From positions 17,653-81,652 of the forward strand of contig CAYNHF010000021.1 in NCBI GenBank assembly GCA_964397045.1: a stretch of DNA of 64,000 nt. The letters run 5' to 3'. The notes below the pieces were generated by a model. It ran no database searches. It saw nothing but the letters and a program-made list of their open reading frames with translations, and was not told where the DNA came from. Positions 1 through 64,000 of the stretch are shown in pieces; position 1 is the first letter of the stretch, and the number at the start of each line of letters is the position of its first letter. Origin of the DNA: an uncultured Acidimicrobiaceae bacterium. Lineage in GTDB: Bacteria; Actinomycetota; Acidimicrobiia; Spongiisociales; UBA5794. A program made the translations under genes and the position numbers.

Positions 1-179
1 TTCTTGGCGCCGTAGAACATCCGTCGGAGGCGTGCTTCAACTTCAGCCGCTTCCTCCTCCGAGAACTCGTATCCGCCGCTTGTCGACAGCCCCCGGATGC
101 GATCCGTCATGGCGTCCGAGTAGGTGTCCGCCTCAGATTTCTGACGGGTAGCCTGCTTGTCTTTCTTGCGTCTGAACAT
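1..179 (-). CDS. hypothetical protein, N-terminal part only (runs off the left edge)
   Basis: Read by hand: ATG at 179, MFRRKKDKQATRQKSEADTYSDAMTDRIRGLSTSGGYEFSEEEAAEVEARLRRMFYGAK..., no stop in the window; divergent from the 436 gene. Confidence 0.6.
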   Translation of the reverse strand, partial: MFRRKKDKQATRQKSEADTYSDAMTDRIRGLSTSGGYEFSEEEAAEVEARLRRMFYGAK

Positions 180-435
180 TGTGGCTCTATCGTCAAAAAA
201 CGATGCTCAACTGAGCGCTTTCTTGAAACCTACCGGTTCGCAGTGCCGAATTGGGGTGGCCGGTCGAAGTAGCCGAATGTGGACCTCCTGCCCAACGCTC
301 TGTGGGCCAGACGCCTCGAAATCTCTGATTCATTGTGGGCTAGTCACCTAGCGCATCCTGACAGGCGTTTCCTAAGATAGCTCTGCAGCAACGATTGCCA
401 GGACCGTTGTTGAATGTAGGAGGGGGAAGGACACC

Positions 436-2436
436 GTGGAGCTTTCTGCTTCATCTATCGAACGCACGACGTTCGACCAGGTCAAACGTGGTGGGTATGA
501 CGCCGAGCAGGTCGATGAGTACCTGCGACGCCTTTCGGACGCGGTCGCACGCGTGGAAGAGGCGATGGCGCGAGACCGCCGTCAAATGGGAGTTCTCCAG
601 CAGGAACTATACGAGACGCGCGTAGCGGCAGACCGCACCGCTGAGACGTTCCTGGCCGCATCTGAAGCGAAGGCCCATCTGATCGAGGGTGCCACGGCTC
701 GGGCCGAAGAGATTCTCGAGCATGCCTACCGGGAGTCGGGCCGCCAGGGCGACGTGCATCAGCTCGCAGTCGAGGAACTCGACAAGATCGGCGCCACCAG
801 AGTGGAGTCGGTCGCGCCGATGTTCGCTCCGCCGGCCGGAGATGACTCAGGTGATGGGGCACCCGGTGGGGAAGCCCAGGCAGAGGAACTCGTAGCGCTG
901 GCTCGAGCCGAAGCGGATTCGATCCTCGCGGCGGCCCAGAGCGAAGCCGACCAAGCGAGTCGAGATGCCGAAGATCGAGTCGATGCCGCCAGGGCGCTCT
1001 CGGGCGAGATGGTTGCGCAGGCTGAGGCCGAGGCCTCCCGCATCCTGGAGTCAGCCGAAGAGGTGCGTCTGCAGGCAGACGACGAGTCCAATCGGCTCGG
1101 GGCCGTCTCGATGTTGGCCGCCGCTACCAGTGAGGCACGCAAGGCAAGTGCCGAAGCCGAGGCGTTGCTGGCAGCGGCTTCCGTTGAAGCGCAGGGGATC
1201 CGCGACGAGGCCGGCGCCGTGCTGGCTGCCGCCTCGGCCGACGCAGATCGTATGCGGGGCGAGGCGAGCGCAGCTATCGAGTCGGCGAGAGAAGAAGCCG
1301 CTGAGATGGCGGTCGCCGCTGCCCTGGCAGACCACGAGGCATCCGTTGCCTCCAGTGCCGAGGAAGGCGAAGCCATTGTGGCGAGAGCCCGCGAGGAGGC
1401 AGAACAGATCACAAGGAGTGCACGGAAGGCTGCCGAAGCCATCCGACAGGCTGCCCTCGAGCACGATGTCGAGGTCGAGGGCCAGGCGGCGTCCGTCCTC
1501 GAGGCGGCCCAGCAGGAACTCCAGGCGGCACGGGACGAGGCTGCCGACTTGGTCAGGGTCGGCAACGAGTCCGCCGCCGAAGTTCTCGCGGGCGCCCGCA
1601 CCGATTCCGAGGAGATGAAGCAGCAGACCGAGGCGGAGTTTGCTCGCCAGCAGGAGGAGCTGCACGCTGCCGAGGCGGAGGCTGCCGAGATGGTGCAGCA
1701 GGCGAATGCAACCGCCGCCGAAATCCTTGCCGAGGCAAATATGAACTCCGAGAGAGTTGTTCAACAGACCGAGGTGGCATTGGTCGGCAAGCAGGAGGAG
1801 CTGCACGCTGCCGAAGCGGAGGCTGCCGAGCTGGTGCGACAGGCGAATGAATCCGCCGCCGGCATCGTGGCCGAATCCGCGACGCAGGCTGAAGAACTGG
1901 CCAGGCAGAACGAGGCAGAGCTCGATACCAGGCGGCAAGAGGTGCAAGCAGAACTCGATGAACGCCGGGCGCAACTCAAGGCCGAAGCGCAGGCTGCGCT
2001 GGACGCCGAGGCCCGCGACGAGTTCGACCGGATCGTGGCCGAAGCCAGAATGGAGGCCGCTGCGGTCGTGGATGAGGCGCACGAGCAGGCTTCCGGGATC
2101 ACCGCTGAGGCTGAGGCGGAGCACGAGGATCTGCTCATCAGGCTCCGCAGGCTGCGCGCGTTGGTCGAGCAGATGGAGGCCAAGCCGACGGGCAGGAAAC
2201 AGCCACCGGTGGATGACCAGGATGGCGTCGTTGTTGTGCTGGGTGGCGTGGGTACCGAACCAGATGTCGCCATCGACGACACGGCGAGCGGGGTCCGCCA
2301 GTCGCGCTACGCCCGACGCTCGGCGTCGCTGCCGAGTCTGGGCAAGGACGCAGGCAAGGTGCTCGAGGACATGGGTTCATTGCGCAAAGACGCCAGCAGA
2401 GGCAAGGCAAAGACTGCCGAAGGGGAGACTGCCTAG
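436..2436 (+). CDS. DivIVA-domain long coiled-coil protein (Scy/FilP-like architecture), 666 aa
   Basis: N-terminal DivIVA signature (F..V.RGGYD.EQVDEYL); A/E-rich coiled coil with three 47-aa repeats; purine-rich RBS before GTG. Confidence 0.8.
   Translation: MELSASSIERTTFDQVKRGGYDAEQVDEYLRRLSDAVARVEEAMARDRRQMGVLQQELYETRVAADRTAETFLAASEAKAHLIEGATARAEEILEHAYRESGRQGDVHQLAVEELDKIGATRVESVAPMFAPPAGDDSGDGAPGGEAQAEELVALARAEADSILAAAQSEADQASRDAEDRVDAARALSGEMVAQAEAEASRILESAEEVRLQADDESNRLGAVSMLAAATSEARKASAEAEALLAAASVEAQGIRDEAGAVLAAASADADRMRGEASAAIESAREEAAEMAVAAALADHEASVASSAEEGEAIVARAREEAEQITRSARKAAEAIRQAALEHDVEVEGQAASVLEAAQQELQAARDEAADLVRVGNESAAEVLAGARTDSEEMKQQTEAEFARQQEELHAAEAEAAEMVQQANATAAEILAEANMNSERVVQQTEVALVGKQEELHAAEAEAAELVRQANESAAGIVAESATQAEELARQNEAELDTRRQEVQAELDERRAQLKAEAQAALDAEARDEFDRIVAEARMEAAAVVDEAHEQASGITAEAEAEHEDLLIRLRRLRALVEQMEAKPTGRKQPPVDDQDGVVVVLGGVGTEPDVAIDDTASGVRQSRYARRSASLPSLGKDAGKVLEDMGSLRKDASRGKAKTAEGETA
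1516..1938 (+). repeat. three intragenic 141-nt (47-aa) tandem repeats
   Basis: E-L-[Q/H]-A-A begins at 1516, 1657 and 1798, an exact 141-nt period; copies 2 and 3 share caggaggagctgcacgctgccga. Confidence 0.85.
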
Positions 2437-2440
2437 GCGA

Positions 2441-4609
2441 TCAAGCAGCCGGGGAAGTCGGCAGGCGGAGCCGGAACGTACTGTGTCCGTCCTCGACGTA
2501 GTAGTCGAGGCTGCCCCGCATCACTTCCGCGAGGTGCCGGCTGACCGTGAGACCGAGACCAACCGAACCGGGCAGCTTCTCGCCGTCGGGTGCTCGATGG
2601 TACGGATCGAAGATCGAGTCCCATTGATCGGCCGATAACCCTGCTCCGTGGTCCTGCACGAGCAACTCGACCTGGTGGTCCGCCGTCTGTTCGACCGAGA
2701 TATGCACCGGCGCCGTCCCGTAACGTGCTGCATTGGACAGCAGGTTGCGGAGGATCTGCCGTACCCGAAACGGGTCGGCATGAGCATTGGGAGCAGTGCT
2801 GAGATCAACGTGGGCGGTTCCCCCGGTCCACACGTCGAGCACCTGGCTCACCTCTACTGAGAGGTCGATCGTGCGAGGCTCCACCACGACCTGGCCTCGC
2901 TCGGCTCTGGCAGCTACAAGCAGGTCATCGATGAGGTCTGCCATCTCGCTGCTCTGGTCTGCGATGAGGCGAATGAACTCCTGCTGCTCCTCTGGTCCGA
3001 ACGCTGCTTGGTTGAATCGGAGCTCGGTCGCCAGCCCGACGATGGCGGTGAGCGGGGTGCGCAGCTCGTGACTCACTGAGGCAACGAGATCGTCCTTCGA
3101 CTTGAGGAGCGACTCGAGCTGGTGCTGCACCAGCTTCTGTTCGGTGACCTCGCGGACGGTGACGAGAGCGTGGGTGTCATCGATTCGGCTGATCGTTGCA
3201 GAGAAGAACCGTTCTGGTGGCGACCCGGTGAGGCCAAAGTCGAAATGGGCAGGTTTGCCCAGGTCGAGCACGGTCCGTACCTGTTCAAGGAGCGGAGCGG
3301 CGTGGTCGGGGAACAGATCGGTGACGGTGCCGTGGACCGCCTCCGACACCGGGCCGACCCCTCGCGGGGTCTTCGCTGGACGAAACGACCGGATTGTTCC
3401 GCCACGATCGACGCGAAGCATCATGTCGGGGATGGCATCCAACAGGGCGGAATTCTCCGACTCTGTCTGGTGCAGCGCGACTATTGCGTTGTGCCGCTCC
3501 GTTACATCGACGAACTGGGCGAGGATCGATCGCGGTTTGTCCCCGGGCCCGGTTACCGCTGAAGCACTGATGAGCGCCCACCGCATGGGGTCCGGGACGA
3601 GGGAAAGGCGTCGTTCCCCGAGCAGATGGGTCGACTCGACCCTACCCAGCGCTTCCAGCATGGCGAGATCGTCGTGCTCGAGATCCCAGATGTCTTGCAG
3701 CGTCAGGCCCTGCAACACTGACTCGGTGGTTCCCAGCAAGCGGCAAATCGCAGGGTTGGCGCGGCTGATCCGAAGCCGGTCGTCTGCGATGACCATACCC
3801 GTCGGAGCCTCCGCGAATGTGCCCCGAAACAGAGCTTCCGATTCGGCGAGTTCCTCGGCGACCCTGGTTCGATCGGTGACGTCGAACACCTGGCTGGCGA
3901 TCGCAAGGAGCGAGCCATCGTGGCGCCGGATCGCGGAAGAAGCGATGAGCGTGTGGAGATAGTTTCCTTCGGCATGACGCAGCCGTCGTTCCACCTTGTA
4001 GGAATCGAGGACCCCGGACCGCATCTCTGCCATGAGTCCCAGCGCGTCCGGCAGTTCATCCGGGTGGATGAACCGTGCCGCGGAACCGATCAGCAACTCC
4101 GATTCTCGGACGCCGAGCATCTTGCACAGGGCTGTGTTCACCTGTTGCATCACCAGGTCCGGGTCCATGATTGCCAGGCCCTGGGGGGCATGGCGGAACG
4201 CGCTGCTGAACCGTTCCTCCGCCGCTTCCAGCGCGGCCTCGATCCGGTGGCGATCGGTCACATCTTCGAGGACTCCTTCCATGAAGCGGGCCCGGCCGAA
4301 CTGGTCCTCCACCGTACGGGCCGTCACCCGGACCCAGATGGTGGTTCCATCCCTGCGGCGCAATTCCACTTCGTGGGGTGGAATGTCCTCGCCTTCCTCC
4401 AACCGGATGACGAGGCTGCCGCGGAGATCGGGATCGGCGTAGAGATCTGACACGGTGACGCTGAGAAGGTCGTCTGCGGAATCGAAGCCGAGCATCTCGA
4501 CGAGCGCACTGTTGACCATGACGAGGCTCCCGGATGGGGTTGTTCGGTAGGCCGCGACTGGAAGGTGCTCGATGAACTCGAGCAAGTCCGATTCGCGAAG
4601 CAGTGCCAC
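2441..4609 (-). CDS. multi-PAS/PAC sensor histidine kinase (orphan), 722 aa
   Basis: Several PAS/PAC segments (e.g. DVTDR, VREVTEQK), HisKA SHELRTPLT, HATPase NLLSNAARYG, DHGAG, GLGL. Confidence 0.9.
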   Translation of the reverse strand: MALLRESDLLEFIEHLPVAAYRTTPSGSLVMVNSALVEMLGFDSADDLLSVTVSDLYADPDLRGSLVIRLEEGEDIPPHEVELRRRDGTTIWVRVTARTVEDQFGRARFMEGVLEDVTDRHRIEAALEAAEERFSSAFRHAPQGLAIMDPDLVMQQVNTALCKMLGVRESELLIGSAARFIHPDELPDALGLMAEMRSGVLDSYKVERRLRHAEGNYLHTLIASSAIRRHDGSLLAIASQVFDVTDRTRVAEELAESEALFRGTFAEAPTGMVIADDRLRISRANPAICRLLGTTESVLQGLTLQDIWDLEHDDLAMLEALGRVESTHLLGERRLSLVPDPMRWALISASAVTGPGDKPRSILAQFVDVTERHNAIVALHQTESENSALLDAIPDMMLRVDRGGTIRSFRPAKTPRGVGPVSEAVHGTVTDLFPDHAAPLLEQVRTVLDLGKPAHFDFGLTGSPPERFFSATISRIDDTHALVTVREVTEQKLVQHQLESLLKSKDDLVASVSHELRTPLTAIVGLATELRFNQAAFGPEEQQEFIRLIADQSSEMADLIDDLLVAARAERGQVVVEPRTIDLSVEVSQVLDVWTGGTAHVDLSTAPNAHADPFRVRQILRNLLSNAARYGTAPVHISVEQTADHQVELLVQDHGAGLSADQWDSIFDPYHRAPDGEKLPGSVGLGLTVSRHLAEVMRGSLDYYVEDGHSTFRLRLPTSPAA

Positions 4610-4750
4610 GTGCCTATTCCCCTCGACCAGAGCGCCGGTGCGTTCAGGGGTTCATCGGCGAGCAGCAGCCGAGACTTCAATGGAGTTTTGCGCGAAGCGC
4701 GCCCGCCGCTTCACCGAGCCGACGGCCCGCTCGGCAACCGCAGGGCGAAG

Positions 4751-6940
4751 TCAACCGCGGAATCGTTCCCCGGACTCAGCGTGAGTTCGCAAGATGTCTG
4801 CCGGTTCGAACCGGTTGCCGTACGCGATGGCGAGTTCGTCCATCCGAGTCACCACGGCGTCTGCGCCGAGAGTGTCGACCCACATGAACGGGCCACCTGT
4901 GTACGGCGGCCAGCCAAGGCCCAGGACCGCTCCGATGTCGCCGTCGCGGGCCGACCGCAGCACCCCCTCTTCCAGGCATTTCGCGGCTTCGTTGATGAAG
5001 GGGTAGAGCAGCCGGTCCTGGACGTCCTGGATGGGAGAATCGGGAGCCGGTTGTGCTCCAAGGAGGTCGTAGACGTCCTCATCGACGTCGCCTCGCTTGC
5101 CCTTCTCATACCGGTAGTAGCCGCGGCCGGCCTTTCTCCCGAGATATCCAGCAGCCACCAGCCGTTGCAGTGGCTCGGCCTCTCCCGTGCGTTCCCCGAG
5201 CGTGGGTGCGACGATGAACCCGATTTTGGCACCTACGTCGATCCCGACCTCGTCGCTGAGAACCGCCGGCCCCACCGGAAACCCGAACTGGGTGGCCGCG
5301 GCGTCGATGTCTTCGATCTTGGCTCCCTCTCCGACGAGTCGGAGGAACTCAGCCACGTAAGGCATGAGTACCCGGGTGGTGTAGAAACCGGGGCTATCGC
5401 TCACGACGATCACCGTCTTGCCCTGGGCTCGCCCGAAGGCAACACAGGTTGCCGTCACCCAATCGGCCGTCGTGTCCGTCACCACGACCTCGAGGAGCGG
5501 CATCTTCTCGACCGGGGAGAAGTAATGCATGCCAATGACCTGCTCCGGCCGTTTGGCCCCGGATGCGATCTCTCCGATCGGGATCGATGACGTATTCGAA
5601 GCGAAGATCGTGTCCTCGTCTGTTGCGGACTCCACGTCTTCGAGGATTGCCTGCTTCAGCTTGAGATCCTCGAATACTGCTTCGATGACGAGGTCCAGGT
5701 GTCTGAACCCTTCGTAGTCCACCGTCGCGGTGACCCGGTGCATCGCAGCCCTGGCTTCACCAGGGGTCAGTCGGCGGCGTTTCTTGCGGGCTGCCACCTC
5801 GCGTGACACATGAGCCAGAGCGCGCCCCGCGGCTTCGAATTCGACCTCCTTCAGACGAGTGGCAACCCTTGTGTTCAGCGTGTTCACGGTGGCGATTCCA
5901 GCGCCCATGAGGCCGCCACCGATCACTCCGACCCGCGACACGGGACGAGCGGCAGTGTCGCCAGTGACTCCACTTTCATGCTTCATCTCCTGGGTCGCGG
6001 CGAAGATCGACCGCAGCGCCTTCGACTCCGGGGACGTCACCAGCGGGGCGAACTGCCGGACTTCCTCTGCATAGCCGGCTGCGGCTCCCTCGTCTATCCC
6101 GACCCGAATCGCGGTGATGGCGGCGGGAGCGGCCGGGTAGTGCCCGCCCGTCTCGGCCAGCATCCGCTCTTCTGCCTTCGAAAAGAGCAGCTTGCGACCT
6201 ACCGGGTTCTCTTCGAGCGCCAACTGCTGGAGGTGCGAAGGGGCAAGCCAGGTCTTCATGCGCGTTGCGCGCCCGGGTTGCGACACGCCTGACCCTGCAG
6301 CCTCCAGCACCCGGCGGCGCGCTACCTCGACGAGGACTTCCTTGGGGCACACCTCGTCGACGAGTCCTATGGATCGCGCCTTGCGCGGGCGGACGGACCG
6401 GCCGGTGAGGATGAGGTCGAGTCCTGCGGCGATGCCGACCAGTCGTGGCAGGCGCTGGGTGCCGCCGGCGGCAGGTATCAATCCGAGCCTGGTTTCGGGC
6501 TGCCCGAACTGGGTCACTGTGGCATCGTCCGAAGCGATTCGGCTGCTGCAGGCCATCGCGAATTCCAAACCGCCGCCCAGACATGCGCCGTGAATGGCGG
6601 CAATCACCGGCTTGCCGTGCTCGGTGCTGAGGGCTTCGAGTCGACCGAATACCTCCTGAGCTGCGACGATTCCGGCTGCGGCCTCTTCCGGCGTCTGAAT
6701 AGTCGCCAGCCAGCGGAGGTCTGCGCCGACGATGAAGCTGTTCGGCTTCGCTGAGGTGATCACCACCCCGACGATTGCATCGTCGGTTTCACAGCGATCG
6801 ATGATGGCGGCGAGGTCCTCCGTCAGTTCTGGGGCCAGCGAGTTGACAGATTCACCGGCCCGATCGATCCAGACGACGGCCACTCCATCGGTGCCTACGT
6901 CGATCGAAAAGTGTTCGAGCCTCGAGTCAGTGGTGGACAC
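4751..6940 (-). CDS. fadJ: fatty-acid oxidation complex alpha subunit (enoyl-CoA hydratase/3-hydroxyacyl-CoA dehydrogenase)
   Basis: Crotonase motifs (GACLGGGLE, PETRLGLIP), Rossmann GGGLMG, ASNTSS, GMHYFSPV; GTG start at 6940 preferred to the ORF-track start. Confidence 0.9.
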   Translation of the reverse strand: MSTTDSRLEHFSIDVGTDGVAVVWIDRAGESVNSLAPELTEDLAAIIDRCETDDAIVGVVITSAKPNSFIVGADLRWLATIQTPEEAAAGIVAAQEVFGRLEALSTEHGKPVIAAIHGACLGGGLEFAMACSSRIASDDATVTQFGQPETRLGLIPAAGGTQRLPRLVGIAAGLDLILTGRSVRPRKARSIGLVDEVCPKEVLVEVARRRVLEAAGSGVSQPGRATRMKTWLAPSHLQQLALEENPVGRKLLFSKAEERMLAETGGHYPAAPAAITAIRVGIDEGAAAGYAEEVRQFAPLVTSPESKALRSIFAATQEMKHESGVTGDTAARPVSRVGVIGGGLMGAGIATVNTLNTRVATRLKEVEFEAAGRALAHVSREVAARKKRRRLTPGEARAAMHRVTATVDYEGFRHLDLVIEAVFEDLKLKQAILEDVESATDEDTIFASNTSSIPIGEIASGAKRPEQVIGMHYFSPVEKMPLLEVVVTDTTADWVTATCVAFGRAQGKTVIVVSDSPGFYTTRVLMPYVAEFLRLVGEGAKIEDIDAAATQFGFPVGPAVLSDEVGIDVGAKIGFIVAPTLGERTGEAEPLQRLVAAGYLGRKAGRGYYRYEKGKRGDVDEDVYDLLGAQPAPDSPIQDVQDRLLYPFINEAAKCLEEGVLRSARDGDIGAVLGLGWPPYTGGPFMWVDTLGADAVVTRMDELAIAYGNRFEPADILRTHAESGERFRG

Positions 6941-6953
6941 CGTGTCCGTCCTT

Positions 6954-8261
6954 TCAGCGTTCGATGATGAGGGCGGCGCCGAGGCCTCCCGCAGCACATT
7001 GAGTGATCAGCGCGGTTCCGGCGTCGCGCCTGTTGAGCTCGTTCGCCATCGTGAGCGCCTGGCGGGCTCCGGTCGCAGCGAACGGATGACCCAGCGAGAT
7101 CGATCCGCCGTAGAGATTGAGCCGCGCTTCTTCGATCTCGCCTGTGGCTTTGGTGCGGCCGAGATGCTGTTCGGCCCAGGCCGTAGAACCGAACGCTTGG
7201 AGGTTCGACAGCACCTGGGCGGCAAAGGCTTCGTGCATATCGATCACGTCGATGTCGGTGAGCGACATGCCGGCCCGATCGAGGGCGACTGGGGACGCAA
7301 AGGCGGGCCCCATCAGCATCTGCCAGCCGGGATCGAGCGCCGCGAAAGCCCACGAGCGGATGAAAGCCAGTGGCACGATTCCCAGCGCTTCGGCGGTCGA
7401 TTCCTCCATGAGGACCACTGCGGCTGCTCCGTCTGTGAGCGGCGAGCTGTTGCCTGCAGTCACGGTGCCGTACTTTCGATCGAAGACGGGCTTCAGCTTG
7501 GCCAGTTTCTCGAGCGTACTGTCCGGACGAGGGATGTTGTCACGCTCGACGGTGGTGCGGAAGGCGGGACCAACGGCGAACGGCATCACCTCATCGTCGT
7601 AGATGCTCTTCTCCCATGCCTCGACTGCTTTGCGGTGCGATTCGAGGGCGTACTCGTCTTGTGATTCCCGTGAGATCCCATTCTCCCGGGCCATCTTCTC
7701 CGCGGCATCACCCATGGTGAACCCCGTTGCCTTGTCTGCCAGAGCGGGGGCGCGTGGAGCGAGGTGCGACGGCCGCAGCCGGGAGAATGACTTGATCTTG
7801 CCTGCCACGTCCTTGGATGCATTGGCCGCCATGAGTGCGCTCACCACTGCGTCGTCGTAGAGCAGCGGCGGCCTTGAGAGACTATCGGTACCACCCGCGA
7901 TCACGATGCTCGCATCACCCGCCAGGATGGCACCGGTGCCGCTGACGATGGCCTGGGTCGAGGTTGCGCAGGCCCGCGACACCGAGTAGGCGTCGATCGT
8001 GCGGGGGAGACCGGCGGCGAGCACGATCTCACGAGCGACGTTGGGTGCGGTGACGTCACCCACGACCGCGCCGAAGATGAGCTGGTCGATCTGATCCCCC
8101 GTCAGCCCAGTTCTGGCCATGAGCTCGGTGACGAGCCCGCTGGCGAGATCGAGAGCACTCAGGTCTCGATAGTCGGTGCCGGACTTGAGGAATGGCGTTC
8201 GAAGACCCGCCACGATGGCGACCCTGCGTCCGTTGACCTTGCCTGGGTTGTTCTTGACCAT
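6954..8261 (-). CDS. fadI: acetyl-CoA C-acyltransferase (thiolase, FAO beta subunit)
   Basis: SRACATS, HEAFAAQ, GHPFAATG, CAAGG motifs; directly upstream of the alpha subunit. Confidence 0.9.
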   Translation of the reverse strand: MVKNNPGKVNGRRVAIVAGLRTPFLKSGTDYRDLSALDLASGLVTELMARTGLTGDQIDQLIFGAVVGDVTAPNVAREIVLAAGLPRTIDAYSVSRACATSTQAIVSGTGAILAGDASIVIAGGTDSLSRPPLLYDDAVVSALMAANASKDVAGKIKSFSRLRPSHLAPRAPALADKATGFTMGDAAEKMARENGISRESQDEYALESHRKAVEAWEKSIYDDEVMPFAVGPAFRTTVERDNIPRPDSTLEKLAKLKPVFDRKYGTVTAGNSSPLTDGAAAVVLMEESTAEALGIVPLAFIRSWAFAALDPGWQMLMGPAFASPVALDRAGMSLTDIDVIDMHEAFAAQVLSNLQAFGSTAWAEQHLGRTKATGEIEEARLNLYGGSISLGHPFAATGARQALTMANELNRRDAGTALITQCAAGGLGAALIIER

Positions 8262-8353
8262 GGGTCCTCACAGACTTTGAGCGATCGTTCCAATTCTGGC
8301 ACACCTCCCGCCGCGCCGATCCGCAGAGCCCCACACGTGGGTATGGTCGTGAC

Positions 8354-9115
8354 ATGGCCTGGTTCGACTGGGGTTGGTTGAGGAGCCTGCTGGCGTGGTT
8401 CAGCCCCCCGCGGCAGCAGGGAGCGTCGTCGTTCCACCTCTTCTGGCGGGGGGTGCCCGACGATGTGGTTGTCGCCGCCGCGACGCTGGAAGTCATGGAA
8501 CGCCCGACGGTCGACGAGTTGTACTTCTGGGCGCTGCAGGTGTCGTTCGATGGCCCTTCCGGGCGAACTGGCGGTGCCCACCTCGGACTGCAACACCATC
8601 CCGGCTACCCGGAATCATCTGCGGCGAACTGGGGCGGGTACGACGACATTGCCGGTGGCACGCTGGAGGGCACCGCGTCGGACCTTCCATCTGCCCTCGG
8701 CAACGAGAACACTCGAACCTACCACTGGGAGGCGCAGCGCCGCTACCGGCTCGAGATCTCTCGAGCACCTTCCGGATGGTGGCAGGGGAGTGTCACCGAC
8801 CTGGCGTCTGGAGACACCACCGCCATTCGCGAACTCAACGGTCGAGACGGTGATCGGCTGGTCGGACTCGCAGTGTGGTCCGAGGTGTTCGCGCCGTGCG
8901 ATGCCCCCGCGACGACTGTGCGTTGGGCCGACCTCGAGTACACCACTGCTTCGGGGCAGCGCGGCGCTCCACTCGGCCTCGAGGTCAACTACCAGGCGCA
9001 GTCCGCGGGCGGCTGCGCCAACACCGACTCCTACCTCGAAGGCGAGACTGCGCTGCAATCGACGAACACGAAGCGGAAGACGCCTCAGGGCACCTACCTC
9101 CGGTGGCCCAGCTAG
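8354..9115 (+). CDS. hypothetical protein, 253 aa
   Basis: Fills the gap, aromatic/Gly-rich globular-looking sequence; TATGGT 6 nt before ATG. Confidence 0.7.
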   Translation: MAWFDWGWLRSLLAWFSPPRQQGASSFHLFWRGVPDDVVVAAATLEVMERPTVDELYFWALQVSFDGPSGRTGGAHLGLQHHPGYPESSAANWGGYDDIAGGTLEGTASDLPSALGNENTRTYHWEAQRRYRLEISRAPSGWWQGSVTDLASGDTTAIRELNGRDGDRLVGLAVWSEVFAPCDAPATTVRWADLEYTTASGQRGAPLGLEVNYQAQSAGGCANTDSYLEGETALQSTNTKRKTPQGTYLRWPS

Positions 9116-9185
9116 CCCACCCGCGGTGGTGGCGGAGGCGGAGAGATGACCTTCGGGTCTGTGGTGTTGTCTGCGAAGACGGGGA

Positions 9186-9395
9186 TTACGCGTCGAACTT
9201 GAACGAAACCTTGAGCTTGGTTCGATAGGCGACGACCTGGCCATCTTCACCGAGGTGCAGATCGAGGGCGCTCACTTCGGCTATCCGCAGATCGCGAAGC
9301 GACGAGGCTGCCTTCTTGATCGCGACCGCCGCGGCTGCCTCCCATGACTCACTGCTCGAGCCGACGATCTCGACGACCTTGTAGACGCTGTCCAT
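9186..9395 (-). CDS. dodecin (flavin/CoA-binding)
   Basis: MDSVYKVVEIVGSSSESWEAA...YRTKLKVSFK, 69 aa, typical dodecin. Confidence 0.9.
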   Translation of the reverse strand: MDSVYKVVEIVGSSSESWEAAAAVAIKKAASSLRDLRIAEVSALDLHLGEDGQVVAYRTKLKVSFKFDA

Positions 9396-9523
9396 TCCTG
9401 CTCCTCTCCCCGGCCGCGTACCGGCCGGAAACCCGTTTCTCCATCGTGAGAGGTCAAAGGACCCGGGTCCAGGGCCGGAATGCCTTTGCCTGCCGAATGA
9501 TCCCCTCGGAAGCTGCACGTGCT

Positions 9524-10036
9524 TCAGGCGGGAAAGTCGAGTTCGCCGGCCTCGATCGGCACCTGCAGCCAGTTCTCCGCCGGAGGGAGTGGGCAGGAGT
9601 AGGCATCGTCATAGGCGCAGAAGGGGTTGTAGGCGAGATTGAAGTCGAGGGTGATGGTCCCATCCTGCCGGGCCTGGAGATCGAGGTAGCGTCCGGCTCC
9701 GTACGTCTCGCCGCCGGATGTTGCGTCGCGAAACGGGAGGAACCAGCCCTCGTGTCCGGTGTCGTAAAGGGCGAGTTCGACCTCAGATCCATCGACCTGA
9801 AACGACACCGTCCCTGCCCTGGCGTACATGCGGCTGGCGCCGTCGGAAGTCTCGACGCGAAAGCTGGTGCCATCGCCGGGTGTCACCGCCAGGTCGAACA
9901 CGAGCTGCGGATTTGGCTCGAAGTAGCGCAATCCTGTGAAGCCGCGACGGGTTTCTGGAGAGAGCGGTGAGTGCGGGGAGCAGCCGAGGAACTCGTCCTT
10001 GTTGGCGCGGTATGCGGCGAGTTGGGTGACGTCCAT
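9524..10036 (-). CDS. DUF1684 family protein
   Basis: FLPFRDATSGGETYGAGRYLD and LDFNLAYNPFCAY...CPLPP motifs; ATG at 10036. Confidence 0.85.
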   Translation of the reverse strand: MDVTQLAAYRANKDEFLGCSPHSPLSPETRRGFTGLRYFEPNPQLVFDLAVTPGDGTSFRVETSDGASRMYARAGTVSFQVDGSEVELALYDTGHEGWFLPFRDATSGGETYGAGRYLDLQARQDGTITLDFNLAYNPFCAYDDAYSCPLPPAENWLQVPIEAGELDFPA

Positions 10037-10146
10037 GCCGGGCACAACCGGTGCCCGGTAGGCGTATTCCCTGCCGCGGTCCCCGACCGCATCGTTTGCC
10101 GCGGCGTGGCAACGCACGGACGCTGTGACCGAATAGGCTGGGGGCG

Positions 10147-11205
10147 ATGCGAGCACTCCGCAAGAACACGCCCGGCCCCGGTCTCCAACTCGCCGACATC
10201 CCGGTTCCGGAGATGGGCGCATTCGATGTGCTCATCCAGGTCAAGGCCACGTCGATCTGTGGAACGGACGTTCACATCTATCAGTGGGACGACTGGGCTG
10301 CCGAACACGTACGCACCCCGCTCACCGTCGGGCATGAGGTCTGCGGAATCGTCGTCGATCGTGGTACCGCAGTCACCGAGCCGAATCTGGGAGAGCTCGT
10401 ATCGGTGGAGTCGCATGTCATCTGCAATCGTTGCTCGTGGTGCCGGACCGGAAGGGGGCATCTGTGCGAGAAGACCGAGATTCTCGGCGTTCACCGTGAC
10501 GGTGCCTACGCGGAGTACGTGGTCGTCCCGGCAGAAAACGCGTGGCCCGATCCTCCGGACATGCCGTACTCGATTGCCTCGGTCCAGGAGAACTTCGGCA
10601 ACGCAGTGCACAGCGCCAGCACTCCGAACGTGGCTGGGCGAAAGGTGTTGGTAACCGGTATGGGTCCGGTCGGGATCATGGCGCTTGCCGCAGCTAAGGC
10701 GCTCGGGGCTCGATCGGTGTTCGCCACCGATATCAGTGACTATCGGCTCGATTTGGCGCGCAAGATGGGTGCCGACCTCGTCGTCAATGCCAGTCGTGAG
10801 GACGTGAAGGCTGTGGTGCTCGAGGCGTCCGATGGTGAGGGCATCGATGTGCTGCTCGAGATGTCTGGCGCTCCCCAGGCTATGGACGCAGGTTTCGACC
10901 TGCTCAAAGCCGGAGGGGAAGCAGCGCTGCTGGGACTGACCTCGAGCCTGCCCACCTTCGACCTCGACGATCACGTGATCTTCAAGGGCGCCACCGTGTA
11001 CGGCATCGTTGGCCGCGAACTCTGGCGCACCTGGTACCAGGCGCGTGGCCTCATGCGCTCCGGTGCCATCGACCTGGCGCCGGTGGTCACCCACCGCATG
11101 GTGCTGGAGGATTACGAGCGGGCTTTTGACCTGATGGTTTCCGGGCAGTGCGGCAAGATCGTGTTGTTCCCGGATCCGGCAGATGCAGACGGACCCCTGA
11201 GCTGA
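10147..11205 (+). CDS. tdh: L-threonine 3-dehydrogenase
   Basis: MDR Zn motifs (SICGTDVH, GHE, C..C..C....GHLC); paired with kbl. Confidence 0.9.
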   Translation: MRALRKNTPGPGLQLADIPVPEMGAFDVLIQVKATSICGTDVHIYQWDDWAAEHVRTPLTVGHEVCGIVVDRGTAVTEPNLGELVSVESHVICNRCSWCRTGRGHLCEKTEILGVHRDGAYAEYVVVPAENAWPDPPDMPYSIASVQENFGNAVHSASTPNVAGRKVLVTGMGPVGIMALAAAKALGARSVFATDISDYRLDLARKMGADLVVNASREDVKAVVLEASDGEGIDVLLEMSGAPQAMDAGFDLLKAGGEAALLGLTSSLPTFDLDDHVIFKGATVYGIVGRELWRTWYQARGLMRSGAIDLAPVVTHRMVLEDYERAFDLMVSGQCGKIVLFPDPADADGPLS

Positions 11206-11214
11206 GGAGCATCC

Positions 11215-12399
11215 ATGAGCAAGACCGGCTTCCTGAGCGAAGAACTCGACCAGCTCCGGGAGGAGGGCCTCTTCAATCAGATCCGGACGATTTCAGGACC
11301 GCAGGGTGCCTGGATCACGGTGGACGGCAAACGAGTGCTCAACTTCTGCTCCAACAACTACCTCGGTCTAGCCAACGATCCGCTGCTCCTCGCCGCTGCG
11401 AAGCGAGCACTCGATCAGTTCGGGATCGGTCCAGGGGCGGTCCGCACGATCGCAGGCAACATGGAGATTCACCACCGTCTCGAAACCCGGCTGGCCGCGT
11501 TCAAGGGCGTCGAGGCCACGATCTCTCTGCAATCGGGGTTTGCCGCCAACCTGGCGGTGATCCCCAGCATTACCGGCCGCGAAGACGTGATCATCTCGGA
11601 CGAACTCAATCATGCTTCGATCGTCGACGGCGTCCGGCTGTCACGCGCCGGCAGGGCCATCTATCACCACGCAGATGTCGATAACCTCCTGCTGCGGCTC
11701 CAGGAGGCTCGCGCCGGGGGAGCCAGACGTATCCTTGTCATCACCGATGGAGTCTTCTCCATGGACGGCGATCTCGCCCCACTGCCTGGGATCGTCGAGG
11801 TCGCGGACGAATACGACGCCATGGTCATGGTCGACGATGCACATGGAGAGGGCGTCGTGGGGCGTGGCGGCCGTGGGATCGTCGACCACTTCGACCTGCA
11901 CGGGCGGGTCGACATTGAAGTGGGGACCATGTCGAAGGCATTCGGCGTGATGGGTGGGTACGTCGCCGGATCGCAGGAACTCGTCGATTGGCTGAGCCAG
12001 CGAGGCCGTCCCTTCCTCTTCTCTTCAGCGTTGACCCCTCCCGACACCGCAGCGTGCCTAGCCGCGGTTGAGATTCTCGAGGGTTCGACGGAACTGGTCG
12101 ATCGTTTGTGGGCGAACGCGGCGCAGTTCAAGGCCGCCCTCACCGAAGCCGGTTTCGATATCGGATACAGCGATACCCCAATCACCCCCGTGATGCTGGG
12201 AGATGTGAAGCTGGCGAGAGAGTTCTCCCGGAGGCTCTTCGAAGACCAGGCCCTGTTCGCGCAAGCGATCGGCTACCCCACCGTCGCGGAAGGTGCCGCC
12301 CGGATCCGGGTCATGATCTCGGCGGCGCATTCGGAAGAGGATCTCTATCGAGGGGCCCAGGCTTTCAGCAGAGTGGGCAAGGAACTCAACGTCGTCTGA
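11215..12399 (+). CDS. kbl: glycine C-acetyltransferase (2-amino-3-ketobutyrate CoA ligase)
   Basis: [40 protein letters not shown] (PLP Lys). Confidence 0.9.
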
Positions 12400-12440
12400 G
12401 TGCGGCCAGAACCGGCCGGAGAGGAAGACGGTGTCACCCC

Positions 12441-12638
12441 TCAAGCTCCCGGACTCTGACTTCCGGGCACAGGCCCGACGTCATCGTCTTCGATGACGAT
12501 ATCCCAGCGATCCATACACTCTTCGCAGCGATAGATCGCGATGTCACCCGGCCGCGGCGGGTCGCTTTCCGGCCACTCGTGCATCAGATGGGCCTTGCCC
12601 CCGCAATCGACACAGATGATGACTTTGGCCAACTCCAT
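12441..12638 (-). CDS. small zinc-ribbon-like hypothetical protein
   Basis: CVDCGG...YRCEECMDRWD, two CxxC pairs, 65 aa. Confidence 0.7.
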   Translation of the reverse strand: MELAKVIICVDCGGKAHLMHEWPESDPPRPGDIAIYRCEECMDRWDIVIEDDDVGPVPGSQSPGA

Positions 12639-12697
12639 GGCCCCAGGCTGGCACATCCGACTCCGTGTCGGACCGTGGAGGGGGATATCATCCCGGG

Positions 12698-13123
12698 ATG
12701 GACGAGGACCTTCAGATCACGAGGAACCCGCTGGTGCGGGTTCTCTATGTCGTGCTGGGGTTCGTGTTCTTGCTGCTCGGCATTGCCGGGTACCTGATCC
12801 CGGGGTTGCCGGGGACCGTCAATCTGTTGGTAGCGCTCTGGTTCTTCTCGATGTCCAGCGAACGCATGCATCGTTGGATGCTCACGAATCGATACTTCGG
12901 GCGTGGGCTGCGCGACTACAAGGCGGGGCTGGGCATCCCCCGAAACGTCAAGATCATCGCGGTGTCCGCCATCGTGCTCAGCATCAGCCTGAGCATTGTG
13001 CTGGCGATCGATGCCTGGTGGCTGCGGCTCGTTCTCATCGCGGTCGGGGCGTACGGGATCTGGTACATCCTGAGCCGGCCGACACGCGAGACGGTTCTGG
13101 CGGAACGAGCTGCCATCGACTGA
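12698..13123 (+). CDS. YbaN/DUF454 family inner membrane protein
   Basis: LGIAGYLIPGLPGT..LLVALWFF..SSERMHRWML motif; TATCAT 6 nt upstream of ATG. Confidence 0.85.
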   Translation: MDEDLQITRNPLVRVLYVVLGFVFLLLGIAGYLIPGLPGTVNLLVALWFFSMSSERMHRWMLTNRYFGRGLRDYKAGLGIPRNVKIIAVSAIVLSISLSIVLAIDAWWLRLVLIAVGAYGIWYILSRPTRETVLAERAAID

Positions 13124-13138
13124 CGGGTGGTCGATGCA

Positions 13139-13738
13139 TCACACGGGCGGTTCGGGGTCGTACTGGATGTAGCGACGCACCTCGCGGGCGCGTTCGGGCG
13201 AATGGAGGCGGGCCACCAGGTGCAGCGCCATATCGATCCCTGCCGAGACCCCCGCTGCGGTGATGACGCTTCCCCGATCCACGAAGCGATCGGAGGCACG
13301 CACCTCGATGTTGGTGCCGAGCCTGGCGAGATCATCCAGAGAACCCCAGTGAGTGGTGGCGGGACCGCCGTCGAGCAAGCCGGCATCTGCGTACACGAGG
13401 GAGCCGGTGCACACGCTCGTCATGAGCACGTCTGCGTCTGCCAACCCGGTTACCCATTCCCGGATCGTCGTGTCGCCGAGCTGAGGACGGGTGCCTCTGC
13501 CGCCCGGATAGACCAGCACGTCGATTCCAGGCACGTCCGCCCACGAGTAGTCGGGCTGCACCCGGAGTCCCTTGGCTGCGGTGACGACGCCGGGCAGGCG
13601 GGCAACGGTGAACACTTCGATGCCGTCTTCCGGCCAGCCCTGCGACCACGCAGCCAGCACTTCCCACGGTCCCGCCCAGTCCAGTTCCTCTGCGCCTTCG
13701 AACAGGAAGATTCCGATCCCGGTTCGGTCGGTTGTCAT
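13139..13738 (-). CDS. DJ-1/PfpI family protein
   Basis: EELDWAGPWEV, VYPGG.G, SVCTGS (Cys), ATTHW, AAGVSAGIDMAL. Confidence 0.88.
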   Translation of the reverse strand: MTTDRTGIGIFLFEGAEELDWAGPWEVLAAWSQGWPEDGIEVFTVARLPGVVTAAKGLRVQPDYSWADVPGIDVLVYPGGRGTRPQLGDTTIREWVTGLADADVLMTSVCTGSLVYADAGLLDGGPATTHWGSLDDLARLGTNIEVRASDRFVDRGSVITAAGVSAGIDMALHLVARLHSPERAREVRRYIQYDPEPPV

Positions 13739-13777
13739 GCGGGCATCCTCTCGAGCGAAACGGGCAGGCGACGCGGG

Positions 13778-13803
13778 AGGGCCGCCCGCTGTCGGGCGGC
13801 CCT
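13778..13803. terminator. 11-bp GC hairpin
   Basis: AGGGCCGCCCG-ctgt-CGGGCGGCCCT perfect inverted repeat. Confidence 0.55.
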
Positions 13804-13807
13804 TCAG

Positions 13808-13969
13808 CCCCTCACTCCGACTATCGGCCCGAAGGTCCCTCCGCGGTGTTACTTCGGTCCGCAAATCGCGAAAAGAAGACTAGGGATCGAGCGTTCTGGC
13901 TCGCAAGTGGGAGCGCTGCGCGAGGCAGAGTGCTGCGCTCCGGACCCAGGCCTCTTGCCGAGTGAGGGG
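13808..13969 (-). ncRNA. candidate structured small RNA (rod-shaped, ends paired), family unassigned
   Basis: CCCCTCACTC (13808-13817) complements GAGTGAGGGG (13960-13969); pairing continues inward for ~23 bp; two positions are G-U on the minus strand but A-C on plus; intergenic. Confidence 0.5.
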
Positions 13970-13991
13970 TAAGTGCCATAGCCTCGGGGTC

Positions 13992-14231
13992 GTGGATCGC
14001 ATCATCGTTGACGTCGACAAGGAGTGGCTCTCGGTGGGCGACATCTGTGCCTACATGGATGTGTCGCCGTTCGTTGTCACCGGTCAGCTTCGTTCGGGCA
14101 ATTTGCCTGCAGTGAAGTTCGGACGCGAATGGCGCGTTGCTCGAGCCGACTTCGAGGATTGGATCAATGCCCAGCGCCTCGAGTCTCGCACCCGCCGTCC
14201 CGAAGAGGACATGGACGTGGACGCTCTGTAG
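13992..14231 (+). CDS. HTH_17/excisionase-like (BldC-like) small DNA-binding protein
   Basis: [15 protein letters not shown]...[17 protein letters not shown]; TAGCCT 7 nt before GTG. Confidence 0.8.
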
Positions 14232-14272
14232 CGACGGTGGTGGAAGGCTGGGTCCGTCGGTACCCTGGCCCT

Positions 14273-14557
14273 GTGACGAGCCCGGCAACGATCCCAAGCA
14301 TCGCAGATCTGGAAGCGACGGCGATCGCGCCCACCTGGGATGTCATCGTCTGGAACGACCCGGTCAATCTGATGTCCTATGTGGTGTGGGTGTTCCGCAG
14401 ACTCTTCGGCTATTCGGAGGCCCATGCGACTCGATTGATGCTCGAGGTGCACAACGGCGGGCGGTCCACCGTCGCCTCGGGTTCACTCGAGCAATCCGAA
14501 GTGCACGTCATCGACCTGCATCGGCACGGGCTGTGGGCAACCCTGGAGAAGCGATGA
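14273..14557 (+). CDS. clpS: ATP-dependent Clp protease adaptor ClpS
   Basis: [27 protein letters not shown]...[12 protein letters not shown]. Confidence 0.92.
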
Positions 14558-15042
14558 CTCACCGGTTCCGTCGCAGCTCATCCGGGATCGAAGTCACCCT
14601 CGAACCCACCGAGTATGCCGTGCTGGAGCGAGTACCTGCTCTGCTGGGCTCGATCGGAGCCGACCGCGACGATCCGGCTTCCGCGAGGCTCGACCCTCCG
14701 GTGCATCCGGGCAATGACAAAGCCTCGAGCGAATTCGTGAGGCTTGCCGGTGTCGAGGTGACGCATGGCAGGTCGGTGGACGCCGAGATGTTCGGACACT
14801 CTGTGGCTGCCGGACAGGCTGGGCGGTCACTCTCCCTGGAAGCAGCGGAAGCCTGGGTACGGGCGCTGGGTACGGCACGGATCGCTTTGATCGCGCGTAG
14901 CGGTCGTGATTTCGACGACGCATCGTTCACTGCGGCAGATCGAACCGATCCGAACCTCCTGCTGGTGGACTACCTGGGGGTCCTGCAGGAAGAGTTGCTC
15001 ACGGTGTTGATGGCGGATGTGCCGCCGGACGGCGATGGCTGA
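14554..15042 (+). CDS. DUF2017 family protein
   Basis: ATGA overlap with clpS; [10 protein letters not shown] and [15 protein letters not shown] segments; usual actinobacterial clpS partner. Confidence 0.75.
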
Positions 15043-15114
15043 TGATGGCTTCCTCTTCTCATGTGGCCGCGCTCTTTCGCGACGGTGGAGCGATGCCCGA
15101 CAGATCGGTCGGCA

Positions 15115-15702
15115 GTGAGTGAACTAGCGGCGCTCGTTGTGGCTACCGGCGAGGTCGGTGGGCGTGCGATCGCCCTGGCTCCCTGGGGCTCCGGGTCGGT
15201 TCTGGAGCATGTGCTCCAGACCGTCAGAGAGACTGGTATCGAACTCATCGTGGTGGTGGTCGGCCCGTCTTCCGAGCTGATTGTGGAAGGCAGCGACCTC
15301 GGAGACGCGACCATCGTTATCGATCCTGAGTGGACAGAAGGGCAGGCAGCTCCGCTCCGGTGTGGTCTCGATGAGTTGATGCGTCACGATGACACCCAGA
15401 CAGCCGTGCTCCTCACGGTCCAGCAGCCACTGGTGGAGCCCGGCGTGATCGCGGCGGTGGTCGAAGCACGCGAGGAGGCGGGGACGGCGGCGGCGATGCC
15501 GAAGTATCGCTACGCGACTGGTCTGCCGCTCGTGGTCCGTCGCGATCTGTGGCCCAGACTCATGGGGCTGGAGGGAGACTCGAGCGCAGAGTCGTTCTTC
15601 AAGGCTCACCCGGAGTGGACTCACGAGATGTGGGTCGACCGCCTGGCCCCCGCGACGGTCACCACGGTCGACGAGTTGACTGCCATCGCTCCCCGAGGTT
15701 GA
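15115..15702 (+). CDS. MocA/MobA-like nucleotidyltransferase-fold protein with degenerate motifs
   Basis: Overall pattern (SVLEHVLQ, VVVVG, NP-like DPEWTEGQ..PLRCG, QQP, P.Y...TGLP) fits NTP_transf_3, but AAG-x-S-x-R-M-G, the LGDQP Asp and the DxD are absent. Confidence 0.65.
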   Translation: MSELAALVVATGEVGGRAIALAPWGSGSVLEHVLQTVRETGIELIVVVVGPSSELIVEGSDLGDATIVIDPEWTEGQAAPLRCGLDELMRHDDTQTAVLLTVQQPLVEPGVIAAVVEAREEAGTAAAMPKYRYATGLPLVVRRDLWPRLMGLEGDSSAESFFKAHPEWTHEMWVDRLAPATVTTVDELTAIAPRG

Positions 15703-15810
15703 GAGCGGTTTGGCAGGCGGCAACCTGTCCTGAGTAGGCTTCATACTCGTGTCCGGCGAGTGCCCGAGTGCGGTGCCGTGGGGGACCTGGCGATACAGGA
15801 AGGACTGGCG

Positions 15811-16215
15811 ATGGCGTCGATCGATACGATCGAGGGGATCGGTACCCGACAGGCAACCAAGCTGCGCAAGGCTCGGATTCGCACGACTGAAGCACTGCTC
15901 AAGACTGGTGCAACTCGCCGGGGTAGACGAGAACTTGCTGCCAGTACCGGTATCTCGGAGAAGCTGATTCTGGCGTGGGTCAACCGTGCCGACCTGATGC
16001 GCGTCAAGGGCGTCGGCGAGGAGTACAGCGATTTGATGGAAGCAGCGGGTGTCGACACGGTGAAGGAGTTGCGGCGGCGCAACCCTGCGAACCTGCTGGC
16101 CGCCATGGTGGCGGTGAATTCGAAGAAGAAGCTGGTACGCCGGCTTCCCACGGAGTCGATGGTGACTCGTTGGGTGGACCATGCGAAGACACTCGACTCG
16201 GTTGTGAGGTACTGA
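15811..16215 (+). CDS. DUF4332 domain protein (HhH-like)
   Basis: IDTIEGIG...WVNRADLMRVKGVGEEYSDLMEAAGVDTVKELRRRNPANL...RLPT. Confidence 0.85.
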   Translation: MASIDTIEGIGTRQATKLRKARIRTTEALLKTGATRRGRRELAASTGISEKLILAWVNRADLMRVKGVGEEYSDLMEAAGVDTVKELRRRNPANLLAAMVAVNSKKKLVRRLPTESMVTRWVDHAKTLDSVVRY

Positions 16216-16254
16216 GGCTGCCGCGTTTCGCGGTCATACGCCCTCCCGACACGG

Positions 16255-16281
16255 GCGAGCCCCGGCTCGACCGGGGCTCGC
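16255..16281. terminator. hairpin between convergent genes
   Basis: GCGAGCCCCGG-ctcga-CCGGGGCTCGC, 11 bp. Confidence 0.6.
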
Positions 16282-16365
16282 GATCGGTAAGGGAGATAGG
16301 TGGGAGGGGAGCCTATCTCGCACCGCGCCTCTCGGCGCGCTTACCTTGTGATGTGAGGTCGGTGG

Positions 16366-16929
16366 CTACTTGCCCGCCGTTGCCTTCGAGGCCGTTGCCT
16401 TCGAGGCCGTTGCCTTTGAGGTCGTTGCCTTCGGTGTGGCCTTCTTGGGCGTAGCGGAGGCCGTCTTCTTGGCGCTCGCCGTCGACCCCGACTTCTTGGC
16501 CGGCTTCTTCGCCTGCGTGGAGGTCGCCTTGGGCGACGTCTTGGCCGCTGCCTTCGGCTTGGCTTCTGCCTTCGGCTTGGCTGCAGGTTTCGGCTCTGCC
16601 GGCTTCGTGGCCGGGGTGAAGCTCTCGCGCCACTGCACCATCGTGTGCTCGAGCTGATCCCGCAGCTTGCCGACGCGCTCCTGAATCTGCTCGATGTCGA
16701 CCTTCTCCTGGAGGTCCTCAACGACGCGTCGCTCCTGGATCTGCCTGGTGACGACCTCGCCTTCCTCGGCCCAGCCGGAGTAGCGGGTGCTGAAACCGTC
16801 TGCGACCTTGGTGCTGTAGCCGGAAAGCTTGGTACCGAAACCCCGAGCCTGCCTGGCGGCGACGACCGGTGCGCCGACTGCGGCGTAGAGGGCCTTGGTG
16901 ACCTTGCTGTTGTCTGCCTTCGTTGCCAT
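16366..16929 (-). CDS. HbhA/TadA-like protein with Lys/Ala/Pro-rich basic tail
   Basis: N-terminal LYAAVGA, STRY...EEGE segments resemble mycobacterial HBHA; AKP/KKA/KATAS tail; coupled to an XRE regulator as in the Rv0474-hbhA pair. Confidence 0.6.
   Translation of the reverse strand: MATKADNSKVTKALYAAVGAPVVAARQARGFGTKLSGYSTKVADGFSTRYSGWAEEGEVVTRQIQERRVVEDLQEKVDIEQIQERVGKLRDQLEHTMVQWRESFTPATKPAEPKPAAKPKAEAKPKAAAKTSPKATSTQAKKPAKKSGSTASAKKTASATPKKATPKATTSKATASKATASKATAGK
16376..16433 (-). repeat. 15-nt tandem repeat (KATAS x ~4) in the basic tail
   Basis: gccgttgccttcgag at 16376 and 16391, variants at 16406 and 16421. Confidence 0.85.
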
Positions 16930-17273
16930 TACTTCTCCTGTTCGTTGTCTCTGATAAAGCTGTTGTAGATCTGCACCAGAGCATGCTTCTGACCTTGATC
17001 GAGTTGTGGGTCGGCTTCGACTGCTGCGAGAACCTCGGTGGCGTCGCGGTCGTGGTCGAGGAGTCCGGCCCGTTCGTACAACGTCTCAGCCCTGATAGAC
17101 AGGCCCCGTGCGATCGACTTGAGGATTTCGGCCGACGGTTTGCGGAGGCCTCGCTCAATCTGGCTGAGGTACGGATTCGAGATTCCTGCCTTGTCGGCGA
17201 GGTTGCGCACCGACATGGCGCTGCGCTCTCGTTGTTGTCGTATGAATGCTCCTACGTCTGCGCGTTGCTTCAC
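16929..17273 (-). CDS. XRE-family transcriptional regulator (Rv0474-like)
   Basis: SVRNLADKAGISNPYLSQIERGLRKPSAEIL; TAATG stop/start overlap with the next gene; TATATT 6 nt before GTG. Confidence 0.9.
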   Translation of the reverse strand: MKQRADVGAFIRQQRERSAMSVRNLADKAGISNPYLSQIERGLRKPSAEILKSIARGLSIRAETLYERAGLLDHDRDATEVLAAVEADPQLDQGQKHALVQIYNSFIRDNEQEK

Positions 17274-17362
17274 CCTTGCAATATATCGCACTCTGCTAGC
17301 TATTGCAAGCAGTCCTCCGAGGTTCGAGAGGACTCAGCGGGAAGGGTCGGCGAGGAACTGGG

Positions 17363-18628
17363 CTACCAGAGGGTGGTACGACGCGCCAGCATCTCGTTCA
17401 GCGCATCCTGGATCGTGTTCCGTATCGTCTCGGTTCGTTCCAGCAGCCACAACGGGTCTGGCAGCTCGACTTCGCCGGTCGGCTCGACGGGAGGCAGAAA
17501 GCGAATGGTCCATTTCACGGGCAGCGGTAGCGGGTTGAGGAACACCGCGACACCCTCGACGCGTTGGTCCGGCAGGACGAGGCGTACGAGTCGCGCCAGG
17601 CGCTTCGAGACGGAAACCGCCGGATGGACCTCCTCGGAGCCGATGATCGCCACCGGCACGATCGGCGCTTGCGATTGTTCGGCCAACGTAACGAAGCCAC
17701 CGCGTCCGAATCTTTGCACCTCGTAGGCATTCCAGACCGGTTTCATGAAGCCTCGTTCTCCCTCGGGGAACACACCGAGGATGTGGCCGGAATCCAGCAC
17801 GTGGCGGGCATCGGCCCGGGAGGCATATACCGCCCCCGCCTTGCGGTACCAATGCGACAGCCAAGGAAGCTGATTGAAGACCTCGGTCGCGGCAACCCGG
17901 ATCCGCCGTGGGAGTGGAGCCTCATTCATGGCCGCGATGCTCAACAGCATGCCGTCGTAGGGGAGGGCTGCGCCACCGTGATTGGACACGATGAGTGCCG
18001 GACCCTCCATCGGAAGGTGCTCGATCCCTTCGACCTCTACCCGGAAGTAGTCGAAGTACAGGTAGTTGAGGAGGTGCCACGCGACCTCGGAGAAGAGTGG
18101 GTCGAGACCGATCGGGTCGATCTCGTAGCTGGCCAGCCAGGACTGCCGCATCAGAGTAGGCCAGGTGTCGAAGCCGAGCCGCCCCAGTGCGGGCACTGCC
18201 AGATCTGTGATGGCAAGGCCGCCGTGCAGCACACATCGCTCCCCATCGCGGGCCGTGGGTAGCCCGCAAGGATGTCCCTCCGCCGAGCGCCACGGGCATC
18301 GGCGGGAAGTGTCTACGAAAGCCGCAAGCCGTTGGTAGAGCCGTTCGCGACGTTGCGCACCGGGACCATCAGGTCCGAACAGGGTGGCGATGTCGATCCG
18401 GGGTGGCGGAGCCGTACCGTATTCGTTCGCATCGAGTGCTTCGCCAACGAAACCGGATTCGGCTCCTGCCTCGTCTGTTGGGCTCGGTCGCGGGCGGGTT
18501 GTCGCCTGGGCCCGTAGCGCTGTCACGAGCTCAGCCTTGGTCATTCGGGATCGGCCTCGCACGTCTGCCCGCCTCGCCAGTTCCATCAACTCGTCCTTGC
18601 GAAGCGACTCGAGATCAAAAGTCGTCAT
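17363..18628 (-). CDS. lysophospholipid acyltransferase-family protein with N-terminal Rho_N-like and Cys3His segments
   Basis: C-terminal NHGG...D and FPEG motifs; N-terminal LRKDELMELARRADVRGRSRMTKAELVTAL; C-x9-C-x10-C-x2-HGG. Confidence 0.85.
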   Translation of the reverse strand: MTTFDLESLRKDELMELARRADVRGRSRMTKAELVTALRAQATTRPRPSPTDEAGAESGFVGEALDANEYGTAPPPRIDIATLFGPDGPGAQRRERLYQRLAAFVDTSRRCPWRSAEGHPCGLPTARDGERCVLHGGLAITDLAVPALGRLGFDTWPTLMRQSWLASYEIDPIGLDPLFSEVAWHLLNYLYFDYFRVEVEGIEHLPMEGPALIVSNHGGAALPYDGMLLSIAAMNEAPLPRRIRVAATEVFNQLPWLSHWYRKAGAVYASRADARHVLDSGHILGVFPEGERGFMKPVWNAYEVQRFGRGGFVTLAEQSQAPIVPVAIIGSEEVHPAVSVSKRLARLVRLVLPDQRVEGVAVFLNPLPLPVKWTIRFLPPVEPTGEVELPDPLWLLERTETIRNTIQDALNEMLARRTTLW

Positions 18629-19572
18629 CAGGTGTCCACCCGGTCCGGCAAGCGTCCGTAGGAAGCCAGAACCGCCTCGCGGCACGACCGCACCGGTTCG
18701 AATCCCAGTCGTTGCCGCATCTGCGCCGTATCGAGCACCCGCCCGTAGCGGAGGAGCCGGGCAAGATGATCCGGGACGTAGAGATCGAGTCGAGCCAGTG
18801 CGCGCAGGGCAGCATCAAATCCGCGCCTGGGCAGCGGCTGATGAATGCGACCGCCGAGTCGGAGTACCCGCGACAAGTACATTTGGCCTTGACTCGCGAT
18901 ATTGAACGTGCCGGACACCGGGTTGAGTACGGTGTGCTGGAGGGCTGCCACCGCGTCATCTTCGTAGATGAACTGGAGCCGGGGATCGAACCCGAGCTGC
19001 GTAGGCACCACCCGGAGGCGGACGAAGCGGCTGATCGGGTTGCCGACGGTCGGGCCGAGCACACTCGCGAACCGCAGGATCGTGTAGTCCACGTGGCTGT
19101 GGGATTCGGCCACATCCCGCAAGAAACCCTCCATTTCGGTCAGGTCGCGCGAGTAACGGCTCCTGCGGCCTTGGGGCAGCGTGCCTTCCGCGAAGATCGA
19201 GGGGTTCCGCGGCCCCGATCCGTAGACGGTGGCGTCTGACTTCACAATGACGTGCCGGACATCCGGCGAACGACCGATCGCCCCGAAGAGGGCTTGCGCG
19301 CCGACGACGGCTCCCTCATGCGCTCTCCCGCGACCGAGTTCGGCCACCCGATCGACGGTCTGTAGGTGGACGACGGTTTCCGGGCCCACGTCGAGCAGGA
19401 AACGAGCGAATTCAGGGCGATCGAGACTGACTTTGTAGAAGGAAGACGCGAACTCCAGGCTTGGTCGTAGCTCGTCTACCGCCATGACCAGCACATCGTC
19501 GCGCTGCTCGAGCATCTGGATGAGCCGGCTGCCAGTCCACGTCGCAGCCCCGGTCACGAGAATACGCCGCAT
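18628..19572 (-). CDS. extended SDR/NAD-dependent epimerase-family protein (Rv0501-like)
   Basis: RILVTGAATWTG, YTILRFA, DPRLQFIYEDD; stop/start overlap with the acyltransferase. Confidence 0.85.
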   Translation of the reverse strand: MRRILVTGAATWTGSRLIQMLEQRDDVLVMAVDELRPSLEFASSFYKVSLDRPEFARFLLDVGPETVVHLQTVDRVAELGRGRAHEGAVVGAQALFGAIGRSPDVRHVIVKSDATVYGSGPRNPSIFAEGTLPQGRRSRYSRDLTEMEGFLRDVAESHSHVDYTILRFASVLGPTVGNPISRFVRLRVVPTQLGFDPRLQFIYEDDAVAALQHTVLNPVSGTFNIASQGQMYLSRVLRLGGRIHQPLPRRGFDAALRALARLDLYVPDHLARLLRYGRVLDTAQMRQRLGFEPVRSCREAVLASYGRLPDRVDT

Positions 19573-19698
19573 GGAGCGAGCCTACCGTCGAGGCCCTGTG
19601 CCCGGTCCAGGTCGGACACCGCGTCGAGGCGCCTACCATGCCGCACCCGGAGAGGGATCCCCCTGGAAAAGACCACCACAGACAAAGGAGATGAGTCG

Positions 19699-20712
19699 TT
19701 GATCATCGTGATGGCGCAGCAGGCCGACCCGGCCGACGTTGCCCACGTGGTGGAACGGCTCCATGGTATCGGGGCAGAGGCGCATGTGTCCGAGGGCACC
19801 CATCGAACGGTCATCGGTGCCATTGGGGAACGCGAGATGATCCAACAACTGCCGTGGGAGGCCTTCCCGGGTGTCGAGCGCGTGGTTCCGGTCCTCAAGC
19901 CGTTCAAGCTGGTTTCGCGCGATTTCCAGAGTGAGGACACGATCATCGACCTGGCAGGCGTGAAGGTCGGGGGGCGGTCGTTCGTGGCGATTGCCGGCCC
20001 TTGCGCAGTGGAATCACGCGATCAGTTGTTCGCTTCCGCCGAGGCGGTGGCCAAGGCAGGCGCAACCATCTTGCGCGGTGATGCGTTCAAGCCGAGGACG
20101 TCGCCTTATTCCTTCCAGGGTCTCGGAGAAGAGGGATTGATGCTGCTTGCGGAAGCTCGGGAGACCTTCGGGCTGCCGTTCATCGCCGAGGTGGTGGATC
20201 CCCGTGACGTTGAGTTGGTGGCCTCGTACGCGGACATCATCCGGGTCGGAACCCGCAACATGGCCAATTTCACCCTGCTTTCGGAGCTGGGGAAACAGTC
20301 CAAGCCGGTCATGCTCAAGCGGGGGTTCACCGCCACCATCGAGGAATGGCTCAACGCCGCAGAGTATGTGTACAAGGGCGGGAACCATGCCGTGATCCTG
20401 TGTGAACGCGGGATCCGCACCTTCGAGACCGCGACCCGCAACACGTTGGACATCTCGGCCGTGCCGGTCCTGAAGGGGCTTTCCCACTTGCCGGTGATCG
20501 TTGATCCCTCGCACTCCGGGGGGCGGCGCCAGCTGGTTGCGCCGCTCGCCAGGGTTGCCGTGGCAGCCGGGGCGGATGGCTTCATGGTGGATGTGCACAA
20601 CGCACCGGAGAATGCTCTTGTCGACGGTGCCCAGGCCATCCTGCCGGACGAATTCGCCGAACTCATGGACGACGTGCGCGCGCTCGCCGGCGTCATGGGT
20701 CGCGACGTCTAG
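19699..20712 (+). CDS. aroF: 3-deoxy-7-phosphoheptulonate synthase, type I-beta with N-terminal regulatory domain
   Basis: AGPCAVES, FKPRTSPY, GTRNM, LKRG, CERG, DPSH, VDGAQ; RBS AAAGGAG; TTG start. Confidence 0.93.
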   Translation: MIIVMAQQADPADVAHVVERLHGIGAEAHVSEGTHRTVIGAIGEREMIQQLPWEAFPGVERVVPVLKPFKLVSRDFQSEDTIIDLAGVKVGGRSFVAIAGPCAVESRDQLFASAEAVAKAGATILRGDAFKPRTSPYSFQGLGEEGLMLLAEARETFGLPFIAEVVDPRDVELVASYADIIRVGTRNMANFTLLSELGKQSKPVMLKRGFTATIEEWLNAAEYVYKGGNHAVILCERGIRTFETATRNTLDISAVPVLKGLSHLPVIVDPSHSGGRRQLVAPLARVAVAAGADGFMVDVHNAPENALVDGAQAILPDEFAELMDDVRALAGVMGRDV

Positions 20713-20725
20713 CCGTCCCGCCATC

Positions 20726-21751
20726 GTGGAGCTTCACGTCGGGATCCTCGGGACCGGGCTCATCGGCGCATCACTCGGTCAAGGGGTGCGCCAGGCAGGC
20801 GGGCAGGTCCTCGGCTGGGATCCTTCACCGGTGGCCGCTCGTCTTGCGCTCGATGCCGGCGGGCTGGATGCGATTGCGCCGGACGAGACATCCATCTGGG
20901 AAAGCAACCTGGATCTGGTGGTGCTCGCAGGGCCGCCGGGCGCGGTGCTGGCTGCCGTTCGCACGCTGGACGCCGGCACCTTGACGATGGACGTAGCCGG
21001 CGTGAAAGGACCGATCTGTGCCGCCGTGCCGCAAGGTAGACGCTTCATCGGAACCCATCCCATGGCGGGCAGGGAAACCTCCGGCCCCGCCGCCGCCTCT
21101 GCTGCGCTCTTTCGCGGTGCGGCGTGGGTGATTTGTCGCCAGGGTGCGGTCGCAGAAGACCTTCGCACCGTGGAGCAGCTCATCACCTCGCTTGGGGCTC
21201 GACCGGTAACCATGACTCCGGCAGAGCACGACGAGGCCGTGGCCATGGTGAGCCATCTTCCGCAGCTCCTCGCGGCCGTTTTGGTGACTGCGGCCTCCGA
21301 CCACACGTCGGCGCTGGACCTGGCCGCAGGGAGTTTCCGCGACCTCACCAGAGTTGCCGCCTCGGATCCGGGAGCCTGGGCGGAGGTGCTTCACGCCAAT
21401 GCGCCGGCCCTTCGTTCTGTGGTGGCCGACCTCGGGGTGCACCTTTCCCGGGTGGTCGACGCGCTCGACGACGAAGCCGACGAACTGCTCGACTACCTCA
21501 CGGCGGCCCAGACTTCTCGGCGCCAACTCGCGCCACCAGTAGTGGCGGTCCGGGTCGCACTGGCAGACGAGCCTGGGGAGATCGCGAGGGTCGGGCGTGC
21601 GCTGGAGAGCAGCGCGGTGGATCTGCGTGACCTTCAACTCCGCCACGCACCTCACGGCGGTGGCGGTCTCCTCACGTTGTCGGTGCGTCCGGGTGAGGCG
21701 GAACCACTGCGGAGCGCGCTCGAGTCCCAGGGTCTGCTGCTCGCCAACTAA
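20726..21751 (+). CDS. tyrA: prephenate dehydrogenase with C-terminal ACT-like domain
   Basis: GTGLIGASL, GTHPMAGRE, HDEAVAMVSHLPQL, SFRDLTRVAASDP. Confidence 0.88.
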   Translation: MELHVGILGTGLIGASLGQGVRQAGGQVLGWDPSPVAARLALDAGGLDAIAPDETSIWESNLDLVVLAGPPGAVLAAVRTLDAGTLTMDVAGVKGPICAAVPQGRRFIGTHPMAGRETSGPAAASAALFRGAAWVICRQGAVAEDLRTVEQLITSLGARPVTMTPAEHDEAVAMVSHLPQLLAAVLVTAASDHTSALDLAAGSFRDLTRVAASDPGAWAEVLHANAPALRSVVADLGVHLSRVVDALDDEADELLDYLTAAQTSRRQLAPPVVAVRVALADEPGEIARVGRALESSAVDLRDLQLRHAPHGGGGLLTLSVRPGEAEPLRSALESQGLLLAN

Positions 21752-22944
21752 GCAGGTGAGAAGGCCGAGCGCGTCGCGTCCTCGAGGAGTTCGAGGATCG
21801 AAGCGGCCCCGACCAAGATCCCGGCTTCGATGCAGGCTTCGTCTACGTCGAACCGGGAAGAGTGCAGGTCCACTTGCAGATCGGGCAATGCGGCGCCGAG
21901 GCGGATCAGCGATCCGGGAACGTCCGCGAGGAACCAGGCGAAGTCTTCAGATCCGAGACTCTGGTGGGTGTCGACTACGGCAGAGTCACCGAGTTGGGCG
22001 ACCGCTGCCTCGCGCACTGCGGCAGTGATGGCTCCGTTGTTGACGACGGGCGGTGAACCCCGGTGGTAGCCAACCTCGAAGGTAGGGCCGAGCGGAGCGA
22101 GAATGTCGCCGATCGCCTTCTCGACCATCTTGGGCATGGCTCGCCACAGATCCATGTCGAACACCCGCACGGTTCCTTGCAGGTGCGCTGCGGTGGGGAT
22201 CACGTTGGCAACTGCACCAGACTCGATGCTGCCGAAGACCACCGCCAGGGGCTCTCTCGGGTCGATGGTTCGCGCCAGAACCGTAGGTAGCTCCACGGCG
22301 ACTTTGCTGGCTGCGTAGACCAGATCGACGGTTTGATGAGGTCGTGAGGTGTGGCCGCCGGGTCCGTGCAGCGCAACGGTGAATCGGTCGGATGCGCTCG
22401 TGATGCCGCCACTACGAATCCCGACGCGGCCCGGTGCGAGAGTCGGGTCGACGTGGTAGGCGAGAATCGCACTCAGGCCACGATGAACGCCCTCTTCGAC
22501 CAGCGTGGAGGCACCCCCCGGAATGTGCTCTTCGGCCGGCTGGAAGATCACGCGAGCGGTACCGGGTAGCGTGTCCAGAGATGCCAACACGCCTGCGATC
22601 CCCACCGCGATCGCGGTGTGGACATCGTGGCCGCAGCCGTGCATCAATCCGGGTCGCTGCGAGACGTAGGGGCTGGTTCCCTCCTCCTGGATGGCGAGCG
22701 CGTCGAGGTCTGCGCGAAACCCGACCATCGGAGAGCCGGTGCCGATATCAACGTGTACTCCTGTGCCGGCGGACCGTACCTGAGGTTCCAGGCCGAAGCT
22801 GGAGAGCATTTCGCTGACACGAGCGGTGGATTGGAACTCCGACCAGGCGATCTCTGGACGCATATGCAGATCGCGCCGCAGCTGAATCGCGGCCGGAGCG
22901 AACGAAGCTGCGAGCTCAGCAAGCGGCTGAGTGGGCTTGGCCAT
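21748..22944 (-). CDS. M20D amidohydrolase
   Basis: HMRPEIAWSE, RADLDAL, MHGCGHDVH, QPAEE, GGHTSRPH, SEDF. Confidence 0.9.
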   Translation of the reverse strand: MAKPTQPLAELAASFAPAAIQLRRDLHMRPEIAWSEFQSTARVSEMLSSFGLEPQVRSAGTGVHVDIGTGSPMVGFRADLDALAIQEEGTSPYVSQRPGLMHGCGHDVHTAIAVGIAGVLASLDTLPGTARVIFQPAEEHIPGGASTLVEEGVHRGLSAILAYHVDPTLAPGRVGIRSGGITSASDRFTVALHGPGGHTSRPHQTVDLVYAASKVAVELPTVLARTIDPREPLAVVFGSIESGAVANVIPTAAHLQGTVRVFDMDLWRAMPKMVEKAIGDILAPLGPTFEVGYHRGSPPVVNNGAITAAVREAAVAQLGDSAVVDTHQSLGSEDFAWFLADVPGSLIRLGAALPDLQVDLHSSRFDVDEACIEAGILVGAASILELLEDATRSAFSPA

Positions 22945-23088
22945 TCGGCGAGTTTAGCGAGGCGACCACTGTGACACCCGATCGCGCGTGGCGCCGTCGT
23001 GGTGGGTTCCACAGGGTCTGGCAGGCAGCGCAGGGAACGGAGCGAGTAACTTGATTGGTGCAACGGAGGACCACTCGGAAGGACCATC

Positions 23089-24225
23089 GTGGCTGCAGCC
23101 AGACCGGAATTCACGATCGGAATCGAGGAGGAGTACCTCATTGTCGATCGCGAGACGCGGGACCTCGTACGCGACCTGCCGGACGGGCTCATGCATGACT
23201 GTGAGGAGATCATCGGGGGCCAGGTGAGCCCGGAGTTCCTCCGCTCGCAGATCGAAATCGGGACCAAAGTCTGTCCCGACATTGCGGCGGCACGCGAAGA
23301 CCTCGCCAGGCTGCGGCGAGCAGTTGCCGAGGTGACGGGCAACTACGGCTTGGCCCCGATCGCGGTGTCTACGCATCCGTTCGCAGATTGGTCCGAGCAG
23401 CAGCACACCGATCGGGAACGCTACAACGAACTTGCGAGGGCGCTCGGTGGGGTGGTGCGCCGTCTGCTCATCTGCGGCATGCACGTCCACGTCGGCATCG
23501 AAGACGAGGATCTGCGGATCGACCTGATGGGACAGATCACCTACTTCCTTCCGCATCTGTTGGCGCTCAGCGGCTCGTCTCCCTTCTGGCATGGCACCGA
23601 CACCGGGCTCAAGAGTTATCGGACTGCGGTGTTCGCCGCGCTTCCCCGCACCGGGCTGCCCGACGAGTTTCTCGGCTGGTCCGACTACCAGCGGCATGTT
23701 GAGGTGCTCACCGAGGCAGGCGTCATCGAGGACGCCACCAAGCTGTGGTGGGACTTGCGGCCTTCCGGTCGCTACCCGACGCTCGAGATGCGGGTTTCGG
23801 ATGTCTGCACCCGGCTCGACGATGCCATCACCGTTGCCGCGTTGTTCGTCTCGATGCTGTCGATGCTCTACCGACGGCGTCTCGGCAATCAGCGGTGGCG
23901 TACTTATTCACGAATGCTCATCAAGGAGAACATCTGGCGTGCCCAACGCTACGGAGTAGAGGATTCGCTCATTGATTTCGGGAAGGGCCGCCTGGTGCCC
24001 TTCTCCGAATTGACTGATGAGCTGATCGATCTGGTACGCAAAGATGCTGAGATGCTCGGCTGCGTAGCCGACGTCGAGCGAGCGGCGCGAATCGCTCGTG
24101 AGGGGACCAGCGCGGATCGGCAGCGTGAGGTCTTCGGGACGGCGATCGCTGCCGGGGCAGATGAGGCTGAAGCGCTCCTTCTAGTAGTGGATCATCTCAT
24201 CGCGGAGACGGTGGTAGGGGTCTGA
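23089..24225 (+). CDS. glutamate-cysteine ligase family 2 (YbdK-like carboxylate-amine ligase)
   Basis: FTIGIEEEY, GMHVHVG, LALSGSSPFW, WWDLRPS...TLEMRVSD. Confidence 0.9.
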   Translation: MAAARPEFTIGIEEEYLIVDRETRDLVRDLPDGLMHDCEEIIGGQVSPEFLRSQIEIGTKVCPDIAAAREDLARLRRAVAEVTGNYGLAPIAVSTHPFADWSEQQHTDRERYNELARALGGVVRRLLICGMHVHVGIEDEDLRIDLMGQITYFLPHLLALSGSSPFWHGTDTGLKSYRTAVFAALPRTGLPDEFLGWSDYQRHVEVLTEAGVIEDATKLWWDLRPSGRYPTLEMRVSDVCTRLDDAITVAALFVSMLSMLYRRRLGNQRWRTYSRMLIKENIWRAQRYGVEDSLIDFGKGRLVPFSELTDELIDLVRKDAEMLGCVADVERAARIAREGTSADRQREVFGTAIAAGADEAEALLLVVDHLIAETVVGV

Positions 24226-24265
24226 CCCGCCCGCTGCTCCCGCACCGCGTTTAGCCTCTGCCGGG

Positions 24266-25975
24266 ATGAACACACTGCGCGTCGCCGGAGCTCAGCTCAA
24301 TCCTGTGGTTGGAGATATCGAAGCTAACGTTGCTTCGATCGGGGCCGCGATGTCGTGGGCGGAGGGCCAGGAAGCAGACGTGTTGCTGCTCCCGGAGCTC
24401 GCCGTAACCGGATATCCGCCGGAAGACCTCGTACTTCGCAACTCCTTTGTGCAGGCCAGCCTCGACGGCTTGAACGACCTCGCCCGGCTGGCAGATCGCA
24501 CCGTCACGGTTGTCGGTTTCGTGGATCGGGCTGAACCCGAACTCCGCGGCGAGGACGCAGTGGATCGAATTGTGGCCAACGCTGCTGCGGTCTTGCATCG
24601 TGGGGCCGTGATCGGGGTGTACCACAAGGTCCTCCTGCCCAACTACGGAGTATTCGACGAAGCCCGCTATTTCGAGCAGGGGCGCGACGCAGCCATGGTG
24701 TGGGACATGGCAGGGACCTGCGTCGGGATTTCGATCTGCGAGGACATCTGGACCACGGACGGGCCTCCGTCTGCCCAGGCTGCAGCCGGGGCCAGAGTGC
24801 TGCTCAACATCAACGGTTCGCCGTATCACGTCGGCAAATCCGGGGAGCGAACCGCGCTCCTCGGGGCGGCCGCACAGCGGTCGCAAGCGCACGTCGTGTA
24901 TCTCAACATGACGGGCGGTCAGGATGAGCTGGTCTTCGACGGCGAGTCGATGGTATTCGACCCCGCAGGGATGCTTGTGTACCGCGCCGCTCAGTTCTCC
25001 GAGGAGCAGTTCGTGCTGGATCTGCACGTGTCTCCGCATCCGGTTCCGCCGGAAGCCCGGCAGACAGGGGGCACCGCGCGCACCGGTCGAGTGCAGGTAG
25101 CGGCTCCGGTTTCGAGCTTGGTGCTGCCTGCACCCGAGGAGATCTACGAGGCGCTGGTGCTCGGGCTGGGGGACTACGCACGCAAGAACAGATTTGAGCA
25201 GCTCGTCGTCGGCCTCTCCGGGGGGATCGACTCAGCGCTGACATGTGCGATCGCGGTGGATGCGTTGGGTGCAGACGCGGTGTGGGGCGTGTCGATGCCG
25301 ACTCGCTATAGCTCCGTTGGGTCGGTGGAGGATTCGCGGGAGCTCGCGGGAAGGTTGGGCTGTCGCTTCGATGTGCTCGAAATCGAGGAGGTGTTCACGA
25401 CCTACCTCTCCACCGTGGCGCCCTTCTTCCACGACACGACGGAGGGAGTGGCGGAAGAGAACCTGCAGGCCCGAATTCGGGGGGCGGTGCTGATGGCACT
25501 ATCGAACAAGTTCGGCGGCATGGTCGTGGCGACCGGGAACAAGTCGGAGATGGCAGTCGGCTACGCGACGCTGTATGGGGACATGGTCGGGGGATTCTCC
25601 GTACTCAAGGATGTCTTCAAGACCCGGGTGTACGAACTGGCGAGGTGGCGAAACGGGCGCTCGGATGTCATCCCGCAGGCCATCATCAACAAGCCTCCTT
25701 CGGCAGAGCTTCGCCCCGATCAGCTCGATACCGATTCGCTCCCCGACTACGACCTGCTGGACCGGATTCTGAAGCGATATGTCGAGCGTGATGACTCGGT
25801 GGCAGACATCGTCGCGGCTGGCTTGCCCGCCGCAGTGGTACATCAGGTGGCGGCGCTGGTCGACCGCAATGAGTACAAGCGGCGACAAGCCGCCCCCGGC
25901 GTGCGGATCACTAGCAAGGCCTTTGGCAAGGACAGGCGGCTGCCCATCACGAACCGGTTCCGTTCCGATGTCTGA
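24266..25975 (+). CDS. nadE: glutamine-dependent NAD+ synthetase
   Basis: Nitrilase triad (PEL, HKVLLPNY, ICEDIW); SGGIDS, ENLQARIR, TGNKSE, PPSAEL, EYKR. Confidence 0.95.
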   Translation: MNTLRVAGAQLNPVVGDIEANVASIGAAMSWAEGQEADVLLLPELAVTGYPPEDLVLRNSFVQASLDGLNDLARLADRTVTVVGFVDRAEPELRGEDAVDRIVANAAAVLHRGAVIGVYHKVLLPNYGVFDEARYFEQGRDAAMVWDMAGTCVGISICEDIWTTDGPPSAQAAAGARVLLNINGSPYHVGKSGERTALLGAAAQRSQAHVVYLNMTGGQDELVFDGESMVFDPAGMLVYRAAQFSEEQFVLDLHVSPHPVPPEARQTGGTARTGRVQVAAPVSSLVLPAPEEIYEALVLGLGDYARKNRFEQLVVGLSGGIDSALTCAIAVDALGADAVWGVSMPTRYSSVGSVEDSRELAGRLGCRFDVLEIEEVFTTYLSTVAPFFHDTTEGVAEENLQARIRGAVLMALSNKFGGMVVATGNKSEMAVGYATLYGDMVGGFSVLKDVFKTRVYELARWRNGRSDVIPQAIINKPPSAELRPDQLDTDSLPDYDLLDRILKRYVERDDSVADIVAAGLPAAVVHQVAALVDRNEYKRRQAAPGVRITSKAFGKDRRLPITNRFRSDV

Positions 25976-26007
25976 AGCCGGCCCACGACTCCAGTAGTCT
26001 CGCCGTC

Positions 26008-26847
26008 ATGGGTTCGATTGGTGGCGTCCTGATCGATGGCAGCGAGGTGCCGGCAGGGGCAGCTTCCGTCTCGGTTTTCGATATCGGATTTCAACGCGGA
26101 TACGGTTGCTTCGAGGCGATGCGATCGTATGGAGGAACCGTGTTCCGCCTCGAAGAGCACGTGACTCGGCTGCAAAGCAGCGCGGCATTGATGGGTCTGC
26201 CACTGCCGGCTGCAGAAGTGCTCGCAGGCTGGGTGCGAGACCGGGCCCTTCAGGGTGGAGACTGCACCGTTCGAGTGCTGGTCAGTGGCGGTACCGAGCT
26301 GTTGAATCCCGGCTCCGGAACGGTGGTCACCGTGTATGCCGAGCCGCTTCACCCAATCGCGGCCGTGCAACGACTGCTTCCCATGGAGGCACCGTGGCAC
26401 CCGGCGGGCACTGCGAGCCAACTCACCGGGGCAAAGACGTTGTCGTACGGTCCGAATCTGGCGGTGAGCTTGGCGGCACGCCGGGCCGGGTACAACGACG
26501 CGCTCCTGATCGGGCGGGACGACACGGTCCTCGAGGGCCCGACGTACAGCGTCGCATGGGTCACCGGCAACGTGCTCGAAACCCCGGCGTTGAGCCTGGG
26601 CATTCTGGATTCGATCACCCGGCGAGTTCTGCTCGAGCTCGCGCCGGGAGTCGGCCTCCAGATTGCTGAAGGCGTTTACGGGCTGGATCGGGCCCTTGCT
26701 GCAGACGAGGTGCTCGTGCTTTCGACGCTCAAGGAGATTTCCAGGGTTGCCGCCGTTGGCGATCGGGTGTGGGAGTCGACCCGCTGGTCGAGTTTGCTGG
26801 GTGCAGCCTTCGGGGAGCTCGTGGCTGCCGAGACCGGAGCCGATTGA
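26008..26847 (+). CDS. aminotransferase class IV (PabC/IlvE-like)
   Basis: FQRGYGCFE, AKTLSY (PLP Lys), LEGP, ILDSITR, ADEV. Confidence 0.85.
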   Translation: MGSIGGVLIDGSEVPAGAASVSVFDIGFQRGYGCFEAMRSYGGTVFRLEEHVTRLQSSAALMGLPLPAAEVLAGWVRDRALQGGDCTVRVLVSGGTELLNPGSGTVVTVYAEPLHPIAAVQRLLPMEAPWHPAGTASQLTGAKTLSYGPNLAVSLAARRAGYNDALLIGRDDTVLEGPTYSVAWVTGNVLETPALSLGILDSITRRVLLELAPGVGLQIAEGVYGLDRALAADEVLVLSTLKEISRVAAVGDRVWESTRWSSLLGAAFGELVAAETGAD

Positions 26848-26863
26848 CCTGGACTATCTGTCC

Positions 26864-27274
26864 TTGCTGGCGAGGATCGACGAGCTGTACGAGGGCGTGG
26901 TGATGGAGCCCGGCCAATGGGATGACGCGTCGTTGTCCGACTGGCTCGACGGAGCGGCGTTGGGGGGCGACGAGCCTGCGTCCAAGGATCTGGCCCGCGA
27001 GCTGAGGCGGTGCGTTCGGTCCGCACAACGCATGCGCGACTTCTGGTCGCAGGGTGATCAATCACGCCCGGTCGACGCCGGCGACTGGAGAACCCGAGTG
27101 GACGTGGCGATGGGAGCGCGCGCGTGGCGGCCGACGCTGGCCATCGCCCAGCTCGGCCTGCAGGAAACTCCATCTGAGGAGCTCTTTGAGGAGGTGCGCG
27201 ACCGGTTTCGCGTAGTCAACTCGGAGTACTGGATGGATGGCGTCGAGTACTCGGATTGGGTCGGTTCCGTGTGA
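26864..27274 (+). CDS. hypothetical protein (start uncertain)
   Basis: Open frame filling the gap; Trp/acidic-rich (DAGDWRTRVD); TTG start assumed. Confidence 0.6.
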   Translation: MLARIDELYEGVVMEPGQWDDASLSDWLDGAALGGDEPASKDLARELRRCVRSAQRMRDFWSQGDQSRPVDAGDWRTRVDVAMGARAWRPTLAIAQLGLQETPSEELFEEVRDRFRVVNSEYWMDGVEYSDWVGSV

Positions 27275-27310
27275 TCGGCGCTGTGAGCCGTTGCGGGTAC
27301 ACTCGTTCGC

Positions 27311-27829
27311 ATGCTGCGCACCGTCGGTACCCTTGCTCTGGCGGTTGGCATCGTTACCGTGCTGGCCGCTTGCTCTGAGGCAGGCTCGGCGAGCCCCACT
27401 ACCGAACAGACCGCCCTCACGACCCTTCCGCCGGCCACCGAGACGACGACTGCAGCCGTGGAATCCTCCACCACGACAACCAGCGTCAGCGTCGTAGCCG
27501 GCAGCCTTCCCGCGTACGCGGTGGTGGCACGGGTTGAGAACCCGCAGGGAGACACCCTCGTGATACTTCTCGATCCGACCTCCTACACGACGCTGACGGA
27601 CATCGATCTCGAGAACGTCATCCTGGATGTCTACGAACGGTTCCCGCCGGTGCTCGAGATCCACGTCGTCGACAGTCATGCCGCAGCCGAATTGGTGCTC
27701 GACTCCGACGTCGATCCCGAGCTGCTTCCGATTCTCGACGAGCACTATCTGGTGCGCCTGGAAGAGGGTCTCCGGGTCGTCTACCTGGGACCGTTCAGCT
27801 CCTTCGCAGAGTCGATTCTCGGGTCCTGA
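27311..27829 (+). CDS. putative lipoprotein with Thr-rich linker
   Basis: Signal peptide ending LAAC; Thr/Ser-rich spacer; TACACT 7 nt upstream. Confidence 0.75.
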   Translation: MLRTVGTLALAVGIVTVLAACSEAGSASPTTEQTALTTLPPATETTTAAVESSTTTTSVSVVAGSLPAYAVVARVENPQGDTLVILLDPTSYTTLTDIDLENVILDVYERFPPVLEIHVVDSHAAAELVLDSDVDPELLPILDEHYLVRLEEGLRVVYLGPFSSFAESILGS

Positions 27830-27835
27830 CGCGTT

Positions 27836-29215
27836 TCAGAGCAGCAAGGTTGCCGTGATCAGAAACGCAGCGAATCCGACGACGTCGGTGAGCATCGTCA
27901 GGAAGATGTGTGAGGCCAGCGCCGGGTCCTGCCCGAGTCTTCGCAGCACGACCGGGATGCCCGCTCCGGCCAGGCCGGCAACGAAGAAATCCACCATGAC
28001 GGCGATCGCGATGACCCATCCGATCCTGGCGTCACCGGTGAGCAAGAAGCCACCGATGCCCGCGAGCACCGAGATGAAGACCCCGTTGATGAGACCGACT
28101 GCGAGTTCCCTTCGAACTGCTCGCGTGGCTCGACCGCGTGGGAGATCGCCCACTGCCATGGACCGAATGACAACCGCGAGGCTCTGCGCCCCGCTGTTCC
28201 CAGCGACGAGGGCCACGAGCGGCATGTAGGCGATGAGAATGCTGTTGTCGCCGATCAGATCCTCGAACTGGGTGATGAGCAGCGCGATGATCAGTCCGAC
28301 CACGAGGTTCAGGGAGATCCACGGCAGGCGGCGCGACACGGAGACGTGGACCGGCGTGAAGACGGTTTCTTCCGCGCCGGCGCCAACGGTGAGTGCGATG
28401 TCTTCCGTCGCCTCGTCGCGTCCTGCTTCCATCGCCTCGTCGAAGCGAACCACGCCGACCAACGTGCCATCGTCGTCGACGACGGGCACCGCGAGCAGGT
28501 GGAAGCGTTGCACCAGGTCGGCGACGATTTCGCGATCAGTTTCCGTCGTGACGGCAACCGGATCATCGACCATTACCGCGTCGATGGGCGTGCCGGGTCG
28601 AGCAAAGGTCAGGTCGCGGAACGACACGACGCCGGTCAGGCGGCCGGCGTCATCGACCACGTACACGTACGACAGGTTCGACCCGAGTTCGTCGTGGAGT
28701 CTGCGGAGCGCCTCGATGGCTTCACCGGCAGCCATCGCCGTCGGCAAGGTTGCGATCTCGGTCGTCATCAAGCCACCTGCGGTGTCCTTGGGGTACTTCA
28801 GGAGGCTGAGGACGGCGGCCGCGACGGCGGGAGACAGCCGCTCCAGGACCGCCTCACGCTGGTCCTCTTCGAGTGCCTCTAGAAGGTCGGCGGCCTGGTC
28901 GGCTTCCATCTCTTCGATGTAGGCAGCGGCAGCCGCGGCATTCATTTCTTCGACGACGTCGGCTGCGGCTTCCGGACGCATCTCGTTGAGGACCTCGGCA
29001 CCTTCGTCGAGTTCCAGGTCGGCGAGCAGGTCTGCTGCCCCCTCTTCGTCGAGGGCTTCGAGGATGTCGGCCGCATCCGGCGGGTTACTCTCGGCCAGTG
29101 CCTCCCACTCGGTCTGGTGAGCATCCAGGTACTCCTCCGCCTCTTCGGGCTTGCGGCGGGCCAGATCGCGCAGGTTGGTGGCGACCGAGGCGGGACTGGG
29201 GAGTCGAAATCTCAT
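27836..29215 (-). CDS. mgtE: magnesium transporter MgtE
   Basis: Acidic N-domain, CBS pair (TAGGLMT, YVYVVD, VPVVD), GNSGAQS, DPALAS, TDVVG. Confidence 0.93.
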   Translation of the reverse strand: MRFRLPSPASVATNLRDLARRKPEEAEEYLDAHQTEWEALAESNPPDAADILEALDEEGAADLLADLELDEGAEVLNEMRPEAAADVVEEMNAAAAAAYIEEMEADQAADLLEALEEDQREAVLERLSPAVAAAVLSLLKYPKDTAGGLMTTEIATLPTAMAAGEAIEALRRLHDELGSNLSYVYVVDDAGRLTGVVSFRDLTFARPGTPIDAVMVDDPVAVTTETDREIVADLVQRFHLLAVPVVDDDGTLVGVVRFDEAMEAGRDEATEDIALTVGAGAEETVFTPVHVSVSRRLPWISLNLVVGLIIALLITQFEDLIGDNSILIAYMPLVALVAGNSGAQSLAVVIRSMAVGDLPRGRATRAVRRELAVGLINGVFISVLAGIGGFLLTGDARIGWVIAIAVMVDFFVAGLAGAGIPVVLRRLGQDPALASHIFLTMLTDVVGFAAFLITATLLL

Positions 29216-29273
29216 GGACAGCAGCCTATCGCCGGCCCGTGGCAGGTTGTTTGATGCCGGCCGGCCAAAGAGA

Positions 29274-29440
29274 GGCCCGAGCGCCCGGCTGGCTCGTTGA
29301 ACCGGCCGGGCGGTCGAGCTACTCGGACTCTCCAGGGGGGACGAGAGAGTCCGAGGCCCGCGACATGTCGCTGACCACCCGGAACGCTAGGGAGACCGGT
29401 TTCGACAGCGAGTCGAAAAACCCGTCGCCACACCGGTCCC
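29274..29440. other. multi-hairpin structured intergenic region between mgtE and selD
   Basis: Stems 29282-29292/29302-29312, 29322-29332/29345-29355, palindrome 29360-29371, GACCGGT/ACCGGTC enclosing TTCGAC/GTCGAA. Confidence 0.5.
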
Positions 29441-29506
29441 CTCCCCATCCTTTGCGCCGTACACTCCTTCCCGATCTCGAGGCTCATTAGAACGGGGGGA
29501 GGTGAC

Positions 29507-30574
29507 ATGGTGAAACGGCTCACACAGTTCTCCCACGGCGCCGGTTGAGCATGCAAGCTCAGCGCTGATGAGCTGGCGCAGGTCCTGCGCCGATTGGACA
29601 ATCAACCCTCGACGATGCACCCCGACCTCCTGATCGGGATGCGCGAATCAGACGACGCCGGCGTGTACCGCATCGCCGACGACCTGGCCCTAGTCCAAAC
29701 CGTCGACTTCTTCACTCCCATCGTGGACGAGCCCCGCGATTGGGGACGTATAGTCGCGGCCAACGCCCTGTCAGACGTGTACGCAATGGGCGGCCGCCCA
29801 CTCACCGCTCTCCAGGTGGTGGGATGGCCGCGCGATTCTCTCCCACTCGACATGCTCGGCGAGGTACTCGAAGGCGCCGCCTCGATACTCGAGGCCGCGG
29901 CGTGCACGCTTGTTGGAGGTCACACCATCGATGATCCCGAGCCAAAGTTCGGGATGGCGGTCACCGGCCTGATCCATCCGGACGACATCATCAGCAACGA
30001 GGCGATTCGGCCTGGAGATGCTCTCGTGCTCACCAAACCGATCGGCACCGGGCTCATTACGACCGCGATCAAGCGGGGGCAGGCTTCACCCGCCGAACGA
30101 GACGCCGCGGTCGCCTCCATGGCGGCGCTCAACGTCGGGGCGGCCGATGCGATGCGGCGGGTCGGAGCGAAGGCGGCCACCGACGTCACCGGATTCGGTT
30201 TGCTCGGGCACCTGGGTGAGATGCTTCGCGCCGGTGGTTGCAGCGCAGAGTTGGACCTCGCGGCTATCCCCATCCTGCCGGGTGCCCGCAACTATGCGGC
30301 TGCCGATGTGGTGCCCGGCGGAACCAGGCGCAATCTGGCTGCTGCATCGCGATTCACCGTCTTCGGCGACGCCGAAGATGCCGATCAGATTCTGCTGGCA
30401 GACGCCCAGACAAGTGGAGGCCTCCTTATCGCAGTCGAGGCGCCGCTCGAAGCTGCCCTGCTGCAGGCCCTGGAAGAGGAGGAAGTGATGGCGGTACCTG
30501 TGGGGCGGGTGACCGAGCGGTCGTTCGAAGACGGCCCCAGTGGTCGCATCCTGGTGATTCCCGGTCATGGGTGA
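29507..30574 (+). CDS. selD: selenide, water dikinase, selenocysteine-containing (in-frame UGA at 29546-29548)
   Basis: GGAGG RBS, ATG 29507, [18 protein letters not shown] in frame with [56 protein letters not shown]. Confidence 0.93.
29555..29574 (+). promoter_or_regulatory. candidate bacterial SECIS hairpin
   Basis: AAGCTCA-GCGCTGA-TGAGCT stem-loop just 3' of the UGA, loop beginning with G. Confidence 0.5.
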
Positions 30575-30998
30575 CGTTGGACCCGACCGTCTCGACGCCA
30601 TCGCGGACGCGCTGAGCATCGGGCGACTGCGTCACCATGTCATATTGTGCGCAGAGCAGTCGACGCCACGCTGCAGCGGCTACGAGGAGAGTGCCGCGGT
30701 GTGGCGACACCTGAAAGCGAGGCTCAAGGAGTTGGGTCTGGCTTCGGCGCCTCCGACTTGGCGCGGGAGTGACATGAGCGACGCTCCGCCCCCGCACGAA
30801 ACCGGGCGCGGCGAGGTGCTCCGCACCAAGGCCGACTGTCTGCGGGTCTGTGAGCAGGGACCGATCTGCGTCGTGTATCCCGAGGGGGTGTGGTACCACT
30901 CGGTCACCCTGGAAGTGATGGAACGGATCATCGTTGAACACCTCGTTGCAGGGGCACCTGTGGAGGAGAATCGGTTCGCATTGGACGATCTCGAGTAA
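30567..30998 (+). CDS. thioredoxin-like [2Fe-2S] ferredoxin
   Basis: ILC......RC and [21 protein letters not shown]; overlaps the selD stop by 8 nt. Confidence 0.85.
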
Positions 30999-31042
30999 CC
31001 CCCCCGGTTCTCCATTCACAGAACGCACCTAGGCTTTGGGCC

Positions 31043-31966
31043 ATGAGATTGCTTCGTCGCCTGGCAGCAGCCGCGCTCGGCTCATGGCTGACGTGGCGCC
31101 TCTTCGGGCCCGAGATGATTCCGCGGTTCCTCCCCCCGCAGCAACGGCCGATCCGGGTGCCCGGCCGGACCATTTTCGTAGGTGAGCACGAACTGTTCGT
31201 CAGGGAGATCGGTCCCGAGGAGGCTCCGCCCCTGGTGCTGGTCCACGGGTGGTCGTTCGATGGGGAGATGGCCTTCTATCGGCTCATTCCCGAGCTGGTC
31301 GATCATTTCCGGGTGATCGTCCCTGATCACCGAAACCATGGAAAGTCAGACTGGATCCGGGGCCACTACGAGGTAGCAGATCTCGCAGATGAACTCGCTG
31401 GGATCCTCGACGCGGTCGGCTGTGAGCGCGCCACCGTTGTCGGCTATTCGCTCGGCGGGATGGTGGCGCAGGAACTGGCCCGCCGCCACCCCCGTCACGT
31501 CAAGCGCCTCATGCTCATCGCCACGGCAGCGCGCCCAGTAGCAGAGCACCGCTGGACGGCACGGATTGGCATGGTGTTGGCTCGGGCCGTGGCACGAGTC
31601 AGCGTCCGCGAGATGACGGCGGTCTCTCTCGGAATCCTGCGCCGGGCGACTGCGCTCGATCCGCACCATGAGCGCTGGCTGTGGCAATCGCTGTTGCGGC
31701 GAGATCCCACCCTGTACTTCGAGGCAGGTGCCGCGGTGTGGCGGTTCGACTCGACGAAATGGGTCGGGCGGCTGGACGTGCCGACTTGCGTTGTCATCAC
31801 GACTGAAGATCAGTTGATGCCGGTGGCGGCGCAGTATGAGCTGGCAGGGAGGCTACCTGCAGCGGAAGTGGTCGAGCTGGTCGGAGCACGTCACGAAGCG
31901 GTCTACGACCGCGCAGACGAGATCGTCAAAGAGATTGTTGCGTTTGCCGCGGCGGAAGCCGAGTGA
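31043..31966 (+). CDS. alpha/beta hydrolase
   Basis: LVHGW, DHRNHGKS, nucleophile elbow GYSLGG, EDQL, HEA. Confidence 0.85.
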   Translation: MRLLRRLAAAALGSWLTWRLFGPEMIPRFLPPQQRPIRVPGRTIFVGEHELFVREIGPEEAPPLVLVHGWSFDGEMAFYRLIPELVDHFRVIVPDHRNHGKSDWIRGHYEVADLADELAGILDAVGCERATVVGYSLGGMVAQELARRHPRHVKRLMLIATAARPVAEHRWTARIGMVLARAVARVSVREMTAVSLGILRRATALDPHHERWLWQSLLRRDPTLYFEAGAAVWRFDSTKWVGRLDVPTCVVITTEDQLMPVAAQYELAGRLPAAEVVELVGARHEAVYDRADEIVKEIVAFAAAEAE

Positions 31967-32955
31967 TGGCCGGCGCCGGGTACCCTTCTGCAGTGTCTTC
32001 CGGCTCCTCTGCTTCTGACCCCTCGCTCGCCCAACGCCGATTTCTCTGGCTGGTGTGGGTGGTCCTCGCGTTCACTGTGGTGGTGATCGTCAGCGGTGAT
32101 GTCGTGCAGGCGACTTCGTCGGGGGCCGGCTGCGGTGAGAGCTGGCCGCGGTGCGATGGGGCGCTGCTCCCCGGTCTCAATGACCAGGCAACGGTGGTGG
32201 AGTTCGTTCATCGGATGCTCACCACTGCGCTCAGTATCGGTTTCGTGGTGATGCTGGTCGCCGCCTGGCGTTTGTACGGAACCTCACACCGGGTGTTCAA
32301 GGCGAGTGCGTGGGCCTCGGTGTTTCTGGTGCTCGAGATCCTGATCGGCGCCGCGCTCGTGTTGTTCGGCTGGGTGGAGGACGATGCCTCGGTGGGTCGC
32401 GTTGTCGCGGACGCGGCCCACGTTGTGAACACGTTCCTCATGGTTGCGGCGCTGACGCTGACTGCCTTCTTTGCGGGCGGGGGCCGCTCATTGCCCCGCG
32501 ACGACCCGAGACGAGGGCGCTTGCTCGGGGGTGCGACCATCATCGTCATCGTTGCCATAACCGGAACGATCAACTCACTTGCGGATACGCTCGCCGTGAC
32601 AGAGTCGGTGGACCTGGATACCACGCCTGTCGCCGGGCTGCTGGTGGCGGTACGAGGCGTGCACCCGTTCTTCGCGATCCTGGGCGGCTTGGCTGTATTC
32701 GCGATCGTGAGATCGCTGACCAGCGGCGCTGCGCGGGTGGTCCTGCTGAGCCGGGCCGTCCAGGTCATAATCGTCGCTCAGTTTGTGGTCGGCATTTCCA
32801 ACATTGCGCTCCTGACCCCGATGGAGACACAGGTGGCGCACCTGCTGCTGGCAGATGCGCTCTGGATCGTCTATATCCTGTTTGCTGCGACCCTGCTGAC
32901 CACGGCGGAGACCGGCGTCGGTTCTGTTCAGCCTCGAGAACGCGCAGACCGATGA
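31966..32955 (+). CDS. ctaA: heme A synthase (COX15/CtaA family)
   Basis: GAGCGESWPRCDG, EFVHR, conserved His in helices; adjacent to ctaB. Confidence 0.85.
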   Translation: MAGAGYPSAVSSGSSASDPSLAQRRFLWLVWVVLAFTVVVIVSGDVVQATSSGAGCGESWPRCDGALLPGLNDQATVVEFVHRMLTTALSIGFVVMLVAAWRLYGTSHRVFKASAWASVFLVLEILIGAALVLFGWVEDDASVGRVVADAAHVVNTFLMVAALTLTAFFAGGGRSLPRDDPRRGRLLGGATIIVIVAITGTINSLADTLAVTESVDLDTTPVAGLLVAVRGVHPFFAILGGLAVFAIVRSLTSGAARVVLLSRAVQVIIVAQFVVGISNIALLTPMETQVAHLLLADALWIVYILFAATLLTTAETGVGSVQPRERADR

Positions 32956-33860
32956 GCGCTCCCGACGTTCGCATCACCGACCCACACGATGCTTCGGGTG
33001 GCGGTTGGAAGCTCGTGAAGACATATGTGGAACTCACCAAGCCGCGCATCATCGAGCTGCTTCTGATCACCACGGTTCCCGCCATGATCGTTGCAGCAGC
33101 CGGATGGCCTGGACTGTGGCTGGTGGTCGCCACGCTCCTCGGAGGCACCCTCTCTGCCGGCGGAGCGAACACTATCAACAGCGTTGTGGATCGCGACATC
33201 GACCGCATCATGCGCCGCACGCGGCGCCGTCCGCTGCCGACGGCACGGGTCGAGACGCAGCCCGCGCTGCTGTTTGGGATCGCGCTGGGTGTCGCCGGGT
33301 TCGGCTGGCTCTGGCTCACTACGAACCTGCTCGCAGCCGTGCTCTCGACACTCGGCCTGATCTTCTACGTGGTGGTCTACTCCCTGTGGCTCAAGCGTTC
33401 TTCTCCGCAGAACATCGTCATTGGAGGTGCCGCAGGCGCGGTGCCCGTGTTGGTGGGTTGGGCGGCGGTGACCGGGACGCTGGCATTGCCGGCCTGGGTG
33501 TTGTTCGCCATCGTGTTCTTCTGGACGCCGCCCCACTTCTGGGCACTCTCGCTGCGCTACCGGGACGACTACGCGGCGGCCGGCGTGCCGATGCTGCCTG
33601 TTGTGGCGGGCACCGAGAGAACGATCGAGCACATTGTCACCTACACGTACGTGATGGTCGGAGTATCGCTGCTCCTCTACCCGACCGGGGCGGTCGGCCT
33701 TCTCTATCTGGCGGCTGCGACGGCCCTCGGAGCCTGGATGATTGCTCGTGCCAGGCGGCTCCGGCGGTTCCCTGGTGAGGTCATGAGGTTCTTCGCCTAC
33801 TCAAACGCGTACCTGGCCGCGCTCTTCGTGGCGATGGCCGTGGATGTCCTGGTCACCTGA
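32952..33860 (+). CDS. ctaB: protoheme IX farnesyltransferase (heme O synthase)
   Basis: LTKPRII, DRDIDRIMRRTRRRPLP, NIVIGGAAGA, WTPPHFWAL, DDYAAAGVPMLP. Confidence 0.93.
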   Translation: MSAPDVRITDPHDASGGGWKLVKTYVELTKPRIIELLLITTVPAMIVAAAGWPGLWLVVATLLGGTLSAGGANTINSVVDRDIDRIMRRTRRRPLPTARVETQPALLFGIALGVAGFGWLWLTTNLLAAVLSTLGLIFYVVVYSLWLKRSSPQNIVIGGAAGAVPVLVGWAAVTGTLALPAWVLFAIVFFWTPPHFWALSLRYRDDYAAAGVPMLPVVAGTERTIEHIVTYTYVMVGVSLLLYPTGAVGLLYLAAATALGAWMIARARRLRRFPGEVMRFFAYSNAYLAALFVAMAVDVLVT

Positions 33861-33899
33861 TCCGGTAGGACCTGTGCGGCCACTCGGTAGGCTCGTCCC

Positions 33900-34097
33900 A
33901 TGACCGCAGCCGAGACCGTCATTCTGGTTTTGGGAAGTGTGCTCGTCGTCGCCGGTTTGGCGGTGATAGTCACTCGTGAGACAACATCCGAGCCGTGGCG
34001 CAGCATCGAGCCACGCTTCCGTCAGCTGATTGAGGTTCTCTTGCCGGTGCTCGGTGCCGCGCTGTTGCTGGGCGCACTGTGGGCCGGGGTTGGGTGA
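33900..34097 (+). CDS. small two-helix membrane protein
   Basis: Two hydrophobic segments; TAGGCT 6 nt before ATG. Confidence 0.65.
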   Translation: MTAAETVILVLGSVLVVAGLAVIVTRETTSEPWRSIEPRFRQLIEVLLPVLGAALLLGALWAGVG

Positions 34098-34106
34098 GTC
34101 GCGGAC

Positions 34107-35165
34107 GTGCACGCAAGCGACACCGCGCCGATTCGCCCGGAAGAGCGATTCGACGAGGAAGCCGTGGCCACGTATCTGCGTGATCATCTGCCCGAACGCG
34201 TGGGTCGAGATGGCGACATCGCCTTCGACCAATTTCCGGGCGGTGCAGCCAATCTGACCTACCGGGCGATCACGGAAGGAGGCGAGTACGTGCTGCGGCG
34301 AGCACCACTCGGTGAAGTGGCAGCCGGGGCCCACGACATGACCCGGGAGTTTCAGGTCCTTTCCCAACTCTGGCGGGCCTTTCCCAAGGCTCCACGTGCC
34401 TACCACCTGTGCGAGGACGGGTCGGTGATGGGCAAACCCTTCCTCGTCATGGAGCGTAGGCACGGTTGGGTTATCCGCAGCGAGTGGCCTCGAGCCTGGG
34501 CTTCGGACGATGCGGCGATTCGGAACGTGCTCGCCACTGATCTGGTGACCACGTTGGGTGAACTGCATCTCGTTGACCCTGACACGGTTGACCTGGGTCG
34601 ACTGGGTCGACCGGACGGCTTTGTCGCCAGACAGGTGGCGGGCTGGCGAGCACGGTGGGAAGCGGCACAGACCAGGCATGTCGACGACCTCGACGCGGTC
34701 TCCGGAATGCTCGAGACCTCCCTGCCCGAACCGCAGGCCGCAGCGTTGCTCCACAACGACTACAAGCTGGACAACACGATGGTGGGCGGCGGGGGAGAAG
34801 TTGTCGCGGTATTCGACTGGGACATGGCCACTCTGGGTGACCCTCTTGTCGACTTTGGCACCCTGTTGGCGTACTGGCCGGATCCGGACAGTCCCTCGTA
34901 CCCGGTCTTCGGCGAGCGGGCGGTAGCGCTGGCTCCGTACCTCTCGAAATCGGACGCGCGGCGCATCTATGCCCGGGTAACGGGGTTCGATGTCTCGGGC
35001 ATCGAGTTCTACGAAGGGCTCGCGTTGTACCGCATTGCGGTGATCATCGAGCAGATCTATGCCAGGTATGCGGCCGGTCAGACCACAGATGAACGCTTCG
35101 CCCGTTTCGAACCGGTGGCTCCCCTGCTCGGGGCTGCCGCCCGCAGGACGCTCGAGACCCGCTGA
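34107..35165 (+). CDS. phosphotransferase (APH/ACAD10-11 N-domain-like)
   Basis: GGAANLTY, AHDMTRE, LHNDYKLDN, FDWDMATLGDPLVD. Confidence 0.88.
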   Translation: MHASDTAPIRPEERFDEEAVATYLRDHLPERVGRDGDIAFDQFPGGAANLTYRAITEGGEYVLRRAPLGEVAAGAHDMTREFQVLSQLWRAFPKAPRAYHLCEDGSVMGKPFLVMERRHGWVIRSEWPRAWASDDAAIRNVLATDLVTTLGELHLVDPDTVDLGRLGRPDGFVARQVAGWRARWEAAQTRHVDDLDAVSGMLETSLPEPQAAALLHNDYKLDNTMVGGGGEVVAVFDWDMATLGDPLVDFGTLLAYWPDPDSPSYPVFGERAVALAPYLSKSDARRIYARVTGFDVSGIEFYEGLALYRIAVIIEQIYARYAAGQTTDERFARFEPVAPLLGAAARRTLETR

Positions 35166-35244
35166 CCGGCAATGCGCCTTCCGAGGTCCGGGGGCCGCTT
35201 CCGCCCGGTTGCCAAGGGGGGGGTCCGGGGGTACATTGGCCTCG

Positions 35245-35316
35245 ATGACGACGTGCCACCGCTTCTTTGCGTATCTCTTTACCGGGTCACTGGCCCGGGC
35301 AGAGACGACGCGCTGA
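35245..35316 (+). CDS. putative Phe/Tyr leader peptide MTTCHRFFAYLFTGSLARAETTR
   Basis: F-F-A-Y-L-F cluster (TTC TTT GCG TAT CTC TTT); TACATT 7 nt before its ATG; followed by a terminator-like hairpin. Confidence 0.7.
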   Translation: MTTCHRFFAYLFTGSLARAETTR

Positions 35317-35340
35317 ACCACGCCACAGCCGCCATCCGAA

Positions 35341-35376
35341 AGCCCGAAGCCAGCAGCGGCTTCGGGTTCTTGCATT
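35341..35376 (+). terminator. attenuator terminator
   Basis: AGCCCGAAGCC-agcagc-GGCTTCGGGTT then CTTGCATT, between the leader stop and the RBS of the 35405 gene. Confidence 0.7.
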
Positions 35377-35404
35377 CCCGGGCCGCCAGACCAGGAGCAC
35401 CATC

Positions 35405-36529
35405 ATGACCGAGAGCGGTCCCAGGGAGCCGACGCTCAAAAGCCATCGTCGGCCGGATATCGAAACCACCGTCGTTGCGGTTGGCAACGTCAGGTTTGGC
35501 GACGGGTCGTATCCGGTCCTTGCCGGGCCCGTTGCCGTCGAGAGCGAGGAGCAGATTCTGGTCACGGCTCGCTCCACCGTCGCATCCGGCGCCTCGGTCC
35601 TGCGCGCCGGCACGTACCGGGCGGAGACCTCTCCCTACCGATTCCCGGGCTTGGGAGAAGAAGGGCTGTGGCTGCTGGAACACGCCGGGCATGACACCGG
35701 GCTACCCACCTCGTCCGAAGTGCTGGAGCCGGGCCACGTTGATCAGGTGGCAGACCACGTTGATGTCATCGAGGTAGGGGCGGACAACATGGCGAACTTC
35801 GTTCTGTTGCGCGCAGCAGGGGCGACCGGCCTGCCGGTCATTCTGCATCGGTCTCCAGCCGCCACGATCGACGAGTGGCTCATGGCTGCCGAATACATCC
35901 TCGACGAGGGGAATGACCAGGTGGTGCTGTGCGAACGAGGGAGCAGGACCTTCGATCCGAGGACGTCAGACACCATCGACATCTCTGCGGTGCCGGTGGT
36001 GCAGCGCCTCAGCCATCTACCCGTCATCATCGATCCGGCGCCTGCTGAGGGCGGTCTCGACCTGTTGGCGCCGCTCGCCATTGCCGGCCGCAGCGTCGGC
36101 GCCGATGGCCTGATCGTCGCCGTCCACCCCGATCCCGATACCGCGAAGGCTGGGAATGGCAGCCAGATCACTCCGGCAGCATTCAGCAAGCTGATGGAGT
36201 CGCTGGGTATCCCGATGCTGCGGGACGAGATCGATCGCATCGACCGCGAACTCGTCAAGCTCGTCGCCCGCCGCCTTCACAGCTCCATCGAGATCGCTTT
36301 GATCAAAGCGGCGCGCGGCCTGTCCCTACGCACTCCGGCGCGCGAGGCGGAGTTGATCGCCGAGGCTCGAGGCGATGCCGAGCATCTCGGCGTCGATCCC
36401 GGCTATGTGGAGGATTTGATGCAGCTCGTCCTCGATCACAGTCGCAAAGCCCAACGCGCAGCACTCGTGGAAGTCGACGAGAGCCACGCGGCAGCTGAGG
36501 AACTCGCGGATGATGCCGGCAGTGACTAG
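35405..36529 (+). CDS. degenerate DAHP-synthase-like domain fused to a C-terminal AroQ chorismate mutase
   Basis: Collinear with aroF (TSPY.F.GLGEEGL, NMANF, EWL.AAEY, CERG, DISAVPV) but catalytic residues replaced; CM from ~36215: LRDEIDRID, ARR, IK, PARE, SRKAQ. Confidence 0.88.
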   Translation: MTESGPREPTLKSHRRPDIETTVVAVGNVRFGDGSYPVLAGPVAVESEEQILVTARSTVASGASVLRAGTYRAETSPYRFPGLGEEGLWLLEHAGHDTGLPTSSEVLEPGHVDQVADHVDVIEVGADNMANFVLLRAAGATGLPVILHRSPAATIDEWLMAAEYILDEGNDQVVLCERGSRTFDPRTSDTIDISAVPVVQRLSHLPVIIDPAPAEGGLDLLAPLAIAGRSVGADGLIVAVHPDPDTAKAGNGSQITPAAFSKLMESLGIPMLRDEIDRIDRELVKLVARRLHSSIEIALIKAARGLSLRTPAREAELIAEARGDAEHLGVDPGYVEDLMQLVLDHSRKAQRAALVEVDESHAAAEELADDAGSD

Positions 36530-36625
36530 TCATGGTGGGACGGCGGTATTGAGCCTCTTGTTCGGCCTGGTCCGAGCCGATGACTAGTACGTGCAATCAG
36601 TTTCGATCTGCGGAGCGACCCGCCC

Positions 36626-37129
36626 ATGCAGTTGACCTCCGAGCCGACCGCGATGTCTCCCATTGAACTGGAGGCGAACGCGGCCCACCTGACTGTGGTC
36701 GACCGCGACGCGACCGACGACCTCGGCGCGGCCGCCGTGCTCGCCGAAGCTGAAGCAGAAGCTGACCGCATCCGAGCAGCCGCGAAACGCGACGCCCTCC
36801 AGATGTACAGCTCGGCGAGTACAGACGCTCGAGAACTCATCGAGAACGCACAGGCCGAGGCGGCGCAGATCATCCAGGCTGCTCGGGACGAAGCTGCTGC
36901 CGTCGCAGCGCCCGAGCCTGTAGCCGCGGTGCCGGCAGCGGAGACACGCCCGATGTCTCCCTACGACATTGTCGATGAAGCAGAGCCGGAGACGCCTTCA
37001 CCCTTCGACGAGCCTGAACGTGTCTCCAGGTATGCCAAGCACGCGGCTGAGATTCCCCACCTGGGCGAAGCAGCCGGCCGCGACGCGGTGGCTACTGCTA
37101 CGTCGTTGCGGGATCTGCTTCGCAGGTAG
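36626..37129 (+). CDS. short coiled-coil protein sharing a C-terminal motif with the 436-2436 protein
   Basis: AEAEAEADRIRAAA/AEAAQIIQAA repeats; SRYAKHAAEIPHLG...SLR. Confidence 0.7.
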   Translation: MQLTSEPTAMSPIELEANAAHLTVVDRDATDDLGAAAVLAEAEAEADRIRAAAKRDALQMYSSASTDARELIENAQAEAAQIIQAARDEAAAVAAPEPVAAVPAAETRPMSPYDIVDEAEPETPSPFDEPERVSRYAKHAAEIPHLGEAAGRDAVATATSLRDLLRR

Positions 37130-37175
37130 CTGGCGCTCTCCCCCGCAGGTAGCGCCGGCTCAGACCATTCCGCCA

Positions 37176-37775
37176 TCAGGGGCTTGGTCGGTCGAACCGG
37201 CTCCGCGCCGCCTCGACTTCCGCGTAAGCGAAACAGGCAGGCATGTGGTCGTTGATGATGCCCATGGCCTGCATGAATGCATGGAGGGTGGTGGGGCCGA
37301 CGAAGGTGAATCCCCTCCGCTTCAAGTCCTTTGCCATCGCCTTCGACTCGGGGCTGGTGGCCGCCGGGCGCCCGTAGTCTGCCGGCTCGTAACTCCAGAA
37401 ATACGCCCCGAGGGTCCCGTACTCCGTGACCAGCGCCTGAGCCATCCGGGCATTGTTGATGGTGGACTCGATTTTTCCACGGTGTCTGATGATTGCCTCG
37501 TCCTGCACCAGCCGTTCGACGTCTCGTTCCGTCATTCCCGCTACCCGGTTGTAGTCGAACCCGAAGAAGGCAGCCCGAAACCCTTCGCGGCGGCGCAGGA
37601 TCGTGAGCCAGCTGAGGCCACTCTGGAACCCCTCGAGGCACAGCTTCTCGAAGAGCCGAAACTCATTCGATTCGGGGCGGCCCCACTCGGTGTCGTGATA
37701 GCTGATGTAGTCGACTGCAGTGGTACCCCACTGGCATCGGGTGATTCCGTCTTCATCAGTGACGACCTCAGGCAT
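37176..37775 (-). CDS. tag: DNA-3-methyladenine glycosylase I
   Basis: RCQW, YHDTEWG, LEGFQSGLSW, IIRHRGKI, FVGPTT, NDHMPAC. Confidence 0.93.
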   Translation of the reverse strand: MPEVVTDEDGITRCQWGTTAVDYISYHDTEWGRPESNEFRLFEKLCLEGFQSGLSWLTILRRREGFRAAFFGFDYNRVAGMTERDVERLVQDEAIIRHRGKIESTINNARMAQALVTEYGTLGAYFWSYEPADYGRPAATSPESKAMAKDLKRRGFTFVGPTTLHAFMQAMGIINDHMPACFAYAEVEAARSRFDRPSP

Positions 37776-47377: not shown

Positions 47378-48640
47378 ATGACTACCACCGCCGACCCGGC
47401 ACAGAGCGACCAACTGATCCGCGGCTACAAGTTCAACTGGGTCGACACTTTCCTGACGGTCGTCCGGGTCGTTGCGCTGTTCGTGCTCGCGTGGGGCTTG
47501 ATTGGTGCTCTCGGTCTTGGTCTTGCCGGCGAAGGCCTGGGTTGGTCTGCGATCCAAGACCTGATCGTTGCCGGGGTCGCCCAGGGCTCCATGTACGGCC
47601 TGCTGGCACTCGGCTACTCGATGGTTTACGGCATTCTTGGATTCATCAACTTCGCCCACGGCGAAGTGTTCATGTCCGGGGCAATGGTGGGGTTCTTCGT
47701 CGCCAACGCCTTCTTCGACTCCGGCCTGTGGGAGTCGAATTTCATCCTCGCCATCTTGATCGTGACAGGCGTCGCGATCGCCACGTCGACGTTGACCGCC
47801 GTGATCATCGAACGGGTTGCGTATCGGCCGCTCCGTAATGCGCCCCGGCTCATCCCGCTGATTACCTCGATCGGAATCTCGTTCTTCATTCAGTACGCAT
47901 ACTTCGGACTGTTCGGACCAGCCGTCAGGACGTACCCGCCGATGCCGGAGTGGCTCTCGGACGACGTGTCGATTCTTGGCTTCGACATCCAGGGCACCAA
48001 GCTGCTGGTCATCGTGATCGGCTTGGTGTCGATGGTGGGTCTGTGGCTGTTCGTCGAGCGCACCAAAGTCGGTAGAGCCATGCGCGCGGTGGCGGAAGAC
48101 AAAGAGATCGCAGCGCTCATGGGCATCGACGTCGATCGGACGATCGTCGTCACGTTTGCGGTTGGTGGTGCGATGGCCGGGATCGCGGCAATCTTGTGGG
48201 CGATGCTCTTTCGCGGCGTATGGTTCCTGGTCGGCTTCCTGCCGGGCATCAAGGCGTTTACGGCAGCTGTACTGGGGGGCATCGGCAATATCGTCGGCGC
48301 CATGCTCGGCGGCCTCACCCTCGGCCTCTTCGAGGCGCTCGGACCCAACATCGTGCTGCGGGGATTGGCGTACCGGATTCCCTACGGCCTGGGGTTGGCG
48401 CTTGCTCTCGCCGGCCTAGCCGTTATGGCCTGGGCTGCGATCAATCGCCGGTACACCATCACGGCACTCGGAGGTGTGTCGTTGCTCCTGGGTATCGCCG
48501 GCATCGCAGGTTGGTCCATGACCATCTCCAGCCTCACCCAGCTCAAGGATGTTGTTGCCTTCTCTGCGCTGGTTCTCGTGCTCATCTTCAAGCCGACCGG
48601 CTTGCTGGGTGAACAGTTATCAGAAACGGACCGCACCTGA
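47378..48640 (+). CDS. livH: branched-chain amino acid ABC permease
   Basis: LALGYSMVYG..INFAHGE, GRAMRAVAED, KAFTAAVLGGIG. Confidence 0.9.
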   Translation: MTTTADPAQSDQLIRGYKFNWVDTFLTVVRVVALFVLAWGLIGALGLGLAGEGLGWSAIQDLIVAGVAQGSMYGLLALGYSMVYGILGFINFAHGEVFMSGAMVGFFVANAFFDSGLWESNFILAILIVTGVAIATSTLTAVIIERVAYRPLRNAPRLIPLITSIGISFFIQYAYFGLFGPAVRTYPPMPEWLSDDVSILGFDIQGTKLLVIVIGLVSMVGLWLFVERTKVGRAMRAVAEDKEIAALMGIDVDRTIVVTFAVGGAMAGIAAILWAMLFRGVWFLVGFLPGIKAFTAAVLGGIGNIVGAMLGGLTLGLFEALGPNIVLRGLAYRIPYGLGLALALAGLAVMAWAAINRRYTITALGGVSLLLGIAGIAGWSMTISSLTQLKDVVAFSALVLVLIFKPTGLLGEQLSETDRT

Positions 48641-50463
48641 TGGCCGTCGACGCCACACCCGCTGTGTCCCAGTCTGCCGACGATTTCGATATGGGTCGAG
48701 CCCTGAAATGGGGGGCACTGGGTGGACTCAGCATGTCGTTTGCCGCCGCCATCGGCATGGTCGAAACCCTGGACAAACGAACGGTCATCGACCCGATCCT
48801 GTCCCTCGGATTCCTGGCTCTCATCTGGGCACCAGTGGTGTACGCCTACATCGCCTCAAACGAGGAAGAGCTCGAAGGAGTGGAAACTCGCGAGAAGGGT
48901 GGCCGTGAACTCGGCACCGGGGTAATCGTCGGCGCCCTATCAGGTTTGCTGTTCGGCCTGTTCATCGTCTTCATAGACAGATTCGACCTGCGTGAGGTCT
49001 TCCCCAATCTCTCCGATGCCCTGGTCGATCTACTGACCTTCGGGCGAGGGCTCGGCACCGGGGTCGCGCTGTGGGTGCTGGGCTCCATCCTGTTGGGGCT
49101 CGTCGGGGGGGCGCTCCACCTACTCACCTCGCGCCTCCGTTCAGCGCTCATCGTCGGCGTGATTTGGACGTTCGGCATCGCGCTGGCGCAGATCGCCGTG
49201 ACCGGTCTGCTCGAAGGAGTCGGCCTCGACTCCCTCGTCGACTGGCTGTACGCCGGTACCGGCGGCTTGACCATTGCCGCAGCGGTGGTGATCTTCGTCG
49301 TGGCTGCCGCGTCGAGATATCGCTCCATCGGATCCACTACCAGCTTCAGGGACCGCTACCAGAACCTGGATGCGCCGCGGCGCAACGAGGTCAACATTGT
49401 GATCTTTGGGCTGGTGGCCCTGGCCTTCATCCTTCTTCCGATGATCATGGGGACGCTCGTCAACGAACTGTTCGCCAACGTCGGGCTGTTCCTCATGATG
49501 GCGCTCGGCTTGAACATCGTCGTCGGCTACGCAGGGATGCTCGACCTGGGTTACGTAGCATTCTTCGCGGTGGGTGCATACACCACCGCGGTGCTCACCT
49601 CGCCCGGTTCGCCGTTCCTGACGCCCGAGCTGACACTCGACTTCGTAAGTCTGGAGGGCTTCGTCATTGTCGTCGTGGTGCTCATGGTCTCTGCCCTCGC
49701 TGGTGTCCTCGTGGGTACTCCTGTGATCAGGCTGCGTGGGGACTATCTGGCGATCGTTACGCTCGGATTTGGCGAGATCGTTCGCATCCTCTTCCTCTCC
49801 GACTGGTCGTCTGGCCTTTTCGGAGGTGCCCAGGGCATTATCAACATCCCCTCAGCCGAATTGGGGCCGGTGGTGATCAAGGGAACCAGCCCGCAAGCGA
49901 TTCTCTATCTGGCGGGGTTCTTCGTTGCCATCGCGATCTACGTGTCGTGGCGGCTGCAGAGTTCGCGCGTCGGTAGGGCATGGGCGGCCATTCGTGAAGA
50001 CGAGGACGTGGCTGCGACCATGGGTATCAACCCGGTGACGACCAAGCTGTTGGCCTTCGTCATCGGGGCGATCATCGCCGGGATGGGTGGCATGGTGTTT
50101 GCCGTCAAGGTGGGCTCGGTATTCCCGATCAGCTTCCGGCTCCTGGTTTCGCTGATTGTGCTCGTGGTGGTGATCGTTGGCGGCATGGGCAGCATTCCCG
50201 GCGTGATCGTTGGTGCGGTCGTATTGATCGGGGTGCTCGGTGGGCCGACTCAGCCTGGCCTGCTGGCCGAGTTCCAGGAGTACAAGCTTCTCATCTACGG
50301 CCTGTTGCTGATCCTGATGATGCTGAAGCGTCCGGAGGGCCTCATCCCGAGCAGAAGACGGCAGATCGAATTGCACCAGGACGAGTTCTATCAGGATGCC
50401 TGGCTGGACAAGGCCACGCGAGAAGAGGCCAATCCGGACGATCCCGCGTTGGAGGATGCCTGA
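48640..50463 (+). CDS. livM: branched-chain amino acid ABC permease with long N-terminal membrane extension
   Basis: LGLNIVVGYAGMLDLGY, LRGDYLAIVTLGFGEI, GRAWAAIREDE. Confidence 0.9.
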   Translation: MAVDATPAVSQSADDFDMGRALKWGALGGLSMSFAAAIGMVETLDKRTVIDPILSLGFLALIWAPVVYAYIASNEEELEGVETREKGGRELGTGVIVGALSGLLFGLFIVFIDRFDLREVFPNLSDALVDLLTFGRGLGTGVALWVLGSILLGLVGGALHLLTSRLRSALIVGVIWTFGIALAQIAVTGLLEGVGLDSLVDWLYAGTGGLTIAAAVVIFVVAAASRYRSIGSTTSFRDRYQNLDAPRRNEVNIVIFGLVALAFILLPMIMGTLVNELFANVGLFLMMALGLNIVVGYAGMLDLGYVAFFAVGAYTTAVLTSPGSPFLTPELTLDFVSLEGFVIVVVVLMVSALAGVLVGTPVIRLRGDYLAIVTLGFGEIVRILFLSDWSSGLFGGAQGIINIPSAELGPVVIKGTSPQAILYLAGFFVAIAIYVSWRLQSSRVGRAWAAIREDEDVAATMGINPVTTKLLAFVIGAIIAGMGGMVFAVKVGSVFPISFRLLVSLIVLVVVIVGGMGSIPGVIVGAVVLIGVLGGPTQPGLLAEFQEYKLLIYGLLLILMMLKRPEGLIPSRRRQIELHQDEFYQDAWLDKATREEANPDDPALEDA

Positions 50464-51266
50464 TGCCCCTCCTCGAAACCAAAGCATTGCGTGTCGATTT
50501 CGGCGGGGTGCAGGCACTCGGTGGAGTCGACTTCCATGTTGACGAGGGTGAAATCGTCAGTGTCATCGGGCCGAACGGTGCAGGTAAGACCACGTTCTTC
50601 AATGCGATCTCGGGTTTGGTGACACCGGACACGGGCGAGATCATCTTCGACGATCAGGACATTGCAGGCCTCGAGCCCAACGAGATTTCTGTGATGGGCA
50701 TTGCGCGGACGTTCCAGAACGTCCGCCTGTTCCCGAACCTCACGGTGATGGAAAATGTGATGGTTGCCCAGCACGCCAACACCAAGGCCGGAGTGTTTGC
50801 CGCTCTCTTCAACACCCCCAACTTCCGTCGTGAGGAGACGGAGATCCGGGAGAATGCCAAGAAGACGCTGTCGTTTTTCGGCACCCGCCTCATGGGATAC
50901 CGCTTCGACCAGCCGGCCTTCGTGCTTTCTTACGCCAACCGACGCCGCCTCGAGATTGCCAGGGCCATGGCTACCGACCCGCAACTGCTGCTGCTGGATG
51001 AGCCGACCGCGGGAATGAACCCTGCGGAAACGGGAGAACTGACCGGGCTCATCCGAAAGCTTCGCGACGAGAAGGGATTCACCGTGGTGGTGATCGAGCA
51101 TGCGATGCCCGTCGTTCGCGACGTGTCCGATCGTGTTGTTGTGCTCGACCACGGGGTGAAGATCGCGGAGGGTGACTACGAATACGTGTCGACGAACGAT
51201 GATGTCATTGAGGCCTACCTGGGCCGCTCCGACGCCGGCCATGGAGAGTCGGTGGACGCTGAATGA
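50463..51266 (+). CDS. livG: ABC ATP-binding protein
   Basis: GPNGAGKT, RTFQN, LLDEPTAG, IEH. Confidence 0.92.
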   Translation: MPLLETKALRVDFGGVQALGGVDFHVDEGEIVSVIGPNGAGKTTFFNAISGLVTPDTGEIIFDDQDIAGLEPNEISVMGIARTFQNVRLFPNLTVMENVMVAQHANTKAGVFAALFNTPNFRREETEIRENAKKTLSFFGTRLMGYRFDQPAFVLSYANRRRLEIARAMATDPQLLLLDEPTAGMNPAETGELTGLIRKLRDEKGFTVVVIEHAMPVVRDVSDRVVVLDHGVKIAEGDYEYVSTNDDVIEAYLGRSDAGHGESVDAE

Positions 51267-51991
51267 GCGATTCGCAGCCGGTTCTCGAGTTCCGTCACGT
51301 GAACACTCACTACGGGCCTGCTCATATTCTCAGGAACGTCAATCTTCACATCAACAATGGCGAGATCGTGTGTCTCCTCGGAGGCAATGCCAGCGGAAAG
51401 ACCACAACGCTCAAGACGGTGCTGGGCATGGTGGTCCCGTCGAGCGGTGAAGTGGTACTCGATGGCGAGGTGATTTCTGGTCGAACCACCGCAGATATCG
51501 TCAGCCGCGGGGTATCGATGGTCCCCGAGAACCGGCGACTCTTCAAGCGGATGACGGTGAAGGAGAATCTGGAGATCGGAGCGTACCTGCGCGAGGACAA
51601 AGAGAACTTTGCCGCTGACTACGAGCATATCTACGAGATGTTCCCTCGCGTGAAGGAGCGCCTCAACCAGAAGGCAGGCACGCTGTCTGGCGGAGAACAG
51701 CAGATGGTTGCCGTCGGTCGGGCTTTGATGGCGAAGCCGAAGGTGCTGCTGATGGATGAGCCGTCCATGGGTTTGGCCCCGGTCCTCGTGGAGCAGAACT
51801 TCGAGATCATCCAGCGGATCAACGAAGCGGGGACCACCGTGTTCGTGGTCGAGCAGAACGCCAACATGGCGCTGTCGATCGCCGACCGGGGTTATGTGCT
51901 TCAGACCGGTGAAATCGTGCTGTCTGATACCGCAGCCGACCTGCTCGCCAACCCCGACATGCGCAAGGCCTACCTCGGCGAGGTCGACTGA
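51263..51991 (+). CDS. livF: ABC ATP-binding protein
   Basis: GGNASGKT, LSGGEQQM, MDEPSMGLAP, VEQN. Confidence 0.92.
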   Translation: MSDSQPVLEFRHVNTHYGPAHILRNVNLHINNGEIVCLLGGNASGKTTTLKTVLGMVVPSSGEVVLDGEVISGRTTADIVSRGVSMVPENRRLFKRMTVKENLEIGAYLREDKENFAADYEHIYEMFPRVKERLNQKAGTLSGGEQQMVAVGRALMAKPKVLLMDEPSMGLAPVLVEQNFEIIQRINEAGTTVFVVEQNANMALSIADRGYVLQTGEIVLSDTAADLLANPDMRKAYLGEVD

Positions 51992-52092
51992 ACCGCTGGC
52001 GCACGCCGATCGCGGCTTGTGATTTCTTTCCGCTGGAAGGTACAGCCAACCGCGTGTACGTTGGCCGCAGGCGGACATGAGGAGAGCGAACC

Positions 52093-52527
52093 ATGCAACG
52101 GACCGTGGCGCGGGTGCTCGAGGAGAAGGAGAGCGGGGACGTCCTCGGAACGTCGCCCGATGCCTCCGTGTACGAAGCCCTCGAGATGATGGCAGCCGAG
52201 AATGTCGGGGCGCTCATTGTTCTCGAGGAAGGGCGCCTGGTGGGCATCCTGTCGGAAAGGGACTACGCCCGCAAGGTCATCCTCCTGAATCGGGGATCGC
52301 GGGACACGAAGGTGTCCGAGATCATGACCGAGAAAGTGCTGACGGTGACCCCAGACCAGACCATGGACGACTGCATGAGCATGATGACCGCCCGGCGAAT
52401 CCGCCATCTCCCAGTGGTCGACGGTACCGATGTCGTCGGCGTGGTCTCGATTGGAGATGTCGTACGCGCCGTCATCGAAGAGCAGCGGTTCATGATCGAA
52501 CAGCTCGAAAGCTACATCACCGGCTGA
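52093..52527 (+). CDS. CBS-pair protein
   Basis: GILSERDYARK, VSEIMT, RHLPVVD, SIGDVV. Confidence 0.9.
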   Translation: MQRTVARVLEEKESGDVLGTSPDASVYEALEMMAAENVGALIVLEEGRLVGILSERDYARKVILLNRGSRDTKVSEIMTEKVLTVTPDQTMDDCMSMMTARRIRHLPVVDGTDVVGVVSIGDVVRAVIEEQRFMIEQLESYITG

Positions 52528-52548
52528 GACTCGGCTCGACCTGGTGCC

Positions 52549-52869
52549 TCAGGCACCGCGCCCGGCGAAAACCTCTGCGTCGAAGGGTTCGATCATGATG
52601 CACTCGCCAGGGCATTCCTCAGCAGATTCAACCACCAGGTCGGTCAAGCTGTCTGGAACGCGGGCTACGCCGCGGGAACCCTCGGGGCCGTGCCCATCGC
52701 CGTCCTCGCCGTCGAAGATGACGTCCTTATCGAAGTAGGCCGAGGTCTCCTTCACTACCCATAGACCGTCGTCGCGGCCCTCGAACACGTCGGGGCAGAT
52801 CTCCTCGCAGATACCGTCTCCGGTACAGAGATCCTGGTCGATCCACACCATCAATTGCGTGTCAGCCAT
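52549..52869 (-). CDS. single-cluster ferredoxin
   Basis: CTGDGICEEICP (CxxDxxCxxxC) and ECPGECI. Confidence 0.88.
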   Translation of the reverse strand: MADTQLMVWIDQDLCTGDGICEEICPDVFEGRDDGLWVVKETSAYFDKDVIFDGEDGDGHGPEGSRGVARVPDSLTDLVVESAEECPGECIMIEPFDAEVFAGRGA

Positions 52870-52981
52870 TGCGTCCTCATATCGATGAACTGAGTGCTGG
52901 AGACTACCCCCTCCTGAGCCGCTAGCCCAAGATCACCCGGGTGGTCGGTCGGACCGCGGTTGGTCTCGCCGGCGGTCTCCG

Positions 52982-53770
52982 CTAACCGGCCAGGGTTCCG
53001 GCGAATACCTGCCACGCCAGGAGCGACTTGGCGACGAGGCTGAGCAGGATGTAGACCGATTCTCCGAAGAGGTAGTCACGCCACCTACCAACCTGGCGGT
53101 ACTGGAGCACCATGTTGATGGCGAAGCTATTGAAGAAGATAAACAGTGAGAAGAAGATCCCGTAGACGAAGCCGGGAGGAGACGCGTCTGTGGTCGGGCT
53201 GAAGAGATAGACGGCGATGGCGATCCAGGGCACCGCTCCGGCGATCACGCCGAACCAGTAGGAGAGCCAGTTCGGACGGCCCGGATTCTCGTACTTCTCC
53301 ATCAGCAGGCCAAAGAGGATCATCGAGGCGTTGACGCCGGCCAGGGCGATCAGCGCGGCGATGTCGTTGATCCCGGTGAGCATGGCGATCAACACGATCA
53401 TCAGGGACGAGCTGAACGAATACTCGATCCACCGGGCGTAGTTGCGGTCCTTGAGCAGGTTTGCCTTGTACCAGGGGAACACGCCGGGCGAGGCGATGAT
53501 GAAGTGGGCAGCCGCCGACATGAAGAGGAACAGCGCAACCCCCCAGGCGAGGCTCACGGTGAAGAGTTCGGTGTAGGTCGGATCGGTCACGCCGGGGGGC
53601 CCATTCAGGAACGTGGCACCGACCGGGAGGGAAAAGTCGGTCGCCAACACCAGAATGAGGACGCCCTGCAGGAGATGCAGCGTGCCCATCAGCACGTTGT
53701 AGCGACGTAGCCGGGTGAAGCGGCCCTCCGGGACTGCGAGGGCCTCCCCGTCGACGGTTTGCGCGGTCAT
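52982..53770 (-). CDS. heliorhodopsin
   Basis: LRRYN...HLLQ, AHF, NYARWIEYS, LSLVAKSLLAWQ (retinal Lys); RBS GAGAGGA; ATG 53770. Confidence 0.93.
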   Translation of the reverse strand: MTAQTVDGEALAVPEGRFTRLRRYNVLMGTLHLLQGVLILVLATDFSLPVGATFLNGPPGVTDPTYTELFTVSLAWGVALFLFMSAAAHFIIASPGVFPWYKANLLKDRNYARWIEYSFSSSLMIVLIAMLTGINDIAALIALAGVNASMILFGLLMEKYENPGRPNWLSYWFGVIAGAVPWIAIAVYLFSPTTDASPPGFVYGIFFSLFIFFNSFAINMVLQYRQVGRWRDYLFGESVYILLSLVAKSLLAWQVFAGTLAG

Positions 53771-53984
53771 CTGAGTCCTCTCGGTGGATCGGGAAACGAT
53801 ACGGGTACGGCGCTGAACGGCAATTCGGATGAGTCCTCGAGGCGCCAACACGGAACCTCTTTGGATCTCCATGTGCGCGCGCTGTCCTGGCACTGCGGCG
53901 ACTCTCAACGACTTCTCGACGACTGGTGTGATCGCAGCAAGGCTTGAGGCCGGCTTTCGATACCGAGTGTCGCAGGCCCGTCGC

Positions 53985-54548
53985 CTACCCGGCTTCTTGG
54001 GGAGGGCATCCGAAGGCGACTCGGACCGCTTCCCTCATCTCGGGGCTGAGCCAGGAGTCGACACCAAAGGATTCGCCCTCTTCGGTAGCGTCGAACTCTG
54101 CCTGGCTGGCGCGGCAGAACGCATACACCTCTTCGAGCACGGCGAGTGAAGCTTCCCCCTCGGGGGTGGCAAGCCACTCGCGATGTTCTGTGACCGCTTC
54201 GAGGGTGGCGACACGAGCGGCCAGGGCTTCATCCGCCTCGGTGATCCTGGTGAACACGTCGATGGCTCCTGTGTGCTGGTCCGTTACCGCGGCAGGCGCA
54301 TCCAGTGCTCGGATGTTCTCCAGGAACTCGTACCGGATCTCGAGTCGACCGTCCCAGTACGCCCGAGCACCGTCCACGGTGGGGGCGTGGGATTCCCACT
54401 GGCTGTCAAGCGACGCAAATTGCGCCTCCATGACTGCGACCAAGTCTTCGACCTGTTCGGCGTACTCCGACACGGTGAGGGTTCCGCCACCACAGGAGGC
54501 CACCATTGCGGCCAGACAAGTGCCGGCCCAGACGCGGCGCATTCGCAT
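53985..54548 (-). CDS. putative lipoprotein
   Basis: Signal ending VASC; helical body with two further Cys. Confidence 0.7.
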   Translation of the reverse strand: MRMRRVWAGTCLAAMVASCGGGTLTVSEYAEQVEDLVAVMEAQFASLDSQWESHAPTVDGARAYWDGRLEIRYEFLENIRALDAPAAVTDQHTGAIDVFTRITEADEALAARVATLEAVTEHREWLATPEGEASLAVLEEVYAFCRASQAEFDATEEGESFGVDSWLSPEMREAVRVAFGCPPQEAG

Positions 54549-54820
54549 CGTGCCATCGTTGGGTGCTCCTGAGCCGCTCGCTAGAGCCGATCGTCACCTG
54601 TAGGAGAAGTCGACGGAGGCCGCGCGTTTCCAGAACCGTTGCAGCTCTGCTTCGTCCCGCCCGCCACTGCACCTCGCGGCGGCACGAGTGATGGCCGCGC
54701 GGGCCGCGAAGCGGGCCGTTGTCCCCTGTCGGGGGCCGCGAAGGAATGCCAGACTGAGGAGCAGCCGAAACCGGTACCGCCGGGGTCGCCGACGGACGAT
54801 TCCCACCGGGAGGGTATGTC

Positions 54821-55435
54821 ATGGGTGACATCGTCGAAGAGACTGCTGAAGAGGCACAACAACCGATGCAAGGGGCGCTTCCTTTCGCAGGCGCTGGATC
54901 GCGTGAGGCCGAAGCGCCGCGTTGGCTCGTGGGGAAGGCGAGTGTTCGTCGGATCGGCCGCTGGTCGTTTCCGCTGTACGAGCTGACCCGGGGTGGGGAG
55001 ACGATCGTTCGCATGGGTCGAACGGGATGGTTCAAGGTCTACTTCGGGAATGGTCAGAAGATCGAACTCGCAGACGGGGAGTTGTGGACGGTCCGGTCGA
55101 TCGGGGCCGGTGGCAGCATTTGCCCAGTGATCGTCGATGCGGCGAGGCGCAAGGTCGCGATGGCGGGTGTGGCGCACGGGACCTACGGCATCAACGGGAA
55201 GGACTACGCATGTGTGCTCTATCCGGCAGAGAAGCCGCGGCTCGGTAGAGCGAACCGGTGGATTCTCCGTCAGTTCGAGGATGAACTGGCAGTCGTCACT
55301 CGCAACCCGCCTTCCGTCGAGGCGCGGCTCCCGGTGCACCTTGGCGCCGCACTGCTGTCTCTCTTCGTGGTGCGTTACCGCCTTCCCGAAGAGTCGACGC
55401 CGAGCGTTCCCGCGTTCCGCTGGGGCCAGAGATAG
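54821..55435 (+). CDS. hypothetical protein
   Basis: GGAGGG RBS; 204-aa open frame with no recognised motif. Confidence 0.6.
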   Translation: MGDIVEETAEEAQQPMQGALPFAGAGSREAEAPRWLVGKASVRRIGRWSFPLYELTRGGETIVRMGRTGWFKVYFGNGQKIELADGELWTVRSIGAGGSICPVIVDAARRKVAMAGVAHGTYGINGKDYACVLYPAEKPRLGRANRWILRQFEDELAVVTRNPPSVEARLPVHLGAALLSLFVVRYRLPEESTPSVPAFRWGQR

Positions 55436-55560
55436 CACCACCGTCACGCGCCCGCGCTGACTCGGCCAGTTCGACAGTTGTCGGCTGTCGAGATGGCAGC
55501 GTGGGGCCGATGGGGCATTCGGCTCTAGGGACCAAGCTCGCTGGGTACTACGGTCGCGAG

Positions 55561-55857
55561 GTGGATTCGAAAGTTCTTGAATCAAGATCGGTTGAGGCCA
55601 GGGCGGCAATCTTCGCCGCTCTCAGCGACCCGCTCCGGCTACGGGTCCTCGACGCGCTTGCTGCCGAAACCCGGTGTGTATGTGAACTCCAGGAGACGGT
55701 GGCGGTAGCCCCAAATCTGCTGTCGTACCACCTGAAGGTCTTGCGCGATGCCGGCCTCGTGGAGGGTTCGAGACGTGGTCGATGGGTTGACTACAGGTTG
55801 ACCGGAACCGCCCGGGACATAATCTGCGAAGCCCTGCCGGCGGGTCTCCTGCCGTGA
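55561..55857 (+). CDS. arsR: ArsR/SmtB repressor with CVC metalloid site
   Basis: ALSDPLRLRVL, RCVCEL, LSYHLKVLRDAGLV; TACGGT 6 nt before GTG; GTGA overlap with acr3. Confidence 0.88.
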   Translation: MDSKVLESRSVEARAAIFAALSDPLRLRVLDALAAETRCVCELQETVAVAPNLLSYHLKVLRDAGLVEGSRRGRWVDYRLTGTARDIICEALPAGLLP

Positions 55858-56918
55858 CCGCCTCCAGGGAGGATCAGGCGGTCCTCGAGCGACTGTCGGT
55901 TCTGGATCGGTTCCTGCCGCTGTGGATCGGGCTGGCGATGCTGCTCGGCCTTGCGCTGGGGCGGCTCGTTCCCCAACTCAATGACGGCCTCGACGCAATG
56001 AAGGTCGGCAACGTGTCATTGCCGATCGCCATCGGGCTGCTGGCCATGATGTACCCGGTGCTGGCGAAGGTTCGCTACACACAACTCGGCACCGTCACCG
56101 CAGACCACACCCTCCTCGGTACCTCGCTGGTGCTCAATTGGGTCATCGGTCCATTGCTGATGTTCGGCCTGGCCTGGCTGCTGCTCCCTGATCTGCCCGC
56201 CTATCGCACCGGGTTGATCATTGTCGGGCTGGCCCGCTGCATCGCCATGGTGCTCATCTGGAACGACCTTGCCTGTGGCGACCGAGAAGTAGCGGCCGTC
56301 CTCGTCGCGCTCAATTCTGTGTTCCAAATCCTGGCGTACGCCCTGTTGGGCTACTTCTATCTCAGCGTCCTCCCTGGCTGGCTTGGGTGGAGCACCGAAA
56401 CCCTCGACATCTCGATGTGGGAGATCGCCCGCGCCGTCCTGATCTTCCTGGGGATCCCGCTCGTCGCGGGGTTCCTCACCCGGCTCTGGGGAGAACACAC
56501 CCACGGCATCGACTGGTACGAGACTCAGTTCCTCCCCAGGATCAGTCCGCTGGCGTTATGGGGTCTGCTGTTCACGGTGGTCCTGCTGTTCGCCTACCAG
56601 GGTGAGGCGATCACCTCCCGCCCCTGGGACGTGGTCCGGATCGCGCTACCGCTGCTCGCCTACTTCGGGATCATGTGGGGTGTGTCTTTTGCTCTCGGGC
56701 TCCGCCTTGGCTTCAGCTACCCGCGGAATACGGCAGTGGCCTTCACCGCCTCGGGCAACAACTTCGAACTCGCTATTGCGGTGGCCATCGGCGTGTTCGG
56801 TATCACCTCGGGTCAGGCGCTCGCCGGCGTCGTCGGCCCTCTCATCGAGGTGCCGGCTCTCGTCGGCCTCGTCTACGTCGCCCTGTGGGCGAGACGGAAG
56901 TTCTACCCGAGCGCGTAG
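55854..56918 (+). CDS. acr3: ACR3-family arsenite efflux transporter
   Basis: LDRFLPLWI, MMYPVLAKV, ARCIAMV, NNFELAIAVA, GPLIEVP. Confidence 0.95.
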   Translation: MTASREDQAVLERLSVLDRFLPLWIGLAMLLGLALGRLVPQLNDGLDAMKVGNVSLPIAIGLLAMMYPVLAKVRYTQLGTVTADHTLLGTSLVLNWVIGPLLMFGLAWLLLPDLPAYRTGLIIVGLARCIAMVLIWNDLACGDREVAAVLVALNSVFQILAYALLGYFYLSVLPGWLGWSTETLDISMWEIARAVLIFLGIPLVAGFLTRLWGEHTHGIDWYETQFLPRISPLALWGLLFTVVLLFAYQGEAITSRPWDVVRIALPLLAYFGIMWGVSFALGLRLGFSYPRNTAVAFTASGNNFELAIAVAIGVFGITSGQALAGVVGPLIEVPALVGLVYVALWARRKFYPSA

Positions 56919-57182
56919 AGCCATCATGACTTGCTCGGAGTGCATTTTCGAGGGGCAGACCGCCTCGGTGTTCCGCGGGTGTTACGAAGGTGACGCCGGG
57001 GGGCGCGCCGACCACGCGACCCGTCGAGTCTCCTGTGGCCGCTTCCCGTGGAGTGGCACTGGTCGCGGGGCCCGATCGGTGGCGCCGAGTCCCGATCGAG
57101 ATTCGGGACTCAATGCCCTGTTGGAGATGTGGGACGTCGGTGATTATCTGGAAGACGTGACCGATCGGGATAGGATCGAAGA

Positions 57183-58544
57183 GTGGGCAATTTCGCGGCT
57201 TTGAAGACCCAGGCTGAGGCAGCGTTGGCGCTGTCGAGAGAGGAGGACGGCTACTCCCTTGGCTTGCAGGCGTTCAAATATGGCTACCCGGCCATCGAGA
57301 TGTATCGCAGCCGCTGGGAATGGCACTACGACCGAACCAGCCCCAACTACAACGGCCCGGTGAACCGCCTGGGCCACACCAAGCGTGCTACGCACGAGGA
57401 CCGCTTCGTAGTGACGCCGATCAATGACGCGGTGTACTCGCGGGCCTTCGTCGACCTGGCAGTGGAGCCGGTGGTGATCGAGGTCCCGAAGATCGAAGAT
57501 CGCTATTGGACCGTGCAGATTGCCGACTTCTACACGAACAGCTTTGCCTACATAGGGAAGCGGCAGGGCGACGGCGCGGGTGCCTACGCATAGGTCGGGC
57601 CCGATTGGCGTGGTGTGCTCCCGAACGGACTCAACCGAAGCGTCACCGCTCCGACGCCGGTCATTGCGTTGCTGGCCAGGGTCGCGGTCCTGGACGACGA
57701 GGAGGCGCCCGCGGTCGGGTTGCAGAAGCAATTCAAGCTCACGCCACTGAGCTTGTGGTCCGGCAACACAAGCGAAGCCGCCGCGGCCGCAACGCCTCTG
57801 CCGTATCTCGATTTCAAAGACGGTGATTCGCTCGACTTCCTTCGGATGTTGAACTGGGTCATCACGGAGAACCCGCCACCGCCCACGGACGCCGGGGCCC
57901 TGGGACTGTTCGAACGGATCGGCATCAAACCAGGAACCGAGTTCGACGCCGACCGCCTGCATCCTGCGATGGTCGACGGCTTGCGGCGGGGGATCGATCA
58001 GGGGCTGGTGTCTTTGCTAGGGGAGATGCCGTTCTGCGTTCCCAACGTCAACGGATGGTTGATCCCGGATCCCAGCCGATCGGGCAACTTCGGCACGGAC
58101 TACCACCTGCGGCTGGTGACGGCCGAGATTGGACTGCTGGCCAACGACGCACGCGAAGCGCTGTACATCGGATGCTTCATGGACAACGCGGGAGAGCCGC
58201 TGGTCGGTGGAAGGGAGTACACGATTCACTTTGACGAGGACCAGCTTCCACCGGTCGATGAGTTCTGGTCCCTCACGATGTACACCCACCCGCCGGGGTT
58301 CCTCACCGAGAGCAGCACGAACCGTTACGCCCTGGGGACTCTGACGCCGGGCTTCGCGCACAACGAGGACGGGTCGGTGGATATCTACATTCAGCGGGAG
58401 TCTCCCGGCCCAGGGAGGGAGTCCAACTGGCTACCCACCACGCCCCAGGGTGAGCTGTTCCGGATCATCTTCCGGATGTACAACCCCGGCCCCCATATCC
58501 TCAACGGCACGTGGAAGCCGCCTTCGATAGAACGAGTCGCCTGA
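57183..58544 (+). pseudogene. DUF1254/DUF1214 protein interrupted by one in-frame TAG (57591-57593)
   Basis: YGYP, VVTPINDAVYS, DFYTN before the stop and VGPDW, NDAREALY, FWSLTMY, NEDGSVDIYI, SNWLP after it, all in the same frame. Confidence 0.8.
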
Positions 58545-58587
58545 CGGCGGTGTGCCCGCCTATCGACACGTCGAAGCGACCTGCTGG

Positions 58588-58815
58588 TTATCGCTTGATG
58601 AGTTGTTTGAATCCGGCGACTCCCATGAACAGCAGAGGTCGATCGACGATGTCGGGATCGTCGTCCAGTTCCTCTCTGGTGAGGTCGTTGAGTTTCAGGT
58701 TCATGGAGCTGACAACCGTCTGGTCGAATTTCGGGTTGTCGCGGTTAGCGAGGTTGCCTAGCTCGTTGGGGTCTTCCCACAGGTCGTAGAGCGCCACGTT
58801 GCTGTCTCGGTAGAG
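58588..58815 (-). pseudogene. 3' remnant of a paralogue of the 61817-63505 sulfatase
   Basis: LYRDSNVALYDLWED...DPDIVDRPLLFMGVAGFKQ matches the C-terminus of the intact gene; similarity stops abruptly near 58815. Confidence 0.85.
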
Positions 58816-58928
58816 CCTGGTGGGAACCTTTCGCCATCGAGTATCTGACACGCTCCCAGGGACCTCCGGCCCTGGGAGACCTTCCCGCGCTGCGACAGGA
58901 TGATCGAAAGGACATCGAGGAGGGCAAT

Positions 58929-59636
58929 ATGGCGGCCGGAGCGGACTCGGACAGCGGATGGCTTGGACATCGCACAGCTCCCTCCCCCGGCGTCGGCGTT
59001 GTGGCTGCGCTTGAGGGCGTAGCCCTCATTGCGTGGAACTTGATGGCCACCCCATTCATCGGGCGGAGGCGCCTGCGCTGGGGCACGGTGGGAACGGAGA
59101 CAACCGATTCTCTGCCGGGCGATGAGTTCGTGCTCGAACCCAAGTGGTCATACACCCTGGGAATCACCGTCGATGCTTCGCCGGAGGATGTGTGGCCCTG
59201 GATTGCCCAAGTCGGCCAGCGCGGCGGCGGTTTCTACAGCTATCAGACGCTTGAGAACATTGCCGGTTGCAGGATCACCAACACAACAGAGATCCTTCCC
59301 GACCACCAGCATCCGGCGGTTGGAGAAGATATCTACCTGCATCCGACCGCACCGCCGATGCGAATAGAGTTCGTGGATCCTCCGAACGCTCTTGTGCTTT
59401 TTGGGTCACCCGCCGATATCGGTGTCGAGGAGAGCTGGGGAATGTCAACCTGGCAGTTCGCCGTCAACCCGGGCGCTGAACGCGGCAGCCGACTGCTGAC
59501 CAGGGGCCGCTACGACTACACCCCGGATTGGAAGAGCCGCCTCGCGTTTGGGCGCTTCCCTGTCGAAGTCATCACTTACGTGATGAGCCGCAAGATGATG
59601 CTCGAGATCAAGAGGCTGGCAGAGCGCGACGCGTAG
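58929..59636 (+). CDS. SRPBCC-like hypothetical protein
   Basis: LPGDE, ITVDASPEDVWPWIAQVG..GGFYSY, MSRKMM.EIK; GAGGAG RBS. Confidence 0.75.
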   Translation: MAAGADSDSGWLGHRTAPSPGVGVVAALEGVALIAWNLMATPFIGRRRLRWGTVGTETTDSLPGDEFVLEPKWSYTLGITVDASPEDVWPWIAQVGQRGGGFYSYQTLENIAGCRITNTTEILPDHQHPAVGEDIYLHPTAPPMRIEFVDPPNALVLFGSPADIGVEESWGMSTWQFAVNPGAERGSRLLTRGRYDYTPDWKSRLAFGRFPVEVITYVMSRKMMLEIKRLAERDA

Positions 59637-59758
59637 TCAGAATCCCGAAACATTGCCCTGGAATCGCCGTCCGACACCGTACCCGGATCCGTCCCGGTAG
59701 CGGCCACGTCGGCGGCGAGTCGCTGTACGTCACACGGGTTGGGGTCGCTCGGGTTCAT

Positions 59759-59823
59759 TGGCGGAGGCGGACGGGAATCGAACGCGCCAGGGGGTTTGTC
59801 GCCCCCTCAACGGTTTTGAAGAC
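59759..59823 (-). pseudogene. selC: 3' part of tRNA-Sec (anticodon loop to CCA), att-like scar 1
   Basis: Minus strand GT-CTTCAAA-ACCG (UCA anticodon), long variable arm AGGGGG/CCCCCT, T loop TTCGATT, CCGCCTCC-GCCA; no 5' half; one T-stem mismatch. Confidence 0.85.
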
Positions 59824-59880
59824 GGACTTCCCGTTGCCTTCTGTTTTCGTCTAGACCTGTCTAGACCTGGTGACACAAAC

Positions 59881-59948
59881 GGGTTCAGTGCCGTGTAGAC
59901 CCTTCCAGGCCCGTTGAGTTGCTTTGGCTACTCCACGCTGTGGCACCG
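59881..59948. repeat. conserved ~68-nt block following scar 1 (putative element end), copy 1
   Basis: Aligns with 61698-61764 at roughly 59/68 positions; ends in GTGGCACCG. Confidence 0.8.
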
Positions 59949-60060
59949 GTAACCGAAGCGGGTCACGATCCTCTGACCGGTTCACGGTTCCAGTCTCGTC
60001 GGACGCTTGGCCGAGGATGCCGAGCCTCGCCATGGGAAGGCCGAAGCAAGGTGACCGTGT

Positions 60061-61365
60061 TCATTCGTCCGGATCGACACCACGGGCCTTGAGCATCTTC
60101 TTGACGTCGAGGCTAATGCCATCGTCAGGCCAAATGTTGGTGATGTCACGGTCCACGTCGGGTGGGTAGTACTCGTGCGGGTCGAGTTCCATGTCGCGGA
60201 GAAACTGCTCCTGCTGGTCCTCGCGGGGTCTCGTGGGATCGGGCATCCTGACGGTATCGGGCAACTGGCCTGGCGGGAACAGAAGACGCGGGTCGAGAGC
60301 ACCAACTGGTGAGCCGTGCGGTAGGTTGGCCTTGCGCCCCCAGATGGCGTCCTTCGTGACGTTGACCACCACCACGTCGGGTGCACCGAACATGAACAAC
60401 CCCGGCCAGTGCGCCCTGACCTCGGCGATGGATTCGCCCATCAGGGTGTCTTCGAAGTTTGTGTGGGTGATCATCGCTAGACGGGGATTGACTTGCTTGA
60501 ACAGGTACCCCGCTGCGTAGTAGGGCGTGTGGTAGGTGTCGATTGTGTATTGGGTCATTTCGACCTGGGTGCCCCACTTCATGGCGAGCAGCGATGGGGT
60601 GTCCATTTGGCCTTCGCTGACGAAAACGTCCACATCCTGGGAGTACTCCACCGTCTTCTCGTCGGGTCGCCCGTCACCCGTCCACACGAACGACAGGTTG
60701 TGATCTTCCCAATCGAGCCGGTACGCCGAAGCACCGTCTTTGACGTGTGACCGTGGCCAGTGGCGGACCTTCACCCCGTCTTGGTCGTAGCAAATGCCGT
60801 TCTCGTCGCGCCAGTCGAACTCCGTGACTTCGATTTCGAGTCCGTCGCCAACCGGAATCGATTCGAAGTTCTCTGTGTGCCACACCATCATCTCTTGCAT
60901 CTTCTCCACCACATGGCGGGTACCCAGGTGTGGTTGCGATCCAGATGGGCCGTATACCCGCAATGGTTTGAAGCGACCCATCGTCGCGGTGAACGGGTAC
61001 ATGTAGGGCAGGTCCGCGTAATGGTCCACGTGGAGATGGCTGATGAAGATGTCGTACATCTCGGCCGGGAGCACCCCCATGCCCAGGATGTTCTTCACTG
61101 AGCCATTCCCGAGATCGAAGAAGAAGCGGCGCGGCGACATTGCACCGGTTCCCAGCTCGACCATGATGGAAGTGCCCGATTGGCTTTGGGTGGGCGGCCA
61201 TGGCGTGCTGCCGGGAAACGATACCCGCATCTCTCCCTCGGCCAGCGGCTCACCCGGCGGAAAGTAGTTGCGGTTCGTGACCGAGGGCGTTGGTCGATAC
61301 TCGGCGGGCAGGGAGATTCCGCCTCCCGGCCTGCGTCCGTACGGGTTGCTAGGAACATCCATCAT
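60061..61365 (-). CDS. MBL-fold metallohydrolase (RNase Z/AtsA-like)
   Basis: FDLG.G, SHLHVDHYAD, WPRSH, WTGDG, YHT, ITH; GGAGGG RBS before ATG 61365. Confidence 0.85.
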   Translation of the reverse strand: MMDVPSNPYGRRPGGGISLPAEYRPTPSVTNRNYFPPGEPLAEGEMRVSFPGSTPWPPTQSQSGTSIMVELGTGAMSPRRFFFDLGNGSVKNILGMGVLPAEMYDIFISHLHVDHYADLPYMYPFTATMGRFKPLRVYGPSGSQPHLGTRHVVEKMQEMMVWHTENFESIPVGDGLEIEVTEFDWRDENGICYDQDGVKVRHWPRSHVKDGASAYRLDWEDHNLSFVWTGDGRPDEKTVEYSQDVDVFVSEGQMDTPSLLAMKWGTQVEMTQYTIDTYHTPYYAAGYLFKQVNPRLAMITHTNFEDTLMGESIAEVRAHWPGLFMFGAPDVVVVNVTKDAIWGRKANLPHGSPVGALDPRLLFPPGQLPDTVRMPDPTRPREDQQEQFLRDMELDPHEYYPPDVDRDITNIWPDDGISLDVKKMLKARGVDPDE

Positions 61366-61408
61366 GACCCTCCGATCAACGAAGCTCTGTTCGCTCAACA
61401 TAGCCAGA

Positions 61409-61430
61409 GAGGCGGACGGGAATCGAACCC
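61409..61430 (-). pseudogene. selC: 22-nt tRNA-Sec T-arm/acceptor fragment, scar 3
   Basis: gaggcggacgggaatcgaaccc identical to 61571-61592. Confidence 0.7.
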
Positions 61431-61529
61431 CTCGCCCCAGTGCGTGGAGCGGATTCGGACTCGGCCTCCAGCCCAGTGAGGGCTACGACCGGGGGGCGGT
61501 TGGTCGGCTCGATTTCTCGTTTCGAAGGC

Positions 61530-61563
61530 AGAAGGTCCGGTCCTTGATGGGATCGGACCTTCT
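61530..61563 (-). terminator. 14-bp hairpin just 3' of scar 2
   Basis: AGAAGGTCCGGTCC-ttgatg-GGATCGGACCTTCT. Confidence 0.6.
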
Positions 61564-61569
61564 ACTCGG

Positions 61570-61630
61570 GGAGGCGGACGGGAATCGAACCCGCCAGGGG
61601 GTTTGTCGCCCCCTCAACGGTTTTGAAGAC
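61570..61630 (-). pseudogene. selC: 3' part of tRNA-Sec (anticodon loop to acceptor, no CCA), att-like scar 2
   Basis: Same sequence as scar 1 with an intact T stem GCGGG/CCCGT; upstream sequence forms no D arm or acceptor 5' strand. Confidence 0.85.
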
Positions 61631-61697
61631 GGGCTTGTGGTGTTCCGACTGTCTCCGTCTGCTGCCGTCTAGACCCGGCTAGGCGTTGTGGCGCAGC

Positions 61698-61764
61698 GGG
61701 TCCAGTGCCGAGTAGACCCTTCAGGGCCGTTGAGTTCCTTTGGCTACGCCACGTCGTGGCACCG
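61698..61764. repeat. conserved ~68-nt block following scar 2, copy 2
   Basis: Matches 59881-59948; followed by a second GGCACCG. Confidence 0.8.
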
Positions 61765-61816
61765 AGTTCGGCACCGGACTATGCCCGCTCGTCAGTCCGT
61801 CGAGGCAGCCTGCGGG

Positions 61817-63505
61817 TTACTGCTTGATGCGTTGTTTGAATCCGGCGACTCCCATGAAGAGCAGGGGTCGATCAACGATGTCCGGATCGTCACCCAGTTC
61901 GTCTCTGATGAGGTCGTTGAGCTTATCGTTCATGGAGCTGACAACCGCCTCGTCAAATTCCGGGTTGTCACGGTTGGCGAGGTTGTCTATCTCGTCGGAG
62001 TCTTCCCACAGGTCGTAGAGCGCCACGTCGTTGTCTCGGTAGAGGTCATCCGTCGTTGCTGGTTGGTTGTGTTCGTTGATGGCGTGGTACCGGATGAACT
62101 TGTAGCGGCCGTCGTAGACGCCGCGCATGACATGACGAGCGTCGAAGTGTGAGTCGCGGATCGAGTTGACGAGGCCTTTGGCCTTGTCGAGTTTGCTCTG
62201 CTCCTCCTGGGCGGCGTCTTCGTCGTCGCCCAAGTCGATCATTCCGGAGGCAACCTCGGCAATGAATTCCATATCAACCGCCCACAACACGTCGTAGGTG
62301 TACAGCGCACCTGTTCCGGGTTGTGTAGTTGAGCCGCGAGCGGTGAACACCTCGGGGTCGGCGACAATGCCTGCTACATCGAAGCCTCGTAGCTGCGGGT
62401 CACGTTGGGTTTGCTGCTCCGCGCTGACCCCGGCCCAGCGAAGCAACGTTGGTGCAATGTCAACGCTGGTACCAACGGCATCGGTGGTGCGACCACCAGC
62501 AAAGTCGGGATGCACGACCACGAACGGAACGTTCCACCCCTCCTTGAACGGGATGGCTCCCTTCTGGCGCATCCCGTGCCCAGCAACCATGTCACCATGA
62601 TCAGCGGTGTACACAATGATGGTCCGGTCGGCTTGACCGCTGGCTTCGAGCGCATCGAGCACTGCCCCGATGTGCCGATCCACGTCACGCAGACAATTGA
62701 GGTAGTAGTTCACGTACCGTTTCCACATGTCGTGCCGATCCGTCGGCATCTCCCCGTAGCTGATGTCACACAGGGTGCGGTAGTAGCGGACCGCCTCGGG
62801 ATGCTGGTCGAGCGGGTCATCGAACGACGACGGGAGCTCGATGTCCCACTGCTGCTGGTAGATCGGGTCGTCAGGTTCGGTGGTGATCTGCACCAGCCCG
62901 CTCACCTGGGTGTCCCCGGTGCCGTCAGCGTCGAAGAACATGACGTCGTGCGGGTTACAGAAATTCACCGCAAGGAACCACGGCTGCGATTCGGCGATCT
63001 TCCCAGCCCGGTCCGTGAGCCATTCCGCGGCGTCGGCTGCGATCTCACCATCACGTTCATAGCCGTCGCGGACCTCACCCCAGATCTCACCGAAATCCTG
63101 GTAATCCGAGAACCCGTACGGCTCCAATACGTCCCGAGTGTGCTCCCCAGTAATCACGCTGAGATGCCACTTCCCCTTGAACGCCGTGTAATAGCCGGCG
63201 TCACGCAACATGTGCCCAACGGTACGAACTTCCTCCGGGTCGAGGTCGTCTATCCAGGCCATGTTGGTGTTGTCCCACATCCCGTTCTGCACCGCATGGA
63301 CTCCGGTGTACATCACCGAACGCGACGGAGTACACAACGCCGTATTCACCTGGTAGTCGTCGAAAACCAACCCGGCGTCCTCGAGACGCTGCCGATTCGG
63401 TAACTCGTAGCCGTCTGGACGGGGTGCGTGGGCATAAGTCTGATCCGTCGTCAAGAACAGAATGTTGTATCGGCCAGACTCATCCGACTCCACTGGACCC
63501 GTCAT
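61817..63505 (-). CDS. formylglycine-dependent sulfatase (no signal peptide seen)
   Basis: NILFLTTDQ, LCTPSRSVMYTG (CxPxR), GKWHL, NPHD, ADHG, K; ATG 63505 with GGAGGGG RBS. Confidence 0.92.
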   Translation of the reverse strand: MTGPVESDESGRYNILFLTTDQTYAHAPRPDGYELPNRQRLEDAGLVFDDYQVNTALCTPSRSVMYTGVHAVQNGMWDNTNMAWIDDLDPEEVRTVGHMLRDAGYYTAFKGKWHLSVITGEHTRDVLEPYGFSDYQDFGEIWGEVRDGYERDGEIAADAAEWLTDRAGKIAESQPWFLAVNFCNPHDVMFFDADGTGDTQVSGLVQITTEPDDPIYQQQWDIELPSSFDDPLDQHPEAVRYYRTLCDISYGEMPTDRHDMWKRYVNYYLNCLRDVDRHIGAVLDALEASGQADRTIIVYTADHGDMVAGHGMRQKGAIPFKEGWNVPFVVVHPDFAGGRTTDAVGTSVDIAPTLLRWAGVSAEQQTQRDPQLRGFDVAGIVADPEVFTARGSTTQPGTGALYTYDVLWAVDMEFIAEVASGMIDLGDDEDAAQEEQSKLDKAKGLVNSIRDSHFDARHVMRGVYDGRYKFIRYHAINEHNQPATTDDLYRDNDVALYDLWEDSDEIDNLANRDNPEFDEAVVSSMNDKLNDLIRDELGDDPDIVDRPLLFMGVAGFKQRIKQ

Positions 63506-63693
63506 GTCGGACACTCCCCTCCATCGGCTAATTCGCTCCCGAGCATAGATGCACCAACTGCCCGGACGGCCGAGTACAGCTAGATCGCAGTGATGTCGCG
63601 GCCGTGGCCGTGAGCGCCCAAACCACCGGCTTTTCGGTTCAGCCGATCGAGATTCGCGGCTGGTCGGGTAGCGTGGCTTGCAGGGAGGGTGGC

Positions 63694-64000
63694 GTGGACA
63701 TTCGATTGCTTGCTGTTGGGGCTACCGCCATCGGGATCTACGCCCTCGTCTCGGGGCGTCTGAGTCGGAGCATCATGACGGGTCCGATGTTCTTCGCGGC
63801 AGTCGGGGTCGTGGTGGTCGCCGTTGGGGTCGGCGAGGAGCCGACCGGTGATGTCGCCGGAGTGGCGCAGGTGGCATTGGAGATGACGCTCGCCCTCGTG
63901 CTGTTCACCGACGCTATGGCCACCAACATCGCATCGTGGCGGGAAGAAGGCAAGCTTCCCAGCCGTCTCCTGGTCCCGGGGATGCCGTTGATCATCCTCG
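63694..64000 (+). CDS. cation:proton antiporter (NhaP/CPA1-like), truncated by the window edge
   Basis: GGGAGGG RBS, GTG, hydrophobic N-terminus, LALVLFTDA...LPSRLL.PGMPL. Confidence 0.75.
   Translation, partial: MDIRLLAVGATAIGIYALVSGRLSRSIMTGPMFFAAVGVVVVAVGVGEEPTGDVAGVAQVALEMTLALVLFTDAMATNIASWREEGKLPSRLLVPGMPLIIL

Follow-up and report, generated by a model that had tools for sequence, protein, structure and literature searches.

The window, by which we mean the whole stretch of 64,000 nucleotides analysed here, carries a gene for selenide-water dikinase (selD) whose frame is interrupted at a single point, by a TGA at codon 14, before it ends at a second TGA (Table 1). The gene starts at an ATG behind a Shine-Dalgarno-like sequence, with the GTG that follows as an alternative start. 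Upstream, on the opposite strand, lies mgtE, and downstream are a ferredoxin gene, an alpha/beta hydrolase gene, ctaA, and ctaB. The ATG of the ferredoxin gene overlaps the stop codon of selD (ATGGGTGA), an arrangement that suggests translational coupling of the two. The assembly comprises 3.09 Mb in 55 contigs and is 97% complete; searched with the read-through SelD protein, it was found to contain selD as a single copy.

Table 1. Features of the selD locus, the selenocysteine (Sec) machinery, and the candidate selenoprotein genes. Positions without a contig (C) are those of the window.
Feature	Position	Strand	Details
Shine-Dalgarno-like GGAGG	29498..29502	+	4 nt before ATG 29507, 7 nt before GTG 29510; direct reading
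selD (selenide-water dikinase)	29507..30574	+	355 codons including Sec14; own TGA stop; TIGR00476, NF002098
UGA predicted to be read as Sec	29546..29548	+	codon 14; catalytic Sec/Cys position in the glycine-rich N-terminal loop GAG-U-ACK
Hairpin 1	29556..29574	+	AGCUCA-GCGCUGA-UGAGCU; 6 bp, 7-nt loop; between UGA and hairpin 2
Hairpin 2, proposed SECIS apical hairpin	29575..29591	+	GGCGCAG-GUC-CUGCGCC; 7 bp, loop 29582-29584, 33 nt after UGA
Piece of selD in the plain ORF list	29594..30574	+	326 aa, from TTG 29594
Thioredoxin-like [2Fe-2S] ferredoxin	30567..30998	+	143 aa; NF041612 1.6e-12; PDB 1F37 [2Fe-2S] ferredoxin 5e-10
Second partial tRNA-Sec copy, non-functional	59763..59838	-	RF01852 31.6 bits; 59/60 of last 60 nt identical to selC; D-arm missing
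Partial tRNA-Sec copy, non-functional	61570..61662	-	RF01852 39.9 bits (below gathering score 47); last 60 nt 60/60 identical to selC
Intact selC (tRNA-Sec)	C21:82924-83019	-	72.2 bits, gathering score 47; ARAGORN tRNA-SeC, anticodon tca
selA	C34:123724-125046		424.5 bits, cut-off 268
selB	C34:125066-126847		279 bits (308 with C-terminal stretch), cut-off 242
FdhA	C23, TGA at 25335		SCNRT-U-HAPSVAGL; TIGR01591 639 bits
Peroxidase-related AhpD-like	C20:9321-9872		CHY-U
Peroxidase-related AhpD-like	C32:56999-57592		CVY-U
Alkylhydroperoxidase-related (seleno)protein	C9:30618-31607	-	CFF-U; NF041238 206.8 bits, cut-off 175
SelW-like Rdx protein	C8:26548-26790		CAT-U
AhpC/TSA peroxiredoxin-like protein	C3:61685-62362		U-PYC
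Thioredoxin/TlpA-like lipoprotein	C16:60479-61216	-	U-STC
DUF3179 protein	C22, TGA at 3469		U-PLC; scanned in Pfam only
Methyltransferase	C34:191785-192495	-	N-terminal U-C; match to residues 25-151, U at 26, starting one residue before the TGA

Read through the TGA, the product belongs to the SelD family, as its full-length matches to two equivalog profiles exceed their curated cut-offs (TIGR00476, 399.5 bits for a cut-off of 125; NF002098, 365.9 bits for a cut-off of 299). The profile match begins at residue 3-4, that is, upstream of the TGA. Residues 9-17 read SHGAG-U-ACK and align with the GAG-C-ACK of homologues that carry cysteine; they contain the Sec/Cys position followed by x-C-K in the glycine-rich N-terminal loop, which in SelD proteins bears the catalytic Cys or Sec and a Lys. 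The motif is U-A-C-K here and U/C-G-C-K in E. coli. The ribosome-binding site, the start codon, the HGAG-TGA-ACK in frame with the remainder of the gene, and a stem-loop just after the UGA had all been pointed out in an earlier, sequence-only reading of this DNA, and each was found where that reading had placed it. The same reading held that the codon is the catalytic one and proposed an alignment to Cys homologues as a check; in that alignment, the TGA falls exactly on their Cys codon.

To follow the codon through relatives, the read-through protein was used to search 60 genomes from within the same family and order. A selD gene was present in 57 of them, with the in-frame TGA in about 51 and without it in six. 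Among 29 loci that were fetched from these relatives, codon 14 is TGA in 27 (within GAG-*-ACK or GAG-*-GCK) and TGC or TGT in two, and the peptide RLTxFSHGAG, immediately upstream, is conserved throughout, which indicates that translation crosses the TGA. A scan of a collection of species-representative genomes added 77 SelD loci with the motif, from Actinomycetota, Gemmatimonadota, Bacteroidota, and other phyla, in which the equivalent codon is TGA in 39 and TGC or TGT in 38; the nearest titled records were Acidimicrobiia and Acidimicrobiales MAGs. The UGA thus lies in frame on the Cys codon of the homologues, with conserved coding sequence on both sides of it.

Two hairpins follow the UGA (Table 1). 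Folding of this single sequence gave a structure no more stable than that of its shuffles (z = -0.72), so the hairpin taken alone is not beyond chance expectation and it is the comparative data that carry the case. Because the first 18 codons after the TGA are free of insertions and deletions, the hairpins could be scored at fixed positions. Hairpin 2 was retained in all 67 Sec forms, with seven of its seven pairs in 53 and six in the other 14, while the 40 Cys forms mostly kept two to four of the seven (Mann-Whitney p = 6e-20, a value that ignores phylogeny). Across the order's 28 Sec sequences, the paired fraction of the cells was 98.6%, and sliding the 3' partners by one to three columns lowered it to just 24-45%. 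Three pairs in these 28 sequences were altered on both sides, two in hairpin 2 (columns 31/45, from G-C to A-U four times and to U-A once; columns 36/40, from G-C to A-U three times) and one in hairpin 1 (columns 16/24, from G-C to A-U four times). At column 31 the substitution is non-synonymous (Ala, Thr, or Ser), and the Arg codon on the opposite side carries a matching synonymous one. The loop of hairpin 2 is always GUN.

The contrast between Sec and Cys forms is partly confounded by phylogeny and GC content, as many of the Cys forms come from low-GC Bacteroidales. Hairpin 2 is, however, also broken in Cys forms of the same order (L024 and L028), of Acidimicrobiales, and of Gemmatimonadota, which makes the contrast more than an effect of GC content or phylum. 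The sequence-only reading had proposed a search of bSECIS type, and a hairpin of this type is conserved where the codon is UGA and lost where it is a Cys codon. Hairpin 1 has all six pairs in 44 of the 67 Sec forms, compared with 9 of the 40 Cys forms; possibly it contributes to the SECIS as a lower or auxiliary part, and possibly it is in part a by-product of the KL...EL codons. A two-hairpin element is unlikely.

The model bacterial SECIS is that of E. coli fdhF, a stem-loop 3' of the UGA within the open reading frame, with the apical sequence GCA-GGUC-UGC and a loop about 18 nt from the UGA, and such elements are bound by the C-terminal winged-helix part of SelB. In hairpin 2, GCAG-GUC-CUGC corresponds to the GCA-GGUC-UGC of fdhF, and the selB of this genome has the corresponding C-terminal stretch. 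GGUC or GGUCU loops recur after the UGA in the FdhA gene, two AhpD-like genes, and the methyltransferase gene of the same genome. On the strength of the fdhF-like apical motif and these recurring loops, we take hairpin 2 to be the apical hairpin to which SelB would bind. Unlike in fdhF, the loop lies 33 nt rather than about 18 nt from the UGA, and the predicted stem is without the bulged U. The element stands directly 3' of the UGA and has a G-containing apical loop, in keeping with the bSECIS model, which places the loop 16-37 nt from the UGA; the spacing of 33 nt seen here is long, falling at the upper end of this range, and counts against the Sec reading.

These observations also bear on the more ordinary explanations of the interrupted frame. 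If the TGA were a true stop, selD would be either a pseudogene or a gene for a truncated SelD begun at the TTG further downstream; this is what the plain ORF call gives, and the unremarkable fold of the single sequence would be in its favor. The truncated product, however, would be without the glycine-rich loop, the catalytic Sec/Cys, and the Lys, the 13 codons preceding the TGA show protein-level conservation across families and phyla, and a start at the TTG is at odds with a profile match that begins at residue 3-4. Nor would a pseudogene be expected to have the same TGA preserved, along with a covarying hairpin, across more than 60 genomes, and we regard a true stop as very improbable. That the TGA is a sequencing or assembly error for TGC or TGT, from which it differs by one base only, is harder still to credit. 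TGA occupies this codon in 27 fetched relatives and in 39 more distant genomes, all assembled independently, and it is accompanied by a SECIS hairpin that Cys forms are without. This recurrence excludes both an error and a pseudogene private to this genome, and it contradicts the read error that the sequence-only reading had named as its possible undoing.

If the TGA is read as a Sec codon, the genome should encode the machinery of Sec decoding, and selA, selB, and an intact selC were all found above their cut-offs (Table 1), as the earlier reading had called for. selA adjoins selB, and selC shares a contig with selD, 1.3 kb past the end of the window. It is these genes that bear out Sec decoding in this lineage. 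A profile search for selU (TIGR03167) found none in the genome, and selD here therefore serves Sec, with selenouridine ruled out as its purpose. TGA is the stop codon of 11 of the 15 family-supported or long ORFs in the window, selD included; being an ordinary stop, it would be recoded at specific sites, under an unchanged code. A genome-wide reassignment of UGA to Trp or Gly (codes 4 or 25) can be dismissed as next to impossible, given these stops, the complete Sec machinery, and the fact that the in-frame TGAs found are all on redox Cys positions of known selenoprotein families.

Taken together, selD of this Acidimicrobiia genome almost certainly encodes a selenoprotein, with Sec probably inserted at the UGA by means of the downstream SECIS. 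The ribosome would start at ATG 29507 (or GTG 29510) and meet the UGA, where SelB.GTP.Sec-tRNA(Sec), tethered to the mRNA by the SECIS within the coding sequence directly 3' of the codon, with its G-GUC-C apical loop, would deliver Sec. Sec would thereby occupy position 14, the catalytic position of the glycine-rich loop, before the ribosome ran on to the ordinary TGA stop at 30572-30574. As selD is single-copy, the enzyme would depend on its own product for its synthesis, a loop that is said to have been noted for Sec-SelD as early as 1996.

Correct as this reading appears to be, it describes an already known and very common kind of bacterial selenoprotein. Guimaraes and colleagues were reportedly the first to note a Sec-containing SelD, in 1996, in Haemophilus influenzae and Methanocaldococcus jannaschii. 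The enzyme family, the replacement of the catalytic Cys by Sec in the GxG(U/C)xCK loop, the stem-loop in the coding region after the UGA, and the need for selA, selB, and selC are the same here as in known Sec-SelDs; nothing of substance differs, the particulars of this case being the 33 nt between loop and UGA and the additional small hairpin between them. SelD and FdhA are the two most widespread families of bacterial selenoproteins (PMC1794560, PMC9312934), and in a 2022 review SelD figures in the five families of widest distribution and ranks with the most abundant ones in marine samples (PMC9312934). A close parallel is found in marine Actinomarina, also Acidimicrobiia, which according to a 2026 preprint have selA, selB, selC, and selD but no ybbB, a SelD that is a selenoprotein, and a selC located at an insertion hotspot (10.64898/2026.04.03.716425); the same preprint credits the Sec/Cys polymorphism of SelD to Guimaraes et al. 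(1996). Our genome agrees with Actinomarina in class, in having the four sel genes without selU/ybbB, in its Sec-SelD, and in having selC at an insertion site. It differs in belonging to a different order or family, in being about three times larger (3.09 Mb), and in having about ten candidate selenoprotein genes, compared with about five per Actinomarina genome.

The finding on SelD opens no new question, and its use lies mainly in annotation and comparison. When every TGA is taken as a stop, gene calling reduces selD to the 326-aa ORF without the catalytic loop, and splits or truncates about nine other redox genes of the genome. The result adds a marine lineage of Acidimicrobiia that as a rule decodes Sec and has a Sec-dependent SelD (about 51 of 57 relatives), and it gives a clean comparative picture of a SelD SECIS that persists in Sec forms and degenerates in Cys forms.

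That other selenoprotein genes of this genome are hidden from annotation had also been predicted. In-frame TGAs flanked by coding sequence were sought across the genome, and the candidates were then taken through family searches; as there was much noise in the motif and ORF scans (139 and 267 raw candidates), only those with a recognizable family context were kept. Nine further genes had a TGA at a redox residue (Table 1), in line with the prediction; the read-through product matched a family in eight of them, and the match spans the TGA in seven of the nine. Three other candidates (C33:14582, C49:43468, and C16:76099) were discarded because they resembled out-of-frame sequence. SelW-like, AhpD-like, SelD, and Prx-like proteins are prominent in marine metagenome surveys, and the candidates of this genome are of families prominent there (PMC9312934).

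The FdhA gene gave only sub-threshold matches to TIGR01553, which flagged the in-frame TGA, and then matched TIGR01591. The Sec-FdhA (C23:~25101-26999, + strand) follows the latter profile from model position 49 onward, with a score just below the cut-off of 666. An N-terminal 4Fe-4S domain was not matched in Pfam, nor was one visible in any upstream frame. The gene is either N-terminally truncated or rearranged, or it encodes a form without the 4Fe-4S cluster.

The ferredoxin-like protein encoded next to selD had no Pfam match even at E <= 1. In all 37 relatives that have both genes, from 12 families of the order, the two are neighbors, no more than about 1.5 kb apart in nearly all and about 6 kb apart in one, with the ferredoxin gene either downstream on the same strand or divergently upstream. 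About 20 relatives with selD lack the ferredoxin gene and two without selD have it, which weakens the link. A functional tie between the ferredoxin and selD is possible, and the gene order argues for it weakly. It is improbable that the ferredoxin has an undescribed accessory role in selenium activation (such as donating electrons for the making of selenide or its delivery to SelD), or else that the SECIS is a two-hairpin element.

Two tRNA-Sec fragments in the window, at 59.7-61.6 kb, had been cited in the sequence-only reading as a sign of Sec decoding. The fragments do exist, as matches to RF01852 below the gathering score (39.9 and 31.6 bits against 47), but they do not stand as working tRNAs; neither was called by ARAGORN, and no tRNA or RNA gene was found in the window by ARAGORN or by Rfam at the gathering score. 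Alignment to the intact gene showed that each copy covers the final 60 nt of selC, starting at the anticodon stem and running to the 3' end. We rejected the fragments as the decoding tRNA, since they are just 3' copies and the intact gene lies beyond the window; they add no more than color to the picture of a Sec-using lineage. The copy at 59763-59838 also matches about 26 nt of the 3' flank of selC. The 5' parts of both copies are unrelated to tRNA and similar to each other, with a repeated GGTCTAGAC.

The fragments look like insertion scars, which would have been left by repeated insertion at selC. An inspection of ORF translations between the copies revealed no evident integrase-like ORF. 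The two tandem 60-nt copies below the intact selC bound units of about 1.7 kb and about 3.6 kb, with a 446-aa ORF and a presumed sulfatase gene. Positions 58511-58789 and 61740-62018 give near-identical translations of 92 aa in a non-coding-looking + frame (..PAGY.LM.CLNPATPM.SRGRSTMSGSS..), which suggests that a DNA segment of about 280 nt is duplicated and flanks the tRNA-Sec copies. This segment may represent the 3' end of a minus-strand sulfatase-like gene.

Follow-up and report, generated by a model that had tools for sequence, protein, structure and literature searches.

Our analysis argues that the region in front of a gene for aromatic amino acid synthesis in an Acidimicrobiia bacterium very likely works as a ribosome-mediated transcription attenuator, which would sense charged tRNA-Phe and tRNA-Tyr through a leader peptide translated from a leaderless mRNA (or one with a leader of 0-4 nt). 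Very probably it represents a previously undescribed attenuator family of classical mechanism that is conserved across the Acidimicrobiia. We infer transcription start, translation of the leader open reading frame (ORF), ribosome stalling and termination from sequence. The element lies in a 64,000-nt stretch of DNA (hereafter the window) of marine origin, whose closest genomes are Acidimicrobiia metagenome-assembled genomes (MAGs). The sequencing runs that hold the window sequence are DNA runs from marine and marine-sediment metagenomes; none is an RNA run. For a large and mostly uncultured class of Actinomycetota, which occurs in marine, sediment, soil and compost samples, the result provides a testable regulatory annotation of the entry point of aromatic amino acid synthesis.

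The gene behind the attenuator (35405-36529; the parts of the attenuator lie, like this gene, on the forward strand) encodes a protein of 374 aa, which combines a type I family DAHP synthase (Pfam PF00793, 2e-53) with a C-terminal chorismate mutase II domain (PF01817, 8e-19). This DAHPS-CM fusion joins the first enzyme of the shikimate pathway to the Phe/Tyr branch-point enzyme. Its ATG at 35405 is preceded at a distance of 7 nt by the Shine-Dalgarno (SD) sequence AGGAG (35393-35397), and an AGGAG-like sequence 5-10 nt upstream of the structural gene start is always present in the homologous loci. On the other side of the attenuator lies a gene for an APH-family phosphotransferase (34107-35165). 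The attenuator pattern occurs a single time in the 64-kb window, and pheS is absent from it.

Orthologous loci were collected by a protein-anchored scan using one genome per species, which yielded 21 Acidimicrobiia with 45-74% protein identity. In addition, metagenome contigs were scanned with a DNA pattern in which only TTTACCGGG, CCCGRAGC and GCTYCGGG were fixed and the ORF was left free. This pattern scan returned 102 loci, of which about 85 carry a Phe/Tyr-rich ORF at the expected place and 17 are chance matches. After removal of duplicates, and with sufficient upstream DNA required, a set of 97 leaders was obtained; for 91 of these (86 distinct sequences) the stretch between the start of the leader and the start of the gene was aligned (alignment A2). 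The search pattern fixed parts of segments 1, 3 and 4 (see below) for most of the 91 aligned leaders, and only unfixed columns are used as evidence. Covariation counts were corrected for phylogeny only roughly, by means of a rough NJ tree. All 21 orthologous loci show promoter, ORF, hairpin, terminator and a fifth segment in identical order; the gene farther upstream varies among them and the attenuator arrangement stays constant. Since the arrangement recurs in 21/21 orthologous and in about 85 metagenomic loci, the layout found in the window is more than chance.

The original prediction for this DNA placed a TACATT hexamer 7 nt in front of the ATG of a 23-aa ORF and proposed that the ORF is read from a leaderless transcript. 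Both hexamer (35232-35237) and start codon (ATG at 35245) are present, no Shine-Dalgarno sequence lies between them, and a -35 hexamer TTGCCA (35209-35214) was detected by promoter scan 17 nt upstream of TACATT. Across 800 nt the scan reported one promoter-like site, with 0.1 expected. The same geometry holds for the family. In 97/97 leaders a TANNNT hexamer, most commonly TACATT, ends 6-11 nt upstream of exactly one in-frame ATG (86 leaders) or GTG (11 leaders), and about 90 of the 97 have a TTGNNN 16-19 nt (mostly 17 nt) 5' of the -10 hexamer. A gap of 6-11 nt is too short to hold a Shine-Dalgarno sequence. Leaderless actinobacterial mRNAs are typified by such an arrangement of promoter and start codon, from which the transcription start is predicted here and which would fit the proposed leaderless layout. 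About half of the leaders have gaps of 9-11 nt, and some of their transcripts probably carry a leader of 1-4 nt instead of none.

The leader ORF of the window (35245-35316; MTTCHRFFAYLFTGSLARAETTR followed by a stop codon) comprises 23 codons and has homologous ORFs of 14-24 codons in all related loci. Its putative sensor is the run Phe-Phe-Ala-Tyr-Leu-Phe (TTC TTT GCG TAT CTC TTT, 35263-35280). Over all leaders Phe makes up 14.4% and Tyr 7.5% of the residues, compared to 2.0% and 1.2% in the downstream genes, which is an enrichment of about seven-fold and six-fold, respectively; Trp is not enriched in the leader residues. The aromatic residues cluster just 5' of segment 1, in a stretch of seven codons whose last one is an invariant Phe; within it, 95 of the 97 leaders have three to six Phe/Tyr codons and the remaining two have two. 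The conservation of this cluster, on which the original prediction can be checked, is thus seen in 21/21 orthologues and 97/97 leaders. The enrichment is specific to the reading frame: in the 21 nt before the invariant Phe we counted 357 TTY/TAY triplets in frame; the two alternative frames have 10 and 79. Positions and synonymous forms of the Phe/Tyr codons vary among the leaders and their class is kept, which is why the ORF reads as a translated sequence and not as an untranslated RNA motif. From this codon pattern the leader ORF looks translated and sensor-like.

A preference for U-ending aromatic codons, also part of the original prediction, is real for the anchoring Phe codon TTT and for Tyr (TAT 53%, compared to 21% in genes), but does not extend to the other Phe codons (TTT 18% vs 15%). 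That the last TTT is fixed is due to its place in the extended stem of hairpin 1:2.

The same data bear on an alternative in which the RNA binds a ligand or a protein (as a riboswitch, a T-box-like element or a TRAP-like protein site) and the small ORF is incidental and untranslated. Such a reading could draw on the motif ACCGGG...CCCGGG, which is conserved at the nucleotide level, synonymous sites included, and on the indirect nature of the case for translation of the ORF. It does not account for Phe/Tyr codons that keep to one frame (357 vs 10 and 79) and retain their class at shifting positions, for a start codon that sits at a short fixed distance from the promoter in 97/97 leaders, or for a codon content that follows the regulated gene (see below). 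Furthermore, the family has no conserved structured domain besides simple alternative helices and finds no Rfam family match even at E 10. We consider this alternative highly improbable.

Less probable still, if only slightly, is a reading in which a small protein made from the ORF (conserved F-T-G...A-R-x-E...R) has a function of its own and the hairpin serves merely as terminator of the ORF, with no sensing at all. The ORF is intact in all homologues and the FTG motif is nearly invariant, as one would expect of such a protein, and leader peptides with functions in trans are known (peTrpL, PMC7298713). The codons behind the conserved 'FTG...AR' residues, however, are invariant (ACC GGG) and build helix 1:2; the constraint therefore acts on the RNA. 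The C-terminus varies as well, with the stop codon 4-13 codons past the anchor Phe (at 35314 in the window). The element also always stands directly before Phe/Tyr-related genes, and the 2:3 pairing described below would be without a role in a small-protein model, yet it covaries.

The attenuator reading, to which we return, builds on a set of mutually exclusive helices. Segment 1 consists of CCGGGUC (35282-35288) and an outer arm UCUCU (35274-35278), together spanning 35274-35288 as the 5' half of hairpin 1:2, and its CCGGGUC part starts 2 nt past the last Phe codon. Segment 2 consists of GGCCCGGGC (35292-35300) and AGAGA (35301-35305), spans 35292-35305, and has two possible partners, segment 1 and segment 3. 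In hairpin 1:2, CCGGGUC pairs with GGCCCGG (35292-35298) and UCUCU pairs with AGAGA, so that the outer helix takes in the last Phe codon. The hairpin that was expected after the last Phe codon (35282-35298) is accordingly present, and it is extended by this outer helix. It folds with -17.8 kcal/mol (z -4.2; 0/200 shuffles as good). Its core (A2 columns 38-43 with 49-54) is paired at 99% across 86 distinct sequences, with few two-sided changes.

The terminator is formed by segment 3 as 5' arm (AGCCCGAAGCC, 35341-35351), which doubles as the 3' half of the antiterminator, and segment 4 as 3' arm (GGCUUCGGGUU, 35358-35368). The stem that they form was predicted at 35341-35368 and is indeed found there, with 11 bp and -20.5 kcal/mol (z -4.5). 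It is followed by a weak U-rich tail (UUCUUGCAUU, 35367-35376), the first two U of which are also part of the stem. In alignment A2 the helix 3:4 (columns 113-122 with 131-140) is paired in 97.9% of the cells, and it covaries across the family: the pair 118:135 is G:C in 50 sequences, A:U in 30 and G:U in 6, with no mismatch. The lack of mismatches counts as evidence here, because the search pattern permitted all four combinations at this pair. For the complete termination-state structure (1:2 plus 3:4) 95.8% of the positions are paired, compared to 55-64% when it is slid by one column. The U tract in the window has 5 T in 9 nt, compared to 6-8 in most homologues, which places it among the weakest in the family; a consensus terminator scan did not call the terminator of the window. 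Termination at this locus may be inefficient or need help.

The antiterminator 2:3 had been proposed as a pairing of CGGGC (35296-35300) with GCCCG (35342-35346). This pairing is present and turned out to be larger than the five pairs first named: in the window GGC.CGGGC (35292-35300) pairs with GCCCG..GCC (35342-35351) by eight pairs, of 35296-35300 with 35342-35346 and of 35292-35294 with 35349-35351. Helix 2:3 (A2 columns 52-56 with 113-117) is paired at 95.3%, and its pair 56:113, neither column of which was in the search pattern, is C:G in 37 sequences, U:A in 31, U:G in 2 and other in 16 (Fisher 6e-13). On the rough NJ tree we count at least 9 changes in column 113, so the covariation does not go back to one inherited event. 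Nascent RNA was also folded up to the end of segment 3, with a mask on the 5' end that reached 10 nt beyond the last Phe codon and mimicked a stalled ribosome, and without further constraint. In these folds 79% of the segment 3 bases in the window were paired with segment 2; the family average is 81%.

Attenuation of this kind is a textbook mechanism (trpL, pheL, pheM), and for the window it can be spelled out as follows. Transcription from the sigma-70-type promoter TTGCCA-17-TACATT would start at the ATG (35245) or immediately upstream of it, and a ribosome would load on the 5' end of the transcript. With Phe and Tyr plentiful, the ribosome would pass the six sensor codons (35263-35280) and reach the stop codon at 35314. 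It would then cover segment 2 on completing the ORF, or else segment 2 would re-pair with segment 1 behind it. In both cases nothing would keep segment 3 from pairing with segment 4, and RNA polymerase would terminate in the U-rich tail near 35370. Failure of ribosome loading would likewise result in termination. With Phe or Tyr scarce, the ribosome would stall on the last Phe/Tyr codons with its footprint over segment 1 (35282-35288). Since the last sensor codon is followed by segment 1 at a distance of 2 nt, a ribosome of the usual footprint size that has stalled with one of the last few Phe/Tyr codons in its A site would reach over segment 1. Segment 2 (35292-35300) would then capture segment 3 (35342-35351) as it emerges, the terminator would be blocked and transcription would enter the DAHPS-CM gene. 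The freed segment 4 would then pair with segment 5, and with less confidence we suggest that this stops the pyrimidine-rich segment 4 and the U tract from covering the SD.

The logic of pheL-type attenuation acting on a leaderless transcript, as originally predicted, is hence supported on comparative grounds, namely by the promoter that abuts the start codon in 97/97 leaders, by the in-frame sensor codons, by the covariation of 3:4 and 2:3 and by the match of codons and regulated gene. In metatranscriptomes with a compost relative, assembled contigs cross both promoter and terminator at flat depths, and the contigs do not resolve transcript ends.

The match of codons and gene becomes visible through six pattern matches that precede genes other than DAHPS-CM. 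Four of them lie in front of pheS (PF01409 and PF02912) and two in front of a stand-alone, roughly 100-aa chorismate mutase (identified by Pfam). The pheS leaders contain Phe codons without Tyr in three of four cases (e.g. MQHLPRRRFAFTGPGARADAS), and only one of the four has a Tyr codon, compared to 88 of the 91 DAHPS-CM leaders. With Tyr in the DAHPS-CM leaders and Phe alone in 3/4 pheS leaders, the codon content therefore tracks what the regulated gene would need to sense. This apparent match between codon content and gene is the strongest functional argument short of experiments, and it has a parallel in E. coli pheL-pheA and pheM-pheST. A look for analogous leaders at DAHP synthase loci of other phyla proved uninformative: aromatic-rich stretches occur in 16 of the 59 loci, in AT-rich genomes and in arbitrary frames.

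Rfam holds no model for the element. A search of 34900-35700 at E values up to 10 gave four chance-level matches to unrelated families and none to a leader family (Phe_leader RF01859, Trp_leader, His_leader or the leu/phe leader), and six related loci, among them leaders of pheS and chorismate mutase genes, gave nothing at gathering thresholds. A survey from 2005 reported no RNA elements before Phe/Tyr genes in the Actinobacteria sequenced at that time (PMC1262725). In our full-text literature search on leader peptides or attenuation in Acidimicrobiia, the ten top-ranked papers make no mention of Acidimicrobiia, and we met no account of RNA-level control of Phe/Tyr genes in this class. Our alignment, which comprises about 90 sequences and shows covariation in three helices (3:4, 2:3 and 4:5), could seed a new Rfam family and lead to better annotation of MAGs.

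With E. coli pheL-pheA and pheM-pheST (RF01859) the element shares a Phe-rich leader ORF, the alternative helices 1:2, 2:3 and 3:4, and the control of chorismate mutase and Phe-tRNA synthetase genes by the charging of tRNA-Phe. Unlike these, it matches no Rfam leader model, would be translated from the 5' end without an SD, mixes Tyr with Phe codons and targets the first enzyme of the pathway fused to chorismate mutase. The closest functional analogue is aroR-aroF of Corynebacterium glutamicum, where a Phe-Tyr-Phe leader before a DAHP synthase gene is described as a Phe-responsive attenuator based on ribosome stalling (Neshat et al. 2014, as cited in PMC4046766 and PMC11802643). As far as these citing sources describe it, the likeness is functional only and consists in clustered Phe/Tyr leader codons directly 5' of a DAHP synthase gene. 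Our family belongs to Acidimicrobiia and not to Mycobacteriales, regulates a DAHPS-CM fusion, has two to six sensor codons (three in aroR as described), includes a conserved fifth segment and stands also before pheS and stand-alone chorismate mutase genes. The C. glutamicum ilvBNC operon provides a second actinobacterial attenuator whose leader peptide is, according to the secondary source, made without a ribosome-binding site (Morbach et al. 2000, as cited in PMC4046766) and whose leader has been modelled with three hairpins (PMC11857589); on that description it senses branched-chain amino acids and is unrelated in sequence. Finally, leaderless short ORFs with poly-cysteine stretches in mycobacteria are sensory, are reused across a pathway and act on translation (Canestrari et al., bioRxiv 10.1101/834739). 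There as here a sensory short ORF is the first cistron, and one design precedes several genes of a pathway (a 'ribulon'). Here, in contrast, Phe and Tyr are sensed instead of Cys, and the covarying terminator with its U tract appears as the main output, SD unmasking being at most a second layer. Our results would thus extend leaderless, ribosome-sensed attenuation beyond Corynebacterium and Mycobacterium and point to a module common to DAHPS-CM, chorismate mutase and pheS genes.

Segment 5 (CCCGGGCCGC, 35377-35386) is a look-alike of segment 3 with the family consensus CCYGGRGCC. The original prediction had noticed that GGCCCGGG (35292-35299, in segment 2) is complementary to CCCGGGCC (35377-35384, in segment 5). 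The complementarity is perfect in the window but is not a conserved feature of the family: columns 48-55 and 154-161 are paired at 77%, 71/500 shuffles are as good, and sliding by +1 still gives 69%. The conserved partner of segment 5 is segment 4, the 3' arm of the terminator, rather than segment 2. In the window the 4:5 hairpin (35356-35386) folds with -17.2 kcal/mol (z -2.1). Helix 4:5 (A2 columns 131-139 with 154-162) is paired at 90% across the family, compared to 57-62% when slid by one column, with 0/500 shuffles as good, and its pair 131:162 is G:C in 48 sequences, C:G in 13 and G:U in 8. For the window we also considered a local hairpin between segment 5 and the SD, which was rejected (z 0.42, no better than shuffles).

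Helix 4:5 cannot affect termination, because by the time it can form the polymerase has left the termination point far behind. We weighed whether control is mainly or additionally translational, as in the poly-Cys short ORFs of mycobacteria, with alternative folds setting how open the SD (35393-35397) is and segment 5 pairing with segment 4 in antiterminated RNA to leave the SD free. As a second layer this would be compatible with attenuation. In constrained folds of 86 leaders under the same 5' mask, the probability that the SD is unpaired is 0.40 with 3:4 and 0.56 with 2:3 (p 2.5e-10; 43 sequences up, 5 down), and it drops to 0.29 when segment 5 is blocked, since the purine-rich SD then becomes a pairing partner of the freed segment 4 and the U tract. 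These values fit a translational layer, as do the conservation of helix 4:5 (90% paired, 0/500 shuffles), the covariation of 131:162 and the position of the helix too far 3' to sway termination, and the weak U tract of the window would make such a layer useful. On the other side, the computed effect on the SD is modest and purely computational, the local pairing between segment 5 and the SD in the window is at chance level, and segment 5 is missing from three of the four pheS leaders. A mainly translational control is also opposed by most homologues, whose GC-rich stem covaries and is followed by a strong U tract, which points to real termination. Translational control, mainly or as an addition, is a possibility that we regard as tentative and below even chances.

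For segment 5 itself the modelling suggests a decoy that would hold the SD open in read-through transcripts, to which we give about one chance in three. Taken further, the element might be a five-segment, two-level attenuator, in which 1:2, 2:3, 3:4 and 4:5 make up a chain of alternately complementary helices. One stall on the leaderless mini-ORF would flip this chain and end termination, and 4:5 would tie up the freed, pyrimidine-rich arm of the terminator and thereby keep the SD of the DAHP synthase gene open. The module would be reused before DAHPS-CM and chorismate mutase genes and, in a four-segment form, before pheS, as a Phe/Tyr 'ribulon' across the Acidimicrobiia. We offer this extended scheme as a conjecture that could well be wrong, and hold it with clearly less confidence than the attenuator as such. 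The conserved 4:5 helix, which is without a role in the textbook model and is the sole feature beyond the classical scheme, bears on how control of termination and of translation are combined.

The leaderless attenuator design found before the DAHPS-CM gene (DAHP synthase fused to a C-terminal chorismate mutase; window 35405-36529, + strand) also occurs upstream of other genes. On metagenomic contigs L124, L155, L158 and L167 it precedes pheS, and on metagenomic contigs L097 and L178 it precedes a stand-alone chorismate mutase of ~100 aa. Three of the four pheS leaders lack segment 5, the conserved stretch 3' of the terminator that pairs with the terminator 3' arm (window 35377-35386), and carry Phe codons only.

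Across 97 leaders, TAT makes up 53% of the leader Tyr codons (window codon 35272-35274) versus 21% in the downstream genes. The leader Phe codons of the same set show no U bias once the structural TTT, i.e. the last Phe codon, fixed within the extended hairpin 1:2 stem, is excluded. The TAT excess may reflect the use of a rarer codon that sharpens Tyr sensing, or the U itself may be structural.

On the 3' side of DAHPS-CM, an Ala/Glu-rich ORF of 167 aa (window 36626-37129, + strand) starts 97 nt past the stop codon; a Pfam search with this ORF returned no matches. A conserved block of ~110 nt is common to three related loci, L001 (2700-2810), L002 (2690-2800) and L007 (2700-2810), where it lies 30-150 nt 5' of the leader promoter and follows the pattern ..CATCACCGTTGCGCATCT.GTCCC...CTGACAAACG... 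An Rfam scan of this block in the three loci yielded no family at gathering score. In L018 (JAOTYB010000020.1, an Acidimicrobiia MAG) the leader promoter is immediately preceded by two short tandem arrays (2650-2830), GCAGTAA x3 followed by CCTATTG x ~10. The compost relative of the locus, L148, is represented at positions 3800-5800 in assembled contigs of several metatranscriptome assemblies, at a depth of 30-230.

Follow-up and report, generated by a model that had tools for sequence, protein, structure and literature searches.

Why would a DAHP synthase barrel that has lost its catalytic residues stay attached to an intact chorismate mutase (CM), when an intact AroF is encoded 15 kb from the fusion? 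The question is raised by a 64,000-nucleotide stretch of DNA (the window; Table 1), for which a first-pass annotation had proposed a pseudoenzyme whose barrel either assembles with AroF or serves the CM as a module. In Pfam, residues 28-262 of the fusion match DAHP_synth_1 (PF00793, E = 2e-53) and residues 272-350 match CM_2 (PF01817, E = 8e-19), giving the order barrel, linker, AroQ. A phmmer search of the PDB matched the protein to 1vs1 (E = 4e-72), the A. pernix DAHP synthase, and Foldseek superposed the barrel on this structure with a TM score of 0.88 and an rmsd of 1.7 Å. The AF2 model is confident (pLDDT 86), with the active-site loops as its lowest-confidence parts; the CM region (270-371) is modeled as three long helices. 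As annotated, the frame is open from ATG to TAG and the ribosome-binding site is intact.

Table 1. Positions of the fusion gene, its leader elements and the separate aroF-tyrA pair in the window
Feature	Position	Strand	Details
AroF, intact and presumably working DAHP synthase	19699..20712	+	Ferredoxin-like domain and type I-beta barrel; signature CKPRRKRRRSHDHD
TyrA	20726..21751	+	Prephenate/arogenate dehydrogenase family; directly 3' of aroF
Promoter-like site	35209..35237	+	TTGCCA-17 nt-TACATT
Leader peptide ORF	35245..35316	+	MTTCHRFFAYLFTGSLARAETTR-stop; 23 codons; Phe/Tyr-rich run FFAYLF
Hairpin 1:2	35282..35298	+	CCGGGT-cact-GGCCCGG; directly 3' of the Phe/Tyr codons
Candidate antiterminator	35295..35347	+	CCGGGC at 35295-35300, paired with the terminator 5' arm at 35342-35347
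Intrinsic terminator hairpin	35342..35371	+	GCCCGAAGCC-agcagc-GGCTTCGGGT, then TTCTT
Shine-Dalgarno box	35393..35397	+	AGGAG, 7 nt 5' of the ATG; conserved in the alignment
Fusion CDS, pseudo-DAHP-synthase/chorismate mutase	35405..36529	+	374 aa; ORF with ATG start and TAG stop
Type I-beta DAHP synthase TIM barrel	35486..36190	+	Residues 28-262; predicted to be catalytically dead
AroQ (CM_2) chorismate mutase domain	36218..36454	+	Residues 272-350

Active-site residues are numbered according to the AroF of the window, whose numbering presumably coincides with that of the Thermotoga maritima enzyme. At the AroF signature sites C102, K131-P-R133, R186, K207, S271-H272, D298 and D309, the aligned fusion has V43, R72-A-E74, D127, H148, A212-P213, A239 and G250. 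All four metal ligands (Cys102, His272, Glu/Asp298 and Asp309) are lost, with V43, P213, A239 and G250 in their places. KPRT(S) reads RAETS, Arg and Glu standing for Lys131 and Arg133, and the residues that bind the PEP phosphate are replaced at Arg186 (GARN to GADN) and Lys207 (LKRG to LHRS). Every substitution listed in the first-pass annotation was recovered by alignment to the window AroF; for the one given as VDG to GNG, the loss of the Asp stands but its position had to be corrected, since both MAFFT and HMMER pair Asp309 with G250 and not with N251. The scaffold motifs said to be kept are indeed retained: 55 barrel positions are at least 90% identical in both the live and the dead sets. 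All 246 members of the live comparison set carry C, H, E/D and D because they were chosen for these ligands. The alignment supports the prediction that the barrel is dead for DAHP synthesis and, because the catalytic residues are absent, the fusion was not filed as a bifunctional member of the Pni/Pgi type, the DAH7PS-CM enzymes of Prevotella and Porphyromonas.

The barrel is degenerate in 120 of the 120 closest homologues and in 21 Acidimicrobiia species in GTDB; all four metal ligands together with K131, R133, R186 and K207 are replaced in each of these 120 and in loci L001-L014. Values of dN/dS were 0.035-0.14 for the barrel and 0.08-0.22 for the CM, the barrel being equal or lower in most pairs. 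The first-pass annotation had expected the losses to be shared and under purifying selection, and had named recent decay as the finding that would speak against its idea. The counts and ratios bear out the expectation and rule out recent decay, because the losses are ancient, shared and selected. Being common to the entire clade, the pattern lies far beyond chance, and the data support strong purifying selection across the class. They also bear on whether the barrel has any function at all, or whether the gene is instead degenerating, a young pseudogene or a product of sequencing error. A pseudogene domain would indeed be expected to lose all its catalytic residues, but more than 120 homologues and 21 species keep an open frame, dN/dS is 0.04-0.14, and both the scaffold motifs and the regulatory leader are conserved, so that we give this explanation a negligible chance. 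One sequence, P0158, has a dead barrel and no detectable CM; its C terminus resembles frameshifted low-complexity sequence, and it was for this reason left out of the evidence. P0176 is an independent dead fusion, with an uninformative gene context.

Deeper Acidimicrobiia lineages display different, partial decay states of the barrel. The patterns at barrel sites differ among dead lineages (VRAEDH.., ILAGDH.., REAS.., CRQGG.. and CKVTQ..), and three or four of the metal-ligand positions survive in some deep lineages (L020 and L021 with C, H, E and E; L018 with C, K, H and E). The CM is the constant part of the fusion across these lineages, and the barrel sites vary. Could the barrel then still be an enzyme, either an unorthodox DAHP synthase or the catalyst of another reaction? 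Strong purifying selection, conservation of the substituted residues and the ligand positions kept in L018, L020 and L021 would fit such a role. However, in the subclade of the window V, P, A and G stand in place of the metal ligands, Asp and His have replaced two of the three cationic residues that bind the PEP phosphate, and the Lys and Arg of KPRT are Arg and Glu. Non-metallo KDO8PS enzymes alter the Cys alone and keep the other residues, unlike the fusion. The lineage-specific patterns also speak against one shared new chemistry, and we consider a catalytic barrel very improbable.

Within the subclade of the window the replacing residues are strongly conserved (R72 in 119, E74 in 114, D127 in 119 and H148 in 117 of 120 sequences), and could mark a new ligand site instead of a mere scaffold. 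Ten type-II divergent sites (A129T, K131R, P132A, R133E, R186D, K207H, I239S, E243D, S271A and D309G) lie at or adjoin former active-site residues and are 88-100% conserved in this subclade, where the sites of the former metal ligands C102 and E298 vary. This clustering is consistent with a remodeled pocket that serves as a new allosteric site, sensing for example Phe, Tyr, prephenate, DAHP or PEP and tuning the CM, or in which E74 and D127 mimic substrate. Indeed, a filled DAH7PS site activates the CM in PniDAH7PS (PMC8408635). In the substrate-mimic variant, the carboxylates of E74 and D127 would lock the barrel in an "occupied" form, the state that activates CM in the Prevotella enzyme. Against a new pocket, other dead lineages carry different residues at these sites (REAS, CRQGG, CKVTQ and ILAG), so that no common one exists clade-wide; moreover, the active-site loops are the least confident part of the model, and no particular ligand is indicated. 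We regard this possibility as unlikely.

The catalytic residues of the CM domain, by comparison, are intact. R273, R290, K301, R313, E314, S346 and Q350 of the fusion are the equivalents of E. coli CM R11 (R11'), R28, K39, R51, E52, S84 and Q88. All the Arg, Arg, Lys, Arg-Glu, Ser and Gln positions expected of an AroQ domain were thereby found. Across all 120 homologues these residues show little or no variation, and 20 of the 21 GTDB loci keep them, L018 with Thr for S84; L013 ends before most of the CM domain. Wherever a dead lineage includes the CM region, R11, R28, K39, R51, E52 and Q88 do not vary and the S84 site holds Ser or Thr. Judged by its sequence, the CM looks competent and is apparently working. 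Its score against the high-GC CM model of NCBIfam (TIGR01808) is 31.6 bits, under the cutoff of 52.15. A search for CM_2 domains turned up no second one in the 64 kb of the window or in a small sample of related Acidimicrobiia loci, some 450 kb in all. The fusion would be a CM of the Phe/Tyr branch, possibly the sole one.

The attenuator reported upstream of the gene proved to be real, with leader, terminator and antiterminator conserved across orthologous loci. All 21 orthologous GTDB loci encode a peptide of about 20 residues in which a Phe/Tyr-rich run is followed by FTG, as do L084 and L081, the latter being the locus of a live sister of the fusion. A TTGC...GGTAnnnT arrangement recurs at the equivalent place in orthologous loci. 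In the window the end of the -10 box is 7 nt from the leader ATG; hence, if this site is used, the leader ORF would stand on a leaderless or near-leaderless transcript. The RNAalifold consensus contains hairpin 1:2 (columns 38-43 paired with 49-54), the 3' half of which overlaps the antiterminator strand. The antiterminator can pair in 90.8% of cells, compared with 17-59% for slid controls, and its observed score was reached by none of 500 shuffles; its outer pair shows a CG/UA exchange (11 vs 7). This helix is short (5-6 bp), and the window copy forms only five of the six pairs. All 22 aligned sequences contain the terminator, a 10-bp GC-rich stem with a T-run on its 3' side. Compensatory changes were seen at two of its pairs (AU/GC, 11 vs 10, and CG/GC, 17 vs 3), and L084 has a variant form (CCCGAGACC..GGTCTCGGG). 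The motif occurs once per Acidimicrobiia locus and in none of 59 other loci. The T-tract of the window copy is weak (TTCTT); a generic terminator scan of the window missed the attenuator terminator because the T-run is interrupted, and comparative analysis was needed. At gathering thresholds, no Rfam family matched anywhere in the window.

We infer that the leader is a classical ribosome-mediated attenuator that ties the fusion gene to the supply of Phe and Tyr. When charged Phe- or Tyr-tRNA is scarce, the ribosome would stall at FFAYLF, the antiterminator strand would be freed and transcription would continue into the CM gene; with ample Phe and Tyr, the terminator would form instead. The arrangement resembles that of pheL/pheA, where a short leader with Phe codons and alternative terminator and antiterminator hairpins likewise precede a CM gene (PMC3082878), but the leader of the fusion is mixed Phe/Tyr, probably leaderless, found in Actinomycetota and without an Rfam match. 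A 2005 survey had no Phe/Tyr RNA elements in Actinobacteria (PMC1262725); the leader described here would place a conserved Phe/Tyr leader-peptide attenuator in Actinomycetota, where that survey had none for these pathways.

The window AroF is presumably, by its sequence, a working DAHP synthase. It carries an N-terminal ferredoxin-like domain (FXD; PF18152 in Pfam) and is of type I-beta with FXD, not a type II enzyme. The aroF-tyrA pair is also present in L085 and L086. On contig JAHEJX010000013.1 it lies about 17 kb from a dead fusion with the same synteny, a co-occurrence that was verified directly; four further cases are probable. An intact AroF beside the dead fusion, as the first-pass annotation described it, thus occurs in the window and at least once more, on that contig. 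Within 10 kb of the 21 orthologues no AroF, TyrA, PDT or second CM was found, with the exception of the live sister locus L081. The barrels of AroF and of the fusion come from separate I-beta lineages; they share about 46% identity, and none of 100 bootstraps placed them as sister groups. On the same ground, the idea that AroF arose by recent duplication of the fused barrel was rejected.

These observations bear on the first of the two original proposals, that the dead barrel and the active AroF form a hetero-oligomer which couples CM and prephenate sensing to pathway entry. The two genes co-occur 15-17 kb apart in conserved synteny, and type I-beta DAHP synthases oligomerize through their barrels. 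The equivalent of the P. furiosus interface residue I181 does not vary, either among the dead fusions or in the AroF set (PDB 4c1l is titled "I181D interface mutant"), so that barrel-barrel contacts are conceivable. Activation of an actinobacterial CM by a DAHP synthase complex offers a precedent (PMC7762937, PMC10520331): the AroQ-delta CM of M. tuberculosis and C. glutamicum is activated in this manner (Sasso et al. 2009, in PMC10520331; PMC7762937). Both there and in our proposal for the fusion an actinobacterial CM depends on contact with a DAHP synthase fold, but the mycobacterial and corynebacterial partner is a non-covalently bound, active type II enzyme, whereas the fusion has a covalently attached, dead type I-beta barrel; type II DAHP synthase and AroQ-delta CM are another pair. 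Against the hetero-oligomer stand also the separate lineages of the two barrels, the lack of a shared operon or co-transcription (AroF being absent within 10 kb of the 21 orthologues) and the allosteric ferredoxin-like domain that AroF has of its own. Furthermore, in C-terminal CM fusions of the Pgi/Pni kind the isolated barrel is monomeric and the CM holds the dimer (PMC12202928, PMC8408635). We therefore do not favor assembly with AroF and hold it to be distinctly unlikely. The second proposal, the barrel as a module for the CM, appears to fit the published domain-dissection data better.

A point of departure for the dead fusions is provided by P0121, encoded at L081, which is 54% identical to the fusion, has every catalytic residue and is the sister at the base of the clade (NJ bootstrap values of 84% and 90% support the whole clade and the dead subclade, respectively). 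Its gene is preceded by the same leader and terminator and followed by tyrA and a pheA; since this pheA is without a CM domain, no CM other than that of the fusion is encoded in the operon. The NJ tree separates the Acidimicrobiia clade, P0121 included, from P0149, a Bacteroidota-like representative. As P0149 is not the Pgi protein, the interface residues published for Pgi (E269, E270, E287 and R291) could not be mapped on it.

The explanation that we favor, and judge rather probable, is that the fusion is a CM of the Phe/Tyr branch, derived from a bifunctional ancestor, with the dead barrel entrenched as a support of the CM and expression controlled by the attenuator. The ancestor would have been a DAHP synthase with a C-terminal CM, of the Prevotella/Porphyromonas DAH7PS-CM architecture. 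In the lineage of the window, DAHP synthesis would have been taken over by the separate AroF with its own ferredoxin-like regulatory domain, and the fused barrel would have shed its metal site and its PEP- and E4P-binding residues. Contacts with the barrel in cis would still be needed by AroQ, whether for its affinity to chorismate, its stability or the control of its conformation, making the barrel an entrenched pseudoenzyme domain, a built-in activating or scaffolding subunit of the CM. We infer both the activity of the CM and the supporting role of the barrel, which would be kept because the CM depends on it in fusions of this type, as measured for Porphyromonas and Prevotella. The isolated PgiCM has a Km of 207 µM compared with 19 µM, and a 12-fold lower kcat/Km (PMC12202928); in the Pni enzyme, whose dimer is held by the CM only, the two activities are interdependent (PMC8408635).

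The Pni/Pgi enzymes are like the fusion in joining a type I-beta barrel through a short linker to a C-terminal AroQ, in about 360-374 residues, in being reported as often the sole CM of their genome (PMC8408635, PMC12202928), and in a CM whose performance depends on the attached barrel. They differ in being truly bifunctional, with prephenate feedback on DAHP synthase activity; the Acidimicrobiia fusion has neither metal ligands nor PEP/E4P binders, and has a separate AroF and a Phe/Tyr attenuator. The enzymes of Bacillus, Geobacillus and Listeria (PDB 5j6f, 3nvt) also join AroQ to a type I-beta barrel with one domain mainly regulatory, but as a mirror image: there the N-terminal CM is weak, regulatory and prephenate-sensing, and the barrel is the enzyme (PMC8408635). 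A parallel in decay is a degenerate aroA-I-beta "pseudogene" fused to AroQ-PheA in Shewanella oneidensis, mentioned in passing in 2005 (PMC1173090). It too combines a degenerate type I-beta DAHP synthase-like domain with a CM in one polypeptide; however, it is a P-protein with a C-terminal barrel, and domain order, partners, phylum and origin are different. Among sequences of this CM-PDT-ACT-barrel architecture the barrel is intact in P0126 and degenerate in P0174 and P0227.

A more specialized role is possible, though doubtful: the dead barrel may be a dedicated regulatory pseudoenzyme, in which the R72/E74/D127/H148 pocket sets the CM or which docks on the AroF tetramer and so couples pathway entry to the branch point. 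If so, the Acidimicrobiia decay series and the live sister would record a stepwise change from enzyme to regulator. For the entrenched support that we favor, the fusion would be a natural, class-wide case of a metabolic enzyme domain that has lost catalysis yet cannot be discarded. With a live sister and intermediate decay states at hand, interdomain dependence, entrenchment and the origin of a pseudoenzyme become directly testable.

Literature searches on dead or inactive DAHP synthase fused to CM, on DAHP synthase pseudoenzymes and on chorismate mutase in Acidimicrobiia returned nothing relevant except the Shewanella remark (PMC1173090). Apart from that remark, the original statement that no dead-barrel version is known holds for this fusion architecture, and the barrel appears from its sequence to be a natural pseudoenzyme domain not previously described. 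The C-terminal CM-linked DAH7PS family extends well beyond oral Bacteroidota; the Acidimicrobiia fusions contradict a recent claim that it is specific to periodontal pathogens (PMC12202928). The fusion passes the NCBIfam models TIGR01361 "DAHP synthase" (289 bits, cutoff 267.75) and NF009239 "bifunctional DAHPS/CM" (287.8, cutoff 279), and public records carry a DAHP synthase or bifunctional name for it. Naming the dead fusion a bifunctional enzyme would be a systematic annotation error, by which metabolic reconstructions of Acidimicrobiia count a false DAHP synthase.

Alignment of the fusion protein with AroF, the window's separate DAHP synthase (DAHPS), in which an N-terminal ferredoxin-like domain (FXD, PF18152) precedes an intact type Iβ barrel, reproduced every active-site substitution listed in the first-pass annotation; only one pairing differed, D309 being matched by G250 and not by N251. 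In AroF numbering, which we take to be that of the Thermotoga maritima enzyme, the metal ligands C102, H272 (in S271-H272), D298, and D309 are replaced by V43, P213 (in A212-P213), A239, and G250. The K131-P132-R133 stretch of the PEP/E4P-binding KPRT motif becomes R72-A73-E74, and the PEP phosphate-binding residues R186 (GARN) and K207 (LKRG) become D127 and H148. Residual or new catalysis by such a barrel is very unlikely. The chorismate mutase (CM) domain retains R273, R290, K301, R313, E314, S346, and Q350, equivalent, in that order, to R11, R28, K39, R51, E52, S84, and Q88 of what we take to be the E. coli CM reference sequence. An AlphaFold2 model of the fusion (pLDDT 86.3) contains a complete barrel and a three-helix CM; the barrel matches Aeropyrum pernix DAHPS with a TM score of 0.88 and rmsd of 1.7 Å, and confidence is lowest in the former active-site loops (71–80, 181–190, and 211–220).

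Features of the fusion locus and related loci (window coordinates unless another locus is named)
Feature	Location	Strand	Details
aroF	19699-20712	+	FXD and intact type Iβ barrel
tyrA	20726-21751		directly after aroF; PDH_N/PDH_C
Attenuator region	35209-35404; L081 2819-2950; L084 9830-9960; L001-L021		in L001-L021, upstream of fusion gene
Promoter-like site	35209-35237
Leader ORF	35245-35316		23 codons; peptide MTTCHRFFAYLFTGSLARAETTR
Small hairpin	35282-35298
Strong hairpin	35342-35371		GCCCGAAGCC-agcagc-GGCTTCGGGT, then TTCTT
AGGAG box	7 nt 5' of fusion ATG
Fusion CDS	35405-36529	+	open frame, ATG start, TAG stop, 374 aa
DAHP_synth_1	fusion residues 28-262		Pfam, E 2e-53
CM_2	fusion residues 272-350		Pfam, E 8e-19
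Ala- and Glu-rich ORF	36626-37129	+	167 aa, directly 3' of fusion gene
Live-sister operon	L081 2978-5722		leader, DAHPS-CM, tyrA, monofunctional pheA; short metagenome contig
Chloroflexota genes	L053 5624-7093; L075 8410-10062		apparent FXD, barrel, C-terminal CM

All of the best 120 database homologues of the fusion (69–98% identity; the named ones come from Acidimicrobiia MAGs) lack the catalytic residues. The substituted residues are themselves conserved (R72 in 119/120, E74 in 114/120, D127 in 119/120, H148 in 117/120, and G250 in 118/120); the ex-Cys position varies among V, I, A, T, and S, and the ex-Glu position among A, S, and L. A scan of GTDB species genomes yielded 21 loci from Acidimicrobiia that have the full architecture of barrel and CM (74–45% identity). 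In pairs of these loci, Nei-Gojobori dN/dS was 0.035–0.14 for the barrel and 0.08–0.22 for CM; constraint on the dead barrel is similar to that on the CM domain and tighter in most pairs. When the dead set was compared with 246 live type Iβ enzymes, 55 barrel positions were still identical at a level of at least 90%, and ten were conserved within each set yet different (A129T, K131R, P132A, R133E, R186D, K207H, I239S, E243D, S271A, and D309G), all within or adjoining ex-active-site motifs. The losses are thus shared by orthologues under purifying selection, as had been anticipated, all 120 homologues and 21 loci being degenerate. Class-wide sharing and low dN/dS rule out recent decay, and simple pseudogenisation is scarcely credible. 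These comparisons indicate that the loss is ancient and the barrel under selection.

An intact relative, P0121 (54% identity, barrel plus C-terminal CM, signature CKPRRKRRRSHEHD), emerged when 1.84 billion representatives were searched exhaustively; it keeps all catalytic residues. The pheA gene of its operon opens directly with the PDT domain, so that the fusion is the sole CM encoded there; this layout is probably ancestral. A neighbour-joining tree built from the barrels places P0121 at the base of the Acidimicrobiia fusion clade (bootstrap 84%), with the degenerate sequences grouped in a subclade of their own (90%). The window's AroF falls in a separate clade (100%) and is sister to the fusions in 0/100 bootstraps, which rules out the dead barrel as a decayed AroF copy. 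The tree points instead to the remnant of a formerly bifunctional enzyme. A P-x-L-K-x-x-R N-terminal motif (fusion residues 9–15; AroF 64–75) shows no variation among the dead fusions or within the FXD-AroF set; its place in AroF, immediately N-terminal of the barrel, is a hint that proteins of the fusion lineage formerly possessed an N-terminal FXD.

Deeper Acidimicrobiia lineages show differing, partial states of active-site decay, some with three to four metal-ligand positions, and together make up a natural decay series. The barrel site reads ILAG/GPDN/LHR in L009, L010, and L012, and R/EASS/A in L016, L017, and L019 (Ca. Spongiisocius group). In L015, H, E, and D are retained, whereas Cys, KPRT, and the GARN Arg are missing; L018 retains C, K, H, and E, with KVTR, GAQS, and GEQG; L020 and L021 retain C, H, and E, carry E in place of D, and have RQGN and HHGS. 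The KPRT motif is broken in every one, and the GARN Arg is also gone in all except L016/L017. Core catalytic residues of CM are present in every locus with a CM region (L013 is truncated), with Ser84 changed to Thr in L018.

The leader and hairpin arrangement upstream of the fusion gene recurs in all 21 GTDB loci, in the further locus L084, and in the live L081 (leader peptides include MKQNGLYFAYFFTGLSARAEGAR, MTARYRFSYFFTGPCARVDVIRR, MHMKPTYFAFFFTGSTG, and MRAAYVFTFFYAGSTARARGTR). The terminator stem carries compensatory changes (AU versus GC, 11 versus 10; CG versus GC, 17 versus 3), with a further variant in L084. In a 6-bp candidate antiterminator, the first hairpin's 3' half pairs with the 5' arm of the terminator: 90.8% of cells are paired, CG/UA exchange is 11 versus 7, and 0/500 shuffles match the observed score. 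Each Acidimicrobiia locus contains the motif a single time, and it is found in 0/59 other loci. It has no Rfam match, and Actinobacteria yielded no Phe/Tyr RNA elements in a survey published in 2005 (PMC1262725). The intact attenuator noted earlier is therefore borne out upstream of every orthologue by a Phe/Tyr-rich leader peptide, terminator, and antiterminator, features that identify it, at the sequence level, as a classical leader-peptide attenuator. Such predicted Phe/Tyr control indicates a product needed under shortage of Phe and Tyr, as would suit a chorismate mutase.

The window's fusion gene lies 15 kb 3' of aroF-tyrA; ctaA, ctaB, and a kinase gene of the APH family precede it, and an Ala-rich ORF, tag, and gpsA follow. 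The 167-aa ORF has no Pfam match and is not conserved at that place in L084. JAHEJX010000013.1 is organized likewise, the distance between FXD-aroF-tyrA and the dead fusion being ∼17 kb. Four further pairs of homologues (AroF 81–83% and fusion 70–74% identical to those of the window) lie on equal-sized contigs of 2,229,536, 1,854,072, 52,674, and 41,229 bp. Co-occurrence of intact aroF with the dead fusion thus holds for the window and JAHEJX010000013.1 and presumably for these four pairs. aroF was within 10 kb of the dead fusion in 0/21 loci, and tyrA, pheA, or another CM_2 gene was in its flanks (up to 10 kb) in 0/21. The region upstream of the aroF-tyrA operon (19573–19698) contains no Phe/Tyr leader or attenuator; control there is presumably allosteric, via the AroF ferredoxin-like domain. 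The first-pass annotation had proposed that the dead barrel co-assembles with AroF, and the position corresponding to Ile181 at the P. furiosus tetramer interface is indeed invariant. Such a hetero-oligomer is nevertheless doubtful, since operon structure, the lineage of the two barrels, and quaternary data on the Porphyromonas (Pgi) and Prevotella (Pni) C-terminal CM-linked DAH7PS enzymes are all contrary to it.

The Pgi barrel alone is monomeric, the dimer being held through the CM domains (PMC12202928, PMC8408635). Isolated PgiCM has a chorismate Km of 207 μM, versus 19 μM for the full-length enzyme, and its kcat/Km is reduced 12-fold (PMC12202928); CM of the Prevotella enzyme is activated by occupancy of the DAH7PS site (PMC8408635). 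This dependence of CM on the barrel in the same architecture would explain why the barrel is kept. We consider it fairly likely, as the most parsimonious account, that it serves as a structural or activating partner of the predicted CM: once the separate, self-regulated AroF supplied DAHP, the fusion's DAHPS catalysis would no longer be selected for, whereas its barrel would still be maintained by selection for supporting and activating CM. Less probable, though somewhat more so than assembly with AroF, is that the conserved, remodelled pocket binds a ligand or that the new carboxylates mimic bound substrate; this reading overlaps with the partner role that we favor.

The fusion is homologous to C-terminal CM-linked DAH7PSs yet, judged by its residues, is without their defining bifunctionality; Bacillus-type fusions are its mirror image, CM being the regulatory passenger there. 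Full-text literature searching found no paper on an Acidimicrobiia dead-barrel CM, in keeping with the first-pass annotation, which knew of no description of a dead-barrel version; the only related remark concerns a Shewanella “pseudogene of aroA-Iβ” fused to AroQ-PheA, a different architecture (PMC1173090). Automatic pipelines mis-name the fusion because it exceeds the NCBIfam cutoffs of both TIGR01361 (DAHP synthase) and NF009239 (bifunctional DAHPS/CM); public records carry “DAHP synthase” or “bifunctional DAHPS/CM”. The dead-barrel fusion overturns no principle but is of real interest for shikimate-pathway allostery and pseudoenzyme evolution.

Barrel death beside CM seems to have happened repeatedly. 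The Shewanella-type architecture occurs with intact and with degenerate barrels. Among proteins of ∼670–700 aa with an N-terminal CM and C-terminal Iβ barrel, P0126 and P0128–P0130 are intact, and P0174, P0199, P0227, P0233, and P0245 are degenerate. Pfam scans of P0126, P0174, and P0227 gave a full CM-PDT-ACT-barrel (P-protein plus barrel), the degenerate forms matching the Shewanella fusion that was remarked on in 2005 as “bizarre”. Apparently independent degeneracy was also seen in P0176 (barrel plus C-terminal CM, signature GGARETRQRGRECG), in the stand-alone barrel P0240, and in P0221 (FXD-barrel-PDT-ACT), where the metal ligands are gone and substrate-binding residues retained. Two Chloroflexota genes (L053 and L075) appear to encode a three-domain form, with a ferredoxin-like domain, an intact barrel, and a C-terminal CM in one polypeptide.

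Follow-up and report, generated by a model that had tools for sequence, protein, structure and literature searches.

pSAM2 and SLP1 are actinomycete integrative elements that insert into tRNA genes of Actinobacteria. Their attP and attB share an identity segment which runs from the anticodon loop through, and sometimes past, the 3' end of the tRNA and is comparable with the 61-87 nt repeated at the tRNA-Sec gene (selC) described here. They are 10-20 kb long and encode int, xis, replication and transfer functions, unlike the two integrase-less units that lie beside selC in the present genome: unit A, with a Na/H exchanger and a sulfatase, and unit B, with an MBL hydrolase.

CIMEs and their tandem accretion are a known process (PMC5704250). 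The ICESt1-related CIMEs of Streptococcus thermophilus resemble our units in having attL/attR-type flanks while integration and transfer genes are absent, in standing in tandem with other elements at one site with a hybrid att site between them, and in the three-step history (integration, decay, new integration) that we propose below (PMC5704250). Our units differ in that both are integrase-less with no ICE or IME adjacent, in measuring only 1.8 and 3.7 kb and retaining no decayed module, and in occupying selC of an uncultured marine Acidimicrobiia-like host, their mobilisation being putative.

Successive integrations, scattered partial tRNAs and degenerated elements are also known from the tRNA-anchored tycheposon islands of the marine bacterium Prochlorococcus (bioRxiv 10.1101/2020.12.28.424599). 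The likeness extends to a streamlined marine host, to integrations at one tRNA that push older elements outward, to partial tRNAs scattered through the region and to much cargo without integrases. In contrast to the present units, tycheposons encode an integrase together with a replication module. Their remnants "lack clear boundaries", whereas sharp edges delimit the present units, whose two sets of att-like ends remain complete around single cargo genes.

The H47 island of E. coli is small, flanked by extensive imperfect direct repeats and devoid of its own recombinase gene, as our units are, and its recombination functions were proposed to come in trans (PMC3191183). It is 13 kb long and its excision and integration were shown experimentally, while the present units are known from sequence alone; a stacking of units at a tRNA gene, as seen here, is not described for H47 in that paper.

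The array also recalls integron cassettes, in that gene-sized units without integrases, each having a recombination site of its own, stand in order at a fixed platform. However, there is no attI, only two units are present and no intI was found beside the array, the searches covering 64 kb on one side and 8 kb past selC on the other; the array is headed by a tRNA gene, and an integron identity was rejected. An attC identity for the repeated site was rejected as well. In contrast to attC, which is a folded single-stranded site, it is the tRNA-Sec 3' part with long flanking direct-repeat arms and follows a lambda-type attP/attB logic. The module X (see below) does fold as a long hairpin, but it lies at the other end of the unit.

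Layout of the selC locus

The window analysed is the whole 64,000-nt stretch of contig, which ends inside unit A. The remainder of the locus was read from a near-identical metagenome contig, where an intact selC is found about 1.3 kb past the window end, on the minus strand and to the right of position 64000, as an earlier note made from the sequence alone had predicted. In the orientation of the tRNA the order is selC, a GCCA trailer with a hairpin, X1, the Na/H exchanger and sulfatase, block 2, spacer 2 and core 2, followed by a hairpin, X2, the MBL hydrolase, block 1, spacer 1, core 1 and a native-like trailer (Table 1). Since intact selC lies upstream of both partial copies and shares their orientation, its position is the one that tandem accretion demands. 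Both units are compact and gene-sized: their non-coding gaps are only 46-190 nt each, their att-like ends (about 340 nt) are complete, and debris of mobility genes is absent.

Table 1. Features of the selC locus, in window coordinates (window-equivalent beyond position 64000)
Feature	Position	Strand	Remarks
Second sulfatase gene remnant	58553..58851	-	last ~75 codons + 35 nt; 86% identical to 61782-62044
Trailer after copy 1	59737..59762	-	GCCA (59759-59762) + 22 nt; 25/26 identical to intact selC trailer
Core copy 1	59763..59829	-	selC 3' part 59763-59823, + 6 nt AAGTCC; Rfam 31.6 bits
Spacer 1	59824..59879	-	two GGTCTAGAC motifs, candidate arm-type sites (direct reading, alignment)
Block 1	59880..59948	-	conserved P-arm-like module; sharp outer boundary at CGGTGCCAC
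MBL-fold metallo-hydrolase, 433 aa	60061..61362	-	unit B cargo; PF12706
X2	61409..61514	-	106-nt module; 103/106 identical to X1 beside intact selC
Trailer of copy 2	61515..61569	-	strong hairpin (fold, about 61527-61565), terminator-like, no T run
Core copy 2	61570..61636	-	selC 3' part 61570-61630, + 6 nt AAGCCC; Rfam 39.9 bits
Spacer 2	61631..61696	-	one GGTCTAGAC motif + degenerate copies (direct reading, alignment)
Block 2	61697..61764	-	P-arm-like module of unit A
Sulfatase, 562 aa	61817..63505	-	unit A gene 1; PF00884, E 4e-43
Na+/H+ exchanger	63694..64000	+	unit A gene 2; runs past window; full gene 421 aa (contig L001 6404-7669)
X1 + hairpin + intact selC	about 65116-65367		beyond Na+/H+ exchanger; selC ~65276-65367 (-), 72.2 bits

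Partial tRNA-Sec copies

The cores span the sequence from GTCTTC, which comprises the last 2 nt of the anticodon stem and the loop, to the acceptor end. They are 60/61 identical to each other; core 2 is 61/61 identical to intact selC and core 1 is 60/61 identical, with one T-stem mismatch. The 6 nt beyond the selC part of core 1 are common only to copy 2, and the repeat finder reported the two 67-nt segments as a direct repeat at 97%. Together with its trailer, copy 1 matches intact selC at 97.7% over 87 nt, and this trailer is probably the original chromosomal sequence downstream of selC. The Rfam tRNA-Sec model matches both copies on the minus strand below its gathering score of 47, as expected given their truncation. 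Neither has a complete cloverleaf: the anticodon stem is mismatched, and copy 1 has no D-arm, while copy 2 has unpaired filler there. ARAGORN found no tRNA in the window. The tRNA is recognisable as a target from the re-formed selC and the direct repeats of its 3' part at the far ends (60-61/61 identical), and a reading of the cores as att-type duplications of the selC 3' part starting at the anticodon loop is supported.

An 18-mer of the T-arm and acceptor occurs three times against 0.16 expected by chance. The third of these, at 61409-61430, is an additional short copy which is absent from the earlier note.

Matching ends around unlike cargo

The left, P'-like end of each unit consists of a tRNA 3' copy, a terminator-like hairpin of its own and the X module; the right, P-like end consists of the block and a spacer with GGTCTA(G)AC repeats. 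The two units share both of these ends. Both units are thus bounded by a core copy plus P'-like and P-like ends, in the way that CIMEs keep attL and attR.

Homology between the units is modular with sharp boundaries, and outside the modules only background identity is seen. The segment from selC to X1 is 86.6% identical to that from core 2 to X2 over 224 nt, and block 2 to core 2 is 80.7% identical to block 1 to core 1 over 197 nt. The 68-nt block copies are 61/69 identical (88%), the 60 nt outside block 1 being at background; GGCACCG terminates the block and is doubled in copy 2. X is predicted to fold as a long hairpin and matches no Rfam family. At its end X2 repeats 23 nt of the selC T-arm and acceptor, and an inverted T-arm-like motif stands at its 5' end; the MBL start codon lies 46 nt downstream. 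The copy-2 hairpin is unrelated in sequence to the intact-selC hairpin (58%, background), yet both units possess a strong hairpin. The trailers are also unlike, as unit A starts with a native-like 26-nt trailer and unit B does not. Overall, identity between the units is a mosaic: 98-100% in the cores, 97% in X (100% in its 3' 74 nt), 88% in the block and background in the hairpin and spacer segments. This pattern fits what two diverged relatives with conserved sites would leave, not one recent duplication. Decay does not account for the fact that the 3' 74 nt of X are identical in both units; function or gene conversion would be needed.

The anatomy given in the earlier note therefore holds: two near-identical selC 3' copies starting at the anticodon loop, one followed by CCA and the other by a hairpin, a conserved block of ~68 nt ending in GGCACCG beside each, the spacer motifs GTCTAGACC (found by direct reading) and a single gene between the copies. 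Alignments and gene content likewise bear out its description of stacked units at selC with homologous ends and unlike cargo.

Search for an integrase and for the end modules elsewhere

Neither tblastn with four selC-associated integrases nor a six-frame HMM search detected an integrase in the window, in agreement with the earlier note, or in the overlapping 12.7-kb contig; the HMM was built from these four sequences only, so that its coverage of very divergent recombinases is not exhaustive. The integrase which the note placed to the right of position 64000 was likewise missing from the sequence past the window, which these searches covered for at least 8.2 kb. Neither unit retains an integrase fragment or a remnant of another mobility gene, so that the units may never have carried integration and transfer genes.

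The block gave no matches in viral contigs, and a metagenome scan returned only the source's own contig; neither block nor X was found in the 53 genome loci, plasmids or phages searched. The expectation that the block would turn up with different cargo in other genomes thus failed throughout these collections. As block and X were found nowhere else, no autonomous parent element is known, and the two units are the only known members of their family. Among the observations on which the earlier note had staked its reading, the presence of selC speaks for it, while the lack of an integrase and of the block elsewhere speaks against it. No circle or deletion joint was seen in the assembled Logan contigs at the low depth of about 5-10x; the sole joint found there is the intact-selC region mapping onto its own paralogous segments. 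Four contigs from different samples carry an identical array at 99.9%, with no empty site, array polymorphism or unit-less strain among them, and both units now appear fixed.

Other selC loci

Extra downstream copies are present at 8/30 actinobacterial selC loci. A repeat of the same kind, beginning with GTCTTC in the anticodon region, also bounds integrase-bearing selC elements in other actinobacterial (Acidimicrobiia-type) MAGs: a 7.1-kb element with an integrase abutting selC and a TrwC relaxase (L025/L032), a 10.8-kb element with a frameshifted integrase (L040/L058) and a 3.7-kb element with a truncated one (L015). L027 contains integrase fragments, and in L032 and L058 the partial copies are followed by C-terminal pieces of an integrase. 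Together these loci form a decay series. At two further loci (L017 and L048), the interval between selC and a partial copy contains a single ORF and no integrase; these units measure 0.64 and 0.70 kb.

The three MAG elements share with our units the target gene and the left boundary of the repeat, GTCTTC at the anticodon loop, and IMG/VR viral contigs (L008/L009, L010) also target selC and have a short T-arm/acceptor repeat resembling the end of X. Unlike the present units, the MAG and viral elements have a tyrosine integrase abutting the tRNA 3' end; their arms have no detectable sequence in common with the block or X.

Origin of the array

We consider, with a probability of roughly 0.55, that the locus arose by tandem accretion, in which two small att-flanked elements without an integrase accumulated at the selC 3' end. 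They would be CIME-like remnants, or satellites, of one family of integrative elements. The tyrosine integrase of the parent family would recombine within the tRNA-Sec anticodon loop. In this model the attP, about 340 nt long, would have comprised block, spacer, core, hairpin and X. Two related circles carrying it would have inserted, each by recombination with either selC or an att site in the unit already present, and each insertion would have rebuilt a working tRNA with its own terminator while displacing a partial tRNA copy. The integrase would have been lost through deletion or never carried. Given gaps of 46-190 nt without mobility remnants, a deletion origin needs two clean deletions that both spared about 340 nt of att sequence. 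Accretion is supported by the sharp-edged modular homology, the mosaic identity, the unrelated cargo and the selC elements with the same repeat in other MAGs.

The simple local duplication that the earlier note named as its alternative fits poorly with the strongly mosaic identity (100%, 91%, 88%, background) and the unrelated cargo. In a fuller form, one integrated element would have been doubled by homologous recombination between the tRNA-derived repeats, and the copies would later have lost or replaced different genes. Judging from the anatomy, unequal crossing-over between identical cores of 61-87 nt would yield the block-core-hairpin-X junction, ongoing gene conversion could have kept the X 3' part and the cores identical, and the sulfatase fragment just outside the array (86% identical to the unit A gene) attests to local duplication and rearrangement. 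Yet no cargo is common to both units, the trailers are unlike, and hairpin and spacer at background against 97% in X and 88% in the block are not what a single duplication with uniform decay predicts; we regard this origin as unlikely. A chimeric join of unrelated contigs at the repeats is very improbable: short-read assemblies do break at repeats (L003 and L004 start in the X2/core 2 region and Logan contigs are fragmented there), but a 12.7-kb JGI and an 11.4-kb ENA contig, assembled independently, both cover the full array, with 7 mismatches in 8722 nt; for the window the figure is 1 mismatch in 4494 nt.

Somewhat less likely than a local duplication is the reading of the earlier note, that the units are active minimal cassettes of att plus cargo, moved by an integrase from elsewhere in the genome or from a visiting element, with selC as an integron-like platform. 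Their compact, debris-free build with complete ends agrees with this, as do the conservation of block and X well above neighbouring sequence, the recurrence of single-ORF integrase-less selC units in two other MAGs and the precedent of H47, a small island without an integrase for which the host supplies the recombination functions (PMC3191183). Against it, no cognate integrase was found in the 64 kb to one side of the array or in the 8 kb past selC, block and X never occurred with other cargo or as a free attP in the sequences searched, only two units of the family are known, and four contigs from different samples show one array at 99.9% with neither empty site nor circle joint. With no integrase found nearby, the block seen only at this locus and no excision joint, an integron-like array mobilised in trans is at present a possible but unsupported reading. 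The wider proposal, that selC of marine Acidimicrobiia is a gene-capture platform on which units of 1-2 ORFs with an attP of ~340 nt are moved serially by a trans-acting tyrosine integrase, seems less probable again. If true, the platform would be a tRNA-based functional analogue of the integron, and the perfectly conserved tRNA-like X a working recognition element.

Under tandem accretion, the units look like leftovers of repeated site-specific insertion, of a kind already known, and not like a new gene-capture system; more likely they are fossils, such as repeated integration ordinarily leaves behind. The locus offers a clear illustration, from an uncultured marine actinobacterium, of a tRNA gene gathering accessory genes. 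Its modules have unusually sharp edges and neither set of att-like ends has been lost, which makes it a good substrate for distinguishing dead remnants from trans-mobilisable satellites. Should the units be able to move, arrays anchored at tRNA genes would give streamlined genomes free of plasmids and prophages a means of shuffling genes, beside the Prochlorococcus tycheposons. If they are fossils, their main use is in annotation: annotators should not label partial tRNA-Sec copies as genes and may flag selC as an integration hotspot of the clade.

Cargo genes and flank

Close homologues of the cargo occur in relatives in other contexts, without core, block or X (88-90% aa identity for the MBL protein, 88-89% for the sulfatase). 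DNA homology to these relatives ends within about 40 nt of the ORF ends and, for the MBL gene, covers the ORF only. The second sulfatase remnant shows that the flank has undergone rearrangement. Homologues of the MBL protein are named ribonuclease Z by JGI, and 62%-identical ones are named GntH-like by NCBI.

Partial tRNA-Sec copies and the intact selC gene

A repeat finder identified a 67-nt direct repeat (97% identity), both copies of which match the 3' part of the Rfam tRNA-Sec model, copy 1 (core1) with 31.6 bits and copy 2 (core2) with 39.9 bits. With their 5' half absent or replaced by non-pairing filler, neither copy reaches the gathering score of 47, and ARAGORN called no tRNA in the window. 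The match to real tRNA-Sec begins at GTCTTC, two bases ahead of the CTTCAAA anticodon loop, and extends to the acceptor end. These matches bear out the earlier note, which had described two selC 3' copies starting at the anticodon loop. A third, short T-arm/acceptor copy was absent from that note; the T-arm/acceptor 18-mer occurs three times versus 0.16 occurrences expected by chance.

Copy 2 was also considered as a divergent genuine tRNA-Sec. This was ruled out by its score, by two mismatches in the anticodon stem, by the lack of a D-arm and by the presence of a true selC (72.2 bits) nearby. The latter is located on L001, a metagenome contig overlapping the window, and lies to the right of 64000 on the minus strand, where the earlier note had placed it. 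Copy 1 is followed by GCCA and copy 2 by a strong hairpin. The trailer after core1 is the same as the trailer after the intact selC at 25 of 26 positions and diverges thereafter.

Coordinates of features in and around the selC array and in comparison loci (window positions unless a contig is named)
Location	Strand	Feature	Details
52982-53908	-	Heliorhodopsin gene	Pfam PF18761, E 1e-103
55501-56918	+	ArsR-type regulator and ACR3-type (SBF family) transporter
57183-58544	+	DUF1254 and DUF1214 ORFs	136 aa and 309 aa, 21 nt apart
58553-58815		Second-sulfatase fragment	263 nt, 86%
58553-58851	-	Second-sulfatase C-terminal remnant	86% to the C-terminal end of unit A sulfatase plus 35 nt post-stop
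59763-59829	-	core1 (copy 1)
59880-59948		block1
60061-61362	-	MBL-fold hydrolase	433 aa, sole gene between the copies
61409-61430		Short T-arm/acceptor copy
61570-61636	-	core2 (copy 2)
61697-61764		block2
~65276-65367	-	Intact tRNA-Sec gene	L001 5996-6087
L001 2803-3429		LMWPc (ArsC-like) phosphatase
L017 300-1120		Integrase-less mini-unit	0.64 kb
L048 1-900		Integrase-less mini-unit	0.70 kb
L028 1-200		Mini-insert	~90-130 nt
L032 5401-5620		Mini-insert	~90-130 nt

Modular structure of the array

Read in the tRNA orientation, the locus consists of selC with GCCA and its trailer, hairpin h1 and a ~106-nt module X1; a Na/H exchanger gene (opposite strand) and a sulfatase gene; block2, spacer2, core2, hairpin h2 and module X2; the MBL hydrolase gene; and block1, spacer1, core1 and GCCA with a 26-nt trailer. 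The spacer to the right of each copy contains GTCTAGACC motifs and is followed by the 68-nt block, which ends in GGCACCG and is identical at 61 of 69 positions between the two.

The region from selC position 37 to the end of X1 is 86.6% identical over 224 nt to the region from core2 to the end of X2, and the block2-to-core2 region is 80.7% identical over 197 nt to block1-to-core1. The module edges are sharp: in the 60 nt beyond the block and the 60 nt after X, identity is at background, i.e., that of unrelated sequence under the same scoring (about 58-63%). Within these edges, identity between the units is mosaic. It reaches 98-100% in the cores, 91% in the 5' part of X, 100% in its 3' 74 nt and 88% in the block, while the spacer is at about background except for the GGTCTAGAC motif. 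The trailer/hairpin segment is also at background, with strong hairpins directly after the tRNA end in both units. The left end of each unit thus comprises a tRNA 3' copy, its own terminator-like hairpin and X, and the right end the block and a spacer in which GGTCTA(G)AC is repeated. A head-to-tail junction of these ends would form an attP-like region about 340 nt long. Neither unit yielded anything above chance when scanned for promoter and terminator consensus sequences.

X is identical at 103 of 106 positions between the units. It starts with an inverted T-arm-like motif and terminates in the tRNA T-arm and acceptor, and X1 is then followed by GCCAATGA, as is selC. The folding energy of X is well below that of shuffled controls (z about -4). 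It has no Rfam match at E<=1, and a tblastn search (E<=10) for an integrase 3'-end remnant in X or the hairpin region, of the kind seen in L032 and L058 (see below), found nothing there. One possibility is that an integrase with T-loop crossover once inserted here and left X as a scar, carried since in the left arm of the family; alternatively, X may be a working recognition element. The layout of core, hairpin, about 90-130 nt and T-arm/acceptor copy is shared by L028 and L032, whose inner sequence is unrelated to that of X. The mini-inserts of these two loci follow a selC or a selC partial copy and are flanked by 23-36 nt direct repeats containing the selC T-arm/acceptor and trailer.

Cargo genes of the two units

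Unit A (3.7 kb) carries the Na/H exchanger and a 562-aa sulfatase, while unit B (1.8 kb) carries the MBL hydrolase only. Non-coding gaps in the units are 46-190 nt long and therefore leave no room for integrase debris.

The nearest MBL homologues (90%, 88% and 77% aa identity) have quite different neighbours: MarR/MFS, a second MBL with MscS, and a DivIVA through ClpX region. Nucleotide homology to these relatives ends at the ORF ends, and no core, block or X was found near them. The nearest sulfatase homologues (88-89% aa) adjoin a transketolase gene, and homology takes in 40 nt upstream of the start codon, the gene itself and 10 nt beyond the stop. Both cargo genes are thus common in related organisms but are located elsewhere there. 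Two independent contigs with an 88-89% sulfatase homologue (L070, L071) both end shortly after the gene (last 150-190 nt), which suggests a repeat or variable region after the sulfatase in those organisms too; the visible end sequence is unrelated to the block.

Independent contigs and the search for an integrase

The MBL protein is encoded on four metagenome contigs. The 12.7-kb JGI contig (L001/L067) has one mismatch to the window in 4494 nt, and an 11.4-kb ENA contig from an independent assembly (L002) has seven mismatches to L067 in 8722 nt. The agreement of these contigs means that the array is real and the same across samples. The runs holding the sequence are marine and marine-sediment metagenomes.

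The earlier note had also expected an integrase to the right of 64000. L001 extends 8.2 kb past this point, and the genes beyond selC code for a methyltransferase, two unknown proteins, an LMWPc phosphatase, an HTH protein and cation transport. Neither tblastn with four selC-associated integrases nor a six-frame HMM search found an integrase in the window or L067.

Other selC loci

When 185,579 species genomes were scanned for exact matches to the anticodon/variable-arm word, 53 loci were recovered, none of them from the source genome. All tRNAs sharing an identical 5' half belong to Acidimicrobiia and Acidimicrobiaceae MAGs, which suggests an Acidimicrobiia-like actinobacterium as the host. 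Extra downstream selC 3' copies in the same orientation are present in 8 of 30 actinobacterial loci. Three elements, integrase-bearing or decaying, share the left repeat boundary at GTCTTC: a 7.1-kb element (L025/L032) with a TrwC relaxase and a 417-aa tyrosine integrase abutting selC, a 10.8-kb element (L040/L058) with a frameshifted integrase and a 3.7-kb element (L015) with a truncated 258-aa integrase. Short integrase C-terminal fragments after the partial copies in L032 and L058 indicate older decayed elements stacked behind newer ones. L027 has integrase fragments beside selC and no extra copy.

In two Acidimicrobiaceae MAG contigs (L017, L048), the intact selC and a partial copy of the anticodon-loop type enclose a mini-unit with a single small ORF for a membrane-anchored or lipoprotein-like product. 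Shorter traces occur in L047, where a partial copy of 28 nt lies about 1.06 kb past selC, and in L028, which has only a T-arm/acceptor copy 162 nt downstream of selC.

Two IMG/VR contigs, L008/L009 (IMGVR_UViG_3300033168_000020) and L010, carry prophage-like elements at selC. Their integrase directly follows the tRNA, and the opposite end bears no more than a T-arm/acceptor repeat of ~30 nt; such integrases form a second selC-targeting class, with T-loop crossover.

Synteny with the other selC loci yielded no empty site. None of the genes flanking the array has a homologue among the 53 genome loci. Words from the block, the junction and X had no matches in viral contigs. Among 241 million metagenome records, the junction word matched only the source contig, a coding region (two chance matches) and an unrelated partial selC whose arms differ. 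In BLAST searches with the modules, all fetched loci, plasmids and phages returned nothing but the real selC genes of two actinobacterial plasmids, one from Tsukamurella and one from Arthrobacter, adjoining selD/selA/selB. Fifteen viral loci with relatives of the selC-associated integrases had no tRNA, selC fragment, block or X nearby.

Origin of the array

We consider tandem accretion of two integrase-less elements resembling CIMEs (cis-mobilizable elements, att-flanked and without integration or transfer genes) to be the most probable origin of the locus, with a probability of about 0.55. Its anatomy matches the product of serial site-specific recombination at a tRNA gene. The re-formed tRNA stands at one end of the array, a hybrid site (right arm of one unit, core and left arm of the next) separates the units, and the tRNA 3' copy displaced to the far end keeps the original chromosomal trailer. 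A tyrosine integrase would have made the junctions, with the block and X as putative arm regions, and would have been either lost or supplied in trans. Such structures and their origin have been described for streptococcal ICE/IME/CIME tandems (PMC5704250) and Prochlorococcus tRNA-anchored islands (bioRxiv 10.1101/2020.12.28.424599). Since identity is mosaic and the cargo unrelated, the two units probably represent distinct members of one family and not a single recent duplication in place. In neighbouring MAGs of the clade, integrases crossing over at this position are present at selC and decay in place, and elements stack, which, together with mosaic identity and unrelated cargo, leads to the accretion reading.

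If the array arose by unequal crossing-over, with different genes then lost from each duplicate, the junction would be accounted for, and gene conversion could account for the perfect identity within X; we nevertheless regard such a local duplication as unlikely, as it leaves both the background-level hairpin and spacer segments and the complete lack of shared cargo unaccounted for. The earlier note had proposed minimal cassettes mobilised in trans and building an integron-like array. This proposal is supported in part: the selC it predicted was found, but neither the integrase nor the block with different cargo was. In its favour, both units are compact, block and X are conserved above background, single-gene units recur in two other MAGs and the integrase-less H47 island (PMC3191183) provides a precedent. 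However, there is no helper integrase in the window or L067, the arms have no second occurrence in the searched viral, metagenome, plasmid and phage sequence, and the assembled contigs show neither polymorphism nor an excision signal, so that this origin appears still more doubtful than duplication. It would be interesting if mobility were shown. The locus is not an integron: it has no intI or attI, and its sites are tRNA-derived direct repeats with long arms, unlike attC. An assembly artefact is contradicted by the independent contigs and can be excluded for practical purposes.

Mobility was assessed in assembled Logan contigs, which have about 5-10x depth and break at repeats. They contained no circle or deletion joint, and contigs from four samples have the same array. 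There is no evidence for current mobility, and these data are too thin to exclude it. The single joint reported, from 61522 to 59737 (back by 1786, two runs), was rejected as a circle junction. It carries the sequence of hairpin h1 as an insert and therefore reflects alignment of the intact-selC region to the segments paralogous to it.

Flanks of the array

The second-sulfatase remnant just outside the array is followed by neither block nor core. Two 204-aa ORFs flanking the array were compared as possible paralogues and rejected. The array has the ArsR/ACR3 genes on one side, and the LMWPc phosphatase gene lies beyond selC on the other; the insertions may have split apart a group of arsenic-resistance-type genes. 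The DUF1254 ORF covers only 78 of 133 profile positions, and a stop codon may have divided a single gene into the two adjacent DUF ORFs, as would be expected in a decaying flank. The heliorhodopsin gene, a full-length profile match, is located 6 kb from the array, where G+C is slightly reduced (0.60-0.62 vs about 0.65).
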